DNA from: a virus | Taxonomy: Duplodnaviria; Caudoviricetes | Length of the DNA: 25,686 bases | Direction: 5' to 3' (one strand) | Virus record (IMG/VR): IMGVR_UViG_3300020043_004904 | Span: 1 to 25,686 of that record | In this document: positions 1-25,686 of the stretch, one piece after another | How the letters are laid out: every line of letters begins with the position of its first letter | Position numbering within the stretch: position 1 is the stretch's first letter | Notes under the pieces: generated by a model | Told to the model about the DNA's origin: nothing | The model's database searches: none | Seen by the model: only the letters and a program-made list of their open reading frames with translations | Translations under genes and position numbers: made by a program

Positions 1-1
1 A

Positions 2-856
2 CTTGACGATGGTGGTGGCGCAGCTATTGAAATCGACGGGCTTGCAGGTAACTCAACCCGTTGCATCCAAAAACACTTCCACAGCAAAAATCGTGTCGAT
101 GGTCAGAGTGTGTTGTCGCATATCCGTCTTGGTCGCGCCAATGCAGTCACGCTTGAGCAGTGTCACCCCGATGGCACTGTATCGCGTCCTGACATTTACT
201 CGGCTGCCGCTGCATCTTACGGATGGCTCACTCGCACCCAATTCACCAAAGTCACTGCACAGGTCGGCTATGGCGTGCCACGTCCTCATCCCGATGCTGC
301 TCGCGTCACTGATGGTTGGTATCAATCTGTCGGAACAACTCGTTTAGGAAACGGAGGTATTGACTGCTACGGCGCACTGATTGGCACACGTCTGCGCATC
401 GAAGTTCCTGCCGTAACTGGTGGCGAAGGTCGCGCAGATGTAATCGGCGGCAATAGCGGTAAGGCATCGGTACGACTCGGGACAACCAACAATATAAACA
501 CGTTCCGTCTGCAATTCTTCGGATCAAGCGGCAATGCGTATGTCCGTAATTTTGCTGGCAATACGCTCTACGAAGTTCCGACAGGTAGTTATCACAATTT
601 CCAATTTCGTGATGCTGGAACAGGCACGACCACAAGCCGCGCTCGCTTAACCGAAACCAGTTTTGACGTTTTGAACGGCCTGCGCATCGGTGCGATTGGC
701 GTAGGCGGTGTACTTGTTCGATCAGGCGCAGGAAGCCCCGAAGGTGTGCTTACTGCAAACATTGGCTCGCTGTATCTGCGCACCGATGGCGGCGCAGGCA
801 CAACGCTTTACATCAAAGAGTCCGGCGCTGGTAACACTGGCTGGGTGGCGAAATAA
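2..856 (+). CDS. Tailspike / tail fibre protein, C-terminal part (5' truncated by window edge)
   Basis: The frame of ORF 110..856 is open back to position 2 (LDDGGGAAIEIDG...). Gly/Thr-rich, ending in GAGSPEGVLTANIGSLYLRTDGGAGTTLYIKESGAGNTGWVAK, a motif I recognise from phage tailspike C-termini; lies upstream of the lysis genes. Confidence 0.75.
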   Translation, partial: LDDGGGAAIEIDGLAGNSTRCIQKHFHSKNRVDGQSVLSHIRLGRANAVTLEQCHPDGTVSRPDIYSAAAASYGWLTRTQFTKVTAQVGYGVPRPHPDAARVTDGWYQSVGTTRLGNGGIDCYGALIGTRLRIEVPAVTGGEGRADVIGGNSGKASVRLGTTNNINTFRLQFFGSSGNAYVRNFAGNTLYEVPTGSYHNFQFRDAGTGTTTSRARLTETSFDVLNGLRIGAIGVGGVLVRSGAGSPEGVLTANIGSLYLRTDGGAGTTLYIKESGAGNTGWVAK

Positions 857-868
857 GAGGGTAATGCA

Positions 869-1180
869 ATGTCTTTAGTAGTCCCAATGAGTGGCAACAA
901 CATCATTTTTGCTGGAACGCTGACTGATACAGAGGAGTTTCCCGTATCTGCTCGTGGTCGGCTTTTATCTGTGTTTATCACAGGCAGTCTTGGAAACTCG
1001 ATTACCGTGCATGGTGGTGTTCGCAATGCTGCTGGTGATTATGTGTGGGAGTTGATGGCGACATTGACTGTTGATGCATCTGGTATTGATACTGCGCAAC
1101 TGGTTAATTTTGGTCATCCGTTTGTCAAACTCGAAAATGCCAGCGGAACACCAAAAGCCACTGTGACTTGGAGTAATTAA
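869..1180 (+). CDS. Hypothetical protein, probably virion-associated (103 aa)
   Basis: SD-like GAGGG before ATG; tightly packed in the tail operon. Confidence 0.65.
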   Translation: MSLVVPMSGNNIIFAGTLTDTEEFPVSARGRLLSVFITGSLGNSITVHGGVRNAAGDYVWELMATLTVDASGIDTAQLVNFGHPFVKLENASGTPKATVTWSN

Positions 1181-1181
1181 C

Positions 1182-1898
1182 ATGGCTATTATTAATCCAA
1201 AATACGACCCCCTTGAGTTGGGTGCCGGTGCACCGGCTACAGTGCGCGGTACTGTGCTGACAGGTTTGTCTACAGCTACAGCCACACCAGTTACAGCAGC
1301 AGATACTGTTTTAGTGGCGGCGGGTAAGTTGCAAGCGCAAGCGACTGATAATGCTGCTCTATTACCGTCGTTTTTTGATACTGCGTGGTACAAGACCGGA
1401 TATTATTATGATGCTGTTTACCCGTACTACACGACCATATCGCCGACCACAGGTACGGTAGGTGTACTGTATCTCAACAAGCGCAAGATTTTGGATGATG
1501 TGACGTTTAACCAGTTGTCAGTCAACGTGACAATAGCAGCAGCAAGTAGCAATGTTTTTTATGGCGTATATGCGTCTGATGCAAATGGCTTGCCTTCGAC
1601 GCTATTAGCGTCGGGTTCGGCAAGTAGCGAGACAACAGGCCTTAAATCAACCGCTGTGACGCTTGCTTTGACAAAAGGGCAAGTGGTTTGGGATGCGTAT
1701 CTAAATACGGGTGCAGCGGTCAGTGCTACTGCATTCCAGCCGATTTTTCAAGATGGGGCGGTGAGTTCAATAGCCAACGGCACTGTAATGCTTACCAGAA
1801 CAAGCCAAACATCACTACCTGCGGACGCGAGTGTTGGCGGGGCATTTAGTCTGCTGACAACGTCAAGAATTCCCCGTGTCGCACTGAGGGCTGCATAA
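1182..1898 (+). CDS. Putative tail fibre / structural protein (238 aa)
   Basis: Thr/Ala/Ser-rich; the segment VLTGLSTATATPVTAADTVLVAAGKLQAQ resembles tail-fibre segments; stop overlaps the next start (TAATG). Confidence 0.6.
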   Translation: MAIINPKYDPLELGAGAPATVRGTVLTGLSTATATPVTAADTVLVAAGKLQAQATDNAALLPSFFDTAWYKTGYYYDAVYPYYTTISPTTGTVGVLYLNKRKILDDVTFNQLSVNVTIAAASSNVFYGVYASDANGLPSTLLASGSASSETTGLKSTAVTLALTKGQVVWDAYLNTGAAVSATAFQPIFQDGAVSSIANGTVMLTRTSQTSLPADASVGGAFSLLTTSRIPRVALRAA

Positions 1899-2323
1899 TG
1901 ATCAAATATATCGAAAAAGGTATTGGCCTACACGAGCATTTAAACATGCTTGGACTCGGCATCGCAAATATCGACGGCATCTGGCAATCGGTTAATGGTG
2001 CAAGTCACGATGATATAAACGCCGCTATCGCTGCATACGTCGCTCCCGTGCCTGATCTAACGCCGCGTCAGTTCAAAAGATTTTTTGCTCTGTCAGGTTT
2101 GGATGTTTTTATTGATCAGAGCCTGCCTGCTTTACGCGCCGCTAATCCCGAGCTGTATGCCGATGTGGTCAGTCAGTTAGATGGGGGCAAGGTGTTTTAT
2201 TGGGCGTTGACCAAGCATTTTATGACTCAGTTGCTAGAGATTTTTCCAAATGCACCCGCTGTTGATTTTGAACAGCTAAGGCAGTTGTGGATAGCTCAGT
2301 CAGATCATCATGTGCAACTTTAA
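1898..2323 (+). CDS. Hypothetical protein, possible tail fibre assembly chaperone (141 aa)
   Basis: Translationally coupled to the fibre-like gene; position typical of chaperones. Confidence 0.5.
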   Translation: MIKYIEKGIGLHEHLNMLGLGIANIDGIWQSVNGASHDDINAAIAAYVAPVPDLTPRQFKRFFALSGLDVFIDQSLPALRAANPELYADVVSQLDGGKVFYWALTKHFMTQLLEIFPNAPAVDFEQLRQLWIAQSDHHVQL

Positions 2324-2443
2324 CCGATGGATCTTTACATCTAAAAAAGGAAGGAATCATGCACGGGGCGCAGCAAGCACACTGACAGTTGCGGCTTACG
2401 CTAAAACTGTATTGCTCAAATTAGAAGTTTAAGGGAGGGGTCT

Positions 2444-2797
2444 ATGAGCGATCAAAGCGTATCGGCAATCTTAGCAGCAACTCACAAAACTGATTTGCTG
2501 CTGATTGGTTGCGGTATTGGGCTAACGCTTGGCGTAACGGCTGGGATTTTATACCCGTTGCCCGAAAGCAGCCGTGTTAAGTCGCTGTGGTTTAAGGCTT
2601 TATTGTCGGTCAGTGGCGGCTTGTCCGCATTTGTCTACGCTTTGAGCGAAGGTGCAATCGACGAAATGACGATACTATGGGTCGCTGGTGTCGCATTTGC
2701 TGCTCCAGCTGCTGCCGAGGCATTGCATACCATCACAGTCGGCATCGTCACCGGTGCCATCGAGGGCATTGCCCGTAAGTTGGGGGGCAAATCATGA
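2444..2797 (+). CDS. Putative holin / membrane protein (117 aa)
   Basis: Several hydrophobic segments, basic C-terminus, strong SD (GGGAGGGG), upstream of the endolysin. Confidence 0.6.
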   Translation: MSDQSVSAILAATHKTDLLLIGCGIGLTLGVTAGILYPLPESSRVKSLWFKALLSVSGGLSAFVYALSEGAIDEMTILWVAGVAFAAPAAAEALHTITVGIVTGAIEGIARKLGGKS

Positions 2798-3048
2798 TTT
2801 TTCCACCGTGTTATCTGTGGGCAATCTGCCTGTTGTTGTGTGTTGCTGTTTTATTTATCCCCGACCGATACTGCAATACATCCAAGCGGATAATTAACAG
2901 CATCGTGTTATGTGTGATTATCGCGTCACTTGCAGGCATGCAAGATTACATCACGGTGTCTGTGCTGTTTTTGGTGCTCGCTATTATTGTGTTTGCAGTC
3001 GGCATATTGCACGATCGGTTTGTGGGAGTGAGTCGAAATGAGTTTTGA
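2794..3048 (+). CDS. Second lysis-region membrane protein (holin/antiholin candidate, 84 aa)
   Basis: About three hydrophobic stretches; ATGA overlap with the previous gene; overlaps the endolysin start. Confidence 0.55.
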   Translation: MIFPPCYLWAICLLLCVAVLFIPDRYCNTSKRIINSIVLCVIIASLAGMQDYITVSVLFLVLAIIVFAVGILHDRFVGVSRNEF

Positions 3049-3526
3049 AAAGGCAATTGAGCGCGTCTTGGCTCACGAAGGCGGTTATGTCAACGATCCG
3101 CGTGACAATGGCGGGGAGACCAACTGGGGTATAACCATTGCTGTCGCTCGCGCTAATGGCTACCAAGGCTCAATGCGCACTATGTCCCGCGTGCAAGCCA
3201 AAGCGATCTATCGCAAACAGTATTGGGATGCAGTCAAAGCTGACCAACTGCCTTTTATCATCGCCTACCAGTTGTTTGACGCAGCAGTCAACCATGGCGT
3301 CCGCCGTGCCGTCATGCTGATGCAGCAATCCGTAGGCACAACGCAAGACGGGGTAATTGGTGGTAAGACGATACAAGCGATCAACAGCCGTGATCCACGG
3401 CAACTGGCCTTGCTGTTTAACGCGGTGCGGCTTGAGTTTTATGCAGGATTGGGCGACTTTGCGCATTTTGGCAAAGGATGGACGCGCCGCGTTGCTGCTA
3501 ATCTGCGGTTTGCAGCGACGGATTAA
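3038..3526 (+). CDS. Endolysin, glycoside hydrolase family 108 with C-terminal peptidoglycan-binding region
   Basis: HEGGYVNDPRDNGGETNWGIT catalytic motif, FDAAVNHG, DGVIGGKT and FGKGWTRR motifs. Confidence 0.92.
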   Translation: MSFEKAIERVLAHEGGYVNDPRDNGGETNWGITIAVARANGYQGSMRTMSRVQAKAIYRKQYWDAVKADQLPFIIAYQLFDAAVNHGVRRAVMLMQQSVGTTQDGVIGGKTIQAINSRDPRQLALLFNAVRLEFYAGLGDFAHFGKGWTRRVAANLRFAATD

Positions 3527-3586
3527 TATCCACCGCTTAAACATATCCCAAAAACGTGTCGAAAATACCGCAGAAAATCGACATGA

Positions 3587-3611
3587 AAAAGCCGCAACGT
3601 GTGCGGCCTTT
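3587..3611. terminator. Probable bidirectional intrinsic terminator between convergent operons
   Basis: AAAA-GCCGCA-acgtg-TGCGGC-CTTT hairpin with A and T tails. Confidence 0.6.
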
Positions 3612-3613
3612 GG

Positions 3614-3691
3614 TTACATCTCCACCGCATCATCACCGTCAATATCAGGGGTGTCGTTGCACCCCAAGTCCTGCTCTAGCCAAGGGGTCAT
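3614..3691 (-). CDS. Small acidic peptide MTPWLEQDLGCNDTPDIDGDDAVEM (25 aa; not in ORF track)
   Basis: ATG overlaps the TGA of the upstream gene (ATGA) and the stop lies just before the terminator. Confidence 0.35.
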   Translation of the reverse strand: MTPWLEQDLGCNDTPDIDGDDAVEM

Positions 3692-3978
3692 GGCGCTGTC
3701 CTCAATTCGACTAATTCGTTGTTTCGCGCCATCTCCAAAAACACCTCAAGCTCCGCGTAGTTTTTAATCCAAGCGTGTTTTCCGTTTGCGTGCGGGTAGT
3801 TTGGTGAGTTGCCGTAAAACGCCACGCTGTACTCATAGCGCAAATCTTCTTGAGCGCGAAAACCTTCTTCCCAAAAAGCAATAACGGCGCGAACCTCGCC
3901 ATTTCTGAATGAGTGCCAATCTCGCTCGCTCACAATCCGCTTGTCACAATCGCTTTGTTTCCGATCAAAAAAACTCAT
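3688..3978 (-). CDS. Hypothetical early protein (96 aa)
   Basis: ATGA-coupled member of the leftward operon. Confidence 0.65.
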   Translation of the reverse strand: MSFFDRKQSDCDKRIVSERDWHSFRNGEVRAVIAFWEEGFRAQEDLRYEYSVAFYGNSPNYPHANGKHAWIKNYAELEVFLEMARNNELVELRTAP

Positions 3979-4172
3979 GACCCGCTCCGCGCTTTGGCGA
4001 TGGCTTGCTCAATTGCATCCTCAGCCGCTAGTCGCGCCAGATGCGTGCCGCCTTTGATTTCAGCAGGCACGCGCTGCTCGTCAGCAAGATCAAAAACTTC
4101 TTTCGCGAGGTCGAGTCGCCCAGCGTCAGCTAGATACACGACCGCGTTGTAGATACCACGAACATCTTTCAT
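3975..4172 (-). CDS. Hypothetical early protein (about 65 aa)
   Basis: SD GAGGA upstream; coupled to the next gene. Confidence 0.65.
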   Translation of the reverse strand: MKDVRGIYNAVVYLADAGRLDLAKEVFDLADEQRVPAEIKGGTHLARLAAEDAIEQAIAKARSGS

Positions 4173-4182
4173 CACATCATCC

Positions 4183-4584
4183 TCAATCTAGGTATGCCCC
4201 ACCGAGTGGGGCTGTGGGTAGTGGCATCCAATGGGAGGGGTAGACAACATGCGGAACGTGGGATGTGTTGATTAGCCAACTGCCGCTAAACGCTTCGGTG
4301 TAACGCGCAACAAACGCGCCGCTGTGATCGCCATACTCGCTGTCAATCACCAAAACCCATGTGCCGTCTTTTGGTGCTGACTCCATCCCTCGCCACTCCT
4401 GCGCGGCTTTGAGTGCTGCGAGTTCGGCTTGCAACTTTTCGATCTTGATTGCTTGCATGTGGTTGTCTTGCTCAAATTCAGCAAGGCGGTTTGCAGCATC
4501 TTCGACCCATTCAACTGCGTCCGCGATTTGCTCGTTGTCGTCAAAACCTTCTTCAATGCCTTTGATTACATCTTTTGCTTTCAT
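4183..4584 (-). CDS. DUF551-like phage protein with N-terminal coiled coil
   Basis: WRGMESAPKDGTWVLV ... PSHWMPLPTAP motifs; SD GAGGA. Confidence 0.8.
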   Translation of the reverse strand: MKAKDVIKGIEEGFDDNEQIADAVEWVEDAANRLAEFEQDNHMQAIKIEKLQAELAALKAAQEWRGMESAPKDGTWVLVIDSEYGDHSGAFVARYTEAFSGSWLINTSHVPHVVYPSHWMPLPTAPLGGAYLD

Positions 4585-4620
4585 CTCATCATCCTCAGTT
4601 GCCCCCGAAGGGGCGGTGGG

Positions 4621-4746
4621 TTATCCAAAAAACGGATGGTAATACATCACCAATGCTGTCATCAGCGCGACAAACACGCTGACCATGATCGGTAGTGAGT
4701 CAAACGGGCTAAATAGCCCGTTTTGGTGGTGGTCGTTTAGGCGCAT
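4621..4746 (-). CDS. Small membrane peptide MRLNDHHQNGLFSPFDSLPIMVSVFVALMTALVMYYHPFFG (41 aa; not in ORF track)
   Basis: SD AGGAG upstream, overlaps the end of 4737..5102, one hydrophobic helix. Confidence 0.55.
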   Translation of the reverse strand: MRLNDHHQNGLFSPFDSLPIMVSVFVALMTALVMYYHPFFG

Positions 4747-5102
4747 GCTGCAAGCTCCTTTGCTTTGTCTTGTGCCAAGTTATCAAGATGCTCATTCAAT
4801 GCAGCTGCCTGCGCAAACGTCAATTCGATGGGCATGTCTTGCACGCACCAAACATCATCCGACCAATTGACCGCTTCGGCGTTGCCGATAACGCTTGGCT
4901 CATCGTAAAAAACCGTGTAGTCGCGGTCGTCATACGGTGCAAGACCGTGTACGGTGGCTGTGCATTGCGATGGCGCAAACTCAAGCTTGATATTCAGGCT
5001 GATAAACTCGCAGCCGTTGACAAGATTGAATGCGCAGTTGTCGCCGTCCATTTCGACCGACTTAACGTCGAACTGCATGTGTGGATAGGATGGTGCTTTC
5101 AT
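4737..5102 (-). CDS. Hypothetical acidic early protein (121 aa)
   Basis: SD GAGGAG; ATGA overlap with the upstream gene. Confidence 0.7.
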   Translation of the reverse strand: MKAPSYPHMQFDVKSVEMDGDNCAFNLVNGCEFISLNIKLEFAPSQCTATVHGLAPYDDRDYTVFYDEPSVIGNAEAVNWSDDVWCVQDMPIELTFAQAAALNEHLDNLAQDKAKELAACA

Positions 5103-5311
5103 GAGTAAATCTCCTCAGCCAAATGCTCAAGTCCAAGGTCTTGTAGCTGGTGCAGATCAATCAAAAACTGGTTTTGAATGTACGCCATGTGCTGAATGAC
5201 TTCTTCTGCGCGATACTTAGCGCCTTCGGTTGATGATTGATCAGCAATAACTCGCTGAGCTGCCGCCTTGACCTCTTCGCGCTGATCCCACTTGATCAAT
5301 AAGCCTTTCAT
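5099..5311 (-). CDS. Hypothetical early protein, first gene of the leftward operon (70 aa)
   Basis: Directly downstream of the leftward promoter. Confidence 0.7.
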   Translation of the reverse strand: MKGLLIKWDQREEVKAAAQRVIADQSSTEGAKYRAEEVIQHMAYIQNQFLIDLHQLQDLGLEHLAEEIYS

Positions 5312-5340
5312 GTTTTGTGTTCCGTTGACTTGGTAAGGCG

Positions 5341-5369
5341 ATAATCACACTTTACTGCTACGCTGTCAA
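5341..5369 (-). promoter_or_regulatory. Leftward sigma70-type promoter
   Basis: Minus strand TTGACA-17 nt-GATTAT with a TG extended -10. Confidence 0.65.
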
Positions 5370-5376
5370 CATAAAA

Positions 5377-5407
5377 TTGCTGCAATGTAGCAAAAAGATG
5401 CTACTAT
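5377..5407 (+). promoter_or_regulatory. Rightward promoter overlapped by an operator-like inverted repeat
   Basis: Extended -10 TGcTACTAT (5399-5407); inverted repeat GTAGCA-N6-TGCTAC (5387-5404). Confidence 0.5.
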
Positions 5408-5433
5408 ACAAAAACCAGATAACGGGAGCGGAT

Positions 5434-5637
5434 ATGAAAACCGATTGGAAACGAATACTGAAAGAGTTGCGTCGACACGGCATGACTCATGATCAAATTG
5501 CAGAATACCTGCAAAGAAATTGGCTTGAGTACACGAAAAGCTCTGTTGACAAACTCTCGCAAGGCAAGATTAACGAACCGCCACATAGTGTCGGCCAAGC
5601 AATCCTAAACCTCCATCAACAAAAAACCCGCGATTAA
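5434..5637 (+). CDS. Cro-like helix-turn-helix regulator (67 aa)
   Basis: GMTHDQIAEYL...KSSVDKLSQGKINEPPHSVGQAILNLH pattern; SD GGGAG before ATG 5434; divergent position. Confidence 0.75.
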   Translation: MKTDWKRILKELRRHGMTHDQIAEYLQRNWLEYTKSSVDKLSQGKINEPPHSVGQAILNLHQQKTRD

Positions 5638-5698
5638 GCGGGCTAAAGCGGCGGTGAGTACCAAGTCAACGCCGAAGGACACACGAGAGGATAGTAAC

Positions 5699-6157
5699 AT
5701 GAAACACGACGAGGTATCAACAGAGCAGCTTGCCGCCAATCTCGAAAAGCAGGTTGAGCAGTTGCGCGACACAATTACGGGCAGCGGCCTTGTTGACGAC
5801 GCTATCGAATCCGCCCACAGCCGTGAAAAAGCCGAGTTGCAAAAAGCTTTGGCTGCGCGGATCAACGAAGTGCAAAACTTGGCAGCAGACGTGGCGTATG
5901 AGCGTGAGAAAAACACGACTCAGGCCGAAAGCATCGGGCAATGCTTGGATGAAATTGACCGCCTAAAACGCCTTGTCGCCCTGCGCACCCAAGACCTTGC
6001 CGTGTATCAAAAAGAGCTTGAAGCAGCCAATAATCGCGCCGACGATGCTGAGTACAAAGTCGCCGAGCTTGAGCGCGATTTGGTTGTACAACGCGCATGG
6101 ACATGGTTGTTTGTCTTGCTCGCCTTTGTCGCTGCTGTTGTTGGGGTGGTCAAATGA
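5699..6157 (+). CDS. Coiled-coil protein with C-terminal transmembrane helix
   Basis: Heptad-like E/Q/L-rich body, C-terminal WTWLFVLLAFVAAVVGVV; SD GAGGA before ATG 5699. Confidence 0.7.
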   Translation: MKHDEVSTEQLAANLEKQVEQLRDTITGSGLVDDAIESAHSREKAELQKALAARINEVQNLAADVAYEREKNTTQAESIGQCLDEIDRLKRLVALRTQDLAVYQKELEAANNRADDAEYKVAELERDLVVQRAWTWLFVLLAFVAAVVGVVK

Positions 6158-6510
6158 TCAAAATGGACAAAACCTTTAAACCGCCAGTTCGCCCATCCAT
6201 TGAGCCAAAGCTGACCGAATCCGCCAAACTTGCCGCCGATATGGCCGCGTTTTTGGCAGCCGGTGGGCAGGTGCAGCAGGTGCAAGCGGTGTTTGACTTT
6301 AAAGATCCGCAAGGCCGCGTCCCTGTGGTCGGTAGTACCGCATACCGCGTGCTGATTGCGCTGTATCGCAATGCTTTGGCAAGCCCACCGCCAAAGCTTA
6401 AAAAGAGCGATGTTGTTAAGGGTGTGGGCTGGCTACGCACTTGGGGCTGGCAGATTGAGTCGATCCCGTTTAAGAGTAGCGCGTTTATTGGCTACAGGCT
6501 TGTACGTTAA
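6154..6510 (+). CDS. Hypothetical regulator: SutA-like motif plus possible winged helix
   Basis: ATGA-coupled start; LAADMAAFLAAGGQVQQV motif; C-terminal LRTWGWQIES...GYRL pattern. Confidence 0.6.
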   Translation: MIKMDKTFKPPVRPSIEPKLTESAKLAADMAAFLAAGGQVQQVQAVFDFKDPQGRVPVVGSTAYRVLIALYRNALASPPPKLKKSDVVKGVGWLRTWGWQIESIPFKSSAFIGYRLVR

Positions 6511-6514
6511 AACA

Positions 6515-6543
6515 AAAACCCCGCGTCATGCGGGGTTATTTAT
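6515..6543. terminator. Bidirectional intrinsic terminator
   Basis: AACCCCGC-gtcat-GCGGGGTT hairpin with A- and T-rich flanks between convergent genes. Confidence 0.7.
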
Positions 6544-6571
6544 TGCTGATATCGGTTATACCGATACTAGC

Positions 6572-6799
6572 TCAAGCGGGTTGACCTTGCTCAATGGCTA
6601 ATTCGTCATGGCGCTCTTGGGAAAATGCCCAATCAGCATTACGGTCGTGCATCAAAGTGGCGATATCGAGCGGTACAATCATCATTGCAGGATGGACAAT
6701 GACGTTGTGCACAAACTCGCGAGCAAAACGCTTATCTGTGCTGATTTTGATACCCAAGCCAACAGCTAATCCCAACAGCACAAATTGAATACGGCTCAT
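6572..6799 (-). CDS. Hypothetical protein with hydrophobic N-terminus (75 aa)
   Basis: SD GGAG upstream; ends at the terminator. Confidence 0.55.
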   Translation of the reverse strand: MSRIQFVLLGLAVGLGIKISTDKRFAREFVHNVIVHPAMMIVPLDIATLMHDRNADWAFSQERHDELAIEQGQPA

Positions 6800-6852
6800 T
6801 TTTCATGCTCCAAAAAACCATACTATCAATATTGGTCATAATAGAGCCATAA

Positions 6853-7140
6853 TTATAGCACAGCGCCAATTGCTCGCAACGCACCATCTACACTATTTAC
6901 CACGACCACATGCCCCTGCCACACCCGATGCCACTCGACCTGATCAGGCGTGAGCTTTTGTGCCGATGGCGGTTTGTTGCCGTCCTTCAATTCTAACAAA
7001 AACAATCTGTTACGGTATCCCACAAGCAAATCTGGACACCCATTGCCAACCGCAGCCAACGACTGCACAACAGCCCCGATCTGCCGCAAGGCTTGCACAA
7101 TCTCAGTTTGGTTTGCGTCTACTTTTGCTGCGCGGCGCAT
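6853..7140 (-). CDS. VRR-NUC-like PD-(D/E)XK endonuclease (resolvase candidate)
   Basis: MRRAAKVDANQ, GCPDLLVGY, LLELKDG and KLTPDQ..W motifs. Confidence 0.8.
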   Translation of the reverse strand: MRRAAKVDANQTEIVQALRQIGAVVQSLAAVGNGCPDLLVGYRNRLFLLELKDGNKPPSAQKLTPDQVEWHRVWQGHVVVVNSVDGALRAIGAVL

Positions 7141-7173
7141 GATGTGTACTCAGGTGGTTTTGCTTATGATAGC

Positions 7174-7207
7174 AAAAAGCCGTCGAACTCTGACCCTCGA
7201 CGGCTTT
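7174..7207 (-). terminator. Intrinsic terminator
   Basis: AAAGCCGTCGA-N10-TCGACGGCTTT hairpin with a U-tract on the minus strand. Confidence 0.7.
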
Positions 7208-7282
7208 GCTTGAATCTAGGATTCGATTAGGTGCAAGTGACTACGTTTTCCAGACGGCATTTCACTAGCATGTTAGGCAAGC

Positions 7283-7371
7283 CCAACAAAGCAATCATAC
7301 CACACCACCCCACCATGTCTAATCAGTTTTGCTTATTGATTGGAGCGGATTGATAAAGGAAAGTTATTAGA
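7283..7371. repeat. 89-bp direct repeat, copy 1 (contains a leftward promoter)
   Basis: 81/89 identical to 8197-8285 by manual alignment; minus strand TAGACA-16 nt-TATGAT with extended TG. Confidence 0.9.
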
Positions 7372-8065
7372 ACAGGGCTGTAATGTTTACGCCATACACC
7401 TCAAGCCAAGCCTGCGCAGGCCATGACTTTACTTTTCCCCAGCGTGGATCAACCACTTCAATGGGTTTGATTGCTCGATCCTTGCACCACTTCTTGAGCG
7501 GCTGCCATTGGTATTGGTCGCGGGTAGCGTTTTCGATGGCAATGATTGTGGCGTGTGATTTGCATCGGCCTAACTCGGCTTGCAGCGTGTTGGCTTTGCG
7601 TACGGCATGTGATGCGGTCGCCATTGCTGTGGCTTCGCGTCGGTTGCCGATTTCGGCCTTTGTTGCTACTGCATGGTCGCGTTCGATAGCTAGGCGCTCT
7701 TTGTCCTCCTCAGCCTGTACCAAGGCGAGCAAAGCCTCTTTGTATGTCAGGGGCAATGTTACAGGCTGCACAACTTGGTTTTTAGTCGCCATCCAATAAT
7801 CGACAAGCTTGGCGGTGTATTCTGGGCATAGCTGGGCGACGATGATGTATGAGTCGCGTTCGTTGACCACATAGACAGATTCGGTGCGATTGCGACCCAT
7901 TGAATCTTTAAATTGTTCATCCTCAATTTGAGGACGGACAATTACCGCCTGATCTGCAAGGTTTTCGATGGTGCGCTTGACGTTGTCATGGCGCTTTTCG
8001 ACGACGACAGCAATTTGCTTGCTTGTCATGGTCTGGCTGGGTGTTGCATTGATCAGGGTGTGCAT
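7367..8065 (-). CDS. Rha-family phage regulatory / antirepressor protein
   Basis: TMTSKQIAVVVEKRHDNVKRTIE, DSMGR..YVVNERDS, AKLVDYW, LPLTYKEAL and KAEIGNRREATAMA motifs; start could be 8065 or 8074. Confidence 0.85.
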   Translation of the reverse strand: MHTLINATPSQTMTSKQIAVVVEKRHDNVKRTIENLADQAVIVRPQIEDEQFKDSMGRNRTESVYVVNERDSYIIVAQLCPEYTAKLVDYWMATKNQVVQPVTLPLTYKEALLALVQAEEDKERLAIERDHAVATKAEIGNRREATAMATASHAVRKANTLQAELGRCKSHATIIAIENATRDQYQWQPLKKWCKDRAIKPIEVVDPRWGKVKSWPAQAWLEVYGVNITALF

Positions 8066-8078
8066 ATTTTGCATCCAT

Positions 8079-8192
8079 AAAAAAGCCTTAGATTTTGCAG
8101 TAAGGTGAAAGAGGGTCACGACACCCACTTACTGCAAATCTAAGGCTATTCGTTTGTCGTGATTGCTGTAGCGGTGCTGATCGACTTTCACC
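8079..8192 (-). ncRNA. C4-like antisense/attenuator leader of the Rha gene
   Basis: 20-bp stem (8084-8104 with 8128-8147) followed by a U-tract; two 8-nt boxes at the loop are complementary to boxes at 8155-8162 and 8185-8192. Confidence 0.6.
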
Positions 8193-8196
8193 CCGA

Positions 8197-8285
8197 CCAA
8201 CAAAGCAATCATACCACACCATCCCATTCTGTCTAATCAATTTTGCTTATGGATTGGCGTGGATTGATAAAGGAAAGTTATTAGA
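8197..8285. repeat. 89-bp direct repeat, copy 2 (contains the leftward promoter of the Rha leader)
   Basis: 81/89 identical to 7283-7371. Confidence 0.9.
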
Positions 8286-8310
8286 TACCGCACGGCCTGC
8301 GTGCTACTAT
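8282..8310 (+). promoter_or_regulatory. Promoter of the replication operon
   Basis: TAGATA-17 nt-TACTAT with a TG extended -10. Confidence 0.6.
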
Positions 8311-8316
8311 CATTGA

Positions 8317-8410
8317 GCCGCCACACATGGGAGTAGCTACCCGTGTGCATGCTATCCCTGTTTGGCTTGGCGGCAAATCATCTTATAACAGGGCAAAACT
8401 TAACAGGGAG
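8317..8410 (+). ncRNA. Three-way-junction antisense-type leader RNA with two downstream target boxes
   Basis: Closing stem GCCGCCA/TGGCGGC, two inner hairpins; loop TCCCTGTT complementary to AACAGGG at 8387 and AACAGGGA at 8402, which overlaps the SD. Confidence 0.6.
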
Positions 8411-8417
8411 TCATGGC

Positions 8418-9239
8418 ATGTCAAATGCTATCGTAAACCGCATCCGCTCGGCAGACCTGCCGCCAACCGAAAAGTTTATCCTCTGGATCATCTCTGATAT
8501 TGCGAATGATGCAGGCTTTACTGCTGACTATGCGCCTATTCCGCGCCTACAAAAAGAGTCTGGCTTTAGTCGGCAGACGGTGATCAGCGCGATCAAGCGT
8601 CTAGAGGATCAAAACATTATCAAAGCTGACCGCTCAAATGGTCGTTTAACCGCTTACTCTGTCAATCCAGAATACAACATTAACGCAGCCAAACCAGTCA
8701 ACCTGTTAGACGGGTACAATAGCTATACCGGTCAAACTGTCATGCAAACCAGTCTAACTGATCAAGACAACCAGTCTAACTGGCATATGCAACCCGTCAC
8801 GGAGGTTGACTCTATCCATCATATCCATCATATCCCTCTTATCCCACAAACGCCCGATGCTGAAAAAACCGAAAAACAAGACAAGCCAAAAAAACAAAAA
8901 CCACGACTAACGGCAATGCCAAAGGATTTTGAGTTGTCGGTATCGCCAGCAGTCAAAGCATGGGCAGAAAAGAACGGTCATACGAACCTAGAAGCTCACC
9001 TTGAGCACTTTGTTGGTTATGCAAAAGCACGAGGGGCAACATACGCAAACTGGGATCAAGCTTTGATGAACGCCATCCGTGGTGATTGGGCAAAGCTTAA
9101 GGGTAAGACATGGCAACAACCTAGCCAACCAGCACAACCAGCAGTTGAGCCACTGACCCAACCTATCAAACACAAATACGCTACTCACGACACCGTAGCA
9201 GACCCCGCAGCCCTCGCACGTCTGCGCAGCATGTTGTAA
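8418..9239 (+). CDS. Replication initiator protein (N-terminal HTH, lambda O-like role)
   Basis: LPPTEKFILWIISD...LQKESGFSRQTVISAIKRLE helix-turn-helix; internal iteron-like repeats; precedes dnaB; SD GGGAG. Confidence 0.8.
   Translation: MSNAIVNRIRSADLPPTEKFILWIISDIANDAGFTADYAPIPRLQKESGFSRQTVISAIKRLEDQNIIKADRSNGRLTAYSVNPEYNINAAKPVNLLDGYNSYTGQTVMQTSLTDQDNQSNWHMQPVTEVDSIHHIHHIPLIPQTPDAEKTEKQDKPKKQKPRLTAMPKDFELSVSPAVKAWAEKNGHTNLEAHLEHFVGYAKARGATYANWDQALMNAIRGDWAKLKGKTWQQPSQPAQPAVEPLTQPIKHKYATHDTVADPAALARLRSML
8692..8848 (+). repeat. Iteron-like repeats, probable replication origin
   Basis: AACCAGTCTAACTG exact at 8747 and 8769, variants at 8692, 8726 and 8791; then TATCCATCA-type 9-mers from 8813. 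Confidence 0.65.
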
Positions 9240-9249
9240 GGACACGATC

Positions 9250-10584
9250 ATGATTAATTTGTCAGATGTACGTTTTGAGCAAGCCACACTAGCGGCGCTT
9301 ATGTCCATCGACGCGGCTTATGACGAGGTGTGCGATAAGCTGTACATCGAGTCTTTTTTGGCAGAGCGTCATAAAGCCATTTTTGAAGCGATTACAGCGG
9401 TTAAAAAAGACGGTGGTAGGGTTGATGCTGTTTTAGTCATGGAGTGGCTAGAATCGCGTAAAAAGCTAGCTGTAGCGGGTGGTCAGCAGTACTTGATGGA
9501 TTTGCTCGCTAACTCACCGGCTAGTTTGTTTAATGTCGGACTGTATGTTGACCGGATGAATGATCTCGCTATACGCCGGTCGAGCAAAGAAGCACTGATC
9601 AAAGCGCAGGATCAACTGATCCATAATCCTGACCGATCAGCCACGGACGTAGTGAGCGACGTGATCAGCGCGCTCACTAACGCAACCACCTTTGATACCG
9701 AGAGCGATGCGGTGGATATGGGCGCTGCACTCAAAGCGCAGATTGAACACATGCAATGGCTCGCTGAAAATCCAGATGGATGCTTTGGCGCTAAGACGGG
9801 GTTTATCGAGTTGGATAACCTGATCGGCGGCATGGCCGAAGGAGACTTGATTATCGTCGGCGCTCGCCCGAGTATGGGCAAAACCACGTTTGCGATGAAT
9901 GTTGTGGAACATGCCGCATCATCTACAAGCGACCCGTGGCTAGTCATCTCGCTTGAAATGCCGACATTGCAGCTCACGCAGCGCATGCTGTCGTTTTGCG
10001 CGGGGGTGAGCTTAAACAATATCAAGTCAGGGCGACTCGACGAGGATGAATTGACGCGATACGGTGGGGCGGTGATGCGGCTGCAAGAAACCAAGCTGTC
10101 TTTTAATGATAAGGGCAATCAGACATTGTCTGAGGTGCGGCGGCAAGCTGTAGCGCTTAAACGCAAACACGGCAAGATTGGCGGCATCATGCTTGACTAT
10201 ATCGGGATTATGGGCGGCATTGATCCCAACAACAAAGTCAACAGCATTGGCGAGATCAGCAAAGGGCTAAAGGCTTTGGCTAAAGAGCTAAAGTGCCCGA
10301 TCATTGCCCTGTCGCAGCTTAACCGCTCGCTTGAGAGTCGCCCCAACAAACGCCCTGTCATGTCAGATTTGCGTGAGTCGGGGGCGATTGAGCAGGATGC
10401 GGACATCATCATGTTTTTGTATCGGGACGAGGTTTATCATCCCGAAACACAAGCTAAGGGCGTGGCTGAGGTGATCGTGGCTAAACAGCGAAACGGGGCT
10501 ATCGGCAAGGTGGCATTGGGTTTTGAGGGGCAATACAGCCGCTTTGTGAATCTGCGCGGCGCTTATGACTTGGGAGATGAGTGA
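9250..10584 (+). CDS. dnaB: Replicative DNA helicase DnaB
   Basis: GARPSMGKT Walker A, SLEM, LDYI, ALSQLNR, SDLRESGAIEQDAD, KQRNG. Confidence 0.97.
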   Translation: MINLSDVRFEQATLAALMSIDAAYDEVCDKLYIESFLAERHKAIFEAITAVKKDGGRVDAVLVMEWLESRKKLAVAGGQQYLMDLLANSPASLFNVGLYVDRMNDLAIRRSSKEALIKAQDQLIHNPDRSATDVVSDVISALTNATTFDTESDAVDMGAALKAQIEHMQWLAENPDGCFGAKTGFIELDNLIGGMAEGDLIIVGARPSMGKTTFAMNVVEHAASSTSDPWLVISLEMPTLQLTQRMLSFCAGVSLNNIKSGRLDEDELTRYGGAVMRLQETKLSFNDKGNQTLSEVRRQAVALKRKHGKIGGIMLDYIGIMGGIDPNNKVNSIGEISKGLKALAKELKCPIIALSQLNRSLESRPNKRPVMSDLRESGAIEQDADIIMFLYRDEVYHPETQAKGVAEVIVAKQRNGAIGKVALGFEGQYSRFVNLRGAYDLGDE

Positions 10585-10877
10585 TGGACAAACTACAGGC
10601 AATTCGCGACCGACTGCCGCACTTAACAGTCAATGCACCCGATGGATTTGCCGACCCCAAAACCGAGCGACTCGCCTACGCGGTAGCCAAGTACAGCCAA
10701 GCTGTCGAAACAGACGGGCAGTGGTGGCAGTCGTGGGATGTGGTGCGGGATTTGATCTGCGCAGGGTTAGCGTGCCCACCGAATACCGCCGATGCGTGTT
10801 TAAACGAGCTTTGCAAGCAGGGCAAGTTTGAGCAGCGTGATGGAAAGATCAAAATTAGACTAGACAATAGTCTTTGA
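10584..10877 (+). CDS. Hypothetical protein (97 aa)
   Basis: TGATG coupling with dnaB. Confidence 0.6.
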   Translation: MDKLQAIRDRLPHLTVNAPDGFADPKTERLAYAVAKYSQAVETDGQWWQSWDVVRDLICAGLACPPNTADACLNELCKQGKFEQRDGKIKIRLDNSL

Positions 10878-10933
10878 GTGTGGCAATATTCTGTTGTTCC
10901 CGATCAATTCCGAATCGGGTGGGAGTGTAAAAA

Positions 10934-11518
10934 ATGTTGAAATCAGAACAGATCAACGAACTGAGTGCGGCGCTTGCCAAGGCTCAATCTGAGATCGAAA
11001 ACGCAAGCAAGACCAGCAGCAATCCTCACTTTAAATCCAAGTATGCCGACCTAGCCGAAATCCTGAACACGGTTCGCCCCGTGTTTAGCGCACACGGCTT
11101 AGCTATCGTGCAAATGCCGAGTTTTGAAAGCGGTATTGCTCATGTCGAAACCTTGTTGACTCACAGCAGTGGCCAATGGATCAGCAATGTGTGCAGCGCA
11201 CCTGTTGGCAAGCAAGACGCGCAAGGCGTTGGTAGCGCAATCACCTATCTGCGTCGTTATAGCTTGGCAGCGTTTGCAGGCGTGGCTCAAGAGGATGACG
11301 ATGGCAATAGCGCCGTAGGAAAACATGCGCCACAACAGCAGGCAGCAAAGCCACAACAACAACCAATGACCGCCGAAATCATGGAAAAGGCTGCGCAGTC
11401 GATCCGTGACGGCAAAGCAAACGTGCAGCGTATTGCTAAGGCCTACATCCTGAGCGACGAGCAGCGAGCGGCGCTGATCGCTATTGAAACCCAAGCACTT
11501 GCGGAGCAACAAGCATGA
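10934..11518 (+). CDS. ERF-family single-strand annealing recombinase
   Basis: [22 protein letters not shown] and [20 protein letters not shown] motifs. Confidence 0.92.
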
Positions 11519-11937
11519 AAGGCGTAAACAAAGTGATCCTAGTTTGCACACTAGGCCAAGACCCTGAACTCAAGAAGTTTGGCAATGGCGGGCAGATTGC
11601 CAACGTATCGGCAGCGACATCTGAGTCATGGACTGACAAAAACACGGGTGAGCGTAAAGAACAGACCGAATGGCATCGACTTGTTTTTAATGGTCGCTTG
11701 GCTGAGGTGGTGCAGCAGTATCTGCGCAAGGGCAGCAAAATCTACGTTGAGGGCAAGCTATCTACGCGCAAATGGACAGATCAAAGCGGTCAAGATCGTT
11801 ATGTGACTGAGATCAAGTGCGATCAGATGCAAATGCTTGACAGCAAGCCGCAGGATAGTGGCGGTCAGCGTCAACAGCAAACGCGTTCACAGCCGAAAAG
11901 CCGTCATGATGACCTAGATCAAGATTTGCCATTTTAG
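11515..11937 (+). CDS. ssb: Single-stranded DNA-binding protein
   Basis: [29 protein letters not shown], acidic tail ending DLPF. Confidence 0.97.
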
Positions 11938-11939
11938 AA

Positions 11940-11996
11940 TGGATATTATTTAGAATGGATGGTACAATAGCATTCCGACCAAAGAGTGCTATTGTA
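11940..11996 (+). promoter_or_regulatory. Internal promoter embedded in a hairpin covering the HNH translation start region
   Basis: TGGATA-17 nt-TACAAT (extended TG); 13-bp stem 11963-11975 with 11984-11996. Confidence 0.6.
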
Positions 11997-12472
11997 TGAA
12001 ACATTGTAAGAAATGCGGTGAAGAAAAGCCACTAAGCGAGTACTACAAACACGCTAAGATGGCTGATGGACATTTGAATGTCTGCAAAGATTGCAAGCGA
12101 TCCGATGCAATCAATGTAAGAAATTCAAACATTGAGTATTACCGAGCTTATGACCGAGCGCGAGCAAATAACCCTGAGCGCGTCCAGTCGCGTGAGAATT
12201 ACGCCAAGTCAGAAAGCGGAAAGGTTGCTCAAGGTGCGGCAAAAAAGAGATTTTCCGAGCGAAATCCTGTAGCCAGAAAATGCACCCATGCTGTGAACAA
12301 TGCGGTTCGCGATGGAAAGCTAATCAAGCAACCATGCGAAGTTTGTGGAAGCACAACAAAAGTGCATGGTCATCATGATGATTATTCAAAGCCCTTAGAT
12401 GTTCGATGGCTTTGCCCAAAACATCATGCTGAATGGCATAAGCGCAATGAGCCAATCAACCGAAACGGTTAA
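11996..12472 (+). CDS. HNH-type (His-Me finger) endonuclease with zinc-binding motifs
   Basis: CKKC and CKDC pairs; PCEVCG..VHGHHDDYSKPLDVRWLCPKHHAEWH. Confidence 0.75.
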   Translation: MKHCKKCGEEKPLSEYYKHAKMADGHLNVCKDCKRSDAINVRNSNIEYYRAYDRARANNPERVQSRENYAKSESGKVAQGAAKKRFSERNPVARKCTHAVNNAVRDGKLIKQPCEVCGSTTKVHGHHDDYSKPLDVRWLCPKHHAEWHKRNEPINRNG

Positions 12473-12517
12473 TCAACAACATACGCGCCTAAGTGATTAG
12501 GCGCACGAGGGCACACC

Positions 12518-13021
12518 ATGAACCTATACGACTACGGCGACGAACTCGCCGCCAAGATTGCCGCCGTCCAGCAGATGATCGAGGATGGCGAGGAAGTTGA
12601 GGGCAAAGCGGTGCAGGCCGCTTTGCGTGACATGGTAAGCGCCGAGGGCGATTTGCACGCCAAAGCTGCAAACGTGGCGCTGTATATCCGTGAGCTTAAG
12701 GCGCAGGCCGAAGCAGTCAAGGCCGAACAAGATCGGTTGGCAAAACGTCGAGCAAGCCTTGTGCGTCGGGCTGAATCGCTCACTGACTATCTGCTGGGCG
12801 CATTGCAACAACACGGCATTGATCAAGTTAAGACGCCGTTAGTGACGGTGTCGGTGCGGATCAATCCGTGGTCAGTTGAAGTGGCAGACCCAAAGGCATT
12901 GCCGCCTGAATATCTGACGGTTAAGGTTGAGCCGAACAAAAAGGCGCTGTTGGCTGCGCGTGAGTCGGTGCAGTTTGAGGGCGTGACATATCAAAAATCC
13001 ATCAGCTTACGCATCAGTTAA
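12518..13021 (+). CDS. Siphovirus Gp157-family protein
   Basis: KAANVALYIREL..KAEQDRLAKRR..LTDYL..VKTPLVTVSVRINPWSV..LPPEY..EPNKKAL pattern. Confidence 0.85.
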   Translation: MNLYDYGDELAAKIAAVQQMIEDGEEVEGKAVQAALRDMVSAEGDLHAKAANVALYIRELKAQAEAVKAEQDRLAKRRASLVRRAESLTDYLLGALQQHGIDQVKTPLVTVSVRINPWSVEVADPKALPPEYLTVKVEPNKKALLAARESVQFEGVTYQKSISLRIS

Positions 13022-13069
13022 TCAGTAAAACTGATTGGACGAATTGAGCGGTTTTTGACAATATCACTT

Positions 13070-13146
13070 GTGTGGCTAGGAGGCATCCGAAAGCGTGAAA
13101 CGTCTGGCACGTTGCCACACACTCCACTAGACGAAACCTGTAGACG
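13070..13146 (+). ncRNA. Second three-way-junction antisense-type RNA, forming the leader of the CRISPR array
   Basis: Closing stem GTGTGGC/GCCACAC; loop AAACGTCTGG pairs with CTAGACG (13127) and TAGACG (13141). Confidence 0.55.
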
Positions 13147-13148
13147 AG
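13117..13148 (+). repeat. Spacer-sized flanking direct repeat, upstream copy (preceded by CC)
   Basis: Contains CACTAGACGAAACCT (13125-13139), identical to 13425-13439; abuts repeat 1. Confidence 0.85.
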
Positions 13149-13416
13149 GTTCACCACCGTGTAGGTGGTTTAGAAGTGCTGTACTTGTCATTGATCATCG
13201 TTAAAGCTGTTCACCACCGTGTAGGTGGTTTAGAAGTATAACGCCTGCGTTTTGATCGTCCATCATGCGTTCACCACCGTGTAGGTGGTTTAGAAGACAA
13301 CGGGACACAAGCCGCGATAAGGGCAGGCGTTCACCACCGTGTAGGTGGTTTAGAAGTGAATAACGCCGGATCGCAGCCGATGCCAGATGTTCACCACCGT
13401 GTAGGTGGTTTAGAAA
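13149..13416 (+). CRISPR. Type I-F CRISPR mini-array without cas genes: 5 repeats, 4 spacers
   Basis: GTTCACCACCGTGTAGGTGGTTTAGAA(G/A), 28 nt, at 13149, 13209, 13269, 13329 and 13389; unique 32-nt spacers; CCACC-GTGTA-GGTGG hairpin and 8-nt TTTAGAAR tail match the Cas6f-type repeat layout. Confidence 0.97.
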
Positions 13417-13448
13417 ACACTCAACACTAGACGAAACCTTAGACGGGG
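13417..13448 (+). repeat. Spacer-sized flanking direct repeat, downstream copy
   Basis: Abuts repeat 5; related to 13117-13148; carries the SD-like GGGG of the next gene. Confidence 0.85.
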
Positions 13449-13453
13449 TTTGT

Positions 13454-13621
13454 ATGTTCAAGTTTTTACTGATCGCCTGCGTTGTGACAAAAGGCGGTAC
13501 ATATCAAGATTGTGCACCAGGCGCGATTTATCAAACACAAGCCGAATGCTATGCAAGCGCCGCAGTCGTTGAAGATGACGCGATGGCGGACGGGTTTTTT
13601 TGTGCGTGCTGTTTGTGTTGA
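13454..13621 (+). CDS. Small Cys-containing protein, DUF1482/YebW-like pattern (55 aa; not in ORF track)
   Basis: MFKFLLIACVVTKGGTYQDC...IYQTQAECYA: hydrophobic N-terminus and spaced cysteines; family call tentative. Confidence 0.55.
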   Translation: MFKFLLIACVVTKGGTYQDCAPGAIYQTQAECYASAAVVEDDAMADGFFCACCLC

Positions 13622-13630
13622 GGTGGAGTG

Positions 13631-14011
13631 ATGAGTCTACAAGGACAGCTCGCAATCGCGCAGCGCAAAGGGCAAAAGCATTTTACGTTTTGCTACAACG
13701 TGGCAGACATGGCGGATGCTAAAGACGTGCGAACCGCAATGCACGGAAATGACTTGGCTAAAAACGCATGGTTGTGTAACGGCTATTTTTGGTGGTCGGC
13801 GGTTATTACCGTGTTTAGCCCAAACGCTGATGGCACGGTGACGGAAGTCAAGGCGTACTGCCGCGATACGATGCGCCGCCGTCCGCACGACTTAACAAAA
13901 GACCTGCACAAGGCGATTGAGCGGCTACACAAAGAGCATCCTGATGCTGATATGTCAATCAGCACAGTATCGGTCACTTGCAGCGTGGTGTGCCCAAAAT
14001 GGAATTCTTGA
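13631..14011 (+). CDS. Hypothetical protein (126 aa)
   Basis: SD GAGGTGGAG; packed in the operon. Confidence 0.65.
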   Translation: MSLQGQLAIAQRKGQKHFTFCYNVADMADAKDVRTAMHGNDLAKNAWLCNGYFWWSAVITVFSPNADGTVTEVKAYCRDTMRRRPHDLTKDLHKAIERLHKEHPDADMSISTVSVTCSVVCPKWNS

Positions 14012-14199
14012 TTTTGTTGCGGTCGTGGCTACGGCTCAAAATCGGCAATATTCGGCAACTTGCAAAGGTTAGCGGATTTTCGATGCGCACGATCTCTTGG
14101 TGGGTCAAGGGCAAGATTATGATGAGCGAGTTTGTCGCAGATGTTTTGCTGACAAGCATGGGTGTGATTGAGCAAAAACTGATGGGGTGTGGGAAATGA
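13999..14199 (+). CDS. Small HTH-like protein (66 aa)
   Basis: IRQLAKVSGFSMRTISWWVKG resembles an HTH; stop overlaps the next start. Confidence 0.5.
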   Translation: MEFLILLRSWLRLKIGNIRQLAKVSGFSMRTISWWVKGKIMMSEFVADVLLTSMGVIEQKLMGCGK

Positions 14200-14537
14200 A
14201 TATTGATTGGTCAAATGCGCCAGACGGCGCAACCGACTGGCAAAACAGCCTGATTGAGCGTCAAGAGGTGAGCAATCGCGTGGAACAATTGCGGAGCGTT
14301 GAAGCTGCGCGGCAGGTTGAAAAAGACGCGGTTAATAACCCATCCCACTACACCACAGGCGGCATCGAATGCATTGATGCTATGCAAGCTATGTTGAGTC
14401 GTGACGAATTTATCGGCTATCTGCGCGGCAATGTCTTTAAGTATCAATGGCGCTATCAGCACAAAAACGGCATTGAGGATCTGAAAAAAGCGCGGTGGTA
14501 TGCAAATCGGCTGATTGAGTTGGAGAGCGGGAAATGA
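14196..14537 (+). CDS. DUF3310-family protein
   Basis: VNNPSHY..GGIECID..GNVFKY.WR..KNGIEDLKKARWY. Confidence 0.9.
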   Translation: MNIDWSNAPDGATDWQNSLIERQEVSNRVEQLRSVEAARQVEKDAVNNPSHYTTGGIECIDAMQAMLSRDEFIGYLRGNVFKYQWRYQHKNGIEDLKKARWYANRLIELESGK

Positions 14538-14935
14538 GCGCCCGTCCCAAACTGCCAAGCTTAGCTGAGGTCATCGCTTTGGCTGAGCAGACCGGATTGG
14601 ATGTGTCTGTCGTCGATTTAGCGCGGATGCACAAGCATAGCGCGTTTAGTGAGCAGGTGGTGAGCGTGTTATGGCTTGATGCAACACCATATCGCAAGGC
14701 GGTCTACATGGGGCTTAAGCGATATGTCGGCACATGCAAGAAACACGGCGAGGTTGAGAGGTTTGTGTCGGGTCAAGTGTGTGTGCTTTGCTCAAGAGAG
14801 TGTGCTGTGCGATACAAGGCCAACAACCCCGAAAAGCGGATGGCTGCACACAAAAGATGGCGCGATGCTAATCATGATTATCTGATTGTGTATTGGCGGG
14901 CGAGATGGCAAAAACGTAAGGGAGTGGCGGCATGA
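14534..14935 (+). CDS. Hypothetical protein with Cys/His zinc-binding motif
   Basis: CKKHG..RFVSGQVCVLC; ATGA-coupled on both sides. Confidence 0.65.
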   Translation: MSARPKLPSLAEVIALAEQTGLDVSVVDLARMHKHSAFSEQVVSVLWLDATPYRKAVYMGLKRYVGTCKKHGEVERFVSGQVCVLCSRECAVRYKANNPEKRMAAHKRWRDANHDYLIVYWRARWQKRKGVAA

Positions 14936-15426
14936 GTCACGTCGAAATGATGCGTTTGGCTGAGTCTGTGGCACTGCAAAGTGTGTGCAAACGGGCGCAG
15001 GTGGGGGCTGCTTTGTGGTCGCCTGATGGTGATCGTTACGTTGGCTTTAATCATCGTGCGCCGATGTATTTCAAAAATCCAAAAACCGCTTGTTTGTGCT
15101 GTGAGGACTACACCGGAAAAACCCATCCTGATGTGGTTCACGCTGAGGATGATGCGATTTTCTCGGCGCTCACTTATCACGAGGACTTGTCAGAAATGGT
15201 GCTGTACGTCACACGGCAGCCCTGTATCAAATGCGCGCAATTGATCACGCAAACAGGCATCAAGTCCGTGTACTACCGCGACGTAGACGACAAGATGGAT
15301 GGTCTGCACTGGTTGAGATTGTGCGGAATCTCAGTCTTTAACGAGTGGATTGATGATCAGCCACAAGCGGTTTTAGAGCGTGTGCAGCGTACTTGGGCTG
15401 ATCGGTGGCATGATGTGCAGCCATGA
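14932..15426 (+). CDS. dCMP deaminase-family protein
   Basis: SVCKRAQVGA, VHAEDDAI and TRQPCIKCA zinc-deaminase motifs. Confidence 0.9.
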   Translation: MSHVEMMRLAESVALQSVCKRAQVGAALWSPDGDRYVGFNHRAPMYFKNPKTACLCCEDYTGKTHPDVVHAEDDAIFSALTYHEDLSEMVLYVTRQPCIKCAQLITQTGIKSVYYRDVDDKMDGLHWLRLCGISVFNEWIDDQPQAVLERVQRTWADRWHDVQP

Positions 15427-15605
15427 TCATCCCTGACTACCAATCCTACGCCCTGACGACAACAGGGCACGGATATTACCGCGTGCATTGGCGTGATGCG
15501 CCGAGTCGAGATGATCAAGTGGTCGTGGGTGGTATGCGCTGCCGTGTGATTCAGGTGGTGCATGAAGATGGTGGTGAAAGTAAGGTTTATGTGGAGTGGG
15601 TGTGA
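15423..15605 (+). CDS. Hypothetical protein (60 aa)
   Basis: Coupled overlaps at both ends. Confidence 0.55.
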   Translation: MIIPDYQSYALTTTGHGYYRVHWRDAPSRDDQVVVGGMRCRVIQVVHEDGGESKVYVEWV

Positions 15606-16210
15606 TGAATGCACTGGCAAAGTTTGACCCAAGCCAAGCGCCTTGGGATGTGTTGGAGTTGCTCGCATTGCTCAATGGCAAGGGGCAGTCGTATGAGATC
15701 GGTCGTGGCGGTGCGCCGAAAGTGACGGGGCTTGATGTTGCTGGAGCGTTGGCAGGGCTGCCCGATCATATCCAGCGGTATGCGTATCTGCTCGCAGGTG
15801 CTGCGCTGCGTCCTGCTGATACTAAACGGGTGGGCAATGCGCTCAAAGTCAAAGTGCGCGATGATTTGGCCAAGTCCAAGGCGACACCCAAAACCGCGAC
15901 GCTAGACAAGATTGCCGAGGGTATTGCTCGCTGTGCGCTGGTGCAACGGCTCAAGGCCAAAGGGGAGTGTACAATGTGCCATGGCGTGGGCAAGCTGCGT
16001 GCTGATGTGCGCATGGTGACGTGTGGCAAGTGTGACGGCACGGGTCGGGCGGTGTATACACTTAAAGAGCGTGTTGAGATAGTCGGGCTGCGTATTAGTG
16101 CGGTGGCGTATGCTAAGACGTGGGTGGCTTTTGAAGAGCGGGCGATGAGTTATGTGTATGAGTGGGATGAGCTGATCAGAGGTAACCTAAAACCGCTTGT
16201 ATCTGGTTAA
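15605..16210 (+). CDS. Q-like late antiterminator with DnaJ-type zinc finger
   Basis: CTMCHGVG...CGKCDGTG; last early gene, directly before the late promoter and terminators. Confidence 0.75.
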   Translation: MNALAKFDPSQAPWDVLELLALLNGKGQSYEIGRGGAPKVTGLDVAGALAGLPDHIQRYAYLLAGAALRPADTKRVGNALKVKVRDDLAKSKATPKTATLDKIAEGIARCALVQRLKAKGECTMCHGVGKLRADVRMVTCGKCDGTGRAVYTLKERVEIVGLRISAVAYAKTWVAFEERAMSYVYEWDELIRGNLKPLVSG

Positions 16211-16225
16211 TAGATCTGCTATATA
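16197..16225 (+). promoter_or_regulatory. Late promoter (pR'-like)
   Basis: TTGTAT-17 nt-TATATA with an extended TG. Confidence 0.65.
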
Positions 16226-16251
16226 AACACTATGCTGGTCGTATTATGCAA

Positions 16252-16275
16252 AGCTCACTTCGGTGGGCTTTTTTT
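16252..16275 (+). terminator. Intrinsic terminator 1 of the late leader
   Basis: AGCTCAC-TTCG-GTGGGCT followed by a T-run. Confidence 0.8.
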
Positions 16276-16298
16276 GTTGCCCAGCAAAAGTTTAACCC

Positions 16299-16319
16299 AC
16301 CGTCGAAAGGCGGTTTTTT
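16299..16319 (+). terminator. Intrinsic terminator 2 of the late leader
   Basis: ACCGTC-GAAA-GGCGGT followed by a T-run. Confidence 0.7.
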
Positions 16320-16338
16320 ACATTTTGGGGTGAGCATT

Positions 16339-16743
16339 ATGGCGGAGGTCAAGCTAACACCAAAGCAAGATAATTTCTGCCGTCTTTACATTGAATTAGG
16401 TAATGCAAGCGAAGCGTATCGTCAGTCTTATGATGCTGAGGATATGAATGATTATACGGTTAATCGCAAGGCAAAGGAGTTATTGGATAACGGCAAGATT
16501 GCGGCAAGACTTAATCAAATCCGCAGCGAACACATGCGCCGCCATGATTTGACAGTGGGCGATTTGCTAAAAGAGCTTGAAGAAGCTCGTCAGGCCGCAT
16601 TAGGCGCAGAGAATCCGCAATCGTCGGCAGCGGTGGCCGCAACAATGGGCAAAGCCAAGATACTCGGACTAGACAAGCAGATTGTTGAGCAGACAATCAA
16701 CGGCAATCTAGCTCACACAATCACGGTCGTCTTTGATGACTAA
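16339..16743 (+). CDS. terS: Terminase small subunit
   Basis: KLTPKQDNFCRLYIELGNASEAYRQSY..AKELL..KIAARL; directly upstream of terL. Confidence 0.9.
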   Translation: MAEVKLTPKQDNFCRLYIELGNASEAYRQSYDAEDMNDYTVNRKAKELLDNGKIAARLNQIRSEHMRRHDLTVGDLLKELEEARQAALGAENPQSSAAVAATMGKAKILGLDKQIVEQTINGNLAHTITVVFDD

Positions 16744-18013
16744 TACCATCTACAAGCCATTACCTGCATTTAAACCGCTATACAAAGCCATCACGACCTT
16801 TTACGCCTATCACGGTGGCCGTGGTGGTGGCAAGTCGTGGGGCATTGCAGACTTTACATTGCTCGCAGGTGTGCAAGCCAAGCATCGTGTGCTGTGTTGC
16901 CGCGAGGTGCAAAAGTCCATCAAAGAGTCTGTGCATCGTTTGCTGTCTGATCGCATTGAAGCACTTGGTCTGTCGGGGTTTTACGAGATTCTTGAGACTG
17001 AGATACGCGGTAAAAACGGCACCACATTTAGCTTTAGTGGATTGCTACAACACACGGTCGCGTCTATCAAATCGTTCGAGGGTGCAACGATCACATGGAT
17101 TGAGGAAGCGCAGACCATCAGCCAGCGCAGCCTATCTATCCTGATCCCTACAGTATTGCGCACACCCAATGCGATTGTGGTGTTTAGTCTCAATCCATAT
17201 TTGCCCACCGATCCTGTTTACGCCGAATACGTCGAGAAGCAGCGCGATGATTGTACGGTGGTGCAGATTAACTACACAGACAATCCGCATTGCCCTGAGC
17301 TGCTCAAGATCGAAGCTGAGAAGCTAAGAGAGAGCGATCCAGAAGCGTATGACAATATTTGGCTAGGTCGTCCCAAGTACATCGCTGATGGCGCTGTGTA
17401 CAAAAACGAGTTAGCCAAAGCTCGCAGCGATGGCCGGATTACTCGCGTCCCTATTGATCCGGCGCTCAAAGTCCACACGGTATGGGATTTGGGTGTTAGC
17501 GACTCAACAACGATTTGGTTTGTGCAGGTCGTGGGCAAAGAAGTCCGCGTCGTTGACTACTACGAAGCCACTGGCGAGGGTCTGCCGCACTATGCGCGCA
17601 TCCTAGAGCAACGCGGCTATCTGTACGGCAAGCACTTTGCTCCGCATGACATTGTAGTGCGTGAGCTGGGGTCTGGCGTATCTCGGATTGAGACTGCCAA
17701 AAAGCTTGGTATCAACTTTGAGATCGTCAAAAACGTGTCAGTTGAAGATGGCATCGAAGCAAGCCGTCAAATCCTGTCTAGCTGCTGGTTTGACACAGAC
17801 AAATGCTCGGCAGGCTTGCACGCATTAAGCAACTATCGGCGCGAGTACAACGACAAGATGGGCGAGTTTAAGGCTCGTCCTGTCCATGACTGGGCAAGTC
17901 ATGCCGCTGATGCGTTTCGGTATCTGGCGCTGTCTGTTCAAGCGATGCACGTCACGCCACCACCACCGCCACCATCCATGCCCAAACGCACACATCATTG
18001 GAACCGCAGATAA
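16736..18013 (+). CDS. terL: Terminase large subunit (PBSX/Terminase_3-like)
   Basis: GGRGGGKS Walker A, CCREVQKSI, WIEEAQ Walker B, WDLGVSD and HAADAFRY nuclease motifs. Confidence 0.96.
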   Translation: MTNTIYKPLPAFKPLYKAITTFYAYHGGRGGGKSWGIADFTLLAGVQAKHRVLCCREVQKSIKESVHRLLSDRIEALGLSGFYEILETEIRGKNGTTFSFSGLLQHTVASIKSFEGATITWIEEAQTISQRSLSILIPTVLRTPNAIVVFSLNPYLPTDPVYAEYVEKQRDDCTVVQINYTDNPHCPELLKIEAEKLRESDPEAYDNIWLGRPKYIADGAVYKNELAKARSDGRITRVPIDPALKVHTVWDLGVSDSTTIWFVQVVGKEVRVVDYYEATGEGLPHYARILEQRGYLYGKHFAPHDIVVRELGSGVSRIETAKKLGINFEIVKNVSVEDGIEASRQILSSCWFDTDKCSAGLHALSNYRREYNDKMGEFKARPVHDWASHAADAFRYLALSVQAMHVTPPPPPPSMPKRTHHWNRR

Positions 18014-20145
18014 TGACCACGACTGACAAACTCACGCAAGTGCACGAACGCGCTATGCGTGGCTTTGACGCGACTTATGACCCACAGCGCGACAATCGGG
18101 CGCAGTGTCTTGAAGATCGCCGGTTTGCGTTTGTTCAGGGTGCGCAGTGGGAAGACAATCTCGGTCAGCAGTTTGAAAACCGCCCGAAGTTTGAAGTTAA
18201 TAAGGTGTCTTTGGCGGTCACTCGGTTGTTTAGCGAATACCGCAACAATCGGATCACGGTCAACTTCAAATGCAAAGACTCGTCAGGCAGCAAAGAAACT
18301 GCCGAAAACATGAACGGCCTGTATCGTGCCGACGAACAAGACTGCAATGGTCAGGAAGCCTACGATAACGCCTTTGAAGAAGCTGTCGCAGGCGGTATCG
18401 GTGCATGGAAGATCAAGGCCAAATACGAAGATGAAGAAGATGAGGACGACGACCGCCAGCGCATCGTCTTAGAGCCAATCTTTGATGCTGACCAAACCGT
18501 GTTTTTTGATGTGTCAGCTAAGCGTCAAGACAAGGCTGATGCCAAGTACGCATGGCATATTATCAGCATGACGCCCGATGCTTACGAAGAGCGGTTCGGC
18601 AAGTCGCCATCGTCGTTTGATGTGGTTGAAAAGAACCAGTACTCATTTGAGTGGTTCTCAGCCGATGTGGTCAATGTCGCCGAATACTACGAAGTCGAAG
18701 AAGTTAAGCAAAAGATCGCCTTCTACAAACACGACACCGCCAAAGATGAAGTGAAGTTGAACGAATCTGAGGAAGAAGCCGAAGAATTGGCTGATCAGAT
18801 TCGGGCGCTTGAAGCTCAAGGCTACTATCGCGCACGCACCAAGACGATCAAATGCCGCAAGGTGCATTTGTATGTGATTGATGCGTCGGGTGTGCTCGAA
18901 GATCATGGCTACATTGCAGGCAAGTACATCCCGATCATCCCGATGTATGGCAAGCGGATGTTTGTCGACGGCATCGAACGGGCATGGGGTCATGTGCGCA
19001 TTGCTCGCGATCCACAGCAGATTTACAACACCATTACGTCAGCACTGGTCGAGATTGCGGCGAGTGGCTACAAGCAAAAACCAATCTTTACGCCCGAACA
19101 AATCGCGGGCAACGAAAATATGTGGGCTGATGATGCGGTTGAAGATTATCCATATCTGCTGATCAACCAGACCACAGACGCAAATGGCAACAAACTGCCG
19201 CCTGCACCTGTTGCATACACACAGCCGCCACAACTACCACAGGCCATGACCGCGCTGATTCAAGTAGCAGGTGTGGATATCGCCGAACTGACCGGCAATC
19301 AGCAAAACGCCGACCAAATGGTCAGCAATATTGCTACTGAAACCGTCGAGAAGATCCATGAGCGCCTAGACATGCAGGCGTTTATCTACATGGACAACAT
19401 GGCTAAAGCGATGCGGCATAGTGGCTGCGTCTGGCTGTCGATGGCACAAGAACTTTACGACGAGGATGGCCGTGAAATGCGTGCGGTGTGGCATGACGAC
19501 ACCGAAGACACGATTGTGATCAATCAGCCGACCATGAAAGACAATGTGCTGAAATACGAGAACAATCTGTCCGACGGCAAGTATGACGTGGCTGTTGATG
19601 TGGGCGCGTCGTTTGCATCTCGTCGTGAAAAAACCGTGTCAAACCTGCTCAAAATGCTGCCGGTTACGCCCGATCCTGAGTTGCAAGCCGTCATCTCAGC
19701 CACGATTGTGAGTAACTTGGACGGCGAAGGGCTGTCTGATCTCGCTAAGTTTGGCCGCAAGAAACTACTTGCGATGGGCGCAGTAGAGCCAACCGACGAC
19801 GAAATCAAAGAGCAACAAGAGCAAGCAGCAGCAATGGCGAATCAGCCGCCTGATGCACAAACCCAACTCATGCAGAAGATGGGCGAGGAAGCGCAGGCCA
19901 ATGCTGAAGCTGCACGCGCCAAGACCGCCCACACACTAGCGCAGGCTGATAAGGCCAATGCTGAAACCATCAAGATCATGATGGAAGCACAGCAGCAGCA
20001 AAACGCGCAAATGGCACAGATCCTACAAATGTTGTCGGCTATGCAAGGCTCACAGCAGCAAAACCAGCAACAAATCGCGGCGAGTGTTGAGACTAATCCG
20101 ACACCCATGCCGCAACTCCCACAAGGCGTCCAGTCGCCTATCTAA
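18013..20145 (+). CDS. Portal protein, P22-like
   Basis: About 710 aa after terL; GAQW and KYDVAVDVGASF motifs; long Gln/Ala-rich C-terminal barrel region. Confidence 0.9.
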   Translation: MTTTDKLTQVHERAMRGFDATYDPQRDNRAQCLEDRRFAFVQGAQWEDNLGQQFENRPKFEVNKVSLAVTRLFSEYRNNRITVNFKCKDSSGSKETAENMNGLYRADEQDCNGQEAYDNAFEEAVAGGIGAWKIKAKYEDEEDEDDDRQRIVLEPIFDADQTVFFDVSAKRQDKADAKYAWHIISMTPDAYEERFGKSPSSFDVVEKNQYSFEWFSADVVNVAEYYEVEEVKQKIAFYKHDTAKDEVKLNESEEEAEELADQIRALEAQGYYRARTKTIKCRKVHLYVIDASGVLEDHGYIAGKYIPIIPMYGKRMFVDGIERAWGHVRIARDPQQIYNTITSALVEIAASGYKQKPIFTPEQIAGNENMWADDAVEDYPYLLINQTTDANGNKLPPAPVAYTQPPQLPQAMTALIQVAGVDIAELTGNQQNADQMVSNIATETVEKIHERLDMQAFIYMDNMAKAMRHSGCVWLSMAQELYDEDGREMRAVWHDDTEDTIVINQPTMKDNVLKYENNLSDGKYDVAVDVGASFASRREKTVSNLLKMLPVTPDPELQAVISATIVSNLDGEGLSDLAKFGRKKLLAMGAVEPTDDEIKEQQEQAAAMANQPPDAQTQLMQKMGEEAQANAEAARAKTAHTLAQADKANAETIKIMMEAQQQQNAQMAQILQMLSAMQGSQQQNQQQIAASVETNPTPMPQLPQGVQSPI

Positions 20146-20166
20146 GACTGAGCAATCGAGGTTTTT

Positions 20167-21033
20167 ATGACACTACAGGCTGATGAAAGCTTGGGTACGG
20201 ACTCGTCTGAGCAATTACCGGACGATGATCTGAACACCGATATTGACACCGACGAAGCTGAGAATGATCCGGCTGATGATGGCGAAGTTGAAGTGACGTT
20301 TGGCGAGCCGTCAGACGATGAAGCCCAAGAGAGTGAAGATGATGGTGATGAAGATGCGTCATCGGTCATTCGCAACATGCGCAAACGTGAGCGCGAAAAA
20401 GACCGGAAGCTTCGTCAAGCCGAACGTGAGTTAGAGCAACTGCGCAAAGCCCAACAACCACAGCAGCAAGTGCCAGAACTTCCGCCAAAACCCACGCTTG
20501 AGTCGTGCGACTGGGATGAGTCTGAATTTGAGCAAAAGCTGATTGATTGGCAAAAGCAAGCTAGTCAGGTTGAGCAAGCCAAGGTTAAAGCGCAAGAGCA
20601 GCAACAAGCTTTGGTGCGCGAAGCAGAAGCCAAGCGAACCGCTTACCAAGAGGGTGCAAAGAAACTCAAGGTTAAAGACTTTGCGGATGCCGAAGAAGAA
20701 GTCGTTTCAATCTTCGATCAGGCACGGCAGAGCATCTTGCTTGAGGCTTCCGATAATCCAGCACTGCTGGTATATGCCCTAGGCAAAAATCCCGCCCAAC
20801 TCGAACGTCTGTCGAAAATCACCAGTCTAGCCAAGTTTGCCGCAGAACTCGGCAAGCTCGAAAAGGATCTGAAAGTGTCGAAACCAACCAAACCAGCTCC
20901 TGCTGACACCAACTTGCGCAGCAATGCGCCCGCGTCAGGCAGTAGCAAGAAATTAGCTCAACTTGAAGCTGATGCAGAACGGACGGGCGACCGTACCAAA
21001 CTGATCGCTTACAAGAAAAGCCTTCGCAAATAA
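20167..21033 (+). CDS. Scaffolding protein
   Basis: Very acidic N-terminus, coiled coil, between portal and coat. Confidence 0.85.
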   Translation: MTLQADESLGTDSSEQLPDDDLNTDIDTDEAENDPADDGEVEVTFGEPSDDEAQESEDDGDEDASSVIRNMRKREREKDRKLRQAERELEQLRKAQQPQQQVPELPPKPTLESCDWDESEFEQKLIDWQKQASQVEQAKVKAQEQQQALVREAEAKRTAYQEGAKKLKVKDFADAEEEVVSIFDQARQSILLEASDNPALLVYALGKNPAQLERLSKITSLAKFAAELGKLEKDLKVSKPTKPAPADTNLRSNAPASGSSKKLAQLEADAERTGDRTKLIAYKKSLRK

Positions 21034-21051
21034 TCCATGAGGTTTTGAATT

Positions 21052-22314
21052 ATGGCTACCAGTTTTACCAAGCAAGAACAGGTGATGTTTGATAACGTCA
21101 TCGAAGGTTTTGATGACTTGCTCGTCATCGCAAAAGGCGCTGAACTCTATAACCCATTGACCGCACAAGAAGCAGTCAATGCTCAAGATAAGTTTTGGCT
21201 TCCATCCCCAATGATTGGCGCGTCGTATGACGGCTTTGATCAGTCCGCAAACTTTGATGGTCTGACTCAACTCAACGTGCCATGCTCAGTTGGGTATCAC
21301 AAGTCTATCCCCAAGACGCTGAGTTCCAAAAATCTGCGCAACACGTTTGCCATGAACCAGTATGGTGTGGCTTCCAAGCAAAAATTGGCGTCTGACGTCA
21401 ACTTGGCGCTGTTCAATACCGCTGCGCTGTATGGCTCGGTCGTATCGAAGCGCACCGGTGCAGCGACTGGTTACGACGATGTGGCCGACTTGGATAATCG
21501 CTTTACGCGTATTGGTGTGCCACAAGATGGCCGTATGGCGTTTTATGCGCCTAGTGCCATGAATGCGATGGCTGGCAATTTGGCTGGTCGTGCTGAAGAC
21601 TCCGCTCGTTCGCGTGATGCGTATGAGCGTGCGATGATCCGTAGCGACGTTGCGGGCTTTCAGGTGTTCAAGAACGACCAAGAAATCCGCCTGACTGCTG
21701 CGACTGGTGGTGCTGTCTTGGTGAATGGTGCCAACCAACGCACTGTGCCTGCTGCAACCGTTACTAGCGCAGGTCTGACCGAAAACAAGGACAACCGCTA
21801 CACCGATCTGGTTGTTGATGGTGGCACTTACGCCAACACCAAAGTCGGCGATGCTTTCACCATTGATGGGGTTTTTGAAATCCATCTGATCACCAAGCAA
21901 AACACCGGCAGCCTGAAATCGTTCCGTGTGGTCGATAAGCCTGCCGCCAATACCATCCGCATCTATCCAGCAATCATTGATGCTGCCGAAGGTTCAATCG
22001 GCTCGAAAGAGTACGCGAACGTATCGAACGCACCCGCTGACAATGCTGCGCTGACTTGGCTCAATACTGTTGACGCGCCGATGAATCCGTTCTTCCGTAA
22101 GGAATCGCTGATTCTTATCCCCGGCTCGTACAGTGTGGATGCTGCTGACGGTTGGATGGTTATGCGTGCTACCACCAGTTTGGGTATTGGCATTACCTAC
22201 ACTCGCCAAGGCTCAATCAATGACCTGAGCGTCAAAGCTCGTTGGGATATTGATTTTGGTACTGCGTTGCTCAATCCAGAAATGGCTGGCGTGCAGTTGT
22301 TTGGTCAGTCCTAA
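21052..22314 (+). CDS. Major capsid (coat) protein, P22 gp5-like
   Basis: 420 aa after the scaffold; KQKLASDVN, KVGDAFTIDGV and NPEMAG motifs; followed by a terminator. Confidence 0.92.
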   Translation: MATSFTKQEQVMFDNVIEGFDDLLVIAKGAELYNPLTAQEAVNAQDKFWLPSPMIGASYDGFDQSANFDGLTQLNVPCSVGYHKSIPKTLSSKNLRNTFAMNQYGVASKQKLASDVNLALFNTAALYGSVVSKRTGAATGYDDVADLDNRFTRIGVPQDGRMAFYAPSAMNAMAGNLAGRAEDSARSRDAYERAMIRSDVAGFQVFKNDQEIRLTAATGGAVLVNGANQRTVPAATVTSAGLTENKDNRYTDLVVDGGTYANTKVGDAFTIDGVFEIHLITKQNTGSLKSFRVVDKPAANTIRIYPAIIDAAEGSIGSKEYANVSNAPADNAALTWLNTVDAPMNPFFRKESLILIPGSYSVDAADGWMVMRATTSLGIGITYTRQGSINDLSVKARWDIDFGTALLNPEMAGVQLFGQS

Positions 22315-22330
22315 TCAACACCACGACAAT

Positions 22331-22351
22331 AGGGGCTTAAATGCCCCTTTG
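22331..22351 (+). terminator. Terminator after the coat gene
   Basis: AGGGGC-ttaaat-GCCCCT followed by TT. Confidence 0.6.
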
Positions 22352-22371
22352 TCGTTTCTGGAGCTTTGAAA

Positions 22372-22554
22372 ATGCAGAATCCGACGATGTTGTACAAAGC
22401 AGATGGCGACACCGAAGTGTGGGGGATGATGCTGCAAACCACAGTTGTGGATGCTGACGAAGTTGAGAGTTATCTCATTGACGGATGGGTTGATCATCCG
22501 CATAAGGTGGCGCAATCGCCTGAGCCTAAAACTCGTCTGAGCAAAACAAAATGA
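22372..22554 (+). CDS. Small conserved post-capsid protein (60 aa)
   Basis: PTMLYK..VDADEVESYL.DGWVDHP pattern, SD GGAG. Confidence 0.7.
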   Translation: MQNPTMLYKADGDTEVWGMMLQTTVVDADEVESYLIDGWVDHPHKVAQSPEPKTRLSKTK

Positions 22555-22967
22555 TCAAAAAACGCTATCTCATCGACCAAGCCATGACCGAAATCGGCAT
22601 GGGTGGCTATCAGTTTGATGCATCACCCGAAGAGCAGGCCGATATTTTGCGCCAAATGGACGCAATGGTTGCGGTCTGGTCGTCAAAAGGTGTTGATATT
22701 GGATATGTTCTGCCAACCAATCCGACCGACAGCGATCTTGATGATGATAGCGGTATTGAATTGCAACACGCGGCGGCGGTTTATAAATCGCTCGCCGTTC
22801 AGATTTGCCCGATGTATGGCAAACAACCAAACATCTTGCTTGTCAAAACACAAGAGGATGCCTATAACGCCATGCTGTCCAGCGTGGCTGTTATGCCAGA
22901 GCGCCAATATCCAGACCGGTACCCATTAGGCGCTGGCAATCGTCGCTTTAGACGTTGGGGTTATTAA
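22551..22967 (+). CDS. Head-to-tail adaptor / DNA stabilization protein (P22 gp4-like)
   Basis: Size and synteny; LAVQICPMYGK and PLGAGNR motifs. Confidence 0.8.
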   Translation: MIKKRYLIDQAMTEIGMGGYQFDASPEEQADILRQMDAMVAVWSSKGVDIGYVLPTNPTDSDLDDDSGIELQHAAAVYKSLAVQICPMYGKQPNILLVKTQEDAYNAMLSSVAVMPERQYPDRYPLGAGNRRFRRWGY

Positions 22968-24370
22968 TGCAAGTGCCCGTGCTTAGCGGTATTTATGCCG
23001 ATGCAAAATCTGATTTTCGCACGTCATATCCAGTCAATCTTGTGCCAGTGCCCAAAGATACGGGCATCAGCAAAGGCTACCTACGCACCGCTGATGGCAT
23101 TGCTCACTTTGCTGATACTGGTGGGTTGGATCGTGGCGGTATCGTGTGGGGTGGTGTGCTGTATCGTGTGTGTGGCGGTTCGCTGGTTCGAGTCAATCAA
23201 GACGGTAGCCTGTCCGCTATTGGATCGGTCGGCTCAGGTGGTCGCTGTTCGTTCGATTATTCGTTTGATCGGCTGGCTGTGTCGTCTGGTGGTCGATTCT
23301 ATTACTACAACGGTGCAACGCTGACACGGGTCACTGATGCTGATCTTGGCGTGGTGGTTGATCATGTATGGATTGACGGGTACCACGTCACCACAGATGG
23401 CGAATTCATCGTCGTTACTGAGTTGAATGATCCGACTGCGGTCAATCCACTCAAATATGGCTCAAGCGAGTTTGATCCTGACAATATTGTCGGGCTGCTC
23501 AAGGTTCGTAATGAATTGGTTGTATTGAACCGACACAGCATTGAAGTGTTTGATAATGTCGGCGGCGAGTTATTCCCGTTTCAACGTATTGATGGGGCGG
23601 TGATTCAAAAGGGCATTGTTGGCTCTCATGCAAAATGTATGTTTGCCCAAACATTTGCTTTTGTTGGTGGTGGTCGCAACGAACCAATTAGCGTTTATGT
23701 GGGTGCTAATGGTGGGGCGCAAAAGATCGCCACACGCGAAATCGAATCAATCATTGCTCAATACGCTGAATCGCAACTATCTGGCATGGTGGTTGAGTCT
23801 CGTGAGCACGAAACTCACCAATGCTTGTATATCCATTTGCTCAACGAAACATTGGTTTATGACTTGGCAGGGTCGTCGGCTTCTGGACAGCCAGTTTGGT
23901 TTATTTTGAAAAGTGGTAGTGCTGCAAATCAGCAGTATCGGGCTATTAATTTTGTTTATGCCTACAACAAATGGATCGTGGGTGACAAACTGCAAGCCAC
24001 GCTTGGCTACATGACCGATGCAACATTTGCCCAATACGATCAGCCCACAGGATGGCGCTTTGATACGGCGCTGATCTACAACGAAGGCATGGGCGCGATT
24101 ATCAATTCAATCGAGCTTGTGGGTACCGTAGGGCGTGCAGCAACAGGACAGCAGCCTAGTGTGTTTTGCTCGTACACCAAAGATGGGTTGACGTGGTCAC
24201 AAGAGCGCAGCAGATCAGCCGGTTTGCGTGGTGACTATGCTCACCGCATGACGTGGCACCGGTTTGGCGTTCGATTTGGTCATTGGCTTGGCTTGCGCTT
24301 TCGTGGCGTTGGCTCGACCACTTTGGCGATTCCTCGCCTTGAAATTCAGGTGGAGCCATTGAATGCCTAA
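22967..24370 (+). CDS. Tail hub / DNA stabilization protein (P22 gp10-like)
   Basis: About 467 aa, beta-rich, PVNLVPV and PDNIVG motifs, follows the gp4-like gene. Confidence 0.85.
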   Translation: MQVPVLSGIYADAKSDFRTSYPVNLVPVPKDTGISKGYLRTADGIAHFADTGGLDRGGIVWGGVLYRVCGGSLVRVNQDGSLSAIGSVGSGGRCSFDYSFDRLAVSSGGRFYYYNGATLTRVTDADLGVVVDHVWIDGYHVTTDGEFIVVTELNDPTAVNPLKYGSSEFDPDNIVGLLKVRNELVVLNRHSIEVFDNVGGELFPFQRIDGAVIQKGIVGSHAKCMFAQTFAFVGGGRNEPISVYVGANGGAQKIATREIESIIAQYAESQLSGMVVESREHETHQCLYIHLLNETLVYDLAGSSASGQPVWFILKSGSAANQQYRAINFVYAYNKWIVGDKLQATLGYMTDATFAQYDQPTGWRFDTALIYNEGMGAIINSIELVGTVGRAATGQQPSVFCSYTKDGLTWSQERSRSAGLRGDYAHRMTWHRFGVRFGHWLGLRFRGVGSTTLAIPRLEIQVEPLNA

Positions 24371-24686
24371 CTTTCTGAAACTGCCCCGTGACTTGATTGC
24401 CAAAATCACAAGTGATCCACGATCAATCCGCTTTCTTGAAAACCTGCAATCCCAAGCGTTTGATTTGTTGCCCACAACGATTCAAGAGATTTTGCTGGCC
24501 GTTCAGCAAGCACAAGTCGCCGCTGATGATGCAAAAAGCATGGCGATTCAGGCGATGAGCCAAAAACCTGATGACGCGCTTGGCTTGGTGGGCACTCCAT
24601 TTTATCCAAACGATCAGATGATTGGCTTGGTTTCTGTTTTTGATGCGCCGATTGATGCGCTTGGCTTGGTCGAGGTGTCATTGTGA
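24363..24686 (+). CDS. Hypothetical virion protein (position of the tail needle gene)
   Basis: Synteny; short Ala/Gln coiled-coil segment. Confidence 0.55.
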   Translation: MPNFLKLPRDLIAKITSDPRSIRFLENLQSQAFDLLPTTIQEILLAVQQAQVAADDAKSMAIQAMSQKPDDALGLVGTPFYPNDQMIGLVSVFDAPIDALGLVEVSL

Positions 24687-24982
24687 CCATTGAATACAAA
24701 CAGGCGTATAACGACACGCTAAACGCTGGCAGCAACACGCTGTACACCGCTCCAGCCGGTACGCTTGCCCAGATTCGAGCAGCAACCGCTCACAATCCAA
24801 CGGTATTGCCAGTCGTTTTGGTTGTGTCAGTTGGTGGCAATCAGTTTGTTAAAAAGACACTGGCTGCCGATGCAACACAGATTTTGTCCGAGCTACTCAA
24901 TCATCAGATCAATGCTGCGCAGACCGTCACCGCAACCGGCGAAAATCTGAACATCATCCTATCGGTTGCTGAGGTGGTGTGA
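24683..24982 (+). CDS. Hypothetical virion protein (99 aa)
   Basis: GTGA-coupled; TLYTAPAG motif common in small virion proteins. Confidence 0.6.
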   Translation: MTIEYKQAYNDTLNAGSNTLYTAPAGTLAQIRAATAHNPTVLPVVLVVSVGGNQFVKKTLAADATQILSELLNHQINAAQTVTATGENLNIILSVAEVV

Positions 24983-25440
24983 TGTATTTGGCGCGTGTCT
25001 ACGATGTTGATGTGATCAACAGCATCCTGACACACCCATCTATTGCTGATCAGTTGTGTGATGACCATACGGTTGGTGCAAAGATTCAGGATGCTGAATC
25101 GTTGGAATGGATTGGAGTTCACAAAAACGGCGCGTGTCATGGGGTGTTTCTGCTGATCCCACAAAATACAGTCACAGTAGATATTCACACTGCATTGCTT
25201 CCTGATGTTCGCGGCAAAGAGTCCAAACAGGCGGGTAAGCTGCTGCTTGATCTGATCTTTTCTCGGTACTTCAAGGCGGTCACAAGCGTTCCGTCTAATA
25301 ACCGCGTGGCGGCATGGTTCGCTGGTTCGCTTGGTTTTAAACACGAAGGCGTCAATCGCCAGTCTTTTTTGAAAAATGGTGTTTTGCTCGATCAGGTATT
25401 GATGGGTATGACACGGGAGGAGTGGTTATGCCTGCAGTAG
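24982..25440 (+). CDS. GNAT-fold protein (DUF2824 / P22 gp14-like)
   Basis: DIHTALLPDVRG..VPSNNR..LGFKHEG..LLDQVLMGMTREE. Confidence 0.8.
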   Translation: MYLARVYDVDVINSILTHPSIADQLCDDHTVGAKIQDAESLEWIGVHKNGACHGVFLLIPQNTVTVDIHTALLPDVRGKESKQAGKLLLDLIFSRYFKAVTSVPSNNRVAAWFAGSLGFKHEGVNRQSFLKNGVLLDQVLMGMTREEWLCLQ

Positions 25441-25686
25441 CGGTGGCAGCTGGGTTGGGAGTGGCTGGAAGCGTCATTGGCGGAATACAAGCCAATCGTG
25501 GCGCAAGTAAAGCGGCTAATGCTCAGGTTCAGGCTGCGCAGTTGGGTGTCGAAGAAAATCGACGCCAGTTTGACTTGGTGCAATCCCTTCTCAAGCCTTA
25601 CGTTGAAGGCGGTACGGCTGCATTCAAACAACAGCAGAATCTGTTGGGCGTTGGTGGTGCAGCCGCACAACAACAAGCGATTGGCG
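25428..25686 (+). CDS. Ejection / DNA transfer protein (P22 gp7-like), 3' truncated; not in ORF track
   Basis: MPAVAVAAGLGVAGSVIGG...ASKAANAQ...ENRRQFD...LKPYVEGG; SD GGAGGAG; open to the window end. Confidence 0.8.
   Translation, partial: MPAVAVAAGLGVAGSVIGGIQANRGASKAANAQVQAAQLGVEENRRQFDLVQSLLKPYVEGGTAAFKQQQNLLGVGGAAAQQQAIG

What the first reader, a model, noticed from the sequence alone, without database searches (positions are those of the whole stretch)
13115..13450. Footprint of array capture: protospacer-like copy with CC PAM before the array, matching spacer-like copy after it
Seen: the 32 nt before repeat 1 (ACACACTCCACTAGACGAAACCTGTAGACGAG) and the 32 nt after repeat 5 (ACACTCAACACTAGACGAAACCTTAGACGGGG) share an exact 15-mer 300 bp apart (five 60-bp units), both abut a repeat, and the upstream copy is preceded by CC (13115-13116). 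Known: I-F protospacers have a 5' CC PAM. Inference: a host array held a spacer against this phage site; a 5-repeat/5-spacer circle excised by repeat recombination integrated by single crossover at the protospacer, which gives exactly this layout. Mismatches at positions 5, 7 and 8 fall in the seed region and would avoid self-cleavage. This would be a route by which a targeted phage takes over the array that targets it.
Basis: partly seen in the sequence, partly recalled or inferred. Interest (0 to 1): 0.9.

Follow-up and report, generated by a model that had tools for sequence, protein, structure and literature searches.

The report
Phage captured CRISPR array via spacer
A bacterial virus carries a small CRISPR array wedged between two copies of a 32-letter site that its array-free relatives have only once, which likely records the array recombining into the virus through one of its own guide sequences, a route by which viruses could pick up the immune memory aimed at them.

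Summary
A five-repeat, four-spacer type I-F array (13149-13416) lies between two copies of a 32-nt phage site. All 3 related contigs that cover the site have one copy, preceded by CC and followed by the 13454 gene. All 4 spacers have targets in wastewater contigs, each directly behind CC, so 32 nt and CC are this system's rule. The downstream copy joins repeat 5 exactly at the first base after the PAM, with no microhomology. A second contig has a different I-F-type repeat fused 32 nt behind the next CC of the same locus, and a related phage contig has a repeat fused to a gene fragment. Best reading (0.70): one spacer-protospacer crossover plus one repeat-repeat crossover. Not shown: a host donor, a free circle, or the order of events; no array holding the predicted spacer was found, and the exact repeat turned up mostly in sister phages. 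The seed mismatches are pre-existing phage alleles, not later adaptations. The site lies in an int-alpA-like RNA leader. An assembly chimera is not excluded (0.10). New variant of a known kind; interest 0.65.

The parts
13069..13134 (+). int-alpA-like structured RNA leader; its closing stem holds the CC
   Evidence: Rfam RF02996, 31.1 bits, E 3e-5, model 1-71 of 71, below the gathering score of 35.8; two helices covary in 11 phage leaders
13115..13116 (+). CC, the 5' PAM of the site
   Evidence: present in 3 of 3 array-less relatives
13117..13148 (+). upstream copy of the 32-nt site (inferred: phage 5' part, spacer 3' part)
   Evidence: 31 of 32 identical to the array-less allele in L029; an array-less contig in run X14 matches 13069-13151 with 1 difference, at 13106
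13149..13176 (+). repeat 1 (type I-F, ends in G)
13177..13208 (+). spacer 1; its target is preceded by CC
   Evidence: loose ends in run X1, 2 contigs
13209..13236 (+). repeat 2
13237..13268 (+). spacer 2; its target is preceded by CC
   Evidence: runs X5, X3 and X9; 0 differences in a 1341-nt contig
13269..13296 (+). repeat 3
13297..13328 (+). spacer 3; its target is preceded by CC
   Evidence: runs X3 and X7; 0 differences in a 657-nt contig
13329..13356 (+). repeat 4
13357..13388 (+). spacer 4; its target is preceded by CC
   Evidence: runs X1 and X9; 1 difference
13389..13416 (+). repeat 5 (ends in A); joined without microhomology to the base after the PAM
13417..13448 (+). downstream copy of the site (inferred: spacer 5' part, phage 3' part); carries the purine-rich stretch before the next gene's ATG
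   Evidence: 31 of 32 identical to the array-less allele in L030; 13417-13454 matched with 0 differences in runs X7 and X9
13437..13470 (+). neighbouring CC plus 32 nt; in run X3 a different I-F-type repeat is fused right behind it
   Evidence: table 7 and record 5 (113 nt, depth 14.2); CC checked
13454..13621 (+). 55-aa gene conserved in relatives; DUF1482-like as a lead only
   Evidence: no Pfam or PHROG hit; Atlas score 0.84
13560..13593 (+). CC plus following sequence; in run X1 this window's repeat is joined to 13562
   Evidence: table 5 (1 contig, depth 18.8, shorter side 24 nt)
10934..11518 (+). Erf single-strand annealing protein, candidate recombinase
   Evidence: PF04404, E 5.7e-29; PHROGs
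12518..13021 (+). Gp157-family gene upstream of the leader (synteny anchor)
   Evidence: PF05565; relatives 96-97% identical

Best explanation
This is a cas-less type I-F mini-array in a P22-like phage, and it likely entered by recombination between one of its spacers and the matching PAM-flanked site in the phage's RNA leader, which would split that spacer into the two flanking copies. Two crossovers give the layout: spacer with protospacer inside the 15-nt shared core, and repeat with repeat, five units apart. The order is open. I favour about 65:35 that the phage first joined the array-bearing DNA and was then released by repeat-repeat recombination, over uptake of a free 300-bp circle. The donor was a Moraxellaceae chromosome or a co-infecting sister phage that already had an array (about even). 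The phage's Erf protein is the likely catalyst (inferred). The recipient would have been a seed variant that escaped cutting. The product stays safe from that spacer: the copy with the PAM has 3 seed mismatches, and the copy with the matching seed has AA in place of the PAM. The array then likely uses the leader's promoter and host Cas6f/Cascade to make four crRNAs against other phages (inferred; expression not shown).
For: Shown: one copy in 3 of 3 array-less relatives that cover the site. 4 of 4 spacers have targets directly behind CC (about 3e-6 to 2e-5 by chance). Repeat 5 joins the base after the PAM with 0 shared letters. A rough null for a duplication that starts behind CC and is 32 nt (or 32-35 nt) long gives 0.05-0.4% (length ranges are my assumption). 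Independent junctions: in run X3 one 113-nt contig runs from 22 nt upstream of the CC at 13437-38 through 32 nt into a different I-F-type repeat. In run X1 this repeat joins 13562, right behind a CC. In L040 the last repeat is fused to the final 21 codons of an antA gene that is whole in L039. Mixed 5'/3' alleles of the site, which the single-crossover reading needs, occur: a downstream-type 5' end with the extra G in X3, record 7. Spacer-phage recombination is reported (Varble 2019, seen only through passages in PMC8616872 and 10.1101/2020.10.09.333658).
Against: No donor array was found: 0 exact repeat matches in IMG/VR and in the GTDB scan. In 401 Moraxellaceae genomes only repeat look-alikes appeared, and none of 648 spacer or flank 32-mers cut from fetched loci matched the window over more than 18 nt. 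None of 8 runs showed the array at this site or a repeat-site-repeat joint, so the layout rests on one assembled contig. Each copy is itself a whole natural allele, so no crossover point can be read from the sequence. GTT microhomology at the left join allows a spacer-independent join there. Other junctions are not all in register: L042's left join is 32 nt behind CC but in a C-rich tract; L039's and L040's left joins are behind CA and TG; L040's run-on follows CT in the one allele seen. The X1 joint has a 24-nt short side, which the tool flags as unreliable.
Confidence: 0.7

Rival explanations
1. Assembly chimera: a host spacer identical to the phage site let an assembler walk from the phage into the array and back, which gives the same layout.
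For: The array-bearing form was seen in none of 8 runs, while array-less alleles reach depths of tens to over 1000. The source reads were not found; the best run holds 0.33 of the words. Arrays with this repeat do carry sequence from this locus (X1 joint).
Against: The two copies share only 15 nt exactly; a single spacer would share 23-27 nt with each of two phage alleles, less than the word length needed to order four spacers through 28-nt repeats (reasoning, not simulated). L039 and L042, from different collections, share the same phage-to-repeat left join. No long host array with the exact repeat was among the 5 metagenome hits.
Confidence: 0.1
2. Spacer-independent origin: the array entered by microhomology at GTT or with a recombining leader module, and the duplication came from unequal crossover between two phage alleles.
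For: Each copy matches a whole natural allele. The left join has 3 shared letters. This phage has another module, an antirepressor gene, between 89-nt direct repeats. int-alpA-like leaders occur in unrelated phages. One contig drops the whole leader-plus-gene block (joint 13026-13631).
Against: It does not explain the homology-free join exactly one base behind the PAM together with a 32-nt length, nor the second PAM-registered join in X3. The motif search found only one such leader with the downstream motif in the window.
Confidence: 0.1
3. Two spacers, double crossover: a linear donor array held one spacer against each allele of this site, five units apart, and the phage crossed over in both.
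For: It explains why each copy is a whole allele. The locus is hit repeatedly: three CC sites within 450 nt have repeat joins. No circle or cointegrate is needed.
Against: It needs two acquisitions at the same PAM within five units. Mixed alleles exist, so one spacer suffices.
Confidence: 0.08

Closest known systems
Virus-borne CRISPR mini-arrays (Medvedeva 2019, PMC6858448, passages; Faure 2019, seen only as cited in PMC6858448, PMC7099407, PMC8616872)
   Same: No cas genes, host-type repeat, spacers that match other elements of the same habitat, no host-type leader. Leaderless phage arrays are proposed there to gain spacers by recombination with host arrays.
   Different: Four spacers rather than one or two. 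The array sits inside a duplicated, PAM-registered, spacer-length site with known empty alleles. The passages read call the acquisition mechanism uncertain (PMC7099407) and the closeness of targets to arrays unexplained (PMC6858448).
Spacer-phage recombination in CRISPR transduction (Varble 2019, PMC6533911, not held; Watson 2018; both known from passages in PMC8616872 and 10.1101/2020.10.09.333658)
   Same: Recombination between a targeting spacer and the phage genome, attributed to promiscuous phage recombinases.
   Different: There it moves CRISPR loci between bacteria in transducing particles. Here both joins are resolved and the array is a stable part of the phage, between its normal neighbouring genes.
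Phage AP1.1 integration into CRISPR repeats with spacer pick-up on faulty excision (10.1101/2020.10.09.333658, passages)
   Same: The phage leaves a host array carrying repeat-spacer units after recombination at a different repeat.
   Different: AP1.1 uses attP and the repeat. Here the entry point is a protospacer; no integrase was seen among 41 ORFs of this partial contig.
Racr solitary repeats (PMC10651486, passages) and regulatory mini-arrays / Cracr RNAs (10.1101/2023.03.03.530964, 10.1101/2024.10.29.618823, passages)
   Same: Phage-borne I-F repeats processed by host Cas6f. The first product here (leader, 32-mer, hairpin, no 5' handle) would resemble the inhibitory RacrIF1 fragment.
   Different: Five repeats with full 32-nt spacers that have full-length, PAM-flanked targets; not solitary and not truncated guides against cas promoters.
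int-alpA RNA motif (Rfam RF02996)
   Same: The whole model aligns to 13069-13134; a relative from a Vibrio phage passes the gathering score (39.6 bits).
   Different: The window's copy scores 31.1, below 35.8. The array interrupts the leader between its two loop-complementary motifs and the gene.

Membership tests
Type I-F CRISPR array | 28-nt repeat with a Cas6f-type hairpin and 8-nt 3' tail | tested here: met
   CRISPR-DR4 on all five repeats, repeat 5 above gathering; hairpin z = -3.3
Type I-F CRISPR array | 32-nt spacers whose targets have a 5' CC PAM | tested here: met
   4 of 4 spacers
Type I-F CRISPR array | Repeat type belongs to csy1-4 loci | tested here: met
   An array whose repeat differs by one compensated pair and also ends in G lies beside cas1 and csy1-4 in G048
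Virus-borne mini-array | In a viral genome without cas genes | tested here: met
   41 ORFs scanned against PHROGs: phage genes, no cas; the contig is partial
Virus-borne mini-array | Repeat identical or close to the host's | tested here: inconclusive
   Closest chromosomal arrays differ at 2 positions; the true host was not found
Virus-borne mini-array | Spacers target other viruses, not the carrier | tested here: inconclusive
   No match in the window beyond 14 nt; targets exist in contigs of 652-1341 nt; their genes were read by eye only; not found in IMG/VR for spacers 2 and 4
Virus-borne mini-array | One or two spacers | tested here: not met
   Four spacers; larger than the typical size given in PMC6858448 and PMC8616872
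Virus-borne mini-array | Expressed and processed to crRNA | not testable with these tools
   Only contigs could be laid; the promoter scan found no consensus site before the array
Spacer-protospacer recombination product | Join in register with PAM and spacer length; empty site in relatives | tested here: met
Spacer-protospacer recombination product | Donor array with the intact spacer | tested here: inconclusive
   Not found; the host is unsampled, so absence is weak
Spacer-protospacer recombination product | Phage recombinase present | tested here: met
   Erf, PF04404; its role is not tested
Racr (solitary repeat unit) | Single repeat | tested here: not met
   Five repeats
Regulatory mini-array / Cracr | Short or partial guide aimed at a cas promoter | tested here: not met
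   Spacers are 32 nt with full-length targets elsewhere; promoters of the unknown host could not be tested
int-alpA RNA (RF02996) | Rfam gathering score 35.8 | tested here: not met
   31.1 bits in the window, 32.3 in L030
int-alpA RNA (RF02996) | Closing stem and second hairpin, upstream of a gene | tested here: met
   90.9% of cells paired, 7 of 12 pairs with changes on both sides (structure named by me after the Rfam alignment); 6 of 7 fetched phage hits with annotation lie just before a CDS (one record unannotated)

The most novel reading that the evidence does not exclude
Spacer-guided capture is a recurring route by which this phage population takes over I-F arrays that target it: arrays of two repeat types have recombined into neighbouring protospacers of one RNA leader, which supplies a promoter. 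The same event makes an anti-competitor array and a Racr-like decoy, and leaves the phage immune to the spacer it used. Spacer-length, PAM-registered flanking duplications would then be a general, searchable scar of how leaderless phage mini-arrays arise, and would explain why their targets often lie next to them.
Probability: 0.4. Interest if true: 0.85.

Novelty: new variant of a known kind. Interest (0 to 1): 0.65.

Why it matters
Phage mini-arrays are well known, but how they get into phage genomes is stated to be uncertain (PMC7099407, passage), and why their targets often lie beside them is unexplained (PMC6858448, passage). This locus has an empty allele, a filled allele and joins in register with a PAM measured from the array itself. 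It turns the proposed 'recombinational route' into a specific scar that can be counted across phage genomes and rebuilt in the lab. It also implies that a spacer is a liability: it offers an escaping phage a handle by which to take neighbouring spacers.

Tried and rejected
Exact repeat: 0 hits in IMG/VR and GTDB. A loosened pattern gave 4 loci with other repeat variants. Spacers 4 and 2 had 0 exact hits in IMG/VR; spacer 4's targets carry 1 difference, which may explain that miss. The L039 run-on had 0 hits, so its PAM could not be checked. 24 of the 27 IMG/VR hits of the 15-mer were chance matches in unrelated contexts and were dropped. L028 ends before the site and L032 is a distant relative (34%); neither was counted. 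The lysozyme scan found no close relative (best 54%). INPHARED and PLSDB held no relative or spacer target. One search used a mis-indexed structure and is void; one search replaces it. The L031 length is wrong (it anchored on an earlier motif) and is not used. MFE folding of the leader alone was unremarkable (z -0.5 to -1.0). One search missed int-alpA over 1601 nt; it appeared only on a 109-nt stretch. Rejected: 'the seed mismatches arose to avoid self-cleavage', since both alleles exist without the array. My note calling the L042 run-on DUF2591-like is recalled and got no Pfam hit. PMC7515739, PMC10076291 and PMC13142298 (passages) and PMC8047081 (no occurrence of 'circular') gave nothing on this mechanism. 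Supplementary files were not consulted; tables of mini-array flanks in Faure 2019 or Shmakov 2023 could hold similar cases.

Full report
Setting. The window is a whole 25,686-nt virus record. Of 41 ORFs scanned, those with hits are phage genes: O-like replication protein, DnaB, Erf, SSB, terminase, portal and a P22-type capsid; none is a cas gene or an integrase. The closest named capsid relatives are Acinetobacter prophage proteins at 82-85%, with many unnamed metagenome proteins at 92-98%. The host is therefore probably an unsampled member of the Moraxellaceae (inference). The 8 runs laid are wastewater or activated-sludge metagenomes.

The observation. Five 28-nt repeats lie 60 nt apart from 13149 to 13416 and match Rfam CRISPR-DR4. 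The 32 nt on either side share an exact 15-mer, 300 nt apart, and CC precedes the upstream copy. The copies differ at positions 5, 7 and 8, by a 1-nt indel after the core, and at one further base.

The empty site. The 15-mer occurs in 27 IMG/VR stretches; 3 are this locus and 24 are chance. All 3 (L029, L030, L031; Gp157 96% identical) have one copy, preceded by CC and followed by the 13454 gene. The upstream copy is 31 of 32 identical to L029's allele and the downstream copy 31 of 32 to L030's. Both also occur array-less in run contigs (X14 record 1; X7 record 16, X9 record 24). So the mismatches are standing variation in an AC-rich linker, present before capture.

The system's own rule. Laying contigs of 8 runs on the locus showed targets for all four spacers, each with CC immediately 5': spacer 1 in X1, spacer 2 in X3, X5 and X9, spacer 3 in X3 and X7, spacer 4 in X1 and X9. 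Chance is about 3e-6 to 2e-5. This fixes the repeat at 28 nt, the spacer at 32 nt and the PAM as CC. Read by eye from the printed flanks, with motifs recalled and no tool run, the targets of spacers 2, 3 and 4 look like an AAA helicase, a small terminase and a primase of another phage type. None matches the window.

The joins. On the right, repeat 5 is followed by the first base after the PAM, with 0 letters shared between the repeat's end and the phage sequence it replaces. Such a join is what Cas1-Cas2/3 makes when it inserts a spacer (established knowledge); homology cannot make it. On the left, the upstream copy ends 32 nt after the same PAM, or up to 35 nt, since the phage sequence and the repeat both go on with GTT. 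A rough null for both features together is 0.05-0.4%. The CC itself is weak evidence, because it is part of a conserved stem.

What the site is. The 66 nt before and into the upstream copy match the int-alpA RNA over the full model, at 31.1 bits against a gathering score of 35.8. Similar leaders precede genes in Pseudomonas, Vibrio, Aeromonas, Klebsiella and Psychrobacter phages. Two helices covary across 11 sequences. In all 11, the hairpin loop has a 5-7-nt complement in the tail, often twice, and the two change together (per-sequence shuffle fractions 0.003-0.10). The conserved 15-mer core holds the first of these motifs, which explains why it is exact across alleles. The array has thus landed in a transcribed leader (inferred; no consensus promoter was found there).

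Independent junctions. (a) In run X3 a 113-nt contig at depth 14.2 follows 13417-13465, adds 5 nt, and enters a different I-F-type repeat. The 32 nt before that repeat correspond to 13439-13470, behind the CC at 13437-38, and phage sequence extends 22 nt upstream of it, so this is not a plain spacer. Its other end was not seen. (b) In X1 this window's repeat joins 13562, behind the CC at 13560-61; it is a spacer or a run-on join, with a short side of 24 nt that the tool flags as weak. (c) The exact repeat occurs in 5 metagenome stretches. Three (L039, L040, L042) are relatives of this phage with one or two repeats near the lysis genes. In L040 the last repeat is fused to the last 21 codons of an antA gene that is whole in L039, though L039's allele has CT, not CC, there. 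Left joins are mixed: behind CC in L042, CA in L039, TG in L040.

The donor. Not found. The exact repeat is absent from the GTDB and IMG/VR scans. G-ending repeats two letters away form chromosomal arrays in Moraxellaceae, one beside cas1 and csy1-4. No contig in 8 runs shows the array at this site or a repeat-site-repeat joint. Since sister phages carry the exact repeat, a phage donor is as plausible as a host.

Mechanism. One crossover between a spacer and its protospacer, plus one between two repeats five units apart, yields 'PAM, hybrid site, five repeats with four spacers, hybrid site'. A free circle is one order. The other is that the phage first joins the array-bearing DNA and repeat-repeat recombination then releases it with five units. 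The second order matches reported spacer-phage recombination (Varble 2019, via PMC8616872 and 10.1101/2020.10.09.333658) and AP1.1's faulty excision, so I favour it. The needed mixed alleles exist (X3 record 7), but because each copy is also a whole allele the crossover point cannot be read. The phage no longer encodes the fifth spacer as a crRNA, since no repeat follows it. The seed mismatches matter for a different reason: they would let the recipient and the product survive the donor's spacer.

Rivals. An assembly chimera (0.10) makes the same layout and only reads can exclude it. A spacer-independent insertion with unequal crossover (0.10) fits the whole-allele copies and the 89-nt duplication around this phage's antirepressor, but not the register. 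Two spacers with a double crossover (0.08) fits but needs more events.

Literature. Nine searches and passages of ten papers (and the AP1.1 preprint) found mini-arrays, Racrs, regulatory arrays and spacer-phage recombination. None described an array inside a spacer-length, PAM-registered duplication with an empty allele. Faure 2019, Varble 2019 and Watson 2018 were not read, and most subscription papers are not searched. Two earlier AI notes of this scan report similar layouts elsewhere; they are unchecked leads.

Verdict. A real feature and a new variant of a known kind. Spacer-guided entry is likely (0.70); donor and order are open. Interest 0.65.

Noticed in passing
window 7283-7371 and 8197-8285: 89-nt direct repeat (91% identical) around an antirepressor-like gene (7367-8128, minus strand); looks like a module inserted with a duplicated intergenic stretch. 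No fetched relative covers it.
   Followed up: partly
L039 1024-1051; L042 52-139; L040 657-744 (minus strand): Sister phages carry one or two copies of the same repeat in the accessory region next to the lysis genes. L039 and L042 share the left join; the sequence after the last repeat runs on into phage DNA (antA leader, antA C-terminus, an unidentified ORF end).
   Followed up: partly
window 13095-13148 and alignment A3: The int-alpA-like loop has one or two complements in the tail just before the ribosome-binding site, and they change together across phages of several hosts. This suggests a pseudoknot or antisense switch on translation that lies beyond the Rfam model's end.
   Followed up: partly
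run X3, loose end behind window 13465: A second I-F-type repeat variant is fused to this locus, so the phage population meets hosts with at least two repeat types.
   Followed up: partly
run X6, joint 13026 to 13631: A contig lacks the whole leader and the 55-aa gene, with 18 other letters between; the block is a dispensable cassette.
   Followed up: no
window 13041-13068: The stretch before the leader differs sharply from that of L028-L031; a similar variant occurs in runs X2 and X6, so it is not tied to the array.
   Followed up: partly
L043 1330-1357 (minus strand): A solitary copy of the repeat ending in A sits right behind a promoter-like sequence, among housekeeping genes (pseudouridine synthase, pyridoxamine oxidase, EamA). 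It could be a chromosomal solitary repeat unit.
   Followed up: partly
L035 9939-10028 (G001:C93): A degenerate repeat, 34-nt spacer and repeat lie between cas2/3 and csy1, the position described for regulatory I-F1 mini-arrays.
   Followed up: no
L041, minus strand, about 327-534: Three divergent repeats behind a promoter-like stretch; the one with the exact 27-mer ends in A and the next ends in G. Context not identified.
   Followed up: partly
window 11945-12014: 31-nt inverted repeat overlapping a promoter-like site and the start of an endonuclease gene.
   Followed up: no

What the first reader, a model, noticed from the sequence alone, without database searches (positions are those of the whole stretch)
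13149..13416. Phage-borne cas-less type I-F mini-array
Seen: five repeats identical except the last base (G in repeats 1-4, A in repeat 5), uniform 32-nt spacers, no cas genes in the window, located in the early operon on the sense strand. Known: such repeats are processed by Cas6f and loaded on the Csy complex; phage mini-arrays are known to target competing elements. Inference: an intact array that borrows the host machinery; the repeat should also identify the host.
Basis: partly seen in the sequence, partly recalled or inferred. Interest (0 to 1): 0.85.

Follow-up and report, generated by a model that had tools for sequence, protein, structure and literature searches.

The report
Phage captured CRISPR at own target
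A bacterial virus carries a five-repeat piece of CRISPR memory between two copies of one of its own short sequences, a site that is single in its close relatives, so it likely picked the piece up by recombining with the host spacer aimed at it and would now turn host immunity on rival viruses.

Summary
The array is real: five 28-nt type I-F repeats and four 32-nt spacers in a P22-like phage, with no cas gene in this partial contig. All four spacers match CC-preceded targets in wastewater contigs.

All 3 close relatives that cover the site lack the array and have the site once. The window has it twice, once on each side of the array, and each copy starts exactly at a CC PAM position. A single crossover in the 15-nt block the copies share implies a 300-nt insert (five whole repeat-spacer units) and a canonical 32-nt anti-phage spacer. 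Haplotypes resembling both implied parents occur in one run, and neither copy would be self-targeted. Three related phage contigs carry the same repeat at another locus.

Best reading: a leaderless host-array fragment captured by spacer-protospacer recombination, a route proposed in print but with no natural footprint found in my searches. It likely serves against competing elements. Not shown: reads across the junctions, the donor host array, expression, interference. The repeat alone does not identify the host; Moraxellaceae is likely.

The parts
13149..13416 (+). Type I-F mini-array: 5 repeats of 28 nt, 4 spacers of 32 nt, no host-type leader
   Evidence: upstream DNA is phage sequence 88-89% identical to empty relatives
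13115..13116 (+). CC, the I-F PAM position of the insertion site; lies in the stem of the upstream hairpin
   Evidence: CC as I-F1 PAM from a passage of 10.1101/2023.03.03.530964
13117..13148 (+). Left copy of the duplicated site: exactly 32 nt between the CC and repeat 1; differs from the implied spacer at positions 5, 7, 8
   Evidence: (1 mismatch to L011)
13417..13448 (+). Right copy of the site, directly after repeat 5 (repeat stands where the PAM was); restores the start region of the next ORF
   Evidence: 1 mismatch to L012, CC before it there; 0 mismatches over 13417-13461 in X1 and X11; CC before it in X1 and X5
13125..13139 (+). 15-nt block shared with 13425-13439; inferred crossover interval (insert 300 nt, implied spacer 32 nt)
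   Evidence: joint 13124 to 13425, skips 300, in X11
13177..13208 (+). Spacer 1; target in X1 with 0 and 1 mismatch, CC upstream; target gene unidentified
13237..13268 (+). Spacer 2; target in X3 and X7, CC upstream; reads in frame as a motif recalled from AAA_25-type helicases
   Evidence: family label recalled, not from a call
13297..13328 (+). Spacer 3; target in X7, CC upstream; reads in frame as a motif recalled from terminase small subunits; no match to this phage's own terS
   Evidence: family label recalled
13357..13388 (+). Spacer 4; target in X1 (1 mismatch, CC upstream) and covered in X7; minus-strand frame recalled as primase-polymerase-like
   Evidence: family label recalled
13069..13121 (+). 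Predicted branched hairpin kept in the three empty relatives; its loop is complementary to two boxes in the insertion site (C4/CI-like arrangement, recalled)
   Evidence: not more stable than shuffles (z -0.13); no Rfam family
10934..11518 (+). Erf single-strand annealing recombinase, candidate catalyst of the short-homology crossover (inferred)
12518..13021 (+). Gp157/Gam-like gene upstream; anchor used to find relatives
13454..13621 (+). 55-aa ORF downstream; carries another CC-preceded protospacer at 13562 that follows an identical repeat in an X1 contig
   Evidence: no family; Atlas lead DUF1482 at 0.84 only

Best explanation
This is a leaderless five-unit type I-F CRISPR array sitting between two copies of a 32-nt PAM-anchored phage site, likely captured from the host's array by one crossover between that site and the host spacer aimed at it, and predicted to be cut by host Cas6f from the phage's early transcript so that it would guide host Cascade against co-infecting elements. 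Shown: the array, the duplication, the empty site in relatives, the 300-nt arithmetic, and CC-preceded targets for all four spacers. Inferred: (1) the host held a 32-nt spacer against this site; (2) the phage was a seed-escape allele; (3) a five-unit circle looped out of the host array (or a segment bounded by a duplicated spacer) recombined in the 15-nt shared block, plausibly helped by the phage's Erf; (4) the product is stable, because the left copy keeps the PAM but mismatches the seed and the right copy keeps the seed but has a repeat in place of the PAM, while the duplication preserves the upstream hairpin and the next gene's start; (5) read-through transcription gives four 60-nt guides. 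Odds: real phage locus 0.88; capture by recombination at its own protospacer 0.75; single crossover specifically 0.5; active against competitors 0.55.
For: Empty single site in 3 of 3 relatives that reach it. CC-to-anchor distance is 33/32/34 nt in them and 332 in the window. Of 4 shared blocks, the longest (15 nt) gives a 32-nt spacer and a 300-nt insert; the 4-nt block does too; the two 6-nt blocks give 30 and 31 nt. X11 holds a contig equal to the window minus 300 nt at that block (implied phage parent; depth 7.8, 2+2 other letters). It also holds an allele with the right copy's start and an extra G behind 13439 (implied spacer allele; 1 other letter), seen in X2 as well. Targets for 4 of 4 spacers have CC upstream; CC frequency 0.050 gives about 6e-6 by chance. 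S2-S4 targets have similar depth (about 218, 168, 136) in X7, where empty relatives are abundant. No self-match better than 12 mismatches for S1-S4. An identical repeat precedes a CC-PAM piece of this phage in X1 (depth 18.8). The same repeat lies in related phage contigs L015, L016, L018; two share one left junction across separate assemblies.
Against: None of the pieces shown from 7 runs laid (of 24 listed) joins a phage arm to repeat 1 or 5; the tables were cut. No donor array holding S1-S4 or the implied spacer was found. The site is mosaic among relatives, so finding parent-like haplotypes discriminates weakly. The left-junction CC rule holds in L018 (CC-rich context, 10 of 50) but not L015 or L016. 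No + strand promoter was found nearby and no RNA data were examined. The final A of repeat 5 is unexplained. Target gene labels are recalled motifs on 10-residue frames.
Confidence: 0.55

Rival explanations
1. Two-spacer capture: the host had two spacers from the same PAM, one per phage allele and four spacers apart, and break repair copied everything between them into the phage.
For: Both flanks are whole 32-mers after CC, each 1 mismatch from a natural allele, and the right copy exists exactly as an allele. L016 and L018 have unrelated left and right flanks, as two different spacers would give.
Against: Needs two acquisitions at one PAM. The left copy would remain a perfect PAM-flanked target in the donor host (inference). 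The single-crossover model gives the same lengths with one spacer.
Confidence: 0.15
2. Assembly chimera: the assembler walked from phage into a host array and out again through spacer-protospacer identity.
For: This would leave the same junction signature. The left join could share up to 35 nt (32 plus GTT). No bridging piece was seen.
Against: L015 and L018, from separate assemblies, share one repeat junction with 1 substitution. Three other related contigs carry the repeat. It needs two phage alleles, two spacers and a preference over read-supported direct paths (inference). No long host array with this exact repeat appeared among the 5 metagenome hits.
Confidence: 0.1
3. Frozen adaptation intermediate: host Cas1-Cas2/3 joined the PAM-distal end of an untrimmed phage prespacer to the leader-side repeat, and recombination at an older priming spacer restored the right arm.
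For: The left junction is exactly CC + 32 nt + repeat, also in L018. A variant base in the last repeat fits polar array growth.
Against: No direct evidence; two rare steps. Other phage-borne copies end in G in every repeat.
Confidence: 0.07
4. Same origin, other function: a neutral passenger, or a Racr-like sponge in which the transcript upstream of repeat 1 (3' hairpin, no 5' handle) ties up Cas6f/Cas7f.
For: Empty relatives dominate every run laid. A passage of PMC10651486 says the product upstream of the Cas6f cut carries the inhibition. L015 has a solitary repeat.
Against: Four intact spacers with 0-1 mismatch to targets where counts are shown; repeat-bearing loci recur in the clade. Sponge and guide roles are not exclusive.
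Confidence: 0.3
5. In-place growth: a repeat on the phage gained spacers from the host adaptation machinery.
For: L015 and L018 share a left junction but have 1 and 2 repeats.
Against: No host-type leader; upstream DNA is ordinary phage sequence. Growth in place does not explain the site duplication.
Confidence: 0.05

Closest known systems
Phage mini-CRISPR arrays without cas genes (Faure 2019, not read; described in passages of PMC6858448, PMC7099407, PMC8616872)
   Same: No cas genes, host-type repeat, no host leader, spacers against other mobile elements, dependence on host Cas.
   Different: Four spacers rather than the usual one; none hits the carrier's own relatives among loci checked. 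The insertion site is duplicated and PAM-anchored. Those passages offer recombination with host arrays as a hypothesis only.
Spacer-protospacer recombination making CRISPR-transducing particles (Varble 2019, not held; one sentence in PMC8616872; Watson 2018, search listing only)
   Same: Recombination between a host spacer and its phage target.
   Different: There host cas DNA is moved by transducing particles; here a short array is lodged in a phage genome with both flanking genes intact.
Sulfolobales virus mini-arrays SPV1/SPV2 (PMC6858448, passages)
   Same: Virus-borne guides borrowing host effectors in inter-virus conflict.
   Different: Those have host-like leaders with promoters; this has none.
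Racr solitary repeat units (PMC10651486, passages)
   Same: Phage-borne I-F repeat with the C6-G20 stem; L015 in this clade is a solitary repeat.
   Different: The window has five repeats and full spacers with real targets.
Cracr / crRNA-like regulatory mini-arrays (10.1101/2024.10.29.618823 and 10.1101/2023.03.03.530964, passages)
   Same: Phage-borne I-F repeat arrays.
   Different: Those have short or partly complementary spacers against cas promoters; these are 32 nt, match mobile elements, and had no PAM+seed match in 5 CRISPR loci checked.

Membership tests
Type I-F CRISPR array | 28-nt repeat with 5-bp stem, C6-G20 and 8-nt 3' handle | tested here: met
Type I-F CRISPR array | 32-nt spacers with CC before protospacers | tested here: met
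   4 of 4
Type I-F CRISPR array | Processing by Cas6f into 60-nt crRNA and loading on Csy | not testable with these tools
   no RNA runs examined; the one run search was for DNA
Phage cas-less mini-array | Lies in a phage genome | tested here: met
   terminase, portal, P22-type coat genes; arms 86-99% identical to phage relatives; junction reads not seen
Phage cas-less mini-array | No cas genes in the carrier | tested here: inconclusive
   none in 25.7 kb; contig looks partial
Phage cas-less mini-array | Repeat matches a host CRISPR-Cas system | tested here: inconclusive
   0 exact in GTDB; 2 mismatches to the G048 array beside a full I-F locus; exact repeat before an anti-phage piece in X1
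Phage cas-less mini-array | Spacers target other elements, not the carrier | tested here: met
   element type rests on recalled motifs
Leader-bearing viral mini-array (SPV type) | Host-like leader upstream | tested here: not met
Racr (solitary repeat unit) | Single repeat | tested here: not met
   five repeats; met by L015
Cracr / regulatory crlRNA | Partial PAM-proximal match to a cas or toxin promoter | tested here: inconclusive
   0 CC+seed matches in L128, L129, L001, L003, L005; true host locus unknown
C4/CI antisense RNA (upstream hairpin) | Match to an Rfam c4 family | tested here: not met
   no such hit at E up to 10

The most novel reading that the evidence does not exclude
Recombination between a phage protospacer and the host spacer against it is a recurring one-step route by which phages swap a PAM for a repeat and gain CRISPR parts. 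This one clade preserves the whole series of products: a solitary repeat (L015), two-repeat minis (L016, L018) and a five-unit array with an intact site duplication. That would give a common origin for Racr-type repeats and mini-arrays, readable from a PAM-anchored junction signature.
Probability: 0.4. Interest if true: 0.82.

Novelty: new variant of a known kind. Interest (0 to 1): 0.66.

Why it matters
How leaderless phage mini-arrays and solitary repeats arise is stated as a hypothesis in the papers I could read. This locus gives a base-level footprint with empty-site relatives, and a signature (PAM + spacer length + repeat on the left; repeat + PAM-less protospacer on the right) that can be scored across the roughly 1,100 catalogued viral mini-arrays. 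It also warns that spacer-based host prediction and assembly filters may misread such junctions, and suggests that CRISPR pressure can hand a phage its host's weapons.

Tried and rejected
Exact repeat: 0 hits in viral contigs and 0 in GTDB.
Spacer seeds in viral contigs gave 17, 5, 2 and 2 hits, all chance; the best full-length matches had 8-9 mismatches or more.
Array region against phage and plasmid records: only short weak hits.
Spacers in 401 genomes of the G015 family: 14 genomes matched, mostly through repeats; best spacer match 9 mismatches.
Host spacers against the phage and 7 relatives: 117 and 183 distinct spacers, best 8 mismatches.
No close prophage in 401 genomes; best was a 75% Erf match in G015.
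Empty-site search for the L015 right flank: 2 unrelated 17-nt hits; two searches gave nothing useful.
Of 27 hits to the 15-nt block, only L011, L024 and L037 (the contigs of L011-L013) were relatives.
Reading the final G as the first spacer base was rejected: targets resume at 13177, 13237, 13297 and 13357 directly after CC, and host arrays ending in AAG exist.
An early idea of a crossover in the 6-nt box was dropped, as it implies a 31-nt spacer.
Atlas searches on the two downstream ORFs gave no usable hit.
Earlier findings of the scan: nothing.

Full report
OBSERVATION. Five 28-nt repeats lie at 13149-13416 with 60-nt spacing; repeats 1-4 end in G and repeat 5 in A. Rfam assigns CRISPR-DR4: one copy above the gathering score, four at E 2.7e-5. 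The repeat folds into the expected stem (-9.8 kcal/mol) with C6 and G20, which a passage of PMC10651486 names as needed for Cas6f. The window is a P22-like phage: terminase, portal, scaffold, coat (31-43% to the listed P22-type coats), O-like initiator, DnaB, Erf, SSB, Gp157. No cas or integrase family was hit in the ORFs scanned (45 by PHROGs, 23 by Pfam, 29 by PADLOC). The record is only this contig and looks partial.

THE INSERTION SITE. The upstream gene found 5 viral loci, 4 at 96-97% identity. Three reach the site and all three lack the array; L010 ends before it and L014 is distant. In them the site is single and follows a CC; the distance from CC to a downstream anchor is 33, 32 and 34 nt, against 332 in the window. 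The window has the site twice. The left copy, 13117-13148, is exactly 32 nt between CC and repeat 1 (1 mismatch to L011). The right copy, 13417-13448, follows repeat 5 directly (1 mismatch to L012, where CC precedes it). Contigs of wastewater runs hold the right copy with 0 mismatches over 13417-13461 in X1 and X11, and loose ends ending in CC stand before 13417 in X1, X3 and X5. So the array sits in a PAM-anchored, spacer-sized site of the phage itself.

MECHANISM. The two copies share four exact blocks (4, 6, 15, 6 nt). A single crossover in the 15-nt block implies an insert of 300 nt, five whole repeat-spacer units, and a 32-nt donor spacer that begins at the PAM position. The 6-nt blocks imply 30 and 31 nt; the 4-nt block also gives 32 but offers little homology. 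Among related host arrays, 109 of 117 spacers were 32 nt. Run X11 holds a contig equal to the window minus 300 nt at that block (depth 7.8) and an allele with the right copy's start plus an extra G behind 13439 (also X2); these resemble the two implied parents. The site is mosaic among relatives, so this is modest support. In this model the left copy keeps the PAM but mismatches the spacer at 5, 7 and 8, and the right copy keeps the seed but has lost the PAM, so neither would be attacked (inference). The duplication also keeps the upstream hairpin and the next gene's start. The donor would be a looped-out circle or a segment bounded by a duplicated spacer; Erf is a candidate catalyst. These steps are inferred; no donor array was found.

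TARGETS. Seeds found nothing real in viral contigs, phage or plasmid records, or 401 genomes. Laying contigs of 7 runs did. S1 matches in X1 (0 and 1 mismatch), S2 in X3 and X7, S3 in X7, S4 in X1 (1 mismatch) and X7. The letters before each target end in CC in 4 of 4 cases; at the window's CC frequency of 0.050 that is about 6e-6 by chance. Mismatch counts for S2 and S3 were not among the rows shown. In X7 the S2-S4 targets have depths near 218, 168 and 136, compatible with one element, alongside far deeper empty relatives; these depths are summed contig figures, not copy numbers. In-frame readings recall a helicase motif (S2), a terminase small-subunit motif (S3) and a primase motif (S4). 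These labels are from memory and point to a phage or satellite. S1-S4 have no match in the window better than 12 mismatches.

RECURRENCE. The exact 27-nt repeat core has 5 metagenome hits. Three are related phages at a different locus, near window 2450-4750 and 83-100% identical there: L015 (one repeat), L016 and L018 (two each), all ending in AAG. The other two are unrelated and end in AAA. L015 and L018 share the 32 nt before the repeat with one substitution. L018 has CC exactly before those 32 nt, in a CC-rich stretch; L015 and L016 do not. The 32 nt after L016's last repeat equal the 3' end of L015's AntA gene (1 mismatch), preceded there by CCT, one base off a PAM. In X1 an identical repeat is joined to window 13562, which has CC before it (depth 18.8). 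A system with this repeat therefore samples this clade; whether that contig is host or phage is unknown.

HOST. The nearest named cellular DnaB proteins are mostly Acinetobacter, with Moraxella and Faucicola, at 43-46%. Six of 401 genomes in the family of G001 (titled Moraxellaceae) have repeats within 3 mismatches, three of them ending in AAG. G048 has a full I-F locus (Cas3f, Cas1f, Csy4, Csy3, Csy2 above cut-off; Csy1 weak) beside a repeat differing by one compensatory stem pair. But no GTDB genome has the exact repeat, and near matches span six taxa. Moraxellaceae is likely, not shown.

EXPRESSION AND FUNCTION. No + strand promoter or terminator was found in 12900-13800; read-through from the early operon is inferred. 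Cas6f cleavage would release four canonical guides, plus an upstream fragment of the kind that inhibits in RacrIF1. A check for Cracr-type PAM+seed matches in 5 CRISPR loci found none. Array-free relatives dominate the runs laid, so the array may be rare or neutral.

ARTEFACT. A chimera through spacer-protospacer identity would look alike, and no piece shown bridges a junction (176 and 21 pieces were cut from the tables). The shared junction of L015 and L018 in separate assemblies and the recurrence in the clade argue against it; I put it at 0.1.

LITERATURE. Passages read: 10.1101/2023.03.03.530964 (835 two-repeat and 297 longer viral mini-arrays), 10.1101/2024.10.29.618823, PMC6858448, PMC7099407, PMC8047081 (nothing relevant), PMC10651486, PMC2864571 (table row only), PMC8616872. 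PMC6858448 and PMC7099407 say, citing Faure 2019, that leaderless phage mini-arrays might gain spacers by recombination with host arrays. PMC8616872 cites Watson 2018 and Varble 2019 for spacer-target recombination in transduction. Faure 2019 and Varble 2019 were not read. Eight searches on this question listed no paper whose title or abstract start reports a duplicated, PAM-anchored insertion site; most subscription papers are outside the library. Supplements were not seen; Table S10 of the first preprint could list this contig, and Faure 2019 may show such junctions.

VERDICT. A real member of the known class of cas-less phage mini-arrays, with good target evidence. Its value is the preserved footprint of capture at its own protospacer, which makes the proposed origin of such arrays testable. 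Interest 0.66.

Noticed in passing
L015:1024-1051, L016:657-743 (minus), L018:52-138: Related phages carry the same repeat as a solitary unit or two-repeat mini at a second locus, next to an AntA antirepressor gene or truncated gene ends.
   Followed up: partly
window 7283-7371 and 8197-8285: 89-nt direct repeat (91% identical) bracketing the Rha-type gene 7367-8128, like an exchangeable cassette.
   Followed up: no
window 6097-6510 (+): ORF with a SutA RNA-polymerase-binding domain (Pfam PF20661, E 3e-8); possibly a phage transcription factor.
   Followed up: no
window 13069-13121: Branched hairpin with two alternative side stems among relatives; a 20-21-nt piece recurs in intergenic DNA of Pseudomonas phage PS-1 and Klebsiella Jedunaviruses (E 2-6). 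Not in Rfam.
   Followed up: partly
window 13117-13124 and relatives: Allelic variation clusters in the 8 nt after the CC, where CRISPR escape (or AC-repeat slippage) would act, while the CC lies in an RNA stem.
   Followed up: partly
L130:1-280 (G015 contig 315): AAG-ending I-F array beside parA on a 9-kb plasmid-like contig; no Cas6f found in that genome.
   Followed up: no
L128 and L129: I-F loci with cas1 downstream of cas6f, a divergent cas2/3, a very distant Csy1 and AAG-ending repeats.
   Followed up: no
window 3526-3690: No integrase where the leftward operon meets the lysis genes, although repressor-like and Rha genes are present; lifestyle unclear.
   Followed up: no
window 13416: Repeat 5 ends in A while the other 9 phage-borne repeats seen end in G; unexplained.
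   Followed up: no

Follow-up and report, generated by a model that had tools for sequence, protein, structure and literature searches.

The window, i.e. the whole stretch of DNA that was analysed, comprises 25,686 nt and represents the entire virus record. Features given by window coordinates lie on the + strand unless stated otherwise. A PHROGs scan of 43 ORFs annotated an endolysin, an O-like initiator, DnaB, Erf, SSB and a Gam-like gene, besides terminases, portal, scaffold, head and connector genes. Judged by gene order, from which the label is taken, the record is a partial P22-like phage. Neither cas genes nor an integrase or a transposase were annotated among the 43 ORFs of this partial contig. 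The closest terminase large subunit in genome_contigs showed 84% identity and is located in a MAG record titled Moraxellaceae bacterium; the other ten loci are mostly from Acinetobacter or Moraxella (58–62% identity). The phage's own terminase small subunit gene, terS (16246..16743, probable start 16339), is of the NASEAYRQSY type. Related large terminases are paired with small subunits of the NATQAAIRAG type (19/72 loci) or the NASEAYRQ type (6/72). The two types beside related large terminases (L017-L050 and L141-L146 versus the window) suggest a putative exchange of terS modules. An Erf-family single-strand annealing protein (PF04404, E 6e-29) is encoded at 10934..11518. A Gp157/Gam-like gene (12518..13021) lies immediately upstream of a CRISPR array, on the same strand.

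The type I-F array extends from 13149 to 13416 and consists of five 28-nt repeats and four 32-nt spacers with a period of 60. The repeats start at 13149, 13209, 13269, 13329 and 13389; the first four end in G, the last in A. Rfam assigned them to CRISPR-DR4 on the + strand. One of the five, the last repeat (36.2 bits), passes the gathering score of 35, and the other four (32.8 bits) are just under it. The repeat hairpin had a z of -3.3. A 28-nt repeat of the CRISPR-DR4 type with a stem-loop, together with four unique, regularly spaced spacers of 32 nt, characterizes a type I-F array. An AT-rich leader was not found upstream of the array (0.47 AT), while the AT fraction was at least 0.63 upstream of 28 of 34 other viral I-F arrays. 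The promoter scan yielded no forward promoter and a single weak site on the reverse strand. Positions 13037-13068, upstream of a predicted stem-loop, differ from the relatives L208 and L209 and hold a perfect TTGACA hexamer, for which a good -10 partner is lacking. A transcript of the Gp157/Gam-like gene would run through the array in crRNA sense. Directly after the array, two small ORFs without PHROGs or Pfam family are located at 13454-14011; Cas6f cutting in the array would split them from the upstream transcript.

Spacer 3 (13297..13328, 32 nt) is located between the repeats at 13269-13296 and 13329-13356, and its sequence occurs once in the window. As stated in the initial annotation, it encodes NGTQAAIRAG in frame +2, with 10/10 residues exactly within these borders. 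Identity to this motif was at most 5/10 among 569 array spacers of the Moraxellaceae family and at most 6/10 among 5000 shuffles; the motif is therefore not due to chance. A back-translated motif pattern retrieved 75 IMG/VR loci, 74 with NGTQAAIRAG and one with NGTQAAISAG, and the motif context is common to them. The Pfam check was applied to L129 only, which encodes a Terminase_2 (PF03592, E 3e-38) adjoining a Terminase_3 large subunit. This locus has a GC content of 38%, reads DHNGTQ, carries CC on the 5′ side and differs from spacer 3 by four mismatches, all synonymous and in third codon positions. L071, with CA in the PAM position, also has four mismatches, and these two are the nearest motif loci. 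The 75 loci, the PF03592 assignment and the control spacers support well that spacer 3 derives from the terS of another phage or prophage, as had been suggested. It gives ten residues of the N-terminal motif of the terminase small subunit family PF03592; its source gene was not found. The DH codons and the CC postulated in front of the motif fit a real gene class, exemplified by L129, with CC in the PAM position of just 17/75 loci. The phage's own terS had rightly been described as not matching and is not a target: it has 22/32 DNA mismatches and AG in the PAM position. The database search, for which a terS match behind CC had been predicted, delivered one in L129 but nothing closer than four mismatches. 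The target phage of spacer 3 and its PAM are putative assignments derived from sequence. The terS match is real and, taken alone, ordinary.

No protospacer of spacer 3 with fewer than four mismatches was present in viral contigs, INPHARED, plasmids, metagenome contigs and 401 family genomes, and a 20-mer had 0 matches in viral contigs. Among 72 loci of terminase-large-subunit relatives, the closest site had at least 10 mismatches. INPHARED contained one 21-nt partial match in a Bacteroides phage, which was judged as chance. A 21-mer search in metagenome contigs retrieved one site, L137:410-434, with 25 nt exact. It was rejected as protospacer and attributed to chance: it is mismatched in the seed, has no CC and lies on the antisense strand of a gene that does not encode a terminase, in a contig of bacterial appearance. 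This exact match in a non-phage context shows which length chance spacer matches may reach in very large collections. Two matches of the degenerate motif in the 401 genomes, with 7 and 8 mismatches and no CC, were rejected as well. BLAST of the whole array gave no phage match, and the matches in plasmids were array-like only; in the 401 genomes, with two candidates scored per genome, repeats were matched and no full-spacer match occurred among the matches listed. Spacer 1 (13177..13208) and spacer 2 (13237..13268) had no match, including 0 collection matches for a 19-mer of spacer 1. Three matches to an 18-mer of spacer 4 (13357..13388) showed 9-11 mismatches over 32 nt and were rejected as chance. 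Compared with the window itself, spacers 1-4 gave no PAM-plus-seed run beyond 9 positions. A function as regulatory guides was rejected, as no PAM-plus-seed run was found for spacers 1-4 in four host loci, a comparison of low power with loci that are not from the true host.

The array is enclosed by two copies of a 32-nt phage segment. The left copy A (13117..13148) ends exactly at repeat 1, and the right copy A′ (13417..13448) starts directly after repeat 5 and continues into phage sequence. Thirty-two nt is the modal spacer length, observed for 540/569 family spacers. A agrees in 31/32 positions with the empty site of L208, and A′ in 31/32 with that of L209. The global alignment of A and A′ scored 24, while 20,000 random window pairs reached 17 at most. 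Several positions differ between the copies, and these vary within the phage population; A′ deviates from A at seed positions 5, 7 and 8. A 15-nt core (13125..13139, second copy 13425-13439) is identical in both, and the joint 13124->13425 skips 300 nt, with the 15 letters fitting on either side. This core is likely the crossover zone. The dinucleotide CC (13115..13116), the type I-F PAM, stands directly 5′ of A and is present also in the relatives with an empty site. CC is given as the I-F1 PAM in the accessible text of bioRxiv 2023.03.03.530964, and it preceded 13/13 spacer-protospacer pairs checked for three spacers of family arrays. Forty-eight viral loci with type I-F arrays were collected, and 34 distinct arrays had both flanks. 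A flank duplication was seen in none of these 34 other viral I-F arrays (maximum score 14), a survey in which 13 contig-edge arrays were unscored; host arrays bordering a provirus may be among the 34.

In L208 and L209 (IMG/VR; 88-91% identity over the main flank blocks), the segment is present once, after CC and without a repeat. Further alleles came from runs X1, X2, X6 and X8, which represent four studies and are wastewater or freshwater metagenomes on record; runs X17-X24, with a small share of words, were left out of the contig comparison. In contigs of X1 and X2, precisely 300 nt are missing at the core. Loose ends of X6 and X8 place the upstream flank directly before A′, which fits an empty site. 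In an X1 contig, the segment begins as A and ends as A′, within window-like flanks; in X6, it begins as A′ and has the extra G of A. The two main polymorphisms, in the seed bases and in an extra G after the core, occur in all four combinations among empty-site alleles. The filled allele was seen in the window contig alone, and none of the run-contig records listed bridges a junction between flank and repeat. Other loose ends of X1, at 13147-13238, show the window's repeat beside two other spacer-like sequences. They possibly belong to a host array, maybe also with spacer 1; the depth at these ends suggests, short of proof, that they come from one contig. X2 has a joint 13465->13268 with three letters between and a depth of 4.87, equal to that of the empty-site contig.

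The insertion site follows a conserved predicted stem-loop (window 13069-13130; L208 4497-4563; equivalent in L209). It is overlapped by an 11-codon ORF with GTG start, which is kept in all three alleles with synonymous changes. The predicted outer stem pairs CC with the first bases of A. This modelled pairing may be the reason for the fixed PAM while seed bases 5-8 vary. The stem-loop had no Rfam match and folded no better than shuffles; it presumably resembles phage regulatory leaders of the c4/icd type.

The exact repeat had 0 matches in the viral collection, from which the window's own or very near records were possibly left out, and 0 matches in genome_contigs, with the same reservation for very near records. 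None of 151 relatives of the MAG carries it exactly, and four have it within three mismatches. In G047, a G-ending repeat two bases away adjoins csy1-4, cas1 and cas2-3. The MAG with the closest terminase (84%) has G-ending repeats, and in one family array G and A endings occur side by side, as in the window's array. An interpretation of the final repeat G as a PAM remnant was rejected, as there are host arrays with G at the end of every repeat and one with both G and A. A donor array containing spacers 1-4 in order was not found among the matches listed from genome_contigs, the 151 relatives and the 401 genomes. Two spacers from the same site were observed in 5 of 9907 pairs in host arrays.

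The flanking duplication and the relatives with an empty site, both overlooked in the initial annotation, point to the capture of a block of host spacers. The array was probably taken from a host CRISPR array by recombination of a host anti-phage spacer with its protospacer, which carried along four neighbouring spacers. The host, likely a member of the Moraxellaceae with a Csy system, would have held a spacer acquired from the CC-flanked site at 13117. A phage allele with seed mismatches would have survived and crossed with that spacer, likely in the 15-nt core, and the Erf annealing protein possibly aided this step. With its gene 1.6 kb upstream, Erf is the candidate recombinase and a plausible helper. 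The phage would then have been released by crossing over between repeats or at another spacer from the same site; integration of an excised five-unit circle is a further route. The released phage would carry four neighbouring host spacers and five repeats, with the 32-nt site doubled. Repeat-to-repeat crossover, five-unit circle and double crossover at two same-site spacers yield an identical structure and are indistinguishable here. Both junctions lie in a spacer-length segment behind the PAM of an empty site, as in a recombination product. A crossover in the core predicts two parents: the window minus 300 nt, as represented by X1, and an allele that starts as A′ and has the extra G of A, as represented by X6. 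Against capture, both A and A′ have a counterpart in an intact natural allele (L208 and L209, respectively), a finding compatible with the route via two spacers and also with an assembly chimera. Under capture, spacers 1-4 are host-derived. Spacer 3 is then likely a hitchhiking host record of an earlier terS-bearing phage and not a weapon chosen by the phage. The carrier is likely safe from its own array after capture, because no PAM-plus-seed run exceeds 9 positions and A′ differs from A in the seed. Transcripts of the upstream operon, processed by Cas6f of the host, would yield four normal crRNAs. These could cut a co-infecting phage of the DHNGTQ type or tie up Csy complexes, and a use of the array against a competitor is possible as a secondary effect. 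A bolder version, held tentatively, sees a phage array caught at birth, with a host spacer as landing pad and four ready-made guides, one of them against the terminase of a rival. It includes the equally tentative idea that repeat 5 and A′ form a fifth, repeat-led guide, matching array-less siblings (31/32, CC PAM) and not the carrier.

The initial annotation had proposed that the array targets the packaging gene of a competitor. The origin of spacer 3 in the terS of another phage stands; an attack on a competitor was not shown. A mini-array maintained by the phage, with spacer 3 selected to guide the Cascade of the host to the terS of a rival phage or prophage, is quite unlikely. It would agree with a terS-derived spacer that spares the own terS, with the existence of a CC-flanked DHNGTQ class (L129) and with intact repeats in the sense of the upstream genes, and virus-borne mini-arrays against rival viruses are known from the accessible part of PMC6858448. 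No target was found, however: none of the 72 loci of terminase relatives came within 10 mismatches. The array has neither leader nor forward promoter and was not seen in the relatives examined, and the flanking duplication accounts for the spacer content without selection. A main function as RNA decoy, whatever the mode of acquisition, is very improbable. Non-self crRNAs, together with an RNA from upstream that stops in the first hairpin and lacks a 5′ handle, would titrate Cas6f and Cas7f and thereby weaken the immunity of the host. According to the portions of PMC10651486 available, RacrIF1 and a non-targeting crRNA both reduced type I-F interference, and the inhibitory part was the product upstream of the Cas6f cut. 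The lack of spacers with a PAM-plus-seed run above 9 positions in the window is consistent with such a role, but the locus has five repeats instead of a solitary one, the promoter scan gave none dedicated to the array, and relatives with the array were not seen.

The flanks bear on two further explanations. In an assembly chimera, the phage path would have been left at a shared 32-mer, five units of a host array crossed and the phage re-entered at a second spacer from the same site. This is unlikely. Points in its favour are that both A and A′ correspond to intact alleles found in nature, that host arrays do contain pairs of spacers from one site, that no second record of the filled form was observed, and that the loose ends of X1 put the repeat beside other spacers as in a host array. 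By reasoning, a chimera presupposes that the final k was no larger than about 33 and that the longer path was preferred to the direct phage path. Moreover, the natural allele of X1 equals the window minus 300 nt at the core, as predicted by the crossover model. An integrase, a transposase or Cas1 could likewise have inserted the array, leaving an ordinary target-site duplication as direct repeat around the insert, yet this is barely credible: the duplicated segment has spacer length and begins right after CC, the copies differ at positions polymorphic in the phage population, and no integrase or transposase occurs among the 43 ORFs of the partial contig. Capture from a host array remains the probable explanation, and its footprint is the notable part of the locus, not the terS spacer.

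Mini-arrays with one or two spacers targeting related viruses have been described, as far as the accessible text of the sources goes (PMC6858448, Medvedeva 2019; review PMC11656645). For leaderless phage arrays, recombination with host arrays has been suggested in the available parts of PMC6858448 and PMC7099407. The window's array resembles virus-borne mini-arrays in its host-type repeats, the lack of cas genes, the lack of a leader and at least one spacer from another virus. Unlike these, it has four spacers. Spacer 3 matches no close relative found (at least 10 mismatches, 72 loci), and spacers 1, 2 and 4 are unmatched. Only A′, read as a repeat-led guide, matches a relative (L209, 31/32, CC). 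Further differences are the duplication of spacer length that follows a PAM and encloses the array, and the empty site in relatives. By its sequence features, the locus would work like a virus-borne type I-F array, without the mini-array feature of one to two spacers; a competitive role is putative.

Recombination between spacers and phages was reportedly obtained in experiments by Varble in 2019. In the accessible text of bioRxiv 2020.10.09.333658, PMC10608574 and PMC8616872, such recombination is cited from Varble 2019 and Watson 2018. The junctions of the window likewise lie in sequence common to a putative spacer and the phage protospacer. As far as these citing texts describe it, CRISPR loci are transduced, whereas here the phage genome seems to keep a five-unit piece, in a natural sample. 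The accessible text of PMC8047081 gave no further information about capture. Phage AP1.1 (bioRxiv 10.1101/2020.10.09.333658, available text) is comparable, as excision from an array can bring spacer-repeat units into a phage genome. That process is integrase-driven and the attP matches the repeat; in the window, the homology is between spacer and protospacer, and the empty site has no repeat. RacrIF1, according to the accessible part of PMC10651486, shares the phage-carried type I-F hairpin with predicted Cas6f cleavage. It is a solitary repeat with its own promoter, in contrast to the full array with five repeats and canonical spacers. A description of a natural footprint like this one was not found in the open literature, a scope that excludes subscription papers such as Faure 2019 and Varble 2019.

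If real, the locus records both junctions of an array capture and would show the origin of a virus-borne array as it occurs in nature. The signature to look for in viral databases would then be an array enclosed by a PAM and a duplication of spacer length behind it. The spacers of a phage array are not necessarily chosen by the phage; they may be host memory. Five of the viral I-F arrays (L212, L217, L223, L233 and L243) comprise 4-10 repeats; AT-rich sequence lies upstream of them, and most have a tail resembling a terminator. This self-contained layout differs from that of the window's array. Three degenerate type I-F-like repeats with irregular spacing are located at L205:8240-8380 in G007, a close relative of the MAG, and may represent a decayed or regulatory mini-array.
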